From assembly GCA_045658315.1 (NCBI GenBank), contig JAZOUV010000064.1, forward strand, positions 1 through 53,067: DNA of 53,067 nt. Direction: 5' to 3'. The position numbers and the translations under genes are program-made. Positions 1 through 53,067 of the stretch are shown piece by piece. The stretch is from Eubacteriales bacterium (GTDB taxonomy: Bacteria; Bacillota; Clostridia; Oscillospirales; CAG-272). Position 1 is the stretch's first letter. Every line of letters starts with the position of its first letter. The notes beneath the pieces were generated by a model. The model did not search any database. It saw only the letters and a list, made by a program, of their open reading frames with translations, and was not told the DNA's origin.

Positions 1-643
1 CAGAAAAAATCCTCTTCGGCTCTTTTTTAAAAACAGAGGATAACACACAAACCACAGTATACCAAATCATCTTAATGTCATAACCAATGCTCATGTGTTC
101 AGGATAATACGCTTCAAGCTCAAGCCTTGTAGGCAGCACCAAACGCTTATAATCCTCAAGCTCCTCTACGCTGTCACCATATATGTAATCATACAATGCG
201 GCAGGTCCCGTCAATCCCGGTTTCACAGTGGATGCAATATTGTATTTACCTGCTCGAACCACCTCTACTTGATCCTTCGCTGCCGGCCTTGGTCCAACAA
301 TAGACATCGAACCAAAAAATATATTCAAAAGTTGTGGAAGCTCGTCTATCTTTAGCCTCCGGCATAGTTCACCAAAAGGAAATATCCTGTTTGTATCTGC
401 CTTAAAACTTGCTTCACTTTTTTCGCTTTCTTTTTTGGGAACACGCATACTGCGGAATTTCCACATAGTAAATTCTTTATTATCTTTTCCAATACGTTTC
501 GCCCTGTAAAATATCGGACCCGGATCCGAAAGTTCAATTCCAATAATGGTAATCAACCAAATCGGCGAAGTGACAACAAGACCTAAGAACGAAGCAAATA
601 TATCAAAGCCTCGCTTGACAAAGAAATATCCTCTTCTATTCAT
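1..643 (-). CDS. Bacterial sugar transferase (initiating phosphoglycosyl transferase family), partial; runs off the left edge
   Basis: Not in the ORF track because there is no stop in the window. Manual translation from ATG 643: MNRRGYFFVKRGFDIFAS...DPGPIFYRAKRIG...WKFRSM...KIDELPQLLNIFFGSMSIVGPRP...VKPGLTG. These are the hallmark Bac_transf motifs. Confidence 0.9.
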   Translation of the reverse strand, partial: MNRRGYFFVKRGFDIFASFLGLVVTSPIWLITIIGIELSDPGPIFYRAKRIGKDNKEFTMWKFRSMRVPKKESEKSEASFKADTNRIFPFGELCRRLKIDELPQLLNIFFGSMSIVGPRPAAKDQVEVVRAGKYNIASTVKPGLTGPAALYDYIYGDSVEELEDYKRLVLPTRLELEAYYPEHMSIGYDIKMIWYTVVCVLSSVFKKEPKRIFS

Positions 644-645
644 TC

Positions 646-1317
646 TTATATTCTCCCAAATACACATTCAAACGCTTCTGCATAATAACATCCTGCTTGG
701 CACCCTCTATATGCAGCAAGACCTTTAATCGCTTCATCGGATCGAGGATGCGGATAATCACGCATCACGCCTTTATAAAAAGCCAAAGCTTGTAATTTAA
801 CCTCCAACCCCTCTTTACCGATTTCAACAAAATAATTCGGAGTAAAGCGATTGGCGGTAGAGTCCATTGACCATTCCGTCGAGGACAGCACTTCCATATA
901 AAGAAGCAACCTCAACGCCGGGATACCCGGCTTACGCTGAAACAACCTTGATGCTGCTTGCACTGCATAACTCGTCATAACATGATCATTATTCGTATCG
1001 GATGGGTGATGAGTAATAATTGCCTCGGCACCAAAATCCTCAATACATTTTTCAACAAATTGAACTAATTCCAAATGCGGAACCGTATTCATACGAATAT
1101 TCGGGAAGTCTGCTGAATAACACTTACAAACGCCTAACATTTTCATCGCATTCTCTTGATCTTCGGTTAAGGTTGCAGAAATATTAGCACGTGCGGCCGC
1201 ATGATTTGCCATAGTACATACTGCAACCGAATGACCATCACGCGTCAATTTATGTATCGTTGCCCCTACCCCCAACACTTCGTCATCAGGATGTGCTACC
1301 ACAATCAAATAATTCAT
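646..1317 (-). CDS. PIG-L/LmbE family deacetylase, associated with a polysaccharide locus
   Basis: AHPDDE metal motif, THHPSDTNNDH and C-terminal YAEAF; ends 2 nt before the sugar transferase ATG. Confidence 0.88.
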   Translation of the reverse strand: MNYLIVVAHPDDEVLGVGATIHKLTRDGHSVAVCTMANHAAARANISATLTEDQENAMKMLGVCKCYSADFPNIRMNTVPHLELVQFVEKCIEDFGAEAIITHHPSDTNNDHVMTSYAVQAASRLFQRKPGIPALRLLLYMEVLSSTEWSMDSTANRFTPNYFVEIGKEGLEVKLQALAFYKGVMRDYPHPRSDEAIKGLAAYRGCQAGCYYAEAFECVFGRI

Positions 1318-1426
1318 AGTCTTTCCTCTTTCAATAATTTTTTCGTCTTTGTAACTTTTTCATTCAAAGAAAACAAAACCATTATTAGCCCAATAATATA
1401 TACTGTATATAAATATACCAAGAGTA

Positions 1427-1455
1427 ATTATAACACACTTAATCAGCAATGTCAA
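1427..1455 (-). promoter_or_regulatory. Sigma-A promoter of the deacetylase/sugar transferase operon
   Basis: Perfect TTGACA-N17-TATAAT on the minus strand. Confidence 0.75.
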
Positions 1456-1602
1456 GGGAAAATAAATATATTCTTCAACATTTTCCACACAAAACGCGGT
1501 TTAACCGACTTTATTTTTTGTTATATTCCAACAAAAGTTTAATTTTTTGTAAATTATTATAAATTCGACAGATTTTACAGGTGTTATAACTTATAAACCC
1601 AC

Positions 1603-1632
1603 AAAAAAAGGAGTCAAGAAGACTCCTTTTTG
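1603..1632 (-). terminator. Intrinsic terminator after the cyclophilin gene
   Basis: AAAAAGGAGTC-aagaa-GACTCCTTTTT hairpin with A/T tracts on both sides. Confidence 0.8.
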
Positions 1633-1659
1633 TCTTTATTTGCATTTTTGTAGTATTCA

Positions 1660-2136
1660 CTACATAACCTTAATGCTCTTTATCACCATATCAAACATCG
1701 GTCTGTCAGCATAACCTGTCTTTGTTGTCGCAATCTCATCAAGCACTTCAAAACCGTCTGTCATCTTACCAAACGCTGCATACTGACCGTCAAGATGAGG
1801 TGCATCTTCGTGCATAATAAAGAACTGAGAACCTGCGGAATTGGGGTTCATAGACCTTGCCATTGAAATAACTCCACGTGTATGCTTGAGGTCATTTTTC
1901 ACGCCATTAGCCGCAAATTCGCCCGTTATGCTATATCCGGGGCCACCCATTCCGGTACCCTCCGGGTCACCGCCCTGAATCATAAATCCGCGAATAACTC
2001 TGTGAAAAATAAGCCCGTCATAAAAGCCTTTATTAGCCAATTTCTCAAAATTTTCAACAGTAATGGGAGCTTTTTCGGGGTAAAGCTCCAAAGTCATCTT
2101 ACCGCCGTTTTCCATTTCAATTACAGCCGTTTTCAT
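1660..2136 (-). CDS. ppiB: Peptidyl-prolyl cis-trans isomerase, cyclophilin type
   Basis: FYDGLIFHRVIRGFMIQGGDP, SMAR, SAGSQFFI and HLDGQYAAFG motifs. Confidence 0.95.
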   Translation of the reverse strand: MKTAVIEMENGGKMTLELYPEKAPITVENFEKLANKGFYDGLIFHRVIRGFMIQGGDPEGTGMGGPGYSITGEFAANGVKNDLKHTRGVISMARSMNPNSAGSQFFIMHEDAPHLDGQYAAFGKMTDGFEVLDEIATTKTGYADRPMFDMVIKSIKVM

Positions 2137-2177
2137 TCGTATATCTCCTTTTCAAAACGATAATCATATTATAAATC

Positions 2178-2216
2178 GAGCGAGCCGCAAAAAAGTTTTT
2201 AGGCTCGCTCTTCTTT
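2178..2216 (-). terminator. Probable terminator hairpin after hydA
   Basis: GAGCGAGCC...GGCTCGCTC inverted repeat just downstream of the hydA stop. Confidence 0.55.
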
Positions 2217-2234
2217 ATTCTAAGCTAACTTTTC

Positions 2235-4037
2235 TCAGTCTTTAAAAGCTTCTCTTGCCGCATAAGTTGTATGGAGCAAGTCGTGAGCCTTGTGAGAATT
2301 GGGTTCACCAAGGAACTTCTCGTAAAGTGCCTTAATCTGAGGATTGTTGTGGCTCTGTCTGAGAGTCTGTCTTTCGTCCTCGGAATAAAGTGCCTTAGCA
2401 CGTTTTTCCTTGTATGTGTCAACAATATCAGCATCTTCGTCGGGAAGGAACTGAGGCTTGATGTAAGGCTGACCGCCGCCTGCAATACAACCGCCGGGAC
2501 ATCCCATAATTTCAATAAATGAATACTTGCTCTTACCTGCTCTGATATCATCAAGGAGAACCTTTGCATTCTTCATGCCGTGAGCAACAGCAACCCAAAC
2601 AGTTGTTCCGTTAAGCTCAAGAGAAGCCTCTTTAATGCCATCAAATCCACGAACTGCTTCAAACTTAACAGCCTCGTGTTCTTTGCCTGTAAGTACATAG
2701 TAAGCAGTTCTGAGAGCCGCTTCCATAACACCGCCGGTAACACCGAAGATAACGCCTGCACCTGTGTAATCGCCTACAACATCGTTATCAAACTCTTCAT
2801 CGGGAAGCTTGTTGAAGTTGATACCTGAACGCTTGATAAGCTTTGCAAGTTCTCTCGTTGTAAGAACAGCATCTACGTCCTTAAGACCGTTTGTAACGAG
2901 CTGATCTCTTTCCTTTTCGCCCTTCTTAGCTGTACAAGGCATAATCGAAACAACAAACATATCCTTAGGATCGATACCGTTTGCTTCTGCATAGTAAGTC
3001 TTAAGAATTGCACCAAACATCTCGTGAGGAGATTTGCAAGAAGAAAGGTGTCCGAGAAGATCACCGTAATTAATTTCTGCATAGTTGATCCAACCGGGAG
3101 AACAAGATGTGATCATAGGGAGCTGACCGCCGTTCTTAATTCTGCCGAGAAGCTCTGTAGCTTCTTCCATTATTGTAAGGTCAGCAGCATAGTTTGTATC
3201 AAATACCTTCTTGAAGCCGAGTCTCTTAAGAGCAGCAACCATCTTGCCCGTGCAAGCAGTACCAACCTTCATGCCGAACTCTTCACCGAGGGCAGCTCTT
3301 ACTGCGGGAGCTGTCTGAACAACAACGTATTTGCCTTCTGCCATAGCCTTGTCAACCAAAGCAATTTCGCTCTTTTCCATCAATGCACCTGTAGGACATA
3401 CGCTTACGCACTGACCGCAGAGGATACAGGGAGAGTTAGCGAAGGAACGGTTTTCGGCGGGAGCAACAATAGTGTTAAATCCTCTCTTTTCAAAACCGAG
3501 AACGCCCTTACCGTGAGCATTTTTACATCTCTCAACACAACGTCCGCAAAGTACGCACTTAGATGTATCTCTTACGATAGACGGTGTGAGCTGGTCAATT
3601 GTAACAGGGGTCTGAGAACCCTTGAACATATCTTCTCTTGCACCTGTAACCTTAGCTGCGTAAAGAAGTTCGCAGTATTCGTTCTTATCGCACTGCTGAC
3701 ACTTCATAGAGTGGTTGGACAGCAAAAGTTCAACAGATGCTCTTCTTGCTTTTACAGCCTTGGGAGAAGAAATTATAATCTTCATATCAGGTGTAATAGG
3801 ATATACGCAAGAAGCAACGAGTCTCATAGGACCGTATGCAACTTCACCCTGTTCGTTTCTTCTTCCTTCCTGAACTTCTACAAGACATACACGGCAAGAA
3901 CCCTTTGAGCATTCACCGTGATTGTAAGCACAGAGAGTGGGGATATCGTAGCCGCAAGTCTTTGCAGCTTCGAGTACAGTCGTTCCTGCCTCAACCTGGT
4001 AGGAAACGCCTTCAATAAAAATATTAATCAATGCCAT
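2235..4037 (-). CDS. hydA: [FeFe]-hydrogenase catalytic subunit (group A, HydA/HndD-like)
   Basis: H-cluster motifs TSCSPGW, MPCTAKKGE and EIMGCPGGCIAGGGQP; N-terminal 2Fe-2S, His-ligated 4Fe-4S (NHSMKCQQC) and two CxxCxxCxxxC motifs. Confidence 0.96.
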   Translation of the reverse strand: MALINIFIEGVSYQVEAGTTVLEAAKTCGYDIPTLCAYNHGECSKGSCRVCLVEVQEGRRNEQGEVAYGPMRLVASCVYPITPDMKIIISSPKAVKARRASVELLLSNHSMKCQQCDKNEYCELLYAAKVTGAREDMFKGSQTPVTIDQLTPSIVRDTSKCVLCGRCVERCKNAHGKGVLGFEKRGFNTIVAPAENRSFANSPCILCGQCVSVCPTGALMEKSEIALVDKAMAEGKYVVVQTAPAVRAALGEEFGMKVGTACTGKMVAALKRLGFKKVFDTNYAADLTIMEEATELLGRIKNGGQLPMITSCSPGWINYAEINYGDLLGHLSSCKSPHEMFGAILKTYYAEANGIDPKDMFVVSIMPCTAKKGEKERDQLVTNGLKDVDAVLTTRELAKLIKRSGINFNKLPDEEFDNDVVGDYTGAGVIFGVTGGVMEAALRTAYYVLTGKEHEAVKFEAVRGFDGIKEASLELNGTTVWVAVAHGMKNAKVLLDDIRAGKSKYSFIEIMGCPGGCIAGGGQPYIKPQFLPDEDADIVDTYKEKRAKALYSEDERQTLRQSHNNPQIKALYEKFLGEPNSHKAHDLLHTTYAAREAFKD

Positions 4038-4054
4038 CTTTCATTTCCCCCTTA

Positions 4055-5941
4055 TTATTTCTTTTCAATAGCCTTGAATTTACAAGAAGCTACGCACATA
4101 CCGCATTTAATACACTTAACGGTATCAATAGTTCTTGAAGGCAACTTATGTCCGGGTGCAACGTAATCAGTCTTCTGAATAGCATTAACGGGACACTGTC
4201 TTTCGCAAAGTCCGCATCCGATACACTTATCCTGATCAATAACATATTCCATAAGATTCTTACATACTTTTGCAGGACACTTCTTGTCAACAACGTGAGC
4301 AACATATTCGTCTCTGAAAGAACGAAGTGTAGAAAGAACGGGGTTAGCCGCAGTCTGACCGAGAGCACAGAGAGAACCTGTCTTAATTGTTTCGCTGAGT
4401 TCTTCAAGCTCTTCGAGATCCTTCATTGTTGCCTTACCGTCGGTAATCTTGTTAAGGAGCTCAAGCAAACGCTTTGTACCGATACGGCAGGGTGAGCACT
4501 TACCGCAAGACTCGTCGCAAATAAATTCCATATAGAACTTAGCAACGACAACCATACAGTTGTCTTCGTCCATAACGATAGCACCGCCCGAACCCATCAT
4601 AGAGCCCTTAGCAACGAGTGTATCAAAGTCAATTGCGGAATCGAGGTCTTTTTCTGTCAAGCAACCGCCCGAAGGACCACCTGTCTGGATAGCCTTGAAC
4701 TTCTTGCCGTCCGGAATACCGCCACCGATATCATAAACAAGTTCGCGAAGTGTTGTACCCATAGGAATTTCAACGAGACCTACGTTGTTAATCTTACCGC
4801 CGAGAGCGAATACCTTTGTACCCTTAGACTTTTCTGTTCCGTACTGACCGAATTTTTCAGCACCCTCACGGAGTATGTAAGGTACGCAAGCGAGTGTTTC
4901 AACGTTATTAACGATTGTAGGACAGCCCCAAAGGCCTTTAACCGCAGGGAACGGAGGACGAGGTCTGGGCATACCTCTCTGACCTTCAATAGAGTTAAGA
5001 AGAGCAGTCTCTTCACCGCAAACGAATGCACCGGCACCAAGTCTGATATGTACACGGAAACTGAAATCAGTACCGAGAATGTTGTCGCCGAGAAGTCCCA
5101 ATTCTTCAGCCTGCTCGATAGCAATTCTGAGTCTGTTTACAGCGATAGGATACTCTGCACGAACATAGAAATAACCGTTCTGAGCACCGATAGCATAACC
5201 GGCAATAGCCATACCCTCAATAACTGCAAGAGGGTTACCTTCAAGAATAGATCTGTCCATAAATGCACCGGGGTCGCCCTCGTCGCCGTTACATACAACG
5301 TACTTTTCACCGTCGGGCTGAGCGTACGCAAAGTTCCACTTCATACCTGTGGGGAAGCCGCCGCCGCGTCCACGAAGTCCGGATGCAAGGACAGAATCAA
5401 TAACAGCTTTTCTATCCATCTTAAGAGCATTGGCAAGACCGATGAATGCACCCGAGCCGAGAGCTTCTTCGATATTTTCAGGGTCAATAGCACCACAGCC
5501 GTGAAGCGAAATACGAACTTGCTTCTTGTAGAATTCGATATCGTCCTGCTTTGCAATCTTTTCCTTTGTTTTGGGGTCAACATAGAGCAATCTTTCTATA
5601 ATTTCGCCGCCGATAAGATCTTTTTCAATAATCTCTTCAACGTCATCAATAGAAACGAGCCTGTAAAGAGTATCTTCGGGGTAAATCTTAACGAAAGGAC
5701 CTTGTGAGCAGAAACCGAAGCAACCAACCTGATTAACGGTAACCTTGTCGGAAAGTCCCTTTTCTTCTACGAGCTTTTCAAATTTAGCCTTTATTTCGAG
5801 AGAGTTTGAAGAGATACAGCCTGTACCGCCGCAAAGAACTACAGCTCTCTTACCGCTTCCGCCTTCAATCTTCTTGCCGTACGCATCTGCACAAACGGCA
5901 CATTTAGCGGAAAGTTCTTCAAAATTCTTAATCTTTTCCAT
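4055..5941 (-). CDS. hydB: NuoF-like diaphorase subunit of a trimeric, probably electron-bifurcating hydrogenase
   Basis: N-terminal thioredoxin-like 2Fe-2S, NGDEGDPGAFMDRS, GAGAFVCGEETAL, RPPFP, GGPSGG, ESCGKCSPCRIG and C-terminal 2x4Fe-4S. Confidence 0.95.
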   Translation of the reverse strand: MEKIKNFEELSAKCAVCADAYGKKIEGGSGKRAVVLCGGTGCISSNSLEIKAKFEKLVEEKGLSDKVTVNQVGCFGFCSQGPFVKIYPEDTLYRLVSIDDVEEIIEKDLIGGEIIERLLYVDPKTKEKIAKQDDIEFYKKQVRISLHGCGAIDPENIEEALGSGAFIGLANALKMDRKAVIDSVLASGLRGRGGGFPTGMKWNFAYAQPDGEKYVVCNGDEGDPGAFMDRSILEGNPLAVIEGMAIAGYAIGAQNGYFYVRAEYPIAVNRLRIAIEQAEELGLLGDNILGTDFSFRVHIRLGAGAFVCGEETALLNSIEGQRGMPRPRPPFPAVKGLWGCPTIVNNVETLACVPYILREGAEKFGQYGTEKSKGTKVFALGGKINNVGLVEIPMGTTLRELVYDIGGGIPDGKKFKAIQTGGPSGGCLTEKDLDSAIDFDTLVAKGSMMGSGGAIVMDEDNCMVVVAKFYMEFICDESCGKCSPCRIGTKRLLELLNKITDGKATMKDLEELEELSETIKTGSLCALGQTAANPVLSTLRSFRDEYVAHVVDKKCPAKVCKNLMEYVIDQDKCIGCGLCERQCPVNAIQKTDYVAPGHKLPSRTIDTVKCIKCGMCVASCKFKAIEKK

Positions 5942-5946
5942 AATCC

Positions 5947-6429
5947 TTATGCCTCCATCTTGCGATATTCTTCAACAATTCCGGGAACATCGGATACCTT
6001 GAGCTTAGGATATACCTTACCGTTGATGGTAACAGCGGGAGCAATACCGCAAGCACCGATACAACGGAGAGCGTCAAGTGTGAACATACCGTCATCGGTA
6101 GTTCCACCGGGAGCTATTCCCAAAAGTTCGGAGAATTTGTCAATGATCTGCTGTGCACCTTTAACGTAGCAAGCTGTACCAAGACAAACGCCGACAACGT
6201 ACTTTCCTTTCGGTTGAAGCGAGAAGAAAGAATAGAAGGTAACTACACCGTAAATTTCAGCAACGGAAATTCCGGTTCTTTCGGATACGATTTCCTGTAC
6301 TTCAAGAGGAATATAGCCGTATTCTTCCTGAATTGCAGACAAAATCATCATCAAAGGTGTTTTTTCTTCAACGTATCTGTCACAGATTTCGTTGATTTTA
6401 GCAACTGATGCTTCACTCAAATGGGCCAT
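5947..6429 (-). CDS. hydC: NuoE-like 2Fe-2S subunit
   Basis: VVTFYSFF, CLGTACYVKGA and CIGACGIAP motifs. Confidence 0.95.
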   Translation of the reverse strand: MAHLSEASVAKINEICDRYVEEKTPLMMILSAIQEEYGYIPLEVQEIVSERTGISVAEIYGVVTFYSFFSLQPKGKYVVGVCLGTACYVKGAQQIIDKFSELLGIAPGGTTDDGMFTLDALRCIGACGIAPAVTINGKVYPKLKVSDVPGIVEEYRKMEA

Positions 6430-6491
6430 GGTAGCCCTCCTTTTCTAAAGATTTTATATAATTTGCTTTTTTCGCAATCCATACATTGTAT

Positions 6492-6520
6492 ATTGTATCA
6501 AACAAACTTGCCGTTGTCAA
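6492..6520 (-). promoter_or_regulatory. Sigma-A promoter of hydCBA
   Basis: TTGACA-N17-TACAAT with TG extension, ~60 nt upstream of hydC. Confidence 0.65.
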
Positions 6521-6753
6521 GACAAAACGTTCATCAAATCGACGAATATTCCGCATTTTTTATTACAAATAAGATAAAAATAACCAATTTCGTCAAAAAA
6601 GCTTAAAGCTAACCAATTGGCTATATTCATATAGATTCAATCTATGCTTTTTGTGCAAAGAAAACAATATTTTACCGATTAAATTGTACTCACAAAAACC
6701 AAAAATAACCACCCGCAATCTAATCCTCGCAGGTGGTTACATATTATCTCGTA

Positions 6754-8583
6754 TCAGTTGCCTCTTCTCTTCTGAGCCTCAGCTTTAAGACGAAGCTCGG
6801 TGTTAAGAATACGCTTACGAAGTCTGATACTCTTTGGAGTTACCTCAATAAGCTCATCATCGCTGATGAACTCAATAGCTTCTTCAAGGCTCATGACTTT
6901 AGGCGTAACCAGTCTCAAAGCTTCATCTGCCCCTGTTGAACGAATAGCCGTCAAGTGCTTCTTCTTACAAACATTTACCGTAATATCGCCCATCTTGGGG
7001 TTTTCGCCTACGATCATTCCCTCGTAAACCTCTGTTGCAGGACCTATGAACATAACGCCTCTGTCCTGAGCATTAAATAAGCCGTACGAAGTAGCCTCGC
7101 CCGCCTCGTGAGCAACAAGAGAACCTGTATAACGAAGCGTTATTTCGCCCTTAAAAGGCTGATAACCGTCAAACAAGCTGTTGATTATACCTTCGCCTCT
7201 GGTATCGGTTAAAAACTCGCTTCTGTAACCGAATAGACAACGTGCGGGGATAACGTATTCTATCTTCATTCTGTTACCCGAAGGTTGCATTTCGACAAGT
7301 TCGCCCTTTCTTGCCCCCAACTTTTCCATAACAGAACCCATACATGTTTCGGGAACGTCAATGGAAACTCTTTCCATAGGTTCGCAGAGAACGCCGTCAA
7401 TTTCTTTCATAAGAACTCTCGGGGTACTTGCACAAAGCTCATAGCCTTCGCGTCTCATATTTTCTATAAGTATCGAAAGATGCATTTCGCCCCTTCCGCT
7501 TACTTTAAAGCTGTCTGTCGTTTCGCCGTCTTCGACGTGAAGAGATACGTCACGGAGCAACTCCTTGTAAAGTCTGTCTCTGAGCTGACGTGAAGTAACG
7601 AACTTACCTTCTCTGCCCGCCATAGGACTGTCGTTTACAGAGAACGTCATTTCAAGAGTGGGCTCGCTTATTTTCACGAAAGGCAGCGGCTCGGGCTTTT
7701 CGGTAGATGTGATAGTATCACCTATCGTAATATCTTCAGCACCCGAAAAACAAATAATATCTCCGCATTTAGCTTCGGTTACGGGCATTCTTCCGAGACC
7801 GTCAAACTGATACATGGAAACGATTTTGGTTCTCTTGGGAGCCGCCTCGGTATGATAGTTACAAATCATGACGTCTTGGTTTTGCTTGATAGTGCCTCTT
7901 TCAACTCTGCCGATACCGATTCTGCCTACGTATTCGTTGTAGTCGATTGAAGATACAAGCACCTGTAGAGACTCTTCCGGCTCACCCTCGGGAGCAGGCA
8001 TATATTCAAGAATAGTTTCAAACAAAGGAACAAGGTCGGTGCCCTGCTGGAAAGGAGAAAGCGAAGCAGTACCCGCTTTACCCGAACAGAATATCATAGG
8101 GCTGTCGAGCTGTTCATCTGTTGCGTTAAGGTCGATAAGAAGTTCAAGAACCTCGTCAACGACCTCATCAAGTCTTGCATCGGGCTTGTCTATTTTGTTT
8201 ACGACAACGATTACTCTGTGATTTAATTCCAAAGCCTTTTGAAGAACGAATCTTGTCTGAGGCATGGGACCTTCCGCCGCATCAACAAGAAGCAAAACGC
8301 CATTAACCATTTTGAGAATACGTTCAACCTCGCCGCCGAAGTCAGCGTGTCCGGGAGTGTCAATTATATTGATTTTAACGTCTTTGTAATGTATAGCAGT
8401 ATTTTTTGCAAGAATTGTAATGCCACGCTCTTTTTCGATAGCGTTGCTGTCCATAACTCTTTCTTCCGTAGCCTGATTTTCGCGATATACACCGCCCTGC
8501 TTTAACATTTCATCAACCAATGTTGTTTTACCGTGGTCAACGTGAGCGATTATCGCAATATTACGAAGGTCTTCTCTTTTCAT
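6754..8583 (-). CDS. typA: Translational GTPase TypA/BipA
   Basis: [38 protein letters not shown] and C-terminal [11 protein letters not shown]. Confidence 0.97.
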
Positions 8584-8836
8584 TAAAATATCCCTACCTT
8601 AAAACAAATCTCTAACTTTTTTCAACAATTTTATATTATAAAACAAAAAAATTCATTTTACAACAGTTTACACAAAAATATTTTTAATTTTTTTATATTT
8701 TAGCCAAAGGGGAGAAATATATCTGTATATTGCCCCCCACAAAAACGAAAACACATTTTAATTTGTGTGGATTATTCTGGAGCGAATAATCCCATTACCT
8801 CTATACACAAACATCAAACAAGTAGGTATAAAATTT

Positions 8837-8863
8837 GTAGGGCTCGACGTCCTCGACGAGCCC
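8837..8863 (+). repeat. GTAG-type REP-like palindrome
   Basis: GTAG followed by a GGGCTCG...CGAGCCC hairpin; related forms at 12353 and 28047. Confidence 0.5.
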
Positions 8864-9141
8864 TATTCCCACCCAAAAATTTGTACAAATACCTCTGTGC
8901 AGAAACATAAAGCAAGCAGACACTTTGTTCAACCTCCATCTGAGGAGGGAGGTTGAATAATGCACCTACTGAATTGATGTAAATGCACAGAGGTGAGGTT
9001 AATTATTCCCATCCTCACCGCCACTTCGTTCCCCACCGGAGAAGCAACATTGTTATCCATTGCCACACAAAACAATGTTTATGCAAATTAGCTTTCTATT
9101 CTTAAACAATACAACTTTTTTACATATTCTTCCCTAAGCTA

Positions 9142-9170
9142 TTGACAAACAAAAAAAGATGTATTATAAT
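9142..9170 (+). promoter_or_regulatory. Sigma-A promoter of the Crp/ABC operon
   Basis: Perfect TTGACA-N17-TATAAT. Confidence 0.8.
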
Positions 9171-9183
9171 ACAACCGAACACA

Positions 9184-9209
9184 AAAACTGTATCATTTGA
9201 GACAGTTTT
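9184..9209. promoter_or_regulatory. Palindromic operator, probable Crp/Fnr-family site
   Basis: AAAACTGTATCA-TT-TGAGACAGTTTT (TGT-N10-ACA core), lying between the promoter and the RBS of the Crp-family gene. Confidence 0.65.
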
Positions 9210-9221
9210 ACGAAAGGAGTA

Positions 9222-9893
9222 ATGTTTTTGACAGAAAGAGAAATAACAGAAATATTTTCAAATTCACCTCTTTTCAAGTGTGCTTTGCCGAGCACGGTCG
9301 AATATGCCGTTAAGGTTTGTGAAATCTGCGAAACACAAAAAGGCGAAAGGTTTGATACAGAAAGTTCAAGTCTTTTTATAATACTTAACGGAAGTGCATC
9401 TGTATACGGAGTATCAAAAACACAGCCCGTTATTTTGAACACGTTAAAAAAAGGCAGAGTATTCGGTATGGCATCTCTGTTCGGTGAAAAATGTGCTTCC
9501 ACCTCGATTATCGCAAAAGATAACTGCACATACGCGGTAATACCGCAAGACTGTATTGAAGAAATGCTGAAGAAAGATATCGGTTTTACCAAAAACTATA
9601 TCTGCTTCTTGTCGGACAAGATTAGATTTTTAAACAAGAAAATCGCCTTTTTCACCTCGGGAAGCTCCGAAAAGAAACTCGCCGGATATCTTTTGTCCCT
9701 GCCGATAGAAGACAATACCGTAAAAATCGAAATGAATATGACCAAACTTGCACAAAATCTTGATATAGGCAGAGCATCGCTTTACAGAGCGTTTGAATCG
9801 CTTGAAGCAAACTGTTTTATAACAAGAGAAAACAATATAATCAAAATAACTTCACCCGAAGACTTCAAAAAAATTTATGGAGAAACATTATGA
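9222..9893 (+). CDS. Crp/Fnr family transcriptional regulator
   Basis: cNMP-binding-like domain (IILNGSASV, GRVFGMASLF) plus C-terminal HTH (MTKLAQNLDIGRASLYRAFESL). Confidence 0.9.
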   Translation: MFLTEREITEIFSNSPLFKCALPSTVEYAVKVCEICETQKGERFDTESSSLFIILNGSASVYGVSKTQPVILNTLKKGRVFGMASLFGEKCASTSIIAKDNCTYAVIPQDCIEEMLKKDIGFTKNYICFLSDKIRFLNKKIAFFTSGSSEKKLAGYLLSLPIEDNTVKIEMNMTKLAQNLDIGRASLYRAFESLEANCFITRENNIIKITSPEDFKKIYGETL

Positions 9894-10933
9894 AAAGAAA
9901 CAAAATCACAGCAATCATTATGGCAGTAATTATGACACTTTCCCTCTTTTTATTTGCGTCTTGTGCAAATGACACCCCAGACGTTAATGCAAATGAAACA
10001 AAGGGAGAAACAACACCAAACGAAACAAAAGAAGAAATAAAAGAAGAAAAACCCGAAAGTATTCGCGTTATAACCCTTGCAGGTCCTACAGGTATGGGCA
10101 TGGCAAAGCTTATCGAAGACGATACAAACGGCAAAACGGCTTACAACTATGAATTTACCATAGCGTCTGCACCCGACCAGGTCAATCCCGAAGTGCTAAA
10201 GGGTAATTACGATATTGCGGCAGTTCCTGTAAACCTTGCTTCCGTTCTGTATAACAAGACCGAAGGCAAGCTTCAGGTTGCGGGTATCAACACCCTCGGC
10301 GTTTTATATATATTAGAAAACGGCAACACGATAAACAGCGTTGCTGACTTAAAGGGCAAAACCATTTACGCAACCGGTCAAGGCTCGAATCCCGAATACG
10401 TTCTCCGTTACATTTTAACAAAGAACAACATCGACCCCGACAAAGACGTAACTATAGAATTTCTTGCAGAACACGCAGAACTTGCAACCAAGCTCAAGAA
10501 CAATTCGGTAGCAATCGGTATGCTTCCCGAGCCGCAGGTAACTTCGGCAACAACGGGAAGTACGGTAAGAATAGCCCTTGATTTGACAAAAGAATGGGAT
10601 AAGGTATCCGACTTCAAGTTGGTGCAAGGCTGTATAATCGTAAGAAACGAATTTGCGGACAAATATCCTACCGCACTTGCAAAGTTCCTTGAAGAATATA
10701 AGGCTTCCGTTGATTATGTAAACAACAATATTGACGAAGCTTCGGCACTTATCGAAAAGGCAGGAATTGTTCCCAAGGCTGCAATTGCAAAAAAGGCTAT
10801 CCCAAATTGCAATATCTGCTTAGTAACAGGCTACGAAATGAAGACCTCCGTTTCCCAAATGCTCAACGTTCTTTTTGAGGCAAACAAGGCCTCTGTAGGC
10901 GGAAAGCTCCCCGATGATGAATTCTATTATTAA
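9890..10933 (+). CDS. ABC transporter substrate-binding lipoprotein (NitT/TauT/SsuA-like)
   Basis: Lipobox FASC, GPTGMGM, DIAAVPVNLAS, SVADLKGKTI and LPEPQVT. Confidence 0.88.
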   Translation: MKRNKITAIIMAVIMTLSLFLFASCANDTPDVNANETKGETTPNETKEEIKEEKPESIRVITLAGPTGMGMAKLIEDDTNGKTAYNYEFTIASAPDQVNPEVLKGNYDIAAVPVNLASVLYNKTEGKLQVAGINTLGVLYILENGNTINSVADLKGKTIYATGQGSNPEYVLRYILTKNNIDPDKDVTIEFLAEHAELATKLKNNSVAIGMLPEPQVTSATTGSTVRIALDLTKEWDKVSDFKLVQGCIIVRNEFADKYPTALAKFLEEYKASVDYVNNNIDEASALIEKAGIVPKAAIAKKAIPNCNICLVTGYEMKTSVSQMLNVLFEANKASVGGKLPDDEFYY

Positions 10934-11693
10934 AAAAACACCAAAAGTCGCAAGGACTGTCGCAGTCCTTGCGTTTTGGGTTATAGTTTGGCAAATAATC
11001 GCTATAAAGGTTGATTCAGCGGTTTTAGTGTCCACTCCTGCCGAGGTATCAAAACGCTTGATTCAGCTTATGGGCGAAAAAGAATATTACGTTATAATTT
11101 CAAGCACCGTATTGCGTATACTTTCAGGCTTTCTTATTGCCGTAGGAATCGGTACTGTTCTGGGCATAATTACAGCAAAAATAAAAATACTTGACGAGAT
11201 TTTCGCACCCATTCTTTCGGTAATAAAAGCGACCCCCGTAGCATCGTTTATTATATTGGCATTAGTGTGGCTCAATAAAGAGACTATTCCCTCTTTTATA
11301 TCGTTTTTAATGGTACTTCCGATAATTCACGGCAACGTATGTGAAGGGCTAAAAAACACGCCAACCGACCTCATAGAGATGTCGAAGATTTATAACCTCT
11401 CACTGAAGCACAGACTGACAAAGCTTTATCTGCCGTCTATACTCCCCTACTTTTCGGCGGGTTTTAAGACGTCGCTCGGACTTGCTTGGAAAGCGGGCGT
11501 TGCGGCAGAAGTACTGTCATTCCCCAAAAACTCTATAGGCAAACAGCTTTACGAGGGAAAGACATATCTTGAAACGGCAGACGTGTTCGTATGGACCGTA
11601 ACCGTTATAGTAATAAGCGTTATTCTTGAATTTTTGCTTATGCAGACTTTTAAAAGACTCACCTCACGCAAAAGGGGGGCGAACAACTTATGA
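10914..11693 (+). CDS. ABC transporter permease (NitT/TauT family)
   Basis: Multiple TM segments; ATPVASFII and GLAWKAGVAAE motifs. Confidence 0.9.
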   Translation: MMNSIIKKTPKVARTVAVLAFWVIVWQIIAIKVDSAVLVSTPAEVSKRLIQLMGEKEYYVIISSTVLRILSGFLIAVGIGTVLGIITAKIKILDEIFAPILSVIKATPVASFIILALVWLNKETIPSFISFLMVLPIIHGNVCEGLKNTPTDLIEMSKIYNLSLKHRLTKLYLPSILPYFSAGFKTSLGLAWKAGVAAEVLSFPKNSIGKQLYEGKTYLETADVFVWTVTVIVISVILEFLLMQTFKRLTSRKRGANNL

Positions 11694-12259
11694 AGATAAC
11701 CAACCTTTCAAAGAGATTCGGCAAGAAGATACTGTTCAACAATTTTTCTCTCGATATTCCCGACAGAGGAATAATTGCAATAAAAGGCGAGTCAGGGTGC
11801 GGCAAAACAACGCTTATGCGAATTATAGCGGGACTTGACAAGAAGTATTCGGGAAAGATAGAATACGGAAATATAAAGAAGATATCTTACGTATTCCAAG
11901 AACCTCGACTGTTGCCGAGCTGTACCGCACTCGAAAACGCAGCTCTGCCGTTGGGAAATACCGAAGAGGCTAAAAACACAGCAAAGACGTGGCTGACAAA
12001 GTTAGGCCTTGAAGATGATTTAAACACATATCCCGACGAGCTTTCAGGCGGTATGAAAATGCGTGTTGCACTTGCAAGAGCCTTTGCATACGACGGCGAC
12101 ATACTGTTGCTCGACGAAGCATTTAACGGCATAGATGCAGACAGAACAAAAGCTATTATGGATATAGTAATCGACTACTCAAAGAAAAAGCCATGCTTTG
12201 TTGTAACACACAACCGTGAACAACTCGATTATTTGCAATGTAAAACAGTGAATATATAA
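11690..12259 (+). CDS. ABC transporter ATP-binding protein
   Basis: Walker A GESGCGKTT, signature LSGGM, Walker B LLLDEAF and H-loop VTH. Confidence 0.93.
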   Translation: MKITNLSKRFGKKILFNNFSLDIPDRGIIAIKGESGCGKTTLMRIIAGLDKKYSGKIEYGNIKKISYVFQEPRLLPSCTALENAALPLGNTEEAKNTAKTWLTKLGLEDDLNTYPDELSGGMKMRVALARAFAYDGDILLLDEAFNGIDADRTKAIMDIVIDYSKKKPCFVVTHNREQLDYLQCKTVNI

Positions 12260-12267
12260 ACAAAAGC

Positions 12268-12330
12268 GGGAGACGAAGGGCGTGATGTTCTTAACGGACA
12301 TTACGCCCTTCGCCTCCCCTTTTCTTTTTT
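12268..12330 (+). terminator. Intrinsic terminator of the ABC operon
   Basis: Long stem GGGAGACGAAGGGCGTGATGT...ACATTACGCCCTTCGCCTCCC followed by a T-tract. Confidence 0.8.
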
Positions 12331-12585
12331 TAAAAGCATTGCACATAATACCGTATCGGCAATTCACGAATCGCCCGCAGTTTCGTATATCCGTATTTAT
12401 TAATTTTTTCGGGAAGAATTTCCCCTGCCGAAGATTTGACAATTTTATTATTTTAAATTATAATATTATTAAAAATAGTGGAAATTTTATTATTTCTATG
12501 TTATAATACATTGTTAATAAGATATGCGTGTACCCATATCGGGCATATTACAAAAAACGTCCGCCGTAAAAACAAGGAGAACTAA

Positions 12586-15012
12586 ATGATAAGATACATA
12601 GAAAAAGCAGAAAAAATGACATTACAGCTCGTGATACTCAGAGGAATAACCGTATTCCCCTCTATTCCGCAGAGCGTTGAAATATCGGACAAATCCGCCA
12701 AAAAGGCATGTATTTTCGCCAAAGAAATAGACGAACCCGTTTTTCTTATATCGCCTAAAGATATAGCAAATAAAAAATGCGACAAGGCAGAAGATTTTGA
12801 AAAAGTAGGTACCGCGGCTAAAGTAAAAGACTACCTTAAGCTTCCAAACGGCAATCTGCGAATCGTTTTTGACGGCTTTTGCCGTGCCTCTCTGCTTTCG
12901 TTGAACATCAAGGGAGATAAGCTTTTTGCAGATACCCTCTGCAAAAAAATAACCGCCGAAAATGAAGCGGGTATAAAAGGCGAGGCTCTTATAAGAGAAA
13001 CGATGCAAAACTTCGAGAAGTTTGCAAAGTTTATCCCCAACCTTTCGGAAGATATTAAGCTGTCGGTAAAAACCATAAAATCTCTTGGATTCCTTGCCGA
13101 CTACATTGCGTGTAACCTGTTCACCTCAATAGAGGATAAGCAAAATATTCTTAATGAATTTGACCCCTTCAAGCGTCTCGAGTTATTAAACGTTATAATG
13201 GAAAAAGAGACCAAAATATTTGAGACCGAGCTCTCGGTTCACAAAAAGGTCATTTCAAGACTTGAATCTAACCAAAGGGAGCATTACCTGCGTGAACAAA
13301 TGAGAGTTATTCAAGGGGAACTCGGCTACGGCGACGGAGACAACGAAATTGAAGACTATCTTGATGCAATATACGGAAAAAAACTCCCAAAAGAAATTGA
13401 AACAAAGCTGGTAAAAGAAGTTTATAAGCTACAAAAAACGCCCTTCGGCTCTGCTGAAAGTGCAGTTATCCGAACATATCTTGACACCTGCATTGAGCTT
13501 CCCTGGACAAAAGCAACAAAGGACAGACTTGACACGGTATATGCAAGAAAAATACTTGACCGCGACCATGACGGACTCGAAAAAGTAAAGGAAAGAATAA
13601 TCGAATATCTGTCCGTAAAACAGCTTAACCCTGAATTAAAGAACCAAATTATTTGCCTTGTAGGTCCTCCCGGAACGGGTAAGACCTCGGTTGCTCAGTC
13701 TATTGCAACGGCAATGAACCGCAAATATGTACGTGTTGCATTAGGCGGTATAAGAGACGAGGCAGATATCAGAGGACACAGAAAGACATACGTCGGTGCT
13801 ATGCCCGGCAGAATTATAAATGCAATAAGCCAGGCAAAAGTACGCAATCCGCTTATCCTTCTTGACGAGGTTGATAAGCTGACTCGCGACAGCCACGGAG
13901 ACCCCTCTTCCGCCCTTCTTGAAGTTCTTGACGGCGAACAGAATAAGAATTTCCGCGACCATTTTGTCGAGCTTCCCTTTGACCTCTCCGAATGTGTATT
14001 TATTGCAACAGCAAACACGCTTGACACCATTCCGAAGCCACTGCTCGACAGAATGGAAGTAATTGAGCTTCAGATATATACGCGTACCGAAAAACTCTCA
14101 ATTGCAAAAAATCACCTTGTTCCAAAACAGCTTAAAAGGCACGGTCTTGCAAAAAAACACTTGCGTTTTGACGACAGTGCAATTTTGGAAATTGCCGATT
14201 TTTATACCCGAGAAGCAGGTGTACGTAATCTTGAAAGAGAAATAGCGTCCGTATGCCGAAAAGCTGCTAAGAAAATTGTTGAAGACGGCATCACCGCCAT
14301 TCGCCTTACCGATAAAAACATTGTTGATTATCTGGGCGGCAGAAAGGTTATTCCCGATTCTGTATACGAGCACGACGAAATAGGAACCGTGAACGGACTT
14401 GCATATACTTCGGTAGGCGGCGACCTTTTGCGAATTGAGGCAACAACTATGCCCGGAACAGGCAAGATTGAGCTTACCGGTTCGCTCGGCGATGTTATGA
14501 AAGAATCGGCTAAAGCGGCTGTAAGCTACATCAGAAGCAACTGTGAAGCTTTAGGCGTTGACCCCGATTTCTATAAAACCAAAGACATACATATCCACGT
14601 TCCCGAAGGTGCAGTCCCCAAAGACGGCCCGTCGGCAGGCGTTTCTCTTACGACAGCACTTCTCAGTGAGCTTACTCAAAGAAAGGTACGTCGCGACGTT
14701 GCTATGACTGGTGAAATAACCCTCCGAGGCAGAGTTCTTGCCATAGGCGGACTTCGCGAAAAAACCATGGCAGCATACAAAGCAGGAGTCAAGACAGTAC
14801 TTATCCCCGCAGATAACGCAAAAGACCTTGAAGAATTAGATAAAGCCGCAAGAAACGGACTTGAAATAATTCTTTGCTCCACTCTTGACGACGTAATCAA
14901 AAATGCCTTCGCCCAAGAAAAGTTATCAAAAAACACGGTTCTTGAAAATTTCAAGAACAACACTTGTTTAGATATCCCCGAAACTCAATCACGTGCAACG
15001 AGGCCTGTATGA
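12586..15012 (+). CDS. lon: ATP-dependent protease La
   Basis: DHDGLEKVKERI, GPPGTGKTS, IRGHRKTYVGAMPG, PKDGPSAG (catalytic Ser) and IGGLREK (catalytic Lys). Confidence 0.97.
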   Translation: MIRYIEKAEKMTLQLVILRGITVFPSIPQSVEISDKSAKKACIFAKEIDEPVFLISPKDIANKKCDKAEDFEKVGTAAKVKDYLKLPNGNLRIVFDGFCRASLLSLNIKGDKLFADTLCKKITAENEAGIKGEALIRETMQNFEKFAKFIPNLSEDIKLSVKTIKSLGFLADYIACNLFTSIEDKQNILNEFDPFKRLELLNVIMEKETKIFETELSVHKKVISRLESNQREHYLREQMRVIQGELGYGDGDNEIEDYLDAIYGKKLPKEIETKLVKEVYKLQKTPFGSAESAVIRTYLDTCIELPWTKATKDRLDTVYARKILDRDHDGLEKVKERIIEYLSVKQLNPELKNQIICLVGPPGTGKTSVAQSIATAMNRKYVRVALGGIRDEADIRGHRKTYVGAMPGRIINAISQAKVRNPLILLDEVDKLTRDSHGDPSSALLEVLDGEQNKNFRDHFVELPFDLSECVFIATANTLDTIPKPLLDRMEVIELQIYTRTEKLSIAKNHLVPKQLKRHGLAKKHLRFDDSAILEIADFYTREAGVRNLEREIASVCRKAAKKIVEDGITAIRLTDKNIVDYLGGRKVIPDSVYEHDEIGTVNGLAYTSVGGDLLRIEATTMPGTGKIELTGSLGDVMKESAKAAVSYIRSNCEALGVDPDFYKTKDIHIHVPEGAVPKDGPSAGVSLTTALLSELTQRKVRRDVAMTGEITLRGRVLAIGGLREKTMAAYKAGVKTVLIPADNAKDLEELDKAARNGLEIILCSTLDDVIKNAFAQEKLSKNTVLENFKNNTCLDIPETQSRATRPV

Positions 15013-15620
15013 AGCTGAATATCCAAAACTCTAATCTTGAAATAACAGCAGGAACCACAAAGCAGTTTCCTGCCTACTCCATACCGCAAATCGCCTTTTC
15101 GGGCAGATCCAACGTCGGAAAAAGTTCACTTATAAACACACTGCTCGGCAGAAAGAAGCTTGCCCGTGTCAGCTCAGCCCCCGGCAAGACGATTACGGTC
15201 AATTTCTACTCGGTAGACAAAAAGCTATACCTTGTTGACCTTCCCGGATACGGATACGCAAAACGAAGTACAGAAGACAAAAAAAGATGGTCTGCTCTTA
15301 CAGACGGATTTTTCACCGCACGTAGCGAGGGTGATTACTCGCTTAAAGCGGTTGCCCAGCTTATAGATATGAAAGCGGGACCTACTGCGGACGATGAAAT
15401 GATGCTTGACTATCTTAACACTGTCGGTATTCCCTATTTTATAGTTGTTACCAAATCAGACAAGACAAACAAGACCGACAGAAACAAAATGCTTGAATAT
15501 ATCAAAACACACCCCTCTGTCAAAGAAGGTACTCCCATAATCCCCTTTTCCTCGTTGAAAAACGAGGGCAAGGACGAGGTTTGGGCACAGATAATAAACT
15601 TCTGCGACACAGCTCGATAA
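15009..15620 (+). CDS. engB: Ribosome biogenesis GTPase YsxC/EngB
   Basis: GRSNVGKSSLIN, DLPGYGYA and TKSDK; the ATG at 15009 overlaps the lon stop (ATGA). Confidence 0.95.
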   Translation: MKLNIQNSNLEITAGTTKQFPAYSIPQIAFSGRSNVGKSSLINTLLGRKKLARVSSAPGKTITVNFYSVDKKLYLVDLPGYGYAKRSTEDKKRWSALTDGFFTARSEGDYSLKAVAQLIDMKAGPTADDEMMLDYLNTVGIPYFIVVTKSDKTNKTDRNKMLEYIKTHPSVKEGTPIIPFSSLKNEGKDEVWAQIINFCDTAR

Positions 15621-15636
15621 CAAAACGGAGATTATT

Positions 15637-16932
15637 ATGTTACATCAAAATTTAGGAATAAACCAAAAGAACCGCCTCACATTTTGCGGTTATGATACCG
15701 TAGAGCTTGCAAAAGAATACGGCACTCCCGCTTATATTATGGACGAAGACCTTATAAGAGAAAATTGCAGGGTATATAAAACCGCCCTTGAAAGAAATTT
15801 CGGAGAAGGCAGTATGCCTCTTTACGCAAGCAAAGCTTTTTCTTGCAAGAAAATATATGAAATTGCAAAAGAAGAAGGCATAGGCTGTGACGTTGTTTCA
15901 AGCGGTGAGCTTTATACCGCTTATAAGGCAGGCTTCGATATGGAGAATGTCTATTTTCACGGAAACAACAAAACAGAAAAAGATATTGAATTTGCATTGG
16001 ATTGCAAATTAGGCTATTTTGTTGTCGATAATAACGAAGAACTTATCGAAGTCAACAGCCAAGCGGGCGGAAGAAATATCAAGCAAAAAATACTGCTCCG
16101 TATCACTCCGGGAATCGACCCTCATACACACAAGGCTGTTATTACGGGAAACGTTGATTCTAAATTTGGTTCGGCTATTGAAACAGGTCAGGCTATGGCT
16201 ATTGTAAAAAACGCCCTAAGCCTTGCCAACATTGACCTTTGCGGTATTCATTGCCATATAGGCTCACAGATATTTGAATGTGAACCGTTTACGGATGCGG
16301 CTGAAATTATGATTAAATTCCTAAAACAGATAAAAGACGAAACAGGTTACGAAATTAAGATACTCAACCTCGGCGGCGGTATGGGTGTACGCTATATTGA
16401 AGAAGACCCCGTTATTGACTACGGCAAAAACATTGACAAAATTGCCGAAAAGATTAAAACCTATGCATTAAAAAACGGTATTAATATGCCGACTATCCTT
16501 ATGGAGCCCGGCCGTTCACTCGTTGCGGCGGCAGGAATTACACTTTACACCGTAGGCAGTGTTAAAGAGATTCCCGGCTTCAAAAAATACGTATCCGTTG
16601 ACGGCGGTATGCCCGACAATCCGAGATATGCTCTGTATCAGTCCATCTACACCTGTATGCTTGCAAACAAAGCGGCTGACAAAGCCGACTACAACTGCAC
16701 GGTCGCGGGAAGATGCTGTGAAAGCGGAGACCTCATTGCAGAAAACACCAAGATTGCCAATCCCGTAAAGGGCGATATTCTCGCTGTACTTTGCACGGGT
16801 GCATACAACTACTCTATGGCTTCAAACTACAACAGACTTCCCCGTCCGCCCGTAGTTATGGTGTCAAAGAACAAAAAATACATTGCCGTAGCAAGAGAAA
16901 GCTACGATGATTTAATAAGGAACGATATATGA
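15637..16932 (+). CDS. lysA: Diaminopimelate decarboxylase
   Basis: YASKAF (PLP Lys), SKFG, HCHIGSQ, EPGRS, CESGD and GAYNYSMASNYN. Confidence 0.96.
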   Translation: MLHQNLGINQKNRLTFCGYDTVELAKEYGTPAYIMDEDLIRENCRVYKTALERNFGEGSMPLYASKAFSCKKIYEIAKEEGIGCDVVSSGELYTAYKAGFDMENVYFHGNNKTEKDIEFALDCKLGYFVVDNNEELIEVNSQAGGRNIKQKILLRITPGIDPHTHKAVITGNVDSKFGSAIETGQAMAIVKNALSLANIDLCGIHCHIGSQIFECEPFTDAAEIMIKFLKQIKDETGYEIKILNLGGGMGVRYIEEDPVIDYGKNIDKIAEKIKTYALKNGINMPTILMEPGRSLVAAAGITLYTVGSVKEIPGFKKYVSVDGGMPDNPRYALYQSIYTCMLANKAADKADYNCTVAGRCCESGDLIAENTKIANPVKGDILAVLCTGAYNYSMASNYNRLPRPPVVMVSKNKKYIAVARESYDDLIRNDI

Positions 16933-17612
16933 TTACAAGTATACTTTCGGGTAATTTTGACCCCATTCTTTTGCTGCTGCGTATTCCGATAGTTCTTCTC
17001 TCCCTCTCCCTCCACGAATGTGCCCACGGCTATGCAGCCTACAAAATGGGTGACCCGACCGCCAAAATGTTCGGCAGAATTACTTTAAATCCCCTGAAAC
17101 ACCTTGACATTATGGGAACATTATGTATGTTTCTGTTCGGCTTCGGTTGGGCAAAGCCCGTTCCCGTAAACGCAAGAAGATTTAACAATCCAAAAAAAGG
17201 TATGGCTCTCACTGCGGCAGCAGGTCCTATATCAAACGTATTACTCGCGTTGGTGGGACTTATCGTTTACAATATTATCCTGCAAAACTATGCTCTTTTT
17301 GCAGGTTCGGAATTTGCCGCAAATCTTTATTACGTATTGTTGCTTTTTTTCATAAGCCTTCACTATATGAATCTATCCCTCGCAGTATTTAACCTTATTC
17401 CCGTTCCGCCCCTTGACGGCTCACGCTTGGCATTTATATTCCTGCCCAATAAGCTGTATTTTAAATTTATGAAATACGAGCAGATTATACAGATAATTAT
17501 TATAGTAGCACTCTTTACGGGATTACTTGACACACCTCTTACCTTTATAGTATCGGGATTATCGAACGGTATGCAATATATTATTAATTTGATTATAGGA
17601 CTATTCGTATGA
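16929..17612 (+). CDS. Site-2 protease (M50) family membrane metalloprotease
   Basis: HECAH, GWAKPVPVN, AAGPISN and FNLIPVPPLDG. Confidence 0.93.
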   Translation: MITSILSGNFDPILLLLRIPIVLLSLSLHECAHGYAAYKMGDPTAKMFGRITLNPLKHLDIMGTLCMFLFGFGWAKPVPVNARRFNNPKKGMALTAAAGPISNVLLALVGLIVYNIILQNYALFAGSEFAANLYYVLLLFFISLHYMNLSLAVFNLIPVPPLDGSRLAFIFLPNKLYFKFMKYEQIIQIIIIVALFTGLLDTPLTFIVSGLSNGMQYIINLIIGLFV

Positions 17613-18367
17613 CAGAAGTAACACCGAAATATAAGCTTGAGGTATTTGAAGGACCTCTCGACCTCTTGCTTTCACTGATTTCTAAAAACAAAATTGATAT
17701 TTGCGATATTCCAATATCCCTTATCCTCGATCAGTATATGGAATATCTGTCCATGATGGAAAAAATGGATATGGATATAGCGGGTGAATTTATTTCTATG
17801 GCGTCAGAGCTTATGCTTATCAAAAGCCGTATGCTCTTTCCCAAGCAGGACGAGGAAGACCCCGAAGACCCGAGAGCCGCACTTGCCGCCGCCCTGCTTG
17901 AATATAAAAAAGCAAAAGAAGCGGCAATTTTACTTAACGGTATGTTCTCCGAATATTCGGGCAGATTTGCAAAAGAAAGCGACGTTTTCCCGGTAAGACG
18001 CGATGAACAGCCTACCGATATGGACTCAGCCTTATTGCAAAAAGCATTCGTGAGGCTTATAAACAGAAGTAAACTTTATTCGGCTCCGCCCGAAAAGGTA
18101 TTCGCTCCCCTTCTTCGCGGACGAATGGTGTCTGTATCAGAAAAGATACTTTCCATTATGAAAAGGCTCCGCAAACAAGGCAGAGATTCATTTGATAACA
18201 TTATGCTGCTTTGTGAAAACCGCTCGGAGCTTGTTGCCTCTTTTATGGCAATACTTGAACTTGCAAAGTCAAGAAGAATTGAGCTTGAAGAAACCGAAAG
18301 CGGTGAACTTGACATTATACTCAATACTCACTCCAACCGAAAGGCAGTAAATGAAAATGCAGAATGA
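17609..18367 (+). CDS. scpA: Segregation and condensation protein A
   Basis: FEGPLDLLLSLI, LIKSRML and SFMAILEL. Confidence 0.93.
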   Translation: MTEVTPKYKLEVFEGPLDLLLSLISKNKIDICDIPISLILDQYMEYLSMMEKMDMDIAGEFISMASELMLIKSRMLFPKQDEEDPEDPRAALAAALLEYKKAKEAAILLNGMFSEYSGRFAKESDVFPVRRDEQPTDMDSALLQKAFVRLINRSKLYSAPPEKVFAPLLRGRMVSVSEKILSIMKRLRKQGRDSFDNIMLLCENRSELVASFMAILELAKSRRIELEETESGELDIILNTHSNRKAVNENAE

Positions 18368-18935
18368 ACTCAACACTTCAAAAAGCTTTGAAATAATCGA
18401 AGCGGTACTCTATGCCGCAGGCCACCCCGTTTCATACGACAAGCTTGCAGATATTCTTGAAACTACACCTGCAGTTGCAAAAAAATTAGTCGAAGAATAC
18501 AGCGAAACGTATAATAACGGCAATATGCCGCGAGGTGTTCAGCTTATTATGTTTGACAAAGCCTGTCAGCTTTGCACCAAAAGCGACTATGAAGCCTACG
18601 TAAAGATGGCATTGGGAATAAAACAAGGCAGAGGTAATCTGTCCAACTCTTCCCTTGAAGTTCTTGCAATCATTGCATACCACCAACCCGTAACACGTGC
18701 CTACATAGATCAAGTCAGAGGGCTTGACAGCTCATATTCCGTAGCTCTTCTTCTCGAAAAGAATCTTATCGAGAAAAAAGGCAGACTTGACGTTCCCGGA
18801 CGTCCCTCACTTTACGGCACAACCCTTGATTTTCTCCGTTGCTTCGGTCTTACATCGCTCGACCAGCTTCCATCGGTAGAAATGCTGACACTTGATGTAA
18901 ACGAAGAAGAAGTAGTAGAAGAAGGGAAAGAATAA
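18351..18935 (+). CDS. scpB: Segregation and condensation protein B
   Basis: IEAVLYA, LEVLAIIAYHQPVTR and PGRPSLYGTTLDFLRCFGL. Confidence 0.95.
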   Translation: MKMQNELNTSKSFEIIEAVLYAAGHPVSYDKLADILETTPAVAKKLVEEYSETYNNGNMPRGVQLIMFDKACQLCTKSDYEAYVKMALGIKQGRGNLSNSSLEVLAIIAYHQPVTRAYIDQVRGLDSSYSVALLLEKNLIEKKGRLDVPGRPSLYGTTLDFLRCFGLTSLDQLPSVEMLTLDVNEEEVVEEGKE

Positions 18936-18968
18936 AGAAGAGAAAAAAATGAAAGGAGGACTGCACAT

Positions 18969-19634
18969 ATGTGGTGGCTTATATTACTTATACCTATAGC
19001 TATACTTGTCCTTCTTCTATTTTTGAAGGTTAAGCTTTGCATTGTCTACGAAGATGATTTTTCGGTAAAGGTAAAACTTTTGCTATTCAACATTCCGATT
19101 TACCCACGTCCGCAAAAAAAGCCAAAACCTAAAGACTATTCGATAAAGGCATTACAAAAAAAACAAAAAAAGCTAAACAAAAAGGCATTAAAGCAACAAA
19201 AGAAGTCTGAGATGCAACCACAAGCCAAGGAAGCTCCGCAAAAGGACAAGGCTACGAAGATAAAAGAAATTCTTGAAATTATAAAGCTTGTGCTTGACAA
19301 CGTAATGTCGCCCTTCGGACGTTATCTTAAGGTAGAAATCATAAATATTCATATAACCGTAGGGAACGATGACCCGGCAAAGACAGCCGTCATTTACGGC
19401 GGTATTTGTCAGCTCGTTGCATACATCGTTGAATTATTCTCTAACCTCACTAATGTTGATGTAAAAAAAAGCAACAGTATTACTGTTAAACCCGATTTTT
19501 TGGAAGGTAAAACAGATGCAAAAATTAACATCACCTTAGGATTAAGAGTGTGGCATAGTCTTTCACTTGCCTTTAAGTTTTTTATGGCATATATAAAAAA
19601 GAAAAATCAAAAAACCACAGCAACAAAAAATTAA
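18969..19634 (+). CDS. DUF2953/YtfI-like membrane-anchored protein
   Basis: N-terminal TM segment, GNDDPAKTAVIYG motif and PDF motif; directly upstream of ytfJ. Confidence 0.75.
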   Translation: MWWLILLIPIAILVLLLFLKVKLCIVYEDDFSVKVKLLLFNIPIYPRPQKKPKPKDYSIKALQKKQKKLNKKALKQQKKSEMQPQAKEAPQKDKATKIKEILEIIKLVLDNVMSPFGRYLKVEIINIHITVGNDDPAKTAVIYGGICQLVAYIVELFSNLTNVDVKKSNSITVKPDFLEGKTDAKINITLGLRVWHSLSLAFKFFMAYIKKKNQKTTATKN

Positions 19635-19669
19635 ATTATTAAATATATTTATATATCAGGAGGAACACT

Positions 19670-20077
19670 ATGGACAGCAAACAGAACGATATTATCAAAA
19701 CCACTCTCGACAGTATCAAAGGCATCGTTGAAACCAATACAGTTATTGGTGATCCCGTTACAACTGCGGGCGGCGTTACCATTATTCCCGTATCAAAAGT
19801 ATCTATGGGCTTTGCCTCAGGCGGACTTGATTACGCTTCAAAAAAAGAACAAAACGAAAAAAACAATAACTTTGGCGGAGGTTCGGGAACAGGCGTTTCG
19901 GTTACGCCTATGGCATTTTTAGTTATCAAGCCCGATTCAACGATTGAACTGCTCAGTATGTCTACCCCCGATACGACTACCAACAAAATAGCAACCGTTG
20001 GCAATATTATTGAAAAATCGCCCGACATACTCGAAAAAATTAAAAACGTTTTCAAAAAAGAAGATAAAGGCGAATAA
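19670..20077 (+). CDS. ytfJ: Sporulation protein YtfJ/GerW
   Basis: NTVIGDP, IIPVSKVSMGFASGG and FGGGSGTGVSVTPMAFLV. Confidence 0.93.
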   Translation: MDSKQNDIIKTTLDSIKGIVETNTVIGDPVTTAGGVTIIPVSKVSMGFASGGLDYASKKEQNEKNNNFGGGSGTGVSVTPMAFLVIKPDSTIELLSMSTPDTTTNKIATVGNIIEKSPDILEKIKNVFKKEDKGE

Positions 20078-20167
20078 GCAAACTGTTTCCATATTCTTTT
20101 TTGCATACAAATTGCACCCGATTGAAATAAATATTACTAAAGATATTTGTTTTAAACGGAGTGTTAT

Positions 20168-21265
20168 ATGAAAAAAACAATATGTATACTGGTTTCAACG
20201 GTATTATTTATAAGCCTTATGTGTGTATGTGCATCCGCACTTTCAATATCCGCACAAAGTGCAGTCTTAATCGACGGTCACGGCGGCTCGGTCATTTATG
20301 AAAAAGACGCACATATTCGGAGAGGTATGGCAAGTACCACCAAAATAATGACAGCCTTAGTTGCCCTCGAAAACTGCCCACTCGAAAAACAAGTCAAGAT
20401 TGCCGACGAGGCTGTGGGGATCGAAGGCTCGTCGATCTATCTTGCACACGGCGAAACTCTGACTATGAAGCAACTCCTTTATGCGTTGCTCCTTCAAAGT
20501 GCTAATGATGCCGCAACAGCTATCGCAATAGAGGTTGCGGGAAGTGTTGAAGATTTTGCAGTTCTTATGAACGAAAAGGCTTCAGCACTTGGACTGAAAG
20601 ACACCCATTTTACCAATCCGCACGGACTTTATGACGATAATCACTACACTACTGCCTATGAATTAGCTGTCATAACAAAATATGCACTTGAAAATGATAC
20701 CTTTCGTCAAATCGTTTCCACGGCAAAAGAAACGATACCGTTAAATAAAGATGACGGTACCCGTGTCCTTGTTAATCACAACAAACTCTTAAGGATATAC
20801 GAGAATGCCATCGGAGTCAAAACCGGTTTTACCAAAAAAACAGGCCGTTGTCTCGTTTCTGCCGCAGAAAAAGACGGAACAACGGTTATTGCCGTTACGC
20901 TCAATGCCCCCGACGACTGGAACGACCACAAAGCTCTTCTTGATTACGGCTTTGAAAAGGTTAAAACCTATCACCTTGCCGCCCCCGACAGCATAACTCA
21001 CAAAATCCCCGTTGTAGGCGGTGAATCCGATTACGCAACCGTTACAAATGCGGGCGGTCTCAGCTACACCTGCGAAAAACAAACTGCAAATATTACAAGT
21101 GAGCTTGTGATTGACAGATTTCTTTTTGCCCCCGTTAAACAAGGTGATATATTGGGACAAGTTATATTTTACAACAACGGCGAAGAAATAGGCAGAATTG
21201 ATCTTACGGCACAAAATGACGTCAATCAAAAGAAAATTAAGAAAAAGCTATTTGGTTTATTTTAG
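20168..21265 (+). CDS. dacB: D-alanyl-D-alanine carboxypeptidase (S11, DacB-like)
   Basis: Signal peptide, ASTTKIMT (SxxK), SAND (SxN) and KTGFT; position between ytfJ and rluB matches dacB. Confidence 0.88.
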   Translation: MKKTICILVSTVLFISLMCVCASALSISAQSAVLIDGHGGSVIYEKDAHIRRGMASTTKIMTALVALENCPLEKQVKIADEAVGIEGSSIYLAHGETLTMKQLLYALLLQSANDAATAIAIEVAGSVEDFAVLMNEKASALGLKDTHFTNPHGLYDDNHYTTAYELAVITKYALENDTFRQIVSTAKETIPLNKDDGTRVLVNHNKLLRIYENAIGVKTGFTKKTGRCLVSAAEKDGTTVIAVTLNAPDDWNDHKALLDYGFEKVKTYHLAAPDSITHKIPVVGGESDYATVTNAGGLSYTCEKQTANITSELVIDRFLFAPVKQGDILGQVIFYNNGEEIGRIDLTAQNDVNQKKIKKKLFGLF

Positions 21266-21279
21266 GAGTATTATATAAT

Positions 21280-21999
21280 ATGGAAGAGATTCGTCTTCAA
21301 AAATTTATTTCAACAGCAGGTATTATGAGCCGACGAGCCGCAGAAAAAGAAATTGAAGCAGGCAGAATAAAGGTAAACGGTCAACCTGCAGAGCTTGGCC
21401 AAAAAATCATTCCCGGCAAGGACCGGGTTACATATAAGGGACAAGCTGTTGAAATAAAACAAAACGACCGCAAGGTATATATTATGTTAAATAAGCCCCG
21501 CGGCTACGTTACTACCCTCTCCGACGATAAATCAAGAAAATGTGTTGGGGAACTTGTAGATAACGTGGGAACAAGAGTATATCCCATAGGCAGACTTGAC
21601 ATGGACTCAGAAGGCTTGCTTCTTTTTACAAACGACGGAGACCTTGCAAACAAGCTTATGCACCCACGCCACCGTATTCCGAAAATATATCACGTTAAAG
21701 TCAAAGGGGAAATAACGCCCGAGCAACTGAAAGCGTTGGGAAAGCCTATGATTATAGACGACTATGAAATACTCCCCGTGGCTTGTGATATTGTTACACG
21801 TAAAGATAATTATACAGTTATACGTATGGAGCTTTACGAGGGCAGAAACAGACAGATACGTAAAATGTGCGAACAGACCGAACTTGAAATAACAAAATTA
21901 CAGCGTGTTGCTATCGGAAATATTAAGCTTGGAGACCTCCCCCTCGGAAAATGGCACCACCTTGCGAAAAGTCAGGTAGAGTATTTAAAAAAAGCATAA
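21280..21999 (+). CDS. rluB: 23S rRNA pseudouridine synthase (RluB/RsuA family)
   Basis: S4 domain RLQKFI..SRRAAE, GRLDMDSEGLLLFTNDG and EGRNRQIRKM. Confidence 0.92.
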   Translation: MEEIRLQKFISTAGIMSRRAAEKEIEAGRIKVNGQPAELGQKIIPGKDRVTYKGQAVEIKQNDRKVYIMLNKPRGYVTTLSDDKSRKCVGELVDNVGTRVYPIGRLDMDSEGLLLFTNDGDLANKLMHPRHRIPKIYHVKVKGEITPEQLKALGKPMIIDDYEILPVACDIVTRKDNYTVIRMELYEGRNRQIRKMCEQTELEITKLQRVAIGNIKLGDLPLGKWHHLAKSQVEYLKKA

Positions 22000-22006
22000 A
22001 TAAAAT

Positions 22007-22050
22007 AAGAGTGCGTATGGACTTCTCGTCTATACGCACTCTCTTGCTTT
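22007..22050 (+). terminator. Terminator after rluB
   Basis: AGAGTGCGTAT...ATACGCACTCT stem followed by T-rich sequence. Confidence 0.65.
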
Positions 22051-22235
22051 ATCCCCTAAAATATCTATTTCCCAACGCTTAACCTTGTTATTTGGTAATT
22101 TTTGGTAATTTTAACTACATATCGACAAAATTTTTTAGTAAGTATTTTATCAAAAAAACTATTGCAAAAATTGGTAAATTATGGTAATATATATTCAACA
22201 AATACAGAATACGGTAATACGGAGTGTGTGGAAAA

Positions 22236-23003
22236 ATGGAACAATCAATAAAAATTCTTATTGCAGACGAAAACGCCGACTTTCGTACAAGCTGCAAGGA
22301 CAACCTTTCAAGACTCGGCTTTAAAACTATAGATACTGCAACAAACGGCGAGGATGCTGAAAACAAGATCAGACTCCTGCGTCCCGATATTGTTTTATTA
22401 GATGCTTGGCTGTCAAAACTCGATTTTATTAAAGTTATGAGCAAGGTTAAGGATATGGACAACTCCCCGTCCTTCATTGTGGTGTCTATGGTCAACAACC
22501 CAAATATTTTTGCTGAAGCTACCGAAGCCGGAGCTGAATATTGCCTCGTTAAGCCTCTTGATTATGCTACACTCAAAGAACGCATAATCAGAATTGCATC
22601 TAAAAACAAGATACTTGCCGAAAGGTCTTTTACACAAAAAGCTACTGTTGCAGATATGGAAACTCAAATCACAAAGATTATTCATCAAATAGGCGTACCC
22701 GCACACATTAAAGGATATCAATATCTTCGTACAGCAATTATGATGGCTATTGAAGACAACAACATAATTAACTCGGTCACAAAAATTCTCTATCCCTCTG
22801 TTGCTCAAAAATACTCTACGACCTCGTCAAGAGTTGAACGTGCCATCAGACACGCCATTGAGGTTGCCTGGGACAGAGGCGACATTGATACCCTTAACTC
22901 CTACTTCGGCTACACCATTCAAAATAACCGAGGCAAGCCCACAAACAGCGAATTTATCGCCATGATTGCCGATAATTTGCGTTTGAAAAATAAATTCTCC
23001 TAA
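22236..23003 (+). CDS. spo0A: Sporulation master regulator Spo0A
   Basis: Receiver domain plus the Spo0A C-domain: [37 protein letters not shown] and [16 protein letters not shown] 22236 is preferred over GTG 22224. Confidence 0.97.
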
Positions 23004-23051
23004 TTTTTTATCCCTATTATTCCCCTTTAAAGCTACATAAGCTTTAAAAAC

Positions 23052-23081
23052 AAAAAGCCGTGTTCCCCTCACGGCTTTTTT
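23052..23081 (+). terminator. Terminator after spo0A
   Basis: AAAAAGCCGTG-loop-CACGGCTTTTTT. Confidence 0.8.
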
Positions 23082-23241
23082 GTATGCGTTTTTTTCCAAA
23101 AAGAACGCGGATACCTACTTTCTTGAAAGAAAGTAGGCAAAGAACTTTGCCTCTCCGGATTGTGTTTTTTTTAAATACCACTTGTTAATAATGCAATTTT
23201 GTGTTAAAATAACCGAAGTACATTACTGCGAGGTAAATAAA

Positions 23242-23754
23242 ATGAAGCACCCTTTACTTCCCGATTATGATTTTGATACATATAAGGAAATTACCCCCGA
23301 ATTTTTAAAGAGTATAGAAAAAAATTGTATGCTATGCGATATCGATAACACGCTCGTTCCCTATGACGTTCCCGAGCCCACCGAGGACGTTTGTCTATGG
23401 GTCAAATCTATGACCGATGCCGGAATAAAGGTTATTCTCGTTTCCAACAACGAAAAGGAAAGAGTGGAAAAATTTAACGAAAGGTTAAATCTGCCCTATC
23501 TATACAAATCGGGTAAGCCGTCACACCGTACCGTAAAAAACGCCTTACGCATACTAAACGATGAAAAGAAAAATGCAGTTATGGTAGGCGACCAGCTTTT
23601 GACCGACGTTATTACGGCAAGAGTTTCGGGCATTACGTCCGTATGGGTGCCCACGATAAAAAAAGTCGAGACACCCTTCTTCAGATGCAAATCGGCTATT
23701 GAAAAACCTTTTATTAAATATTATTACAAAAAGAAAGCGAAGAAAAAAATATGA
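23242..23754 (+). CDS. yqeG: YqeG family HAD IIIA phosphatase
   Basis: DIDNTL, VSNN, KP and VGDQLLTDV; RBS GAGG precedes ATG 23242. Confidence 0.9.
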   Translation: MKHPLLPDYDFDTYKEITPEFLKSIEKNCMLCDIDNTLVPYDVPEPTEDVCLWVKSMTDAGIKVILVSNNEKERVEKFNERLNLPYLYKSGKPSHRTVKNALRILNDEKKNAVMVGDQLLTDVITARVSGITSVWVPTIKKVETPFFRCKSAIEKPFIKYYYKKKAKKKI

Positions 23755-24599
23755 GTGCATTATTTGGTCCGGGCGGTAACTCACTTTCCTTTTACGCATC
23801 AGGCAAGAAAAGCACGATCGAAGCACCTGAATGGGTATCAACCTTCGGTCTTGATTGCTACGAATATCAAGCAGGTAAAGGACTTTTCGGAAGCGATGAT
23901 ACATTCAGAAAAATCGGCGACGAAGCAAAAAAACATAATATTCGTATGTCTCTTCACGCCCCCTACTATATATCTCTTTCGGGAATTGATACCGAAAAAC
24001 GCCTAAAAAGTGTCGATTACATTACAAAAAGCGTTGCAGCCGCCGAGCTTATGAACGCAGAGCTTATTGTTATCCATACCGGCAGTGCATCAAAAATATC
24101 AAGAGAAGAAGCAGTTTCTCTTGCGAAAGATACTATGTTTAAAGCACTTGAAGCTGTCGGCAATACTACTGTTACATTAGCACTTGAGACTATGGGCAAA
24201 CTGAATCAGTTAGGGACTCTCGATGAGGTTCTTGATATTTGCTCGATAGATAAGCGTCTCCGCCCCGTAGTCGATTTCGGTCATTTGAACGCAAGAAATA
24301 TCGGTAGCCTTTTTGTTGCCGTTGATGACTACAGACGTGTGTTCAATACAATAGCCGAAAAACTCGGAGACAGTTATGCCGATACTCTTCACTGCCATTT
24401 TTCTAAAATAGAATTTACAAATGCGGGCGAAAAAAAGCACCTCACGTTTGAGGATTCTGTTTTCGGACCGCCCTTTGAACCACTTATGGAAGCAATAGTC
24501 AAAGAGAATGTTTCACCTCGCATAATCTGCGAATCCGACGGTACCATGGCGGAAGATGCTCTGGCTATGAAAAAATATTATACTTCGCTGTTAAATTGA
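23751..24599 (+). CDS. nfo: Endonuclease IV-like TIM-barrel protein
   Basis: SLHAPYYISL, VIHTG, ETMGK, DFGHL, HCHFSKIE, GEKKH and ICES metal-binding motifs. Confidence 0.85.
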   Translation: MSALFGPGGNSLSFYASGKKSTIEAPEWVSTFGLDCYEYQAGKGLFGSDDTFRKIGDEAKKHNIRMSLHAPYYISLSGIDTEKRLKSVDYITKSVAAAELMNAELIVIHTGSASKISREEAVSLAKDTMFKALEAVGNTTVTLALETMGKLNQLGTLDEVLDICSIDKRLRPVVDFGHLNARNIGSLFVAVDDYRRVFNTIAEKLGDSYADTLHCHFSKIEFTNAGEKKHLTFEDSVFGPPFEPLMEAIVKENVSPRIICESDGTMAEDALAMKKYYTSLLN

Positions 24600-24638
24600 C
24601 GCAAATGTGTACAATATATTAATTTTTGAGACTAATTA

Positions 24639-24667
24639 TTGAAAAACAAATATTGCTGTGATAAAAT
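24639..24667 (+). promoter_or_regulatory. Sigma-A promoter upstream of the small ORF and corC-like gene
   Basis: TTGAAA-N17-TAAAAT with TG extension. Confidence 0.55.
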
Positions 24668-24703
24668 AGCTAAGATATTATTAAAGAAAGAGGTAAAGTT
24701 AAA

Positions 24704-25012
24704 GTGGACGATTCGCCCATACCGCGATGTAATTTCAAATACTTTGCTATTGTTTTATGCTTTCTCTTAGCTGTCACTATAGCTTTGCAGTTGAATGTCA
24801 GTACATACGCAAATATTAACGACGGAAATTGTTTCAGCTTTACCTCAGAATATGAAACTGAAAATATAGGCATAACCGTTTGTATCGGGCTAACTATTGT
24901 TCCGATTTGTCGTTGTGCCTTTTTTGCGTTAAAAAAACGCTCAAGAAAGCTCGAAACCAAAATAATTTCTCCTCCGTCATGTAAACAGTATGCAAAAATT
25001 CTCAACTGTTGA
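24704..25012 (+). CDS. Small Cys-rich putative membrane protein (102 aa)
   Basis: SD AGAGGT 9 nt before the GTG; two hydrophobic segments; 8 Cys; fills the gap between the promoter and the corC-like gene. Confidence 0.5.
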   Translation: MDDSPIPRCNFKYFAIVLCFLLAVTIALQLNVSTYANINDGNCFSFTSEYETENIGITVCIGLTIVPICRCAFFALKKRSRKLETKIISPPSCKQYAKILNC

Positions 25013-25066
25013 TATTATTTCTGTAAATAACCACAACTTAAAAACTTATTTATATAGGAGATCGTA

Positions 25067-26404
25067 ATGAATATTTTACCGCAATTGTTTTTACAACTTT
25101 TGCTTATTTTACTTAATGCTTTTTTTGCCGCAACGGAAATTGCATTTGTATCTTTAAACGAAAATAAATTGAAACATCAGGCAGAAGACGGCGATAAAAA
25201 AGCCAAGAAAATGCTGAAAATGGTACAGGAACCCACAGGCTTCCTCTCAACTATTCAAATCGGTATTACTTTAGCCGGATTCCTCGGCTCTGCTTTTGCC
25301 GCAGACAGCTTTTCCGATATGCTCGTAAACTGGATGATAAAGCTGTTCAGCCTCGGTGAATCTGTCAGACCTACACTTGATGCTGTTGCCGTTATTATTA
25401 TTACCCTTATACTCTCATATTTTACTCTTGTACTCGGCGAGCTTGTTCCAAAGAGAATTGCTATGAAAAGCCCCGAAAAATTTGCACGTACAGTTTGCGG
25501 TTTTGTCAAAGGACTTTCCACCGTTCTCAAACCAATAGTTTGGTTTATGACCGTTTCGACAAACGGCGTTCTCCGCCTCTGCGGTATTAACCCCAAGGAA
25601 GAAGGGGAGACCGTTTCCGAAGATGACATCCGTCTTATGATTGACATTGGTGAAGAAAAAGGTACTATTGATGCCGACGAAAAGGAAATGATTGAAAACA
25701 TCTTTGAGTTCGGCGACACTACCATAAACGAGATTATGATTCACCGTACTGTTGTAACCTTTATTGACGTATCAAGCTCTCACGAAGAAATTATGCATAT
25801 CATTGAAGAATCGGGCTACTCACGATTTCCCGTTTACGAGGACAGTGTCGACAACATAATCGGTGTCCTCAGAGCCCGTGAATACCTTCTCGAAACAAAA
25901 AAGAATGACAATATTGATATCAAGTCACTCCTCAAACCCGCAAAGTTTGTTCACGAATCAGTAAGAGCTGACGTTCTCTTTAAGGATATGCAAAAGACTC
26001 ACGTTCACATGTCTATAGTAGTTGATGAGTTCGGCGGCACTTCGGGTATTGTTACACTTGAGGACTTGCTTGAAGAAATCGTGGGTAACATCTATGATGA
26101 ATATGACGAACAAAACAAACCCGATATTACGCAGCTTGAAGATAACCTTTGGAGAATCGCAGGTACAACACAGCTCGACGATATTTGCGAAACTCTCGAT
26201 ATAGATATCGACTACGAAACAGAAGAATATAAAACCTTGGGCGGTATGGTGTTTTCCGAAATGCCATCTATCCCCGACGACGGCTCTCTCCCCGATGTCG
26301 AAGTTAAAGGTTTAAAAATCAAAGTCGAAAAAATCGTTGACCTCAAAGTTGAATCGGCTCTCGTTTCAAAGCTTGTAATTGAAAACGAAGACGAAAAAGA
26401 CTAA
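25067..26404 (+). CDS. HlyC/CorC (CNNM + CBS + CorC) family protein
   Basis: NAFFAATEIAF, STIQIGIT, GELVPKRIA, YSRFPVY, VVDEFGGTSGIVTLEDLLEEIVG and TLGG. Confidence 0.93.
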   Translation: MNILPQLFLQLLLILLNAFFAATEIAFVSLNENKLKHQAEDGDKKAKKMLKMVQEPTGFLSTIQIGITLAGFLGSAFAADSFSDMLVNWMIKLFSLGESVRPTLDAVAVIIITLILSYFTLVLGELVPKRIAMKSPEKFARTVCGFVKGLSTVLKPIVWFMTVSTNGVLRLCGINPKEEGETVSEDDIRLMIDIGEEKGTIDADEKEMIENIFEFGDTTINEIMIHRTVVTFIDVSSSHEEIMHIIEESGYSRFPVYEDSVDNIIGVLRAREYLLETKKNDNIDIKSLLKPAKFVHESVRADVLFKDMQKTHVHMSIVVDEFGGTSGIVTLEDLLEEIVGNIYDEYDEQNKPDITQLEDNLWRIAGTTQLDDICETLDIDIDYETEEYKTLGGMVFSEMPSIPDDGSLPDVEVKGLKIKVEKIVDLKVESALVSKLVIENEDEKD

Positions 26405-26428
26405 TTATATTTAACTGTGTTATTTAAA

Positions 26429-26530
26429 GGCTCTCTCGGTGCGAAGCACCTGAGAGGGCTTGTTTTTTATAAAAAAACACCCTTCCGCCTCGTTCCTCGG
26501 CACCTCCCCTTACCAAAGGGGAGGCTTTTT
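26429..26530 (+). repeat. GC-rich hairpin cluster (terminator and/or dispersed intergenic repeat)
   Basis: CTCTC-GGTGCGAAGCACC-TGAGAG and CCTCCCCTT...AAGGGGAGG followed by a T-tract. Confidence 0.45.
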
Positions 26531-26595
26531 GTTATATTTTCCGTATTCTTGGAAATAATTATATTATCATTATTTTCAACAATACGGAGTTTTTT

Positions 26596-27999
26596 ATGTC
26601 AGTTATTAATTTTAAGGATTTTGTAACACGTTTTGACAAGACGCTAAGGGTGGACGACAGCTTTGATATAAAAAAGCGAGAACTTATACTCTACAACAAA
26701 AAAGCTTGTATGTATTTTATCGACGGTTGCGTCAGAAGCGATTTGCTCGAAAGACTTGTTGAATTTTTTATGGAAAACCGAACCTCTGCTATTCCCGAAA
26801 ACTCGTCGCCCGCCGAGTTTATTAACGCAAACATCCCCTATATCGAAGTAATGCAAACTACAGATATAGATACTCTCGTCGAATCGGTACTGAAAGGCGA
26901 AACGGTATTGCTTGTTGACGGTGTGGGGGCAGGTATTCACATTAATGCCCGAATGTTTCCCGCAAGAGAAGTAGACGAACCCGAAAACGAGCGTGTTATC
27001 AGAGGTTCAAGAGACGGCTTTGTCGAATCTATCCTAAAAAACACCGCAATAATACGCCGCAGAATAAGAAACCCCGCCCTCACCTTTGCACACTTTACCA
27101 TAGGCGAAAACACAAAAACCGACGTTGCATTGGTGTATATGGAAGATAAAGCCGATAAAAATTTCGTCAAATATATATCGGATAAGCTAAAAAACATTAA
27201 AGTATACGGTCTTTCTATGGGACACGAAAGTCTGGCTGAATGTCTTATAACACGGAAATGGTATAATCCGTTTCCAAAAATAAGATATACCGAACGCCCC
27301 GATGCTGCGACGGCAATGCTCCTTGAAGGCAGCGTTATAATACTTTGCGACAACACGCCCGAGGCTATGCTTCTCCCTACTTCTATTTTTGATTTTATGC
27401 AAGAAACGGGCGACTATTATCACCCTCCCTTAGTTGGCACCTATATGCGTCTTCTCCGTATTTTTATTTTCGGGCTTACCGTAATTCTAACGCCTCTTTG
27501 GTATCTTCTTATAAGCAACCCTCATCTATTGCCAAATTGGCTTAAGTTCATAAAAGTTTCGTATACAGGGGGACTTCCCATAATTATTCAGCTTTTTATA
27601 CTCGAACTTGCTATAGACGGACTGAAGCTTGCTTCGCTTAATACACCAAACGCACTTAATAATTCACTCAGCATTATCGGCGGCCTTATACTCGGCGAAT
27701 ACGCAGTACAAAGCGGTTGGTTCATTCCCGAAGTTATACTCTATATGGCTTTCGTTTCACTCGCCAACTTCGCTCAACCGAGCAACGAGCTTGGATACGC
27801 CTTTAAATTTCTACGCGTTCTTTTGCTTGCCTTGACCGCCCTTTTCAATGTAATCGGTTTTTTTGTCGGAATCGTTCTTTCTTTGGTTCTCATTGCATCG
27901 AACAAGACCGTTAACGGAAAACGCTCCTATCTCTATCCTCTTATACCGTTTAACGCAAAAGCAATCAAAAGACTGTTTTTCAGAGTAAAATTAAGATGA
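26596..27999 (+). CDS. Spore germination protein, GerA/SpoVAF family
   Basis: EPENERVIRGSRDGFVE, NTAIIRRRIR, PFPKIRYTERPD and hydrophobic C-half (GGLILGEYAV). Confidence 0.9.
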   Translation: MSVINFKDFVTRFDKTLRVDDSFDIKKRELILYNKKACMYFIDGCVRSDLLERLVEFFMENRTSAIPENSSPAEFINANIPYIEVMQTTDIDTLVESVLKGETVLLVDGVGAGIHINARMFPAREVDEPENERVIRGSRDGFVESILKNTAIIRRRIRNPALTFAHFTIGENTKTDVALVYMEDKADKNFVKYISDKLKNIKVYGLSMGHESLAECLITRKWYNPFPKIRYTERPDAATAMLLEGSVIILCDNTPEAMLLPTSIFDFMQETGDYYHPPLVGTYMRLLRIFIFGLTVILTPLWYLLISNPHLLPNWLKFIKVSYTGGLPIIIQLFILELAIDGLKLASLNTPNALNNSLSIIGGLILGEYAVQSGWFIPEVILYMAFVSLANFAQPSNELGYAFKFLRVLLLALTALFNVIGFFVGIVLSLVLIASNKTVNGKRSYLYPLIPFNAKAIKRLFFRVKLR

Positions 28000-28042
28000 T
28001 ACAAAAACATTTCTGTGCATAAACACTAAAATCTATACAAAT

Positions 28043-28079
28043 AAAAGTAGGGGCGGATTCTAATATCCGCCCACTTTTT
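28043..28079. repeat. GTAG REP-like palindrome, likely also a bidirectional terminator
   Basis: AAAA-GTAGGGGCGGAT-tctaat-ATCCGCCC-ACTTTT between convergent genes. Confidence 0.55.
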
Positions 28080-28125
28080 GTATGCTCTATAATAAATGTT
28101 GGGGTAAGTCCAAGGAGACTATTAT

Positions 28126-29292
28126 TTAACCTAATTTTTGTTTAATCGTCGCAAGTCTTTCGAGGGCATCGTAAAGTGTCTCGTCTTTCTTCGCATAGTG
28201 GAGTCTCACGATATCTCTGACGTCTTCCATAAAGAACGAAGTTCCGGGTACTGCGGCAACGCCTACCTTTGCCGCCATTTCTTCACAGAATTCAACGTCT
28301 GTCTGTCCCTTTTTCATAAACTGACCGATATTCGCCAAAACGAAATACGTTCCCTGCGGGTCAGAATACTCAATACCGAGTCTGTCAAGCCCTTCGGTAA
28401 ATATCTTCTTCATGTGAGCATAATGCTGACCAAATTCGTCATAGTAGCTGTCGGGAAGTTCAAGTCCCACTACTGCCGCTTCCATAAGAGGCGACGGAGC
28501 TCCAACGGTATTAAAGTCGTGGTACTGCTTAATTCTGTCCATAATATGCTGAGGAGCTATAGCATATCCAAGTCTCCAGCCTGTTATCGAATAGGTCTTC
28601 GACAAGCTGCTGCAAGAAATCGTTCTCTCCCACATTCCGGGAAGACTGTTCATATAAGTGTGCTTATGACCCTCGTATACGATATGCTCGTAAACCTCGT
28701 CCATAATAACATAGGTATCGTACTTAATAGCAAGGTCTGCTATCTGCTTGAGTTCAGCCTCTGTAAACACCTTACCGCTGGGGTTTGACGGGTTACAAAT
28801 AAGTATAGCCTTAGCCCCCTGCTTAAATGCATCTTCAAGTACGTTTGCATCATAGTTAAATGCGGGCGGAATAAGGGGTACGAATATAGGCTCACAACCA
28901 ACAAGAAGAGCCTGTGCTCTGTAATTCTCAAAATAAGGTGAGAACATTATAATCTTTTCTCCGGGATTTGTGATGGCAAACAAAGTATCTACCATAGCTT
29001 CCGTTGAACCTATCGTAACAACTACCTCTGTTTCGGGGTCTATCTTCCTGCCCATAAATCTTCCGCACTTTTCAGCCAAAGCACGTCTGAAATTTGGTGC
29101 ACCCATCGTAATAGGATACTGGTGAGGGCCGATTTGGCTAATCTCTTCGAGTCTGTCTGTCAACACCTTGGGCGGATCAAAATCGGGAAATCCCTGTGCT
29201 AAGTTAATCGCGTTATTCGCTATAGCAATTCTGGTCATACGGCGTATGACCGAATCTGTAAAATACTTTGTCTTTCTGCTAAGTTCCTGCAT
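28126..29292 (-). CDS. PLP-dependent aminotransferase class I/II
   Basis: NLAQGFPDF, CNPSNPSGK, DEVYEH and SLSKTYSITGWRLGY. Confidence 0.93.
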   Translation of the reverse strand: MQELSRKTKYFTDSVIRRMTRIAIANNAINLAQGFPDFDPPKVLTDRLEEISQIGPHQYPITMGAPNFRRALAEKCGRFMGRKIDPETEVVVTIGSTEAMVDTLFAITNPGEKIIMFSPYFENYRAQALLVGCEPIFVPLIPPAFNYDANVLEDAFKQGAKAILICNPSNPSGKVFTEAELKQIADLAIKYDTYVIMDEVYEHIVYEGHKHTYMNSLPGMWERTISCSSLSKTYSITGWRLGYAIAPQHIMDRIKQYHDFNTVGAPSPLMEAAVVGLELPDSYYDEFGQHYAHMKKIFTEGLDRLGIEYSDPQGTYFVLANIGQFMKKGQTDVEFCEEMAAKVGVAAVPGTSFFMEDVRDIVRLHYAKKDETLYDALERLATIKQKLG

Positions 29293-29316
29293 ATTATTTA
29301 TACCTCTATATATTTT

Positions 29317-29745
29317 TTAGTTAAGTCCGAGCTTTTCTCCGGGAACGGTTTTTAAACCGTTTGCTTCGAGAACATCAAGGATATTAGCTTCATCAGCCAA
29401 ACGGAACACCATATATGCATCGTCCGTTCCTCTGTCAATAAGAGAATACATATATTCAATGTCTATATGAGCGTCTGCCATTTTTTGCAACACCTCTGCA
29501 AGACCTCCCGGCTTATCGGGAACGGCAACCACGTCAACTTCGTTTACACTTACAATACAGTTTTCTTTTGCCAATGCATTTTTTGCTTTCTCGACATCGC
29601 TTACAAGCATACGCAAGATACCGAAATCTGCGGTGTCTGCAATAGAAAGGGCTCGAATATCAATTCCATTCTCATAAAGAGTTCGTGTAACAGATGCTAT
29701 CTTACCCGATTTATTCTGAATAAAAACAGATAATTGCTTTACCAT
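29317..29745 (-). CDS. Tandem ACT-domain protein (paaK/ior-associated)
   Basis: KQLSVFIQNKSG, IRALSIADTADFGILR, PDKPGGL and IEYMY. Confidence 0.9.
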   Translation of the reverse strand: MVKQLSVFIQNKSGKIASVTRTLYENGIDIRALSIADTADFGILRMLVSDVEKAKNALAKENCIVSVNEVDVVAVPDKPGGLAEVLQKMADAHIDIEYMYSLIDRGTDDAYMVFRLADEANILDVLEANGLKTVPGEKLGLN

Positions 29746-29766
29746 ATCATATACTCCTTTTCTATT

Positions 29767-31074
29767 TTAGTCCAAGAGATTACGCTTGTCAATCACTCTT
29801 ACAGCCTTACCCTCGGAACGTGGGATGGAGTTTGGCTCCATCAACTTAACCCTTGCGTTAATTCCGAGAATAACCTTGATTCCCTCGGCAAGCTCCTTAG
29901 CCTGCTTATCGAGTCCCTTGACTGTATCATGGAAGTTCTCGGGAGAAAGCTCTACGCGTACTTCGATACTGTCAAAATTATTCTCTCTGTCAACAACAAT
30001 CTGGTAGTTTGCCGTATATCCCTTTTCAATAAGAACAGTCTCAATCTGTGAGGGAAATACGTTAACGCCTCTGATAATAAGCATATCATCGGTTCTGCCT
30101 CTCGGCTTGGTCATCTTAACAAGCGTTCTTCCGCAAGAGCATTTTTCTCTTGTAATAACACCGATATCCCTTGTTCTGTATCTGAGTATGGGGAACGCTT
30201 CTTTAGTAATACACGAAAATACAAGCTCTCCCTGTGTTCCCTCCGGAAGCACCTCGCCGGTCTCGGGGTCAATCACCTCAACGATAAAGTGGTCTTCGTT
30301 TATATGCATACCCGTCTGTTCTTCACACTCGAAACCAACGCCGGGACCGATTATTTCGGTCAAGCCGTATATATCAAAAGCCTTGAGTCCGAGCATTTCC
30401 TCTATCTGCTGACGCATCTCATTTGTCCAAGGCTCAGCTCCGAAAATTCCCGCTTTAAGCTTTATGTCATCTTTCGTATATCCCATAGCATAAAGCGTCT
30501 CTGCAATATGCAAAGCGTATGAAGGAGTACAGCAAAGAATCGTTGAACCGAAATCCTTCAAAATCGTTACCTGTCTTTGAGTATTACCGCTTGATACGGG
30601 GATCGCAGTTGCCCCCAGTCTCTTTGCTCCGCCGTCAGCACCGAGTCCGCCCGTAAACAAGCCGTAACCGTATGAAACGTGTACCATATCTTCCTCGGTA
30701 CAGCCTGCCGCCGTAAATGCTCTTGCACAACAGTCAGCCCACAAATCAAGGTCGTTTTGCGTATATCCCACAACTATCTGTTTGCCCGTCGTACCACTCG
30801 ATGCGTGAAGTCTTACGACGTCCTTCATCGGAACCGCAAACATTCCATAGGGGTATGTATCACGCAAATCCTGCTTATAGTTAAACGGGAGCTTGTAAAG
30901 GTCATCTATACTCTTTATATCTTCGGGTACAATCCCTATTTCCTCCATTTTTTTGCGATAATGGGGAACATTTTCGTATACTCTTTTTACAGTGTTTATC
31001 AACCTTTCGCTTTGAATCGCTTTCATTTCTTCACGCGAAGCGGTCTCTATTTCGGGTTGGTAGTATTTCGCCAT
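29767..31074 (-). CDS. paaK: Phenylacetate-CoA ligase family
   Basis: HASSGTTGK, YGYGLFTGG, CTPSYA, FGAEPW, YGLTE, RYRTRD, GRTDDMLIIRGVNVFPSQIE and EGKAVR; SD GGAGA precedes ATG 31074. Confidence 0.93.
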   Translation of the reverse strand: MAKYYQPEIETASREEMKAIQSERLINTVKRVYENVPHYRKKMEEIGIVPEDIKSIDDLYKLPFNYKQDLRDTYPYGMFAVPMKDVVRLHASSGTTGKQIVVGYTQNDLDLWADCCARAFTAAGCTEEDMVHVSYGYGLFTGGLGADGGAKRLGATAIPVSSGNTQRQVTILKDFGSTILCCTPSYALHIAETLYAMGYTKDDIKLKAGIFGAEPWTNEMRQQIEEMLGLKAFDIYGLTEIIGPGVGFECEEQTGMHINEDHFIVEVIDPETGEVLPEGTQGELVFSCITKEAFPILRYRTRDIGVITREKCSCGRTLVKMTKPRGRTDDMLIIRGVNVFPSQIETVLIEKGYTANYQIVVDRENNFDSIEVRVELSPENFHDTVKGLDKQAKELAEGIKVILGINARVKLMEPNSIPRSEGKAVRVIDKRNLLD

Positions 31075-31090
31075 CAAATGACATCTCCTT

Positions 31091-31669
31091 TTACGCATTT
31101 GCACCCAATGCAAATGCCTTTTTATTCATTTCCAAGAATTTTTGAGGAACACTTTCCTCTATAGCCTTCAACCATTCAGCTTCCGAAAAATCAAAATATT
31201 TTGAAAGTCTACCCATAAGCACAAGATTAACAGCCTTTGACGAACCTGCTTTTTCTGCAAGTTCGAGTGCATTTATCGCATCGACGCTAAATCCGTCTGC
31301 CTTCATTTTTTCTGCAAGACCTGCAGGATATTCTGCTGCACCTGTAACAACGGGCATAGGATTTATCTGCTGTGTATTTGTAATTATCTTTCCGTCTTTT
31401 TTCAAAAATTTCGTCCATCTTGCCGCCTCGAGAAGCTCAAAAGAAACAATAAAATCTGCTTCGCCCTCGTCGATAACGGGAGAATACACCTCGTCTCCAA
31501 AACGCACGTAAGTTACGACCGAGCCGCCTCGCTGGCTCATTCCGTGAACCTCGGAAACCTTTACGTCATACCCCTTGGTAAGAAGCAATCTTCCCAAAAG
31601 CTTACTTGCAAGAAGAGAGCCTTGTCCGCCAACGCCGACAATCATTATATTTTTCGTATTGTTATTCAT
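31091..31669 (-). CDS. iorB: Indolepyruvate (arylpyruvate):ferredoxin oxidoreductase beta subunit
   Basis: GVGGQG, SEVHGMSQRGGSV and FELLEAAR. Confidence 0.93.
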   Translation of the reverse strand: MNNNTKNIMIVGVGGQGSLLASKLLGRLLLTKGYDVKVSEVHGMSQRGGSVVTYVRFGDEVYSPVIDEGEADFIVSFELLEAARWTKFLKKDGKIITNTQQINPMPVVTGAAEYPAGLAEKMKADGFSVDAINALELAEKAGSSKAVNLVLMGRLSKYFDFSEAEWLKAIEESVPQKFLEMNKKAFALGANA

Positions 31670-33405
31670 TTTGCTGCCTCCTGCATTGCTCCGAATTTAC
31701 AAAGCTGTGTGCATACTCCGCAACCGGTACATAGGGTTGCGTCTATCACTGCCTTTCCGTCAACCATACTAATTGCGGGACAGCCTATCTTCATACACAT
31801 CTTACAGCTCTTACATTTGTCTGCCGAAACTGTTACGGGAGACTTATGTTTTACGTATTTAAGAAGTGCACAAGGACGTCTCGATATAATAACCGAAGGC
31901 TCTTCTTTTGCCAATTCTTCTTTAATTACAGTTTCACATTCGGCAATGTTATACGGGTCTACAACTCTTACGGAATTTATGCCTATAGCCTTGCACAAAG
32001 CTTCAAGGTCCACCTTTGCCGCAGGGTCTCCCTTTAAATTAAATCCTGTTGTGGGGTTATGCTGGTGTCCCGTCATACCCGTAATAGAGTTATCGAGAAT
32101 AATAACGGTGCTGTTTGAATTGTTATATGAAATATTAACAAGCCCCGTCATACCCGAGTGCATAAACGTCGAATCGCCGATCACAGCAACAGTTTTGCCG
32201 TCGCTCTTGCCGTCATTCGCCTTGTTAAAGCCGTGAGCTCCCGATATAGAAGCCCCCATACAAATAACGCTGTCAACTGCATTAAGTGGAGCAACTGCCC
32301 CCAGTGTGTAACAGCCTATATCTCCGATTACGTTAAGCTTCAATTTTGACAAAACGTAATACAGACCTCTGTGAGGACAGCCTGCACACATAACGGGAGG
32401 ACGGTTGGGGATAACGGCATCTACAGCCTCTCCTGCGGTGTATTCTAACCCAAGTCCCGTTGCAACCTTATTCTGAGACAATTCGTCAATATTAGAAAAC
32501 AAATTTTTTCCCTCAGTCTCAATACCGATTGCATTGCAAAAGCCTTCGATAAATCCGTCAAGCTCTTCTACTACAATTACCTTTTTAACGGAAGAAGCAA
32601 ACTCTTTCATCAGCTTTTCGGAAATAGGCCACACCATACCGAGCTTCAATATGCTGACATCACATCCGCATACTTCCTTTACGTACTGATAACAAGTTCC
32701 TGCTGTAATAATACCTATCTTGTCATCACTACCCTTTTCCCATTTGTTAAGCGTGGAGGTTTCGGCATATTCAGCTAATTTAGCCATTCTCTCCTCAACA
32801 ATTGGGTGTCTCTTCTTTGCAAAACCGGGCATCATTATGTATTTTGAAGGATTCTTAACGTATTCAACTTGCTCTTTTTCAACACGGTCAGACGTTTCAA
32901 CAATGCTCTGCGAATGAGCAACACGGGTACACATCTTCAAAAGCACCGGCGTGTCAAATTTTTCAGAAATCTCATAAGCCGCCTTTGCGAACTCAAGCGA
33001 CTCCTTTGAGTTTGAAGGCTCCAGCATAGGCAGCTTCGCCGCCCTTGCGTAATGTCTTGAATCCTGCTCGTTTTGTGAACTGTGCATACCGGGGTCATCG
33101 GCAACACCGATAACCATACCTGCATTAATACCTGTATATGATATTGTAAACAGAGGGTCAGCCGCAACGTTAAGACCGACGTGCTTCATACCGCAAAAGC
33201 TTCGTTTTCCTGCCAAAGCCGCACCAAACGCAGCCTCCATAGCAACCTTTTCATTCGGTGCCCATTCTGCATAAATCTCAGCATATTTCGCCGCACATTC
33301 GGTTATTTCCGTACTGGGAGTGCCGGGATAACTTGAAACAAAAGAACATCCGGCCTCAAACAAACCTCTCGCAACAGCCTCATTACCTAACATTAGCTGT
33401 TTCAT
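31666..33405 (-). CDS. iorA: Indolepyruvate (arylpyruvate):ferredoxin oxidoreductase alpha subunit
   Basis: YPGTPSTEI, MKHVGLNVAAD, SSQNEQD, RPPVMCAGCPHR, DIGCYTLG, GDSTF (TPP motif) and C-terminal 2x4Fe-4S. Confidence 0.95.
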   Translation of the reverse strand: MKQLMLGNEAVARGLFEAGCSFVSSYPGTPSTEITECAAKYAEIYAEWAPNEKVAMEAAFGAALAGKRSFCGMKHVGLNVAADPLFTISYTGINAGMVIGVADDPGMHSSQNEQDSRHYARAAKLPMLEPSNSKESLEFAKAAYEISEKFDTPVLLKMCTRVAHSQSIVETSDRVEKEQVEYVKNPSKYIMMPGFAKKRHPIVEERMAKLAEYAETSTLNKWEKGSDDKIGIITAGTCYQYVKEVCGCDVSILKLGMVWPISEKLMKEFASSVKKVIVVEELDGFIEGFCNAIGIETEGKNLFSNIDELSQNKVATGLGLEYTAGEAVDAVIPNRPPVMCAGCPHRGLYYVLSKLKLNVIGDIGCYTLGAVAPLNAVDSVICMGASISGAHGFNKANDGKSDGKTVAVIGDSTFMHSGMTGLVNISYNNSNSTVIILDNSITGMTGHQHNPTTGFNLKGDPAAKVDLEALCKAIGINSVRVVDPYNIAECETVIKEELAKEEPSVIISRRPCALLKYVKHKSPVTVSADKCKSCKMCMKIGCPAISMVDGKAVIDATLCTGCGVCTQLCKFGAMQEAAK

Positions 33406-33470
33406 CTATCTTTTCCTCACTTTCTTTCCGCTAAAACACGGAGGAATTCTATCAAAAAAATAATATAGTT

Positions 33471-33499
33471 ATTATACCACAAATATAAAACATATTCAA
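33471..33499 (-). promoter_or_regulatory. Internal sigma-A promoter upstream of iorA
   Basis: TTGAAT-N17-TATAAT with TG extension on the minus strand. Confidence 0.6.
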
Positions 33500-33536
33500 T
33501 AATATATTACAGTTCTTTTTTACTTTTTTCTGTTTT

Positions 33537-35075
33537 TTATCCCATATGTTCTTTTACGGATACTGTAACACTTTGTGAATAGCAAGAAAACACTTTTTCT
33601 ACCGTTTCTTTATCAGGTTTCTTAGTAAAAGCACTTACTACGGGTACTATTATCAGTCCCGCCAGCATACAAAACGCACCTGCATTTATGGGAGACTGCA
33701 AGACAATGGGGAATGAACTTCTTATTAATATATTTGCTATCATCACAACCGTTGAGAATATTATGTTTACCCAAACGGCAGCCTTGGTTACGCCCTTCCA
33801 ATATAAACCGTACAGAAAAGGTGCAAGAAAAGCTCCCGCCAATGCTCCCCAGGATACACCCATAAGCTGAGCTATAAAAGAAATACTTCCTCTATGCTGA
33901 ATTATCGCAATTACTGCTGATATCGCAATAAACAGAACTATCAGAACACGCATAACCGATAACTGCTTCTTCTCGGTCATATTCCTTGCAATTTTTCCCT
34001 TTATAAAATCAAGAGTCAACGTAGAGCTTGACGTCAAAACAAGAGATGAAAGGGTTGACATTGATGCCGAAAGAACAAGCACTATAACTATTCCAATTAA
34101 AACATCGGACAGCCCTTTGAGCATATTCGGAACTATCGAATCGAAAATAACAGCTCCCTCCGCCGTCGTATCGGGTGTAAATAATCTGCCGAAGCCGCCG
34201 AGGAAATAGCAACCGCCTGCAACTATCAGTGCAAACACCGTGGAAATAATAGTTCCCTTTGTAATCGCCTTTTCATTTTTGATTGCATAAAACTTCTGCA
34301 CCATCTGCGGAAGACCCCAAGTTCCAAGCGAAGTAAGAAGTACTACGCCGAGCAGATTTATCGGGTCGGGACCGAAAAATGAGGTCAGTCCCCCTTGCTT
34401 TATCCCCTCAGCTTCGCTTGATATCATATTTAAGCTGTCCATAGCCGCAGTAAGTCCGCCCTGCGTATTAAGGACTGCTGTTATAACCGCTATTATACCC
34501 ACTATCATAATGATTCCCTGTATAAAATCATTAATCGCAGTAGCCATATACCCACCCGCAATAACGTATATTGCGGTCAATACCGACATTACTATTACGC
34601 AATATTCATACGGAATATCAAACGCCATACCGAAAAGACGGCTGAGTCCGTTGTAAAGCGATGCCGTGTACGGAATCAAAAATATAAATATTACCGCAGA
34701 TGACAGCAGTTTTAAGCCTTGACTGCTGTAACGGTTGCAAAAAAACTGCGGCATCGTAGCACTGTCTAAATGCTGAGTCATAATACGGGTACGTCTGCCT
34801 AATATAATCCAAGCAAGCAAAGAACCGAGTATTGCATTACCAATACCTGCCCATGTCGCCGCAATACCGTATTTCCAACCAAACTGCCCCGCATATCCTA
34901 CGAATACAACAGCCGAAAAATACGATGTGCCGTAAGCAAATGCCGTCAGCCAAGGACCTACGCTTCGTCCGCCCAACACAAAACCGTTTACGTCTGTTGA
35001 GTGCTTGCGGCAATATAAACCGATACCTATCATTGTACCGAAAAATATTACCAGCATTGCCACCTTAATAAACAT
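33537..35075 (-). CDS. Sodium:solute symporter (SSS) family protein
   Basis: About 13 TM segments; GFVLGGRSVGPW, SYFSAVVFVGYAG, GGYMATAINDFIQG and SASMSTLSS. Confidence 0.92.
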   Translation of the reverse strand: MFIKVAMLVIFFGTMIGIGLYCRKHSTDVNGFVLGGRSVGPWLTAFAYGTSYFSAVVFVGYAGQFGWKYGIAATWAGIGNAILGSLLAWIILGRRTRIMTQHLDSATMPQFFCNRYSSQGLKLLSSAVIFIFLIPYTASLYNGLSRLFGMAFDIPYEYCVIVMSVLTAIYVIAGGYMATAINDFIQGIIMIVGIIAVITAVLNTQGGLTAAMDSLNMISSEAEGIKQGGLTSFFGPDPINLLGVVLLTSLGTWGLPQMVQKFYAIKNEKAITKGTIISTVFALIVAGGCYFLGGFGRLFTPDTTAEGAVIFDSIVPNMLKGLSDVLIGIVIVLVLSASMSTLSSLVLTSSSTLTLDFIKGKIARNMTEKKQLSVMRVLIVLFIAISAVIAIIQHRGSISFIAQLMGVSWGALAGAFLAPFLYGLYWKGVTKAAVWVNIIFSTVVMIANILIRSSFPIVLQSPINAGAFCMLAGLIIVPVVSAFTKKPDKETVEKVFSCYSQSVTVSVKEHMG

Positions 35076-35109
35076 ATTATATCACCTTAATTTTTCTGTT
35101 TTTCAATTT

Positions 35110-36747
35110 TTATTTTGTTGTCTGTGCCTCTACAAGTCTTCCGGCACCGTACATCTGACGCAATACCGGCTTTTCAATCTTACCTGTAGGATTACGGGGA
35201 ACCTTTGCAAATATAAGCTTCTTCGGACGCTTATATCTCGGCAATGCGTGGCAGAAATCGTTTATTTCTTCTTCTGTTGCCGTCATTCCCTCTTTAAATT
35301 CAATAACTGCCGCCGCAATTTCACCAAGCCTTTCATCGGGAAGACCGATGACCGCAACGTCCTTTATCTTTGTATTTGTATTCAAGAAGTCCTCAATTTC
35401 AACGGGATATAGGTTTTCACCGCCCGAAATGATAACGTCTTTCTTTCGGTCAACAAGATAGATAAAGCCCTCTTCGTCCATTCTTGCAACGTCTCCGGTA
35501 AATAGCCAACCGTCCTTCAAGACTTCATTCGTCGCCTTCTCGTTCTTGTAGTAACAAAGCATTACTCCGTCGCCCTTAACCGCAAGCTCTCCCACGTCGC
35601 CCTGCTCTACTTTCTTACCGTTTTCGTCAACAATCTTCGCTTCCCAGTTATATCCCGGCTTACCTATTGCACCAACCTTATGAATGTTCTCGACACCGAG
35701 ATGAACACAGCCGGGACCAATCGATTCCGACAAACCGTAGTTCGTATCATACTCGTGATTTGGGAATTGCTTTTTCCATCTGTTGATAAGACTCGGCGGT
35801 ACAGGCTGTGCACCAATATGCATAAGTCTCCATTGGTCGAGCATATAGTCATCAAGCTGTATTTTACCCGCTTCAACTGCGTTAAGCAAATCCTGTGCCC
35901 ACGGCACAAGCAGCCACACAATAGTGCATTTTTCTTCGGTTACGGCACGTAAGATCCACTCCGGCTTTACACCTCTGAGAAGAACCGCACGGCTGCCCGA
36001 AAGTAAGCTTCCGAACCAGTGCATCTTAGCTCCCGTATGATAAAGGGGCGGAATACAAAGAAACACATCGTCTCTTGTTTGTCCGTGATGATTTTGCTCT
36101 GTTTTGCATGAGCTTACCAACGCCTTGTGATTATGTAAAATAGCCTTAGGTCTGCCCGTTGTCCCCGACGAGAAATATATTGCCGCGAAGTCTGTTTCTT
36201 CAACCATAACGGGCGGAGCCTTCGTTGAAGTATAAGTTACAAGCTCAAGATAGCTTTCTGCAAAAACAGGAATATCTCTTCCTACAAAAAATTTAAATTT
36301 GAGCCTTTCAAGGGCATTCGGCACAGTTTCAAGACGCTCTGTAAACTCAGGACCAAACACCAAAACGTCTACGTCTGCTAAATCAAGACAGTATTCAATT
36401 TCATCGCCCGAATATCTGAAGTTCATCGGAACCGCCAATGCACCCGATTTCAATATACCAAAATATATCGGCAGCCACTCGAGGCAGTTCATAAGAAGGA
36501 TAGCAACCTTCTGCCCCTTCTTTATACCTCTGCTAAGCAAAAGGTTCGCAAATCTGTTCGCCTTTTCATCAAACTGTCTCCAGTTTATCTCTCTTCTGTA
36601 AGGAAGGTCGGGGCTTGTATTTTCTATAAGACTAAAATCTCTCCACGTTACAGCATTATCTCTCTCTTCGGAAGGATTTATTTCAACCAATGCCGTTTCA
36701 TCTCCGTAAAGACGTGCATTTCTTTCCAAAAAATCCGCTATTACCAT
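35110..36747 (-). CDS. Class I adenylate-forming acyl/aryl-CoA ligase
   Basis: YFSSGTTGRPK, PPLYH, YGLSE, GWLFTGD, DRKKDVIISGGENLYP and PRNPTGKI. Confidence 0.92.
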   Translation of the reverse strand: MVIADFLERNARLYGDETALVEINPSEERDNAVTWRDFSLIENTSPDLPYRREINWRQFDEKANRFANLLLSRGIKKGQKVAILLMNCLEWLPIYFGILKSGALAVPMNFRYSGDEIEYCLDLADVDVLVFGPEFTERLETVPNALERLKFKFFVGRDIPVFAESYLELVTYTSTKAPPVMVEETDFAAIYFSSGTTGRPKAILHNHKALVSSCKTEQNHHGQTRDDVFLCIPPLYHTGAKMHWFGSLLSGSRAVLLRGVKPEWILRAVTEEKCTIVWLLVPWAQDLLNAVEAGKIQLDDYMLDQWRLMHIGAQPVPPSLINRWKKQFPNHEYDTNYGLSESIGPGCVHLGVENIHKVGAIGKPGYNWEAKIVDENGKKVEQGDVGELAVKGDGVMLCYYKNEKATNEVLKDGWLFTGDVARMDEEGFIYLVDRKKDVIISGGENLYPVEIEDFLNTNTKIKDVAVIGLPDERLGEIAAAVIEFKEGMTATEEEINDFCHALPRYKRPKKLIFAKVPRNPTGKIEKPVLRQMYGAGRLVEAQTTK

Positions 36748-36794
36748 TTTATTCTCCTTCTATGTTAAATCTTAATATTTTTTATACCAGCAAA

Positions 36795-37058
36795 ATAAAA
36801 AGTCCTCTGCGAGTAATTTTCGCAGAGGACGACTGTTAATCGTGGTACCACCTCAATTGGTTCTCATTAAGTCCGGGACAGTAGTTATCCTTAGACTCTT
36901 ACGCAGTAACGGGCGTCCCCGTCTTGTCTTACTCTGTATTTCGGACAAGCCGCTCGGAAATGTATTCAATAATATCTTCGTCTTTGTCTCGCACCAACCG
37001 ACAATTCTCTGTAAGAGTCTCGACATTATCTACTTGTTTTCGTCAACGCATTTAAATT
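36795..37058 (-). ncRNA. T-box riboswitch, Tyr (UAC) specifier
   Basis: Minus strand: AGUA...AGAGA...GGUGCGAG...GAA-UAC-A (specifier at 36962-36964), CCGUUA, T-box AAUUGAGGUGGUACCACG (36841-36858), terminator GUCCUCUGCG...CGCAGAGGAC-UUUU. Confidence 0.92.
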
Positions 37059-37066
37059 ATGTCAGC

Positions 37067-37095
37067 ATTTTACCACTTTCCTGTGCTAAAGTCAA
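37067..37095 (-). promoter_or_regulatory. Sigma-A promoter of the T-box leader
   Basis: TTGACT-N17-TAAAAT with TG extension immediately upstream of the T-box. Confidence 0.75.
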
Positions 37096-37210
37096 GAAGT
37101 ATTTGAAAAATTTTTTATATTTTTCAAAAAAACATTCAACAACATAACCCCAAAAAGCTAATACAACACAACATTCAAGCTGATTTTTATAAATATAACC
37201 GTACCTAAAT

Positions 37211-38485
37211 CTATATTTTCCCTCTTTTCGGTCTTACAAGACTGTACATTTCTTCAGCCGCCAGTCTGGTCTTTGCAACAAAATCCCCCTTTGTTTTAGG
37301 GAAGCAGTAATATAAAGTCTCTCTGTTGCCGATACTTATTACATCACCTATCTCATACCAATAATAATCCGAATTAACACTGTGCGAAACAAGCGGCTTT
37401 TGAGAATATTCAAGCTTTCCGTCGCACCCCGTTAAATAAAATCCGTTTTTGTCGTGAACTAAGTGTCCTTCTCCTATTTTATATAAAGCCTTATAATCAA
37501 CCAAAGCACATATATCCACGTCAACGTCAAGCTTGTAACTGCCTTCAAGTATCTCCTGTTTCACACATTCTCTTTGCCATTTATACCAATGCGGGATATG
37601 ACTGAACTCGGTTTCACCGTTTAATGCCTTTAATTTGCCAAACTCGTCAAGCTCGTATTCCTTGCCGCAATCGTGGCATACAAGCTTTGTTCCCTTGCCT
37701 TCCATTTTTCCTTCCTTTTGGCAATGGGCACATTTATATAATATTCTGTTGAGTCCGTCTGCACGGAACGGCTCGTCTATCTTAATTTTGTTTTCGTATT
37801 GCCATTCAAAATTATCGAAAGTAAAAGTATTTTCCAAAATCTCGTCTATTTCGGCAACCGTCTTTTCTCTAACTTCTTCACGCGAAAGAATACACGAAAT
37901 ATCGGCACTCACATTAACCCTTCTCTTTTGCAAACAGTTATAAAGTGGGTCGCGTGAGAATGCCCCAAACGTGTGAATGCTGAGTACGGGAACATCAAGC
38001 TTCTTCAAAAGTCTTCCCAAACCGCGAGGTAATGCGGTAGCACAACCGTCAAAGCTGTAACCCGCTTCCGGATACATAAGAACGCTTGTTTTTAATTCGT
38101 TCAAAGCATAAGCCATATCCGATATAAGCGTAACATCGTTTACAAATTTCTGTGTCGGTATACAGCCAATCTGTCTCATAAGCCAAGCCTTGCTTACAAA
38201 GGCATCGGTAGTTGCAACAAAGCAAAAAGGCATAGGATAAAGAATTGCGTTTGCAATCTCAAAATCAATAAAGCTTGAGTGGTTCATCAAAATAAGATAA
38301 GGTCCCTCTCCCGCCTTGTCCATATCAGTTTTTGTATATGAAAATTTTGTCGCCCACATATCAAACTGCGACAGTATTCTTACAAGCGTTCTGAAAAATA
38401 TGTTCGGTCTTTTGGGGTTAAAATGCTTTGGTCTCTTTATTTTTTCGAGCTGTTCGTATGAAATTTTTTTTGTTTTTATTTTCAT
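37211..38485 (-). CDS. PlsC-like acyltransferase with a C-terminal Zn-ribbon extension
   Basis: NHSSFID (HX4D) and MYPEAG; CAHC...CHDC. Confidence 0.8.
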   Translation of the reverse strand: MKIKTKKISYEQLEKIKRPKHFNPKRPNIFFRTLVRILSQFDMWATKFSYTKTDMDKAGEGPYLILMNHSSFIDFEIANAILYPMPFCFVATTDAFVSKAWLMRQIGCIPTQKFVNDVTLISDMAYALNELKTSVLMYPEAGYSFDGCATALPRGLGRLLKKLDVPVLSIHTFGAFSRDPLYNCLQKRRVNVSADISCILSREEVREKTVAEIDEILENTFTFDNFEWQYENKIKIDEPFRADGLNRILYKCAHCQKEGKMEGKGTKLVCHDCGKEYELDEFGKLKALNGETEFSHIPHWYKWQRECVKQEILEGSYKLDVDVDICALVDYKALYKIGEGHLVHDKNGFYLTGCDGKLEYSQKPLVSHSVNSDYYWYEIGDVISIGNRETLYYCFPKTKGDFVAKTRLAAEEMYSLVRPKRGKI

Positions 38486-38652
38486 AAAAGCCTCCGCTTT
38501 ATTTTATACATAAAAATTATAACACAAAAAAAGCGACAATACAACAATAAAATCAATATTTATTAACTAAAAATACTTCCATTAACAGCTATACAATTAA
38601 TATAATTTTCGGGGTATACTGTATATATAATAAAAAAGAAAGGATTAGAACG

Positions 38653-39087
38653 ATGATAGAACACGATACAATAAGACTGCTTCGAGAATGTGATTCAGGT
38701 GTAAAAATGGGCGTTTCTTCCATTGAAGACGTTGTTGATACCGTAAAAAACCAAGAATTTAAAGAAAAGCTTCTTGAATGCAAAAAAGATCATGAGGAGC
38801 TTGAATGTAAAATAAGACTCCAGCTTAACCGCTTCAGTGACGACGGAAAAGAACCCAACCCTATTGCGAAAGGTATGTCATGGATAAAAACTAACGCTAA
38901 GCTTGCGGTTGACGAATCCGACAAAACTGTTGCTGACCTTATGACTGACGGCTGTAATATGGGAGTAAAATCTTTAAGCCGTTATCTCAACCAATACAAA
39001 GCGGCAGACGAATATTCAAAAAATATCGCAAAAGACCTCATATCTCTTGAAAACAACCTTGCAAACGATATAAGACAATATCTGTAA
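38653..39087 (+). CDS. Conserved hypothetical helical (ferritin-like?) protein
   Basis: RBS AAGGA; helical pattern GVKMG...H...ADLMTDGCNMG...E. The fold is inferred only. Confidence 0.7.
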   Translation: MIEHDTIRLLRECDSGVKMGVSSIEDVVDTVKNQEFKEKLLECKKDHEELECKIRLQLNRFSDDGKEPNPIAKGMSWIKTNAKLAVDESDKTVADLMTDGCNMGVKSLSRYLNQYKAADEYSKNIAKDLISLENNLANDIRQYL

Positions 39088-39090
39088 AAA

Positions 39091-39127
39091 GAATAGGATA
39101 TTCAGTCAAACCCTGAATATCCTATTC
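39091..39127. terminator. Bidirectional terminator
   Basis: GAATAGGATATTCAG-loop-CTGAATATCCTATTC between convergent genes. Confidence 0.75.
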
Positions 39128-39132
39128 TCGTA

Positions 39133-39846
39133 TTATAATTTATTTAAAGCATCATAAGCAAATCTTGCCGAGTCGGGTGAATATGTTACACCCAGTGAAT
39201 AAACAGGCACTTTCTTAAAAAAGCTGTCCAATATTTCAAACAATAATGTAATCGCTTGTGGTCTGCTCGGTCTTAATATCTGCCCAAACAAAAGGTCCAT
39301 CGACTCTGACGGGCTTAGTTTTTTTATCTCATTCTGCTCAGACCTGTGTATAAAGCATACCGACTTCAACGGCACGGTGATATTATTACTTAAATCGCTT
39401 TTGCCCGAAAAAGGTGTGCCCGACGCATAAAACATCCCGTCTATCTCTCTGATAGCCGGTTTATCATCATTTATCACAACTACGTTTTCTTTTCCGAAAA
39501 CTTCCTGCCAAAATCCCGTATGAGTGGATTTCCCCGTTCCGCTGTCTGCCGAAAACAAATAAGCATTTCCCTCATAAGCAATTGCCGACGAGTGAAGTAC
39601 AAAACCGTTATACTTCAAAATCCTTGCCGCAAAACACGCACCCAAAAATATATATTCACAGTCTTCGGGAGAAAGATACGAATGCTCTTCGTTTTTCATC
39701 TTCAATATATCATCGGATATCTCAACTTTCATCACGTTCTCAGGTATTTCGTTTCCATTATATAAATACTTCTCGGAATACCTCTTTAATCGATCGTGGC
39801 AAGGATTCATTTCCACAAAAATATTAGCTATTTTATATAGTGCCAT
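39133..39846 (-). CDS. HPr kinase-related P-loop protein
   Basis: LHSSAI, ADSGTGKSTH (Walker A), INDDKP and GTPFSG; SD GGAGGA precedes ATG 39846; TTGACA-N17-TATAAT at 40008-39980. Confidence 0.8.
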   Translation of the reverse strand: MALYKIANIFVEMNPCHDRLKRYSEKYLYNGNEIPENVMKVEISDDILKMKNEEHSYLSPEDCEYIFLGACFAARILKYNGFVLHSSAIAYEGNAYLFSADSGTGKSTHTGFWQEVFGKENVVVINDDKPAIREIDGMFYASGTPFSGKSDLSNNITVPLKSVCFIHRSEQNEIKKLSPSESMDLLFGQILRPSRPQAITLLFEILDSFFKKVPVYSLGVTYSPDSARFAYDALNKL

Positions 39847-40058
39847 ACAATCCTCCGTTTTTTTCACTAAAAAAACAAAAAAAATGCGTTTTGTTAATAA
39901 TTCTGTAAAAGAAAAGTGATATATTTCTTTTAGCCCATTTATTTTTATAGTTCAAATTTATAAATTTTACACACAAAATATTATACATTGTTCAAATATT
40001 TTTGTCAACTGATTCGCATTATTCCTTCTTTATGTTTTATTATGAAAAGGATAAGATT

Positions 40059-42104
40059 ATGAATTCATCTAAAAAATTGTCTGAAAATCGTATTTTAAAG
40101 CCATTTTTAAATTTTTCAAGAAAAACGTTAGCTTTTTTTCGTGCTCACCTTTTTTTGCGATGTCTTTGTATCGCATTTTTTACGCTTATTGTATCCGAGT
40201 CGCTCTGCCGACATTCAGTATTTGAAGCCTTTGCGTTTCTTTTTGATTCACCTTACGCATTCTTTTATAATTACATAATTATTTTGCTTACCCTTTCCGC
40301 AGCACTCTACTTTCCCAAAAAAGCTTTTGCTCTGGCAACCGTATCTTCTGTATGGATAATTCTATCCCTCATTAACTGTATCATACTTTCTTACAGAGTT
40401 ACACCCTTCTCCGCAATCGACTTTTCTATCGCAATAAATATGCTTGGGATAATTGATATTTACCTCAATCTGTTCCAGCTTTCACTCATAATAATCGGCG
40501 GTCTTCTGCTTATAACCTTGTTCGTTATTTTCTGGAAGAAAAATGCTTCAACCAAAATTGACTTCAAGAGAAACAGCGTGTTCGTTGTAGTTGTAGTTAT
40601 AGCAATGCTCATATCTGGTGCTATCGGAACTCAAACAGGACTGCTCGGCAAAAAATTTCCCAGTCTTGCCGAGGCATACAAGGATTACGGCTTTGCTTAC
40701 TGTTTTTCATTAAGTATTTTTGAAGTAGGAATAAGCGAGCCTCCCGAGTATGCAGATGATACTGTTGAAAGTATCCTTAAAGAAATTAACAACGACGTAG
40801 ATATCGCTCCCGCTAACTCCCCTAACATTATCGTCGTTCAGTTGGAATCTTTCTTCGATATCAACCGTGTTTCAAACCTCGTTACAACCGCAAACCCTAT
40901 CCCTAATTTTACATATCTGAAAAAAAATTATCCTCACGGGCTTATTACCGTCCCTTCTATTGGCGGCGGAACGGCAAATACCGAGTTTGAGATTCTTACG
41001 GGAATGAACCTTGACCACTTCGGTCCGGGAGAATATCCTTACAAAACCATTCTTCAATCAACCACCTGCGAAACACCCGCATTTACATTGAAAGAATACG
41101 GTTATTCTTCCCACGCCATACATAATCACACGGCTACCTTTTATGACCGAAATGTCGTTTACACCTCCTTGGGATTTGATACGTTTATCCCCCTTGAGAT
41201 GATGCATAACCCCGAATTTACCACTCTCGGCTGGGCGAAAGATAAAATACTTACAGAACAAATAACCGACTGTCTTTTGTCCACGGAAGGACGGGATTTC
41301 GTATTTACGGTAAGCGTTCAGGCTCACGGAAAGTATCCCGACGAAGAACTGCCCTCCGAGCACGAAATTCAAGTTGAATTACAAAACAATACCGCCTCCG
41401 AAAACAAAGCTAGTTACCGATATTATGTAGAACAGCTTCACGAAACGGATGCATTTGTCGGTGAAATAATAAATTTCTTAAAAAACTTTGAAGAACCTAC
41501 CGCCGTACTGTTTTACGGCGACCACTTCCCTACGATTTATCTTGAAGAAGATAAGCTGTTGGAAGGCTCCAAATATCAAACGGATTGGGCAATTTGGGCT
41601 AACTACGATTTAACTGCCGAAAATAAAAATATGTCAAGCTATCAGCTTATGTCACACTTTTTCTCTGCATTAGGCTCAAACCTCGGTACTACTACAAAGC
41701 TGCATCAGGCTTCAGACAAAATCGAAAACTATCAAAACAAGCTTGAAATGTTAGAATATGACATTCTCTACGGTGATATGATAACCTACGGTGGTGCAAG
41801 TCCGTATTTGAGTACAAATATCGAAATGGGTGTATATGACATTTACGTTACGTCGCTCGAATATACCGAAAATAATCTTTTGGTAAACGGAAACAGATTT
41901 AACGAATATACAAAAATTAAGCTCAACGGAAAAAACAAAGATACCGTATTCATCGATGAACACTGCGTAATGGTGGAAAATATTGATATAAGCGATTTTG
42001 AAACGCTTCAAATAGCACAGATAACCCACGACAGAACAGAACTGAGAACAAGTGCTGAATATGAAATCAGCAGCTTTATTCCCGATATAACAGACGAACA
42101 GTAA
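40059..42104 (+). CDS. LTA synthase family / sulfatase-like membrane protein
   Basis: N-terminal TM segments, PNIIVVQLESF, GGGTANTEFE (catalytic Thr), QAHG and YGDH. Confidence 0.9.
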   Translation: MNSSKKLSENRILKPFLNFSRKTLAFFRAHLFLRCLCIAFFTLIVSESLCRHSVFEAFAFLFDSPYAFFYNYIIILLTLSAALYFPKKAFALATVSSVWIILSLINCIILSYRVTPFSAIDFSIAINMLGIIDIYLNLFQLSLIIIGGLLLITLFVIFWKKNASTKIDFKRNSVFVVVVVIAMLISGAIGTQTGLLGKKFPSLAEAYKDYGFAYCFSLSIFEVGISEPPEYADDTVESILKEINNDVDIAPANSPNIIVVQLESFFDINRVSNLVTTANPIPNFTYLKKNYPHGLITVPSIGGGTANTEFEILTGMNLDHFGPGEYPYKTILQSTTCETPAFTLKEYGYSSHAIHNHTATFYDRNVVYTSLGFDTFIPLEMMHNPEFTTLGWAKDKILTEQITDCLLSTEGRDFVFTVSVQAHGKYPDEELPSEHEIQVELQNNTASENKASYRYYVEQLHETDAFVGEIINFLKNFEEPTAVLFYGDHFPTIYLEEDKLLEGSKYQTDWAIWANYDLTAENKNMSSYQLMSHFFSALGSNLGTTTKLHQASDKIENYQNKLEMLEYDILYGDMITYGGASPYLSTNIEMGVYDIYVTSLEYTENNLLVNGNRFNEYTKIKLNGKNKDTVFIDEHCVMVENIDISDFETLQIAQITHDRTELRTSAEYEISSFIPDITDEQ

Positions 42105-42112
42105 ACATCACC

Positions 42113-42151
42113 AAACAAGGCTATACACTATTCAAGTGTATAGCCTTGTTT
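42113..42151. terminator. Bidirectional terminator
   Basis: AAACAAGGCTATACACT-loop-AGTGTATAGCCTTGTTT. Confidence 0.8.
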
Positions 42152-43050
42152 TACGGTTTGCAGTTTCCGCAGGGAGAATATCCGTCAAGTATAAGCTCCT
42201 CACGTGTTCCTTTATATCCTTTTTTGTTAGCTGATACTATATCTTTAACAGAGGGACAATCAACTTTATGGAACTTTCGCGAACTTGTATTCAATATGTA
42301 CGACGCATTTTCATCTATAGCTTCGGTGTTTTCTTCTTCGCTGTAATTTTCTCCGTTCATATAGTCAATATGCACTTTAGGCTGTACGTTGTAGCAAAAC
42401 ACATTAAAGCATATTCCGTCGCCCTCATCTTCTATCGATATGGCTTCCATCAATACGCCTCTTGCCAGAAGCTCGTTATCCAAAAATATCGGCGTTACTC
42501 TATACAAAACGTGGTTTTCGGTTTCTTTTACGTAGTCTGCAACCATATCTTCAAACGGCAACATTCCCTGCACGTTCATATATCTTGTGCCTGTTATCAA
42601 ATTGCTCTTATTCGCATTCTCGCCCGTAAGCTGATAGCCTATAAGATGGCATCTGTTATATAGATACGCTCCGTCTACAAAATCGTATTTTGATATCTGC
42701 CAACCCGTAGGCTTAACCGAGCCTATTGAACCTCTTTCCTCGGTCGGCATTATATCTTTTCCTATACTCGCCATAGCATAGGTGCATCTGCCCTTGTTGT
42801 CAAGATTTCCATACTCTTCGTAGGAAGTGGTCGTATAGCTTTTTTCGTCAAAATACGGCTTGTTATCATTCACGGCAACATAAGGCTTTTTGCCGTCAAA
42901 TTCAGGTATCTTTGAATAGTCAAAATGTCCTAATGAAATCTGCTCAATTTCCCCAATGTCGCCCTCGGAATACGGTGGTACAATATAATAACAGGCAACT
43001 ACCGCAAATACAACAAGCAAGACTGCTAACGATATATATACTCTCTTCAT
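42151..43050 (-). CDS. Membrane-anchored/secreted DNA/RNA non-specific endonuclease with C-terminal Ada-like Zn domain
   Basis: N-terminal TM segment, YNRCHLIG (His-Me finger), NLITGTRYMN and YRVTP; KFHKVDC...PCGNCKP. Confidence 0.88.
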   Translation of the reverse strand: MKRVYISLAVLLVVFAVVACYYIVPPYSEGDIGEIEQISLGHFDYSKIPEFDGKKPYVAVNDNKPYFDEKSYTTTSYEEYGNLDNKGRCTYAMASIGKDIMPTEERGSIGSVKPTGWQISKYDFVDGAYLYNRCHLIGYQLTGENANKSNLITGTRYMNVQGMLPFEDMVADYVKETENHVLYRVTPIFLDNELLARGVLMEAISIEDEGDGICFNVFCYNVQPKVHIDYMNGENYSEEENTEAIDENASYILNTSSRKFHKVDCPSVKDIVSANKKGYKGTREELILDGYSPCGNCKP

Positions 43051-43445
43051 CTACCCCATACCTCACAAGTTATTTTTTCGTGCGAAGTTCCTTCAAAATC
43101 ATAGCTTTCTTCGAGTGTTCTCTCTTCAAAACCTATATCAAGCACTTTGTCAAAGGGGTAAATTCTGTTCCATCTGAACACAACTAATCTTTTTATCTTT
43201 TCGTCATATTCCTTTAAATATGCCTTTTCAACAAAACAGAAATCTTCTTCGGTCATTTTTTCCAAGAAGTTATCGTCAACTATAACCTCAAAATCCTCAA
43301 ATAGCTTTGCTGAATAACTGTCCATATAAAGCCGTCTTCCCTCAACCATAGCCTTTATACGCTCTACCACTTTTGAATCTCGGCTTTGTCTTCTGTTATT
43401 GAATATCATTCCGTTATTCTCATCTAAAACTACAAATACTGTCAT
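43047..43445 (-). CDS. Small conserved hypothetical protein with a DHFR-like sequence pattern
   Basis: SD GAGGTG precedes ATG 43445; LDENNGMIFNNRRQSRD, WNRIYPFD and FEGTSHEKIT; overlaps the nuclease start by 4 nt. Confidence 0.75.
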   Translation of the reverse strand: MTVFVVLDENNGMIFNNRRQSRDSKVVERIKAMVEGRRLYMDSYSAKLFEDFEVIVDDNFLEKMTEEDFCFVEKAYLKEYDEKIKRLVVFRWNRIYPFDKVLDIGFEERTLEESYDFEGTSHEKITCEVWGR

Positions 43446-43512
43446 AAGTTTCACCTCTCGTATTTTATTATATCAAATAAACATAACGTATGCAATATCT
43501 ATATCATAAACA

Positions 43513-43548
43513 AAAGTGGCACACTTTTTTAAAAAGTACGCCACTTTT
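43513..43548 (-). terminator. Terminator after PEPCK
   Basis: AAAGTGGC...GCCACTTT stem with an inner ACTTTT/AAAAGT pair. Confidence 0.6.
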
Positions 43549-43566
43549 AAAGTATTATCGTTTCGA

Positions 43567-45345
43567 TTATGCGAGGTTTGCTTCGAGAGTAGCAAGCTCA
43601 GCCTTAAGTTCTGTGGGAACTGTGTCGCCAATCTTTGCATAGAACTCTTTGATTCCGCCGATTTCTTCTCTCCATACTGCCTTATCAACGTTAAGAAGCT
43701 CTTTAACAACGTCAATGTCAATGTCGAGACCTTCGATGTTGATGTCTTCAGCCTTCGGAACGTAACCGATTGCTGTTTCTACAGCGTCTACCTTGCCTTC
43801 GCAACGAGCGAGGATCCAAAGAAGAACACGCATATTGTCGCCGAATCCGGGCCAAATGAAGTTGCCTTCATCATCTGTACGGAACCAGTTTACATTGAAG
43901 ATAAGGGGCTTGTTTGTAACCTTTGCACCCATTTCAATCCAATGCTTGAAGTAGTCACCCATATTGTAGCCTGCGAAAGGAAGCATTGCCATAGGGTCAC
44001 GACGAACTACGCCGACAGCACCCGCTGCAGCTGCTGTTGTTTCGGAAGCCATGATAGAGCCAACGAATACGCCGTTGTTCCAGTTACGAGACTGATATAC
44101 GAGGGGAGCTGTCTTTGCACGTCTGCCGCCGAATACGATTGCAGAAATCGGAACACCTGCGGGATTGTTAAATTCAGAAGAAATGCAGGGGCAGTTAATT
44201 GCCATAGATGTGAATCTGGAGTTGGGGTGAGCACCGCAAGTAGACTTATCCTTCTTATCGTACTTGGTGAAGTCCCACTTATTACCCTTCCAGTCAACTG
44301 CATTTGCGGGAGGGTTGTTGTCAAGACCTTCCCACCATACTGTATTGTCATCAAGATTGTGTACGACGTTTGTGAAAATAGTATCACGCATTGTTGTCTT
44401 AAGAGCGTTGGGGTTAGACTTATCATTTGTACCGGGAGCAACGCCGAAGAAGCCGTTTTCGGGGTTAACTGCCCAAAGTCTGCCGTCTGCACCAACACGG
44501 AGCCATGCGATATCGTCGCCTACGCACCATACCTTGTATCCCTGCTTGCCGTAAATTTCGGGGGGAATAAGCATTGCGAGATTAGTCTTACCGCATGCAG
44601 AGGGGAATGCTGCAGAAATATACTTAATATCGCCATTGGGATATTCAATACCGAGAATAAGCATATGCTCAGCCATCCAGCCTTCTTTTCTTCCGAGGTA
44701 AGATGCAATACGGAGTGCAAAGCACTTCTTACCGAGAAGAACGTTACCTCCGTAACCGGAGTTAATAGACCAGATAGTATTATCCTGAGGGAAATGAACG
44801 ATGTATCTGTTTTCTTCATCGAGGTCAGCTCTTGCGTGGAGACCCTTGATAAAGCCTGCATCGTCATCGGAAAGAGCAGCCAGAACCTTTGTTCCAACTC
44901 TTGTCATAATAAGCATATTGAGTACAACGTAAATTGAGTCAGTAAGCTCTATACCGATTTTTGCAAAATCAGAGCCGGGAATACCCATAGAATAAGGGAT
45001 AACATACATTGTTCTGCCCTTATATGAGCCCTTGTAAAGTTTCTTTAGCTTTTCATACATTTCTGCAGGTGCCATCCAGTTATTAAGAGGGCCTGCTTCT
45101 TCTTTTGTCTCTGTACAAATGAATGTTCTGTTTTCAACACGTGCAACGTCGTTGATAGCTGTACGGTGCAAATAGCAGCCGGGAAGCTTATCTTGGTTGA
45201 GTTTATACATTTCGGAAGTAGCACATGCTTCTTCACGGAGTGCCTCTCTCTGCTCGTCAGAACCGTCGATCCATACGATCTTGTCGGGACAAGTAAGTTC
45301 AGCCATTTCTTTGATCCATTCGTTTACATACTTGTTGGTTGTCAT
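43567..45345 (-). CDS. pckG: Phosphoenolpyruvate carboxykinase (GTP)
   Basis: DVARVE, SGYGGNVLLGKKCFALR, AEHM, FPSACGKTNLAM, VGDDIAW, NPENGFFGVAPGT and WPGFGDN. Confidence 0.97.
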   Translation of the reverse strand: MTTNKYVNEWIKEMAELTCPDKIVWIDGSDEQREALREEACATSEMYKLNQDKLPGCYLHRTAINDVARVENRTFICTETKEEAGPLNNWMAPAEMYEKLKKLYKGSYKGRTMYVIPYSMGIPGSDFAKIGIELTDSIYVVLNMLIMTRVGTKVLAALSDDDAGFIKGLHARADLDEENRYIVHFPQDNTIWSINSGYGGNVLLGKKCFALRIASYLGRKEGWMAEHMLILGIEYPNGDIKYISAAFPSACGKTNLAMLIPPEIYGKQGYKVWCVGDDIAWLRVGADGRLWAVNPENGFFGVAPGTNDKSNPNALKTTMRDTIFTNVVHNLDDNTVWWEGLDNNPPANAVDWKGNKWDFTKYDKKDKSTCGAHPNSRFTSMAINCPCISSEFNNPAGVPISAIVFGGRRAKTAPLVYQSRNWNNGVFVGSIMASETTAAAAGAVGVVRRDPMAMLPFAGYNMGDYFKHWIEMGAKVTNKPLIFNVNWFRTDDEGNFIWPGFGDNMRVLLWILARCEGKVDAVETAIGYVPKAEDINIEGLDIDIDVVKELLNVDKAVWREEIGGIKEFYAKIGDTVPTELKAELATLEANLA

Positions 45346-45415
45346 TTGATTTTGCCTCCAATTAATATAAATATTTTTTATTATTTTTATAAATAATGTA
45401 TTAATAAAACAAAGT

Positions 45416-46282
45416 TTATTTCTCTGTTTGTATTCGTTTTATCTCATCTGACAGTCTTGCAAATTGAGTTATATCAAGTCTCTCCCCTCTTATATTGGGG
45501 TCAAGTCCCGCCACCGTAACCGCTGATATTATATCTTCCTTGCTTATGTCTACCTTGCCTGACAAAGCATTCACAAGTGTCTTTCTTCGCTGCTCAAACG
45601 CCGCCTTAATCACCTTAAAAAACAGTTTTTCGTCTGCCACCTTAACAGGCGGCTCTTCATAAAGGGTTATTTGTATCACGGCTGAATCGACCTTCGGAAT
45701 AGGCATAAAGTTCCCTGCACTTACGTTAAACAGCTTTTCAACCTTGCCGTAATAGCTCACCGATGCTGTAACAGCTCCGTAATCTCCCTCTTTTGAGTTG
45801 GACGAAAGTCTGTCGGCAACTTCTTTCTGCACCATAAAAGTCATTTTTTTAAAAGGCAGTCTGCTTTCAAGCAAAAGCATCAATATGGGCGTCGTTATAT
45901 AGTATGGTAAATTTGCACACACATAAACATCTTTTCCGCTGAATTTTTCCTCAAAAAGCTTGTTTATGTCAGTCTTCATTATATCTGAATTAATAACCTC
46001 TACGTTATCAAAATCAGCCAAAGTCTCTTCAAGCACCGGAATCAGTCCACCGTCTATCTCAACAGCAACAACCTTGCCCGCAACCGCACACAATTCCCTC
46101 GTCAACGTTCCGATGCCGGGACCTATCTCAAGAATACAGTCATTTTCTCCTGCACCGCACTCGTCGGCAATACGCATCGGTATTTCTTCATTTACAAGAA
46201 AATTCTGTCCGAATTTCTTCTGAAATCTTATCCCATGCTTTTCCATCAAAGCCTTTACTGTTCCGATATTAGTAAGCTTCAT
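45416..46282 (-). CDS. rsmA: 16S rRNA dimethyltransferase RsmA/KsgA
   Basis: KKFGQNFL, LEIGPGIG, ANLPYYITTP, MVQKEVADR, PKVDS and QRRKTL. Confidence 0.96.
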   Translation of the reverse strand: MKLTNIGTVKALMEKHGIRFQKKFGQNFLVNEEIPMRIADECGAGENDCILEIGPGIGTLTRELCAVAGKVVAVEIDGGLIPVLEETLADFDNVEVINSDIMKTDINKLFEEKFSGKDVYVCANLPYYITTPILMLLLESRLPFKKMTFMVQKEVADRLSSNSKEGDYGAVTASVSYYGKVEKLFNVSAGNFMPIPKVDSAVIQITLYEEPPVKVADEKLFFKVIKAAFEQRRKTLVNALSGKVDISKEDIISAVTVAGLDPNIRGERLDITQFARLSDEIKRIQTEK

Positions 46283-46297
46283 TAATACGTTTTCCTC

Positions 46298-46326
46298 TTG
46301 ACAAAGTAATAATCCTATGCTATAAT
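46298..46326 (+). promoter_or_regulatory. Sigma-A promoter of tRNA-Thr
   Basis: TTGACA-N17-TATAAT with TG extension. Confidence 0.8.
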
Positions 46327-46338
46327 AACTCTCGGTTT

Positions 46339-46413
46339 GCCGATGTAGCACAGTGGTAGTGCAGCTGATTCGTAATCAGCAGGTCGTGGGTTCAATCCCC
46401 ACCATCGGCTCCA
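46339..46413 (+). tRNA. tRNA-Thr (anticodon CGT)
   Basis: Acceptor GCCGATG/CATCGGC, D-arm, anticodon arm GCTGA-TTCGTAA-TCAGC, T-arm GTGGG-TTCAATC-CCCAC, encoded CCA. Confidence 0.96.
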
Positions 46414-46417
46414 TTTT

Positions 46418-46972
46418 TTATTTTGTTACACTTTTTTTCGGCAAATCAAGTCTTATCATCGCAGTTATAATCGAAATCATAACAAACACCTCGGTAAGTA
46501 CTCCTGCCGTCGAACCGCATATAAAATTATATACTATCCATAATGGCGAGCTCGGCAGAGAAATTAGTCTTACCAAGCTTGCTTTTTCTATTCCCCAAGC
46601 AATTGAGGTCAACACCATACCTGCCATAGGCATCAGACTCAAAACACCCTCCCAGGTAAAGCCCACTGCAACAATGCATACTATCGAGAAAAATACTATC
46701 CACCAGTTGCTTCTTCCCCACTTCTTGTCTTTGTTAGCAAAAACAACTGAACGCACTGCCGCAATAAAATTCATCAAAGCACCGGTATATGCCTCAAGCA
46801 TTAAAAAATGGACTGCAAAAAAAGTACAGCTTATTATCTGTATAAACACAATTTTTTTCTGTGTCTTCATCTGGTACGAAATCATGGCAAAAACAAGAGC
46901 TATAAAGCCTATTATTTGGGCTATTCCGCCCTCTAAACTATCAAATTTAAATGCTTCAAGTAAGCTCTCCAT
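46418..46972 (-). CDS. YgjV family inner-membrane protein
   Basis: AQIIGFIA..SYQMK, HFLMLEAYTGA and SPLWIVYN; SD GAGG precedes ATG 46972. Confidence 0.8.
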   Translation of the reverse strand: MESLLEAFKFDSLEGGIAQIIGFIALVFAMISYQMKTQKKIVFIQIISCTFFAVHFLMLEAYTGALMNFIAAVRSVVFANKDKKWGRSNWWIVFFSIVCIVAVGFTWEGVLSLMPMAGMVLTSIAWGIEKASLVRLISLPSSPLWIVYNFICGSTAGVLTEVFVMISIITAMIRLDLPKKSVTK

Positions 46973-47139
46973 TGTTCGACCTCTTAAAAATCCATAATCA
47001 ATATATATAGTATCATATTTTTCAAAAGTTGTCAACGAGCTTCGTGTTATTTTTTGACATATTTTGGGTTGATTTTTCAAAAGAACGTACTATAATATAT
47101 ATACGGACAAGATTTAAATTCGGGGGAGATAAAAGTAAT

Positions 47140-47757
47140 ATGGAACAAAAGCAAAACTATCAAAAGCGACTTGATGACCAACTGAAAACAGTAGCTTCAA
47201 CAAATACAAAACCTTCCCTCTTGCTTCACGCCTGCTGTGCACCTTGCTCAAGCTACGTTCTTGAATATCTGAACGAACATTTTAATATTACCCTCTGCTT
47301 CTATAACCCAAACATCGCTCCCGAAGAAGAATATCTTTTTCGGGCAAACGAACTGAAACGTCTTGTCTCTGAGATGGGGCTCGAAACCAAGGTTAATATT
47401 TTAATTCCCGAATATACACCAAGTGATTTTGAAGTAATTGCAAAAGGCAAAGAAGAGCAGCCTGAACGCGGCTCACGCTGTACCGACTGTTATTACCTCA
47501 GACTAAAAAAGACCTTTGAAATAGCCGAGAAACGAGCATTTAACTTTTTTTCTACCACTCTTTCGATAAGTCCACACAAAGATGCAGACAGGATAAACGG
47601 TATCGGAGAAAAGCTTGCGGAAAGCAGCTCGGTAAAATGGCTCTACTCTGATTTTAAAAAGAAAAACGGTTACAAGCGTTCAATTGAACTCTCTCAAAAA
47701 TATAACCTATACAGACAAAACTACTGTGGCTGTGTCTATTCAAAAAACTCCCGTTAA
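47140..47757 (+). CDS. queH: Epoxyqueuosine reductase QueH
   Basis: LLLHACCAPCS, FYNPNI, PERGSRCTDC, TTLSISPHK and YRQNYCGCVYS. Confidence 0.95.
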   Translation: MEQKQNYQKRLDDQLKTVASTNTKPSLLLHACCAPCSSYVLEYLNEHFNITLCFYNPNIAPEEEYLFRANELKRLVSEMGLETKVNILIPEYTPSDFEVIAKGKEEQPERGSRCTDCYYLRLKKTFEIAEKRAFNFFSTTLSISPHKDADRINGIGEKLAESSSVKWLYSDFKKKNGYKRSIELSQKYNLYRQNYCGCVYSKNSR

Positions 47758-47772
47758 ATCAACAAAAAAGCT

Positions 47773-47810
47773 AATAACACCCTGCTTTTATAAAAGCAGG
47801 GTGTTATTTT
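47773..47810 (+). terminator. Terminator after queH
   Basis: AATAACACCCTGCTTT...AAAGCAGGGTGTTATTTT. Confidence 0.8.
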
Positions 47811-47927
47811 GTTTTAAGAATTATTTTTTTACAATGCCCTAACTTATTTCAGCAGAAGCATACTTCAAAACTTATTGGAATAACCTTGGCAATTGGTGCT
47901 GATAATAAACCTATAAGGAGTGATAGT

Positions 47928-49229
47928 ATGAATTCTGTTTGGGTTGAGGGTGCAAAGCACTCAAAGTTTGAGTCGTTAAAAGGCAGTGCCAATACAGATG
48001 TGTTGATTATCGGCGGAGGAATGGCGGGCATATTGTGTGCTTATATGTTGAAAAACGCAGGTGTAGATTGTGTTTTGGTAGAGGCGAAGCAAATATGCGA
48101 AGGAATAACAAAGAATACTACGGCAAAGATTACGCTTCAGCACGGTTTAATATACGATAAGCTTATAAGACGGTTTGGTGACGATAGGGCACGAATGTAT
48201 TTATCAGCACAAAACAAGGCGGCACAGGAGTTTGAGCGTTTGTGCCGAAATATTGAATGTGATTACGAAAAAAAGGATTCTTATGTGTATTCTTTAAACG
48301 ACCGAGCAAAAATCGAAAGAGAGATTACCGCACTGAATAAGCTCGGTTTTAACGCGGAGTTTTCTCAGGCCAAAAATTTACCGTTTAGAGTGAAGGGCTC
48401 TGTTTGCATAAAGGGACAAGCACAGTTTCACCCGCTGCGGTTTGCTTATGAAATTGCGAAAGAGCTTCCGATATACGAGAATACAAAGGTTTTGGAGATG
48501 ATGCCGTACAAGGTGATAACCGAACACGGTATAATCAAGTGCAAAAAGATGATAGTTGCAACCCATTTCCCGATATTGAATAAGCACGGCGGATATTATT
48601 TGAAGATGTATCAGCATCGCTCGTATGTATTGGCATTGGAGGGGGCAGGAAGTGTAGACGGCATGTATGTTGATGAGAGTGACTTAGGGTTATCTTTTCG
48701 TAATTACAACAACCTTTTATTGCTTGGCGGCGGGTCTCACCGTACAGGTAAAAAGGGCGGTAATTGGCGTGAGCTTGAAGCGTTTGCGGGCAGATATTAT
48801 CCGTCTGCAAAGGTTGTAAATAAATGGGCGACACAGGACTGTATGACTCTTGACGGTGTGCCGTACATCGGACAATATGCTAAAAATACCCCCGATTTAT
48901 ATGTTGCGACCGGCTTTAATAAGTGGGGTATGACGTCGTCAATGGTGGCGGCAATGATATTGACGGATTTAGTGAAAGGCAAAAAGAATGAATATGCCGA
49001 GGTGTTTGATCCGTCGCGTTCTATGTTGCACCCCCAACTTGCCGTAAATGCGTTTGAATCATTGATGGGCATTTTAACACCGACAACACCGAGATGTCCG
49101 CATCTTGGTTGTGCTTTGAAGTATAATCCTTATGAACATTCATGGGATTGTCCCTGTCACGGCTCACGTTTTACCGAAAAAGGCGAGCTGATAGACAACC
49201 CCGCCACAGATGATAAAAAAGGTATATAA
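47928..49229 (+). CDS. FAD-dependent oxidoreductase with C-terminal Rieske domain (YhfW-like)
   Basis: IIGGGMAG, TKNTTAKIT, WATQD and GFNKWGMT; Rieske motifs CPHLGC and WDCPCHGSRF. Confidence 0.9.
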   Translation: MNSVWVEGAKHSKFESLKGSANTDVLIIGGGMAGILCAYMLKNAGVDCVLVEAKQICEGITKNTTAKITLQHGLIYDKLIRRFGDDRARMYLSAQNKAAQEFERLCRNIECDYEKKDSYVYSLNDRAKIEREITALNKLGFNAEFSQAKNLPFRVKGSVCIKGQAQFHPLRFAYEIAKELPIYENTKVLEMMPYKVITEHGIIKCKKMIVATHFPILNKHGGYYLKMYQHRSYVLALEGAGSVDGMYVDESDLGLSFRNYNNLLLLGGGSHRTGKKGGNWRELEAFAGRYYPSAKVVNKWATQDCMTLDGVPYIGQYAKNTPDLYVATGFNKWGMTSSMVAAMILTDLVKGKKNEYAEVFDPSRSMLHPQLAVNAFESLMGILTPTTPRCPHLGCALKYNPYEHSWDCPCHGSRFTEKGELIDNPATDDKKGI

Positions 49230-49412
49230 ATACCAAAAGGGCGACTCACATGAGCCACCCTTTAAAATTTGGTATGCATAACTCGAATCCGTTACAAGCT
49301 CTCAATATGTAAAGATAACACAATATTAATAAAAGTAAGACTTTTATTTTGAAAAGTTTTGCACGGGGTTTCAAATGTTTGCTGAATTACCGAGAGGCAA
49401 AACCAAAACAGC

Positions 49413-50231
49413 TTATTTGTTATCTTTTTTCAGTCTTTCTTTTGCCTCTTCAACAGTTTCACCGTCTTTGGTGAGATAAGCATCTACAAACTTATCTTCG
49501 ATTTTTGTGTAACCATTAACAACGCCTCGCTCAATTTTTTTGTAACCGTCAACTACACCTTTTTCAATTTTTTTATAACCGCCCGTTACTGCTTCGGCAA
49601 TTTTTTCATTTGCTTTTACGATTTTTGATTTAGCCATATCTGTATATTTTCCTCCAATCAGATTAATTCCGAGAAACAGTATAACAATCCATACCGCAGT
49701 TCCCGTTAAAATATTTAGTAATAAAACATTTTTTGCTACCATACCCGGAAAAGACACGAGCATAGATCTTTGCATTGTATAAATAGAGACACACGCATCA
49801 GCCAATGAAATGTTACGAAGTGTCTTTAATACGGGTGATGCGGTATGTTTTGTTTTTACCATTCCGATAATTGCAATTGTGATTTTTGTAAATGTATATG
49901 TTGCAATGGTAATCATTACGATTTCGTGAAAATCGGTGCCACGTTCTGTTATAGCAGACAGAATGTTTACGCCTACTATGCAGAACGACAGAACCAACAA
50001 TAAGATACCCGTAATTTTCCTTGCAAAAAGCTCGGTACTGTAATTCCCATCTGCTTTCCTTCTTACCTGTAACACAGAAAAGCGAGTTGTAGCAAGAACA
50101 GTATAATACGCACCTACGGTAATAAACCACCACGAATGTGTAAGAAAACCGATAACACAGTTGCCAAGAGCATAAACAAAATTAAAAGCAAGGCTTGTAT
50201 AAGGGTTTCTCACAAAACTTAATATTTTCAT
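49413..50231 (-). CDS. Multi-TM membrane protein with a C-terminal 11-aa-repeat helical domain
   Basis: About 5-6 TM segments, then three V-x-x-GY-x-KIE repeats; overlaps the upstream gene by 4 nt. Confidence 0.8.
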   Translation of the reverse strand: MKILSFVRNPYTSLAFNFVYALGNCVIGFLTHSWWFITVGAYYTVLATTRFSVLQVRRKADGNYSTELFARKITGILLLVLSFCIVGVNILSAITERGTDFHEIVMITIATYTFTKITIAIIGMVKTKHTASPVLKTLRNISLADACVSIYTMQRSMLVSFPGMVAKNVLLLNILTGTAVWIVILFLGINLIGGKYTDMAKSKIVKANEKIAEAVTGGYKKIEKGVVDGYKKIERGVVNGYTKIEDKFVDAYLTKDGETVEEAKERLKKDNK

Positions 50232-50596
50232 TTGATACCTTTAATCATCGGAATGAGCACAATCAGCATAATGATACCAACCAAGCCGATGAGTGTACCC
50301 CAAATGATTTGTTGCCACACAAGGCACATACACATACCTACGCCAAGCACCAATGCGGCGATAACCGCATAAATGGTACGGAATATATTTTTTCCACTCA
50401 GTTTAGGCAGTTCTTTGTTTTCCATCTTGCACCAAATAAGTGCAGTGATAATACTTAAAACAATACCAATACTACCGAAAATAACACCTTCTGTAAAAGC
50501 ATTCCATTCCGGCAGAAGTGCCATACACATACCAAGTGCAAAAAGCACTCCGCTTACTGTTCCCATAATGAGTGCAACAAAACTACTTTTTTTCAT
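50228..50596 (-). CDS. Small 4-TM membrane protein
   Basis: SD AAGGAG precedes ATG 50596; internal duplication (LGMCMAL / VGMCMCL). Confidence 0.8.
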   Translation of the reverse strand: MKKSSFVALIMGTVSGVLFALGMCMALLPEWNAFTEGVIFGSIGIVLSIITALIWCKMENKELPKLSGKNIFRTIYAVIAALVLGVGMCMCLVWQQIIWGTLIGLVGIIMLIVLIPMIKGIK

Positions 50597-50618
50597 TTTG
50601 AAATCTCCTTTCATTAAA

Positions 50619-50700
50619 ACAACACTTGTGTTTTTATTGTAAATATAGTATAATGTTTTTGCTATGACAAAACAATCAACAATCAAGCAACAAGTGTTGT
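50619..50700. promoter_or_regulatory. Two inverted candidate TetR operators
   Basis: ACAACACTTGT (50619-50629) and its reverse complement ACAAGTGTTGT (50690-50700) in the divergent intergenic region. Confidence 0.55.
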
Positions 50701-50759
50701 AATAAAAGAAACGGCGACCATCAAATTGGTCGAAAGCGTTGGAGTAATGGAGAATTATT

Positions 50760-51278
50760 ATGAATGTAAAGAACAATAAGCGACGCAGAGAGTCACAAGA
50801 GAAAATTGAAAAGGCATTTATAGAACTACTGCAAACCCGTGAAATTAAAGAAATTACCGTTTCGGAGCTTATTAAGATGACAGAATTGAACCGTAGTACT
50901 TTTTATGCAAACTATATTGATATATTTGATCTTGCCGATAAAACAAGAGAAAAACTTGAAAATGAGTTTAGTATTTTGTTTGCTGATTATGATTATTTTA
51001 ATGATCGTAGCGGTGCACTGAAGATGTTTACCCACATTAGAGAAAATCAGCTTTTTTATAAAACCTATTTCAAGTTGTGTTATGATGATAAATATCTTAT
51101 ATCAATATACGACACTAAACGAGCCGAAAAAGAACATATATATAGTAATATTAAGTATCATATTGAATTTTTTAGAAACGGTTTAAATGCTATCATAAAA
51201 TTATGGCTTTCGGAGGGGTGCCAAGAATCCCCCGAAAAAATGGCCGAAGTCCTAAAAACAGAGTATCGCGGAAGGTAG
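50760..51278 (+). CDS. TetR/AcrR family transcriptional regulator
   Basis: AFIELL...ITVSELIKMTELNRSTFYANYIDIFDL HTH; divergent from the membrane-protein pair. Confidence 0.92.
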   Translation: MNVKNNKRRRESQEKIEKAFIELLQTREIKEITVSELIKMTELNRSTFYANYIDIFDLADKTREKLENEFSILFADYDYFNDRSGALKMFTHIRENQLFYKTYFKLCYDDKYLISIYDTKRAEKEHIYSNIKYHIEFFRNGLNAIIKLWLSEGCQESPEKMAEVLKTEYRGR

Positions 51279-51281
51279 AAA

Positions 51282-51641
51282 AAAAGCCCTTGTCGGGAGA
51301 CACTTCGTAAAGAAGTGTTCTCCCAATTTTCTTTTTACATAAAGATTGACACTTTCAAGTTGAAAGTGTCATAGTGGGTTACACACTTTGAAAGAATACC
51401 CATCTCAAAGATAAAAACATTAGTGATATTGTGAGACAGGTCTCACAGTGATATTTTGCCTTTTGGCAAAGTGATATGAAAATCTATCGGTCTTCGTGAT
51501 ATTATATTCGCCCTAAAACTGTCCGCAGGACAATATAACGATGCGAAGAATCATATAACTGCGAAGTAATATAACTCGCCGTAAGGCGAATATACCTGAG
51601 GCACACTTCCTTACGGAGTGTGCCTCTTTGCAAGGACTTTT
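51282..51641. repeat. Non-coding element with inverted ends and internal hairpin arrays (MITE/REPIN-like)
   Basis: Ends AAAAGCCCTTG / CAAGGACTTTT (10/11 inverted match), each followed by a related hairpin; four GTGATAT units, then four ATATA(A/C)C units, separated by short hairpins. Confidence 0.6.
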
Positions 51642-51760
51642 CTTTGTAACAATAAAAGTTGATGAATATGATACGAATGTTCATAACAGACTTTACCATC
51701 GTATGATAGACAAAAAGTAGGCAGTAACTACACCCGAGATTGTGTGCAGGCACTGCCGAC

Positions 51761-51805
51761 TGGTCAAGATGACAGTACTTGAACCTGCGGCATCTTGCTC
51801 CCAAA
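51761..51805 (-). other. 3' fragment of tRNA-Pro(TGG), probable att-site scar
   Basis: Minus strand TTTGGGA-GCAAG-ATGCC-GCAGG-TTCAAGT-ACTGT-CATCTTG-ACCA: anticodon loop to CCA only, no 5' half; followed by a GGCAGT...ACTGCC-TACTTTTT terminator-like hairpin. Confidence 0.8.
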
Positions 51806-51873
51806 GACTTTTGAACTCCTTGTTTCTACTGCTTTCGCATCATTTCTAATGCGTTCTAATTAAAACATAACCT

Positions 51874-52557
51874 TTATTCCGCTTGCCTTTTCTTCATTTT
51901 CTGCCAACTGATAAAACCGTAAATATCATTGAAAAGAAATGCTACGAAGCAGACAACGACCGAAACACAGTGAATATCCGAGATACTTGCCAATACCCAC
52001 AGAACGATGAGAACAATGTCGTTTGCGGCATAAGCCAAGGCAAAATACGGACTTCTACGAAACGTCAGATAGACTGCAAGAAAGCTGGTGGTGACGGATA
52101 CGGTGCTGGGAATCATATTTGCCGTGTCGAAATACTCCAAAACAAAGTAAAAAACAACCGTCACTGCAATCGTCGCAAGCCACATCAGTATCTGTTCCGC
52201 TTTGCCGATGCTGTTTACTTTGACCTCGGATTTATTGCCTTTGTACGGATTGCGAAGCCAGGAGATTAGTGCAAACACAGCCATCGGCATCGTCATACCG
52301 AGATAGGTGATCATCTCACCGTAGTAGGCAAATGTGTAAGATATGATACCGTAGAGCAAGCTGAAAATGATCATCAGCACCTGCCCAAAGGGATTGCCCT
52401 TTGCGTTGAAGATCAGCGAGGTCACGCCGATAAGAGAGGCGAGCAAGGTCATATAATTCGTTCGGTCGAAAGCGATAAACGATATGACGATCAAGAGCAC
52501 GGAAGCGCTCCAAAGCGCAATTTCAAGGCTCGAAAAATAATTCAAAAGTTTTTTCAT
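51874..52557 (-). CDS. pnuC: PnuC family (nicotinamide riboside/vitamin/nucleoside) transporter
   Basis: Multi-TM protein; ASLIGVTSLIFNAKGN, YYGEM, NDIVLIVLW and NDIYGFISW. The substrate cannot be determined from sequence. Confidence 0.85.
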   Translation of the reverse strand: MKKLLNYFSSLEIALWSASVLLIVISFIAFDRTNYMTLLASLIGVTSLIFNAKGNPFGQVLMIIFSLLYGIISYTFAYYGEMITYLGMTMPMAVFALISWLRNPYKGNKSEVKVNSIGKAEQILMWLATIAVTVVFYFVLEYFDTANMIPSTVSVTTSFLAVYLTFRRSPYFALAYAANDIVLIVLWVLASISDIHCVSVVVCFVAFLFNDIYGFISWQKMKKRQAE

Positions 52558-52660
52558 AAAATCTCCAAAAAAGAAGCATCCGCGTACACATCTTCAAAGA
52601 CCTAACGATGTGTAAACGGATGCTTTAATTGCATCTCACTACCCGGTGGCAGTTTTATTT
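52558..52660 (-). promoter_or_regulatory. 5' leader attenuator: terminator with an overlapping 10-codon uORF (52634-52602, MQLKHPFTHR)
   Basis: Stem AAGCAUCCG/CGGAUGCUU plus inner UACACAUC/GAUGUGUA and a U-tract before the SD; the uORF covers the 5' arm. Confidence 0.6.
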
Positions 52661-52665
52661 TTTAT

Positions 52666-52694
52666 ATTATAGCACAAAACCGCCGGGAAGTCAA
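52666..52694 (-). promoter_or_regulatory. Sigma-A promoter of the pnuC-like gene
   Basis: TTGACT-N17-TATAAT with TG extension. Confidence 0.8.
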
Positions 52695-52722
52695 TCATTG
52701 CTCCGCAGTAGACAAAGAAAAG

Positions 52723-52766
52723 GCAACAGCGCGTTGCTTGATATTTCCCTTGTGATCTGCTATAAT
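52723..52766 (+). promoter_or_regulatory. Promoter and candidate operator of the XRE gene
   Basis: TTGATA-N17-TATAAT (52738-52766) preceded by a GCAAC-N5-GTTGC dyad. Confidence 0.6.
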
Positions 52767-52796
52767 AGAACCATAGAAAACAAAGGCGGTAGCACT

Positions 52797-53067
52797 ATGG
52801 AAACGAAAGATATTATCCTCGAACTCAGAACAAAGCACGGACTCTCCCAGGAGGAGCTTGCCGAAAAGGTATTCGTCACCCGTCAAGCGGTCAGCCGCTG
52901 GGAAAACGGTGAAACGGTGCCCAATACCGAAACTCTCAAGCTTCTTTCAAGACTCTTCGACGTGTCCATCAATACGCTTCTCGGCTCACCGAGAGAGCTG
53001 ATCTGCCAATGCTGCGGTATGCCGCTGGAGGATAGCAGTATCAGTAAAGAAAAAGACGGGATCTTCA
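52797..53067 (+). CDS. XRE-family HTH regulator with Zn-ribbon (CQCCGMPL), partial; runs off the right edge
   Basis: Not in the ORF track. Manual translation: METKDIILELRTKHGLSQEELAEKVFVTRQAVSRWENGETVP...LLGSPRELICQCCGMPLED. Confidence 0.9.
   Translation, partial: METKDIILELRTKHGLSQEELAEKVFVTRQAVSRWENGETVPNTETLKLLSRLFDVSINTLLGSPRELICQCCGMPLEDSSISKEKDGIF

What the first reader, a model, noticed from the sequence alone, without database searches (positions are those of the whole stretch)
28126..37095. Tyr T-box heads an aryl-acid uptake, activation, reductive carboxylation and transamination cluster
Seen: a complete T-box with UAC specifier and UGGU antiterminator bulge (matches the A discriminator of tRNA-Tyr). 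It precedes acyl-CoA ligase - SSS symporter - iorA - iorB - paaK - ACT - aminotransferase, all on one strand. Established: T-boxes switch on under starvation for the cognate amino acid; IOR interconverts arylpyruvate and arylacetyl-CoA + CO2; rumen anaerobes and methanococci can build aromatic amino acids from aryl-acetates. Inference: the cluster runs anabolically, scavenging 4-hydroxyphenylacetate/phenylacetate to make Tyr/Phe. That would make the generic ligase a candidate 4-hydroxyphenylacetate-CoA ligase and the SSS protein its transporter, although such genes are usually annotated as catabolic.
Basis: partly seen in the sequence, partly recalled or inferred. Interest (0 to 1): 0.75.

Follow-up and report, generated by a model that had tools for sequence, protein, structure and literature searches.

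The report
Tyrosine switch on aryl-acid salvage operon
A tyrosine-type T-box RNA switch sits in front of seven genes (two CoA ligases, a symporter, indolepyruvate:ferredoxin oxidoreductase, an ACT protein and an aminotransferase) that likely rebuild tyrosine and phenylalanine from aromatic fermentation acids, although such genes are usually labelled as breakdown genes.

Summary
Observation confirmed. There is a full T-box (Rfam 127 bits) with a UAC specifier, UGGU bulge and terminator, followed by ligase-SSS-iorA-iorB-paaK-ACT-aminotransferase. Of 59 T-boxes heading the same ligase unit in relatives, 54 read Tyr and 5 Phe; the 4 heading paaK alone read Phe.

Anabolic salvage is likely (~0.75). 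Both ligases are AMP-forming, and no ATP-yielding catabolic partner was found. The genome has parallel Ile/Val/Leu T-box modules for branched-chain acids, with no ilvD found. In T-box-less relatives a TrpR/HisR-type palindrome marks both this ligase and the de novo aro operon.

Two corrections: the genome keeps a complete aro/pheA/tyrA route, so salvage is supplementary. A conserved internal promoter precedes iorA, so here the T-box may tightly gate only ligase+SSS. Substrates are untested.

The pathway is known (methanococci, rumen bacteria; proposed for Bacteroides in 2026). New here are the regulatory evidence and the candidate ligase and transporter. Two key T-box surveys could not be read. 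The scan noted this operon before on other genomes (15 distinct notes listed).

The parts
37067..37095 (-). sigma-A-type promoter (TTGACT-17-TAAAAT, extended -10 TG) for the leader
   Evidence: 10/12 match; same position in close relatives; function inferred
37069..37090 (.). partly degenerate palindrome of TrpR/HisR (YerC) operator type overlapping the promoter
   Evidence: score 15.8, rank 7 in the genome with a matrix trained without close relatives; consensus from PMC9413887; weak in this genome, strong in relatives
36822..37055 (-). class I transcriptional T-box leader
   Evidence: Rfam RF00230 127.4 bits, full length
36962..36964 (-). specifier UAC (Tyr)
   Evidence: register calibrated on 9 other T-boxes of the genome
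36847..36850 (-). antiterminator bulge UGGU
   Evidence: pairs with A-discriminator tRNAs including both tRNA-Tyr
36802..36830 (-). intrinsic terminator overlapping the antiterminator
   Evidence: 11 pairs, U-tract; -20.7 vs -7.0 kcal/mol
35110..36747 (-). AMP-forming acyl-CoA ligase of an unnamed conserved family ('lig1'); candidate 4-hydroxyphenylacetate-CoA ligase
   Evidence: PF00501+PF13193; no NCBIfam cut-off reached; substrate inferred
33537..35075 (-). sodium:solute symporter (SSF); candidate aryl-acetate importer
   Evidence: PF00474; below all named NCBIfam cut-offs
33471..33499 (-). internal promoter-like site (TTGAAT-17-TATAAT, extended -10) before iorA; no terminator in the gap
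   Evidence: conserved in L018-L021 and L029
31666..33405 (-). iorA, indolepyruvate:ferredoxin oxidoreductase alpha subunit (only copy in the genome)
   Evidence: TIGR03336 722.8 > 650.9
31091..31669 (-). iorB, beta subunit
   Evidence: NF005325 277.3 > 230
29767..31074 (-). PaaK-like arylacetate-CoA ligase
   Evidence: TIGR02155 566.7, below cut-off 646.3; best PDB hits are phenylacetate-CoA ligases 2y27, 2y4o, 4r1l
29317..29745 (-). ACT-domain-pair protein; possible amino-acid-sensing regulator
   Evidence: PF19571; PDB 2f06 relative; role inferred
28126..29292 (-). class I/II PLP aminotransferase
   Evidence: PF00155; no named NCBIfam cut-off reached
28051..28072 (.). bidirectional terminator-like hairpin closing the cluster

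Best explanation
A Tyr-specifier T-box heads a seven-gene cluster that likely salvages aryl-acetic acids into aromatic amino acids. Steps: (1) Uncharged tRNA-Tyr would pair with UAC and UGGU and allow read-through. The structure is shown; the response follows from established T-box biology. (2) The SSS protein would import 4-hydroxyphenylacetate (inferred). (3) Lig1 would activate it, and the PaaK-like ligase phenylacetate and probably indoleacetate, spending ATP to AMP+PPi (AMP-binding family shown; substrates inferred). (4) IorAB would add CO2 with reduced ferredoxin to give arylpyruvates (enzyme family shown; direction inferred). (5) The aminotransferase would give Tyr, Phe or Trp (inferred). 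In this lineage the ligase+SSS pair is the Tyr-gated module, while iorAB-paaK-ACT-aminotransferase probably also have a basal promoter. The route supplements an intact shikimate pathway, saving carbon and energy.
For: Specifier: UAC in the register that gives the expected amino acid for 9 of 9 other T-boxes of this genome that head a synthetase or biosynthetic gene. It is the only Tyr T-box among the 12 found. Relatives: 54 UAC and 5 UUC among 59 T-boxes heading the lig1 unit, none non-aromatic; 4 of 4 T-boxes directly before paaK-ACT read UUC. Lig1 is linked to iorA in 86 of 158 loci, and 38 of 41 lig1-bearing phylum genomes have iorA versus 160 of 259 others (kin not independent). Three different aminotransferase families fill the last slot, and one of them lies directly before pheA in 8 other genomes. 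Catabolic partners were not found in this 97%-complete genome: no butyrate-kinase-type kinase over cut-off, no ADP-forming ligase, no HGD-D. PMC13285125 ties catabolic IORs to kinase/phosphotransacylase or ADP-forming ligases and argues that AMP-forming partners imply biosynthesis. Internal parallel: Ile (AUC) and Val (GUA) T-boxes head MbcS-like ligases, ilvE and vorB in a genome where ilvD was not found. Second regulatory system: a TrpR/HisR-type palindrome on lig1 promoters also sits (score >=20) at the head of the pheA-aroB-aroC operon in 11 of 26 genomes, against a maximum of 13.4 in 195 control regions.
Against: No biochemical, expression or labelling data. The de novo pathway is complete, so salvage is not required. 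The internal promoter weakens the link between the T-box and iorAB here. Only 57 of 147 informative loci have a T-box. In a phylum-wide sample lig1 is near iorA in only 7 of 40 loci and under a T-box in 4 of 40, with mixed neighbours. B. thetaiotaomicron IOR has been linked to Phe-to-phenylacetate conversion, and PaaK can itself make HPA-CoA (PMC13285125). A PaaI-like thioesterase lies just upstream in 9 loci.
Confidence: 0.75

Rival explanations
1. The T-box module (lig1+SSS) supplies tyrosine by another route. The SSS would import Tyr or another precursor, and lig1 would act on a different acid (for example a C3 hydroxyphenyl acid), while iorAB-paaK handle arylacetates on their own promoter.
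For: Lig1's nearest solved relatives are FadD13, FadD5, feruloyl-CoA synthetase and 4-coumarate:CoA ligase, not PaaK. PaaK already activates HPA. There is an internal promoter. Lig1 often stands alone outside the family. Tyr T-boxes are known on tyrosine transporters of other families (PMC2494555).
Against: Lig1 co-occurs with iorA at genome level (38 of 41) and is tightly coupled to it, with no room for a promoter, in 36 of 77 loci. A C3 acid would need an HGD-D dehydratase, which was not found here.
Confidence: 0.15
2. The cluster is mainly catabolic or bidirectional. IorAB would oxidise arylpyruvates to arylacetyl-CoA as an electron source or overflow, and the T-box is an incidental add-on.
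For: IOR is catabolic in Pyrococcus and C. difficile and linked to phenylacetate formation in B. thetaiotaomicron (PMC13285125). A thioesterase neighbour is present in some loci. iorAB has its own promoter here.
Against: A T-box switches on when the amino acid is scarce, the wrong logic for degrading it. The specifier is aromatic in 63 of 63 relevant leaders. The ligases are AMP-forming, and no kinase or ADP-forming exit was found. The operator is shared with the aro operon in relatives.
Confidence: 0.07

Closest known systems
Class I transcriptional T-box leaders with a Tyr specifier (Rfam RF00230; B. subtilis tyrS type)
   Same: Full Stem I, II, IIA/B, III, antiterminator and terminator; UAC is the usual Tyr specifier (0.99 in TBDB, PMC7778990).
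   Different: The cargo is a CoA ligase, an SSS symporter and iorAB-paaK. In the Wels 2008 survey, Tyr T-boxes head tyrS, NhaC/NSS transporters and B. cereus-group biosynthesis genes, and the text has no hits for phenylacet, indolepyruvate, ferredoxin or CoA ligase.
Aryl-acid pathway of Methanococcus maripaludis (IorA2B2; Porat et al. 2004) and phenylacetate-to-Phe synthesis in rumen anaerobes (Allison 1965)
   Same: Arylacetate -> CoA ester -> IOR carboxylation -> transamination, alongside a de novo route (seen only as passages in PMC4162585, and PMC7356843).
   Different: Bacterial genes in one cluster with a second, non-PaaK ligase, a transporter and tRNA-sensing control; the originals were not held.
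Bacteroides thetaiotaomicron IOR + AMP-forming arylacetate-CoA ligase cluster (PaaK, PDB 4r1l)
   Same: iorAB beside a PaaK-type ligase; the ligase was assayed with IA, PA and HPA and a biosynthetic role was proposed (PMC13285125 passages and Fig. S11 legend).
   Different: That paper's passages mention no T-box, lig1 or SSS; it infers direction from enzyme type, while here regulation points the same way.
Oxidative Stickland branch HpdDEFG-HpdJ-HpdK (C. scatologenes) and C. difficile IOR-kinase clusters
   Same: Same metabolites (HPP, HPA-CoA, HPA).
   Different: They use phosphotransacylase + kinase or an ADP-forming ligase to gain ATP; these partners were not found here.
HisR (YerC, TrpR family) operators of Firmicutes
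   Same: Consensus cacTTTAnnnnnnTAAAgtg (PMC9413887) fits the palindrome on lig1 promoters.
   Different: Published HisR regulons hold his genes and His transporters (no ior, paaK or ligase terms in the supplements). In relatives the box marks lig1, the aro operon and a separate YerC paralogue.

Membership tests
T-box leader (RF00230), transcriptional class I | Covariance-model score above gathering, full length | tested here: met
   127.4 vs 93 bits, positions 1-219
T-box leader (RF00230), transcriptional class I | Antiterminator with UGGN bulge overlapping an intrinsic terminator | tested here: met
Tyr-specific T-box | UAC at positions 2-4 from the 3' end of the specifier loop; bulge N pairs with the tRNA-Tyr discriminator | tested here: met
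   rule from PMC7778990
Tyr-specific T-box | Read-through induced by uncharged tRNA-Tyr | not testable with these tools
   needs in vitro transcription or a reporter
Indolepyruvate:ferredoxin oxidoreductase IorAB | TIGR03336 and PRK06853 cut-offs | tested here: met
   722.8>650.9; 277.3>230 (TIGR03334 196 < 205.8)
Phenylacetate-CoA ligase PaaK (TIGR02155 equivalog) | Curated cut-off 646.3 | tested here: not met
   566.7 bits; best PDB hits are PaaK enzymes, so 'PaaK-like'
Named aryl- or acyl-CoA ligase families (for lig1) | Any NCBIfam equivalog cut-off or close solved relative | tested here: not met
   best 416 < 476 among the 25 families shown; Foldseek hits at most 28% identical
Aryl-acid salvage pathway (M. 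maripaludis type) | Label from arylacetate or CO2 reaches aromatic amino acids and depends on IOR | not testable with these tools
   experiment needed
Oxidative Stickland aryl branch (HpdJK / ADP-forming ligase) | Acyl kinase of butyrate-kinase type or ADP-forming ligase with the oxidoreductase | tested here: not met
   TIGR02707 71.7 < 289.1; PF13607 none; genome 97% complete
HisR/TrpR-family regulon | 20-bp palindrome over the promoter plus a cognate regulator in the genome | tested here: inconclusive
   Window site degenerate (15.8, rank 7); only one TrpR-family gene here, heading the his operon; strong in relatives

The most novel reading that the evidence does not exclude
Gut and rumen Clostridia run a family of regulated 'waste-acid-to-amino-acid' salvage modules. 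Lig1 is a new dedicated 4-hydroxyphenylacetate-CoA ligase family with its own SSS importer. It is switched either by a Tyr T-box or, in other lineages, by an undescribed aromatic-amino-acid repressor (a YerC/TrpR paralogue that also controls the aro operon). These bacteria would then fix CO2 into tyrosine and act as a sink for the precursor of p-cresol.
Probability: 0.35. Interest if true: 0.72.

Novelty: new variant of a known kind. Interest (0 to 1): 0.52.

Why it matters
IorAB and PaaK are routinely annotated as degradative, and their direction in gut anaerobes is an open question: a 2026 paper raises it for Bacteroides from enzyme type alone. A starvation-induced Tyr switch, plus a second regulatory system shared with the aro operon, gives independent genomic evidence for the biosynthetic direction. 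It also supplies named candidates (lig1, SSS) for genes behind the arylacetate-to-amino-acid conversion seen in rumen bacteria since the 1960s. If true, metabolic models of many Clostridia need the reaction reversed, and these organisms would consume 4-hydroxyphenylacetate, the p-cresol precursor. The chemistry and the riboswitch are each known kinds.

Tried and rejected
Auxotrophy as the driver: rejected for this genome (aroC, aroA, tyrA x2, pheA, aroB, aroQ, DAHP synthase x2) and for the family (aroC in 195 of 200). Four of the 5 aroC-less genomes carry lig1. G044 (95% complete) lacks aroC, aroB and tyrA hits, but one missing contig could explain that.

Alternative specifier frames (AUA Ile, ACA Thr): rejected, because the flanking bases vary in relatives while UAC is constant. 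A regex tally of specifiers miscalled L081, L087, L095 and L097; the alignment was used instead.

Substrate of lig1 from structure: the AlphaFold model has low confidence at the pocket loops (237-240, 343-346), and Foldseek gives only generic adenylate-forming enzymes. The ESM Atlas look-up with a homologue gave only generic names. Pocket-region residues are invariant in 40 homologues and identical under Tyr and Phe T-boxes, so they do not discriminate.

PaaK-ACT complex prediction: no verdict. RNA runs: none was listed.

Papers not held: Gutierrez-Preciado 2009, Vitreschak 2008, Porat 2004, Sauer 1975. The two T-box surveys or the TBDB/RegPrecise tables may already list T-boxes on ior or vor operons. 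Paper searches combining T-box with indolepyruvate, phenylacetate, ferredoxin oxidoreductase or acyl-CoA synthetase terms found nothing relevant. A search of the scan's earlier notes for a TrpR/YerC aromatic regulon found none.
Full report
OBSERVATION. The leader is a full-length T-box (RF00230, 127.4 bits, 37055-36822, minus strand). The specifier loop is GAA-UAC-A, closed by UUUC/GAAA pairing. The antiterminator bulge is UGGU and overlaps an 11-bp terminator (-20.7 vs -7.0 kcal/mol). A sigma-A-type promoter lies at 37095-37067. The seven genes follow as described: an AMP-binding ligase of no named family (lig1), an SSF symporter, iorA and iorB above their NCBIfam cut-offs, a PaaK-like ligase just below its cut-off but nearest to solved phenylacetate-CoA ligases, an ACT-pair protein and a class I/II aminotransferase. 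Gaps are 34, 131, -4, 16, 21 and 24 nt. A hairpin at 28051-28072 closes the unit.

SPECIFIER. The genome (1.82 Mb, 97% complete) has 12 T-box matches. Read in the same register, 9 of 9 that head a synthetase or biosynthetic gene give the expected amino acid: valS GUC, thrS ACC, pheS UUC, serS UCC, aspS-gatCAB AAC, cysE-cysS UGC, asd ACC, trpB UGG and a leuA-like gene CUC. Gene names were read by eye from the translations, except trpB and leuA-like. This leader is the only Tyr one. TBDB gives the same register rule and UAC as 99% of Tyr specifiers (PMC7778990, passages). UGGU fits both tRNA-Tyr genes but also many other A73 tRNAs.

RELATIVES. Lig1 is present at E<=1e-100 in 91 of 200 family genomes. 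I examined 160 loci: 80 of the 420 found, and 80 of the 91 family genomes; 2 were duplicates. Of 59 T-boxes heading the lig1 unit (53 lig1-first, 6 SSS-first), 54 read UAC and 5 UUC. The 4 T-boxes placed directly before paaK-ACT, in closely related genomes, all read UUC. Left out of this count: the duplicates, two split halves, two Leu leaders heading another ligase upstream, one UAC leader downstream of lig1, and five unrelated leaders. A T-box was found in 57 of 147 loci with enough upstream DNA. iorA lies nearby in 86 of 158 loci, paaK in 65 and the SSS in 58. The last slot holds three different aminotransferase families, one of which sits directly before pheA in 8 other genomes. Across the phylum, 41 of 300 genomes have lig1; 38 of these have iorA, against 160 of the other 259 (my cross-count; kin are not independent). 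Against the reading: in 40 of those 41 loci, iorA was within 6 kb in only 7 and a T-box was present in 4 (3 UAC, 1 UUC), with varied neighbours.

GENOME CONTEXT. The de novo route is intact: CM/pheA, aroB, aroC, aroE/K, aroQ, aroA, tyrA and a DAHP synthase on C3, plus a second tyrA and DAHP synthase on C80. aroC occurs in 195 of 200 family genomes. Salvage is therefore supplementary, as the second pathway is in M. maripaludis (passage in PMC4162585). Not found in this genome: HGD-D, a butyrate-kinase-type kinase over cut-off and an ADP-forming ligase. The last two are the ATP-yielding partners that PMC13285125 associates with catabolic IOR/VOR clusters. That paper also states that the Bacteroides IOR lies beside an AMP-forming arylacetate-CoA ligase and may be biosynthetic, notes an earlier report linking the same IOR to Phe-to-phenylacetate conversion, and used a PaaK to make HPA-CoA (first part of the text, passages and supplement legend read). 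The genome shows the same design for other amino acids. Ile (AUC) and Val (GUA) T-boxes head MbcS-like ligases followed by ilvE and vorB, and a Leu T-box heads a leuA-like gene and a ligase, while ilvD was not found. A Trp T-box heads a lone trpB, with trpC not found. Carboxylation of branched-chain acids and phenylacetate in rumen bacteria is cited in PMC7356843 (passages).

TWO REFINEMENTS. First, the 131-nt gap before iorA holds TTGAAT-17-TATAAT with an extended -10 and no terminator. It is conserved in five close relatives. In this lineage the T-box therefore likely gates lig1+SSS tightly and iorAB-paaK-ACT-aminotransferase only in part. That fits a Tyr-specific front module and a general arylacetate module also needed for Phe and Trp. 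In 36 of 77 loci the gap is 40 nt or less, so there iorAB depends on the upstream promoter. Second, many T-box-less lig1 promoters carry a palindrome (45 of 160 loci at up to 3 mismatches, including T-box-bearing ones) that fits the HisR/TrpR-family consensus (PMC9413887, passages). A matrix trained only on lig1 promoters scores >=20 at the head of the pheA-aroB-aroC operon in 11 of 26 genomes with pheA. The 30 genomes searched were chosen mostly for having the box, and 195 control upstream regions scored at most 13.4. It also scores 17-27.5 in front of one YerC clade that lies away from the his operon. Lig1 thus appears co-regulated with de novo aromatic synthesis by a second mechanism. In this window the box is degenerate (15.8, rank 7) and overlaps promoter elements, and the only TrpR-family gene heads the his operon, so I do not claim it works here.

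MECHANISM AND LIMITS. Most likely route: Tyr shortage -> read-through -> import of 4-hydroxyphenylacetate -> CoA activation -> reductive carboxylation by IorAB -> transamination to Tyr, with PaaK serving Phe and Trp. Shown: structure of the switch, gene families, conservation of the aromatic specifier, and catabolic partners not found in this genome. Inferred: direction, substrates, and the role of ACT. Lig1's substrate could not be read from structure or names. I put anabolic aryl-acid salvage at 0.75, and lig1 as a dedicated HPA ligase at roughly 0.5-0.6.

NOVELTY. The riboswitch, the enzymes and the pathway are each known. A T-box on this cargo did not turn up in five text searches or in the main text of Wels 2008. 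The two main T-box surveys and database tables were out of reach, so prior listing is not excluded. The scan's own earlier agents reported the same operon on other genomes (one note is marked 'part of it fell', without detail); these are not independent evidence. Verdict: new variant of a known kind, interest 0.52.

Noticed in passing
L363:5004-15498 (G000 C45) and L364:11697-15909 (G000 C9): Ile (AUC) and Val (GUA) T-boxes head two HTH/cupin-fused MbcS-like acyl-CoA ligases followed by a nitrilase-family gene, ilvE and vor genes. A Leu (CUC) T-box heads a leuA-like gene and a TIM-barrel-fused ligase. ilvD was not found in the genome. This looks like the gene set for building branched-chain amino acids from branched-chain fatty acids.
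   Followed up: partly
L180, L181, L182, L274, L279, L287 (YerC paralogue); L214-L218, L221, L240, L241, L249, L250, L257 (aro operon heads): A YerC/TrpR-family paralogue separate from HisR has a palindrome in its own promoter that also marks lig1 and the pheA-aroB-aroC operon: a candidate undescribed aromatic-amino-acid repressor regulon.
   Followed up: partly
L024-L027, L058-L060, ~100 nt upstream of lig1: The T-box seems to have been deleted, leaving only the terminator hairpin (and in L058/L060 part of the antiterminator) behind a promoter with a near-perfect palindrome; how the genes are read through is unexplained.
   Followed up: no
L010 (G000 C51:777-2408): A Trp T-box heads a lone trpB, and trpC was not found in the genome, suggesting indole salvage to tryptophan.
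   Followed up: partly
window 29764-29792 (-): An 11/12 promoter-like site at the end of paaK could drive ACT-aminotransferase separately; conservation not checked.
   Followed up: no
L103 (G044), L123 (G199): Genomes with a Tyr T-box on lig1 in which aroC was not found (G044 also no aroB or tyrA hit): possible obligate salvagers, or missing contigs.
   Followed up: partly
L359:603-3333: A Phe (UUC) T-box heads an ABC transporter (PF04392) followed by lig1, an alternative importer in the same slot; MFS transporters fill it in L038, L040, L045, L047-L049 and L054.
   Followed up: no
L147, L154, L158 (and opposite strand in L118, L120, L143, L156): An amidohydrolase_2 gene often lies next to lig1; it might release aryl acids from conjugates.
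   Followed up: no
window 46339-46410 (+): tRNA-Thr(CGU) gene.
   Followed up: no
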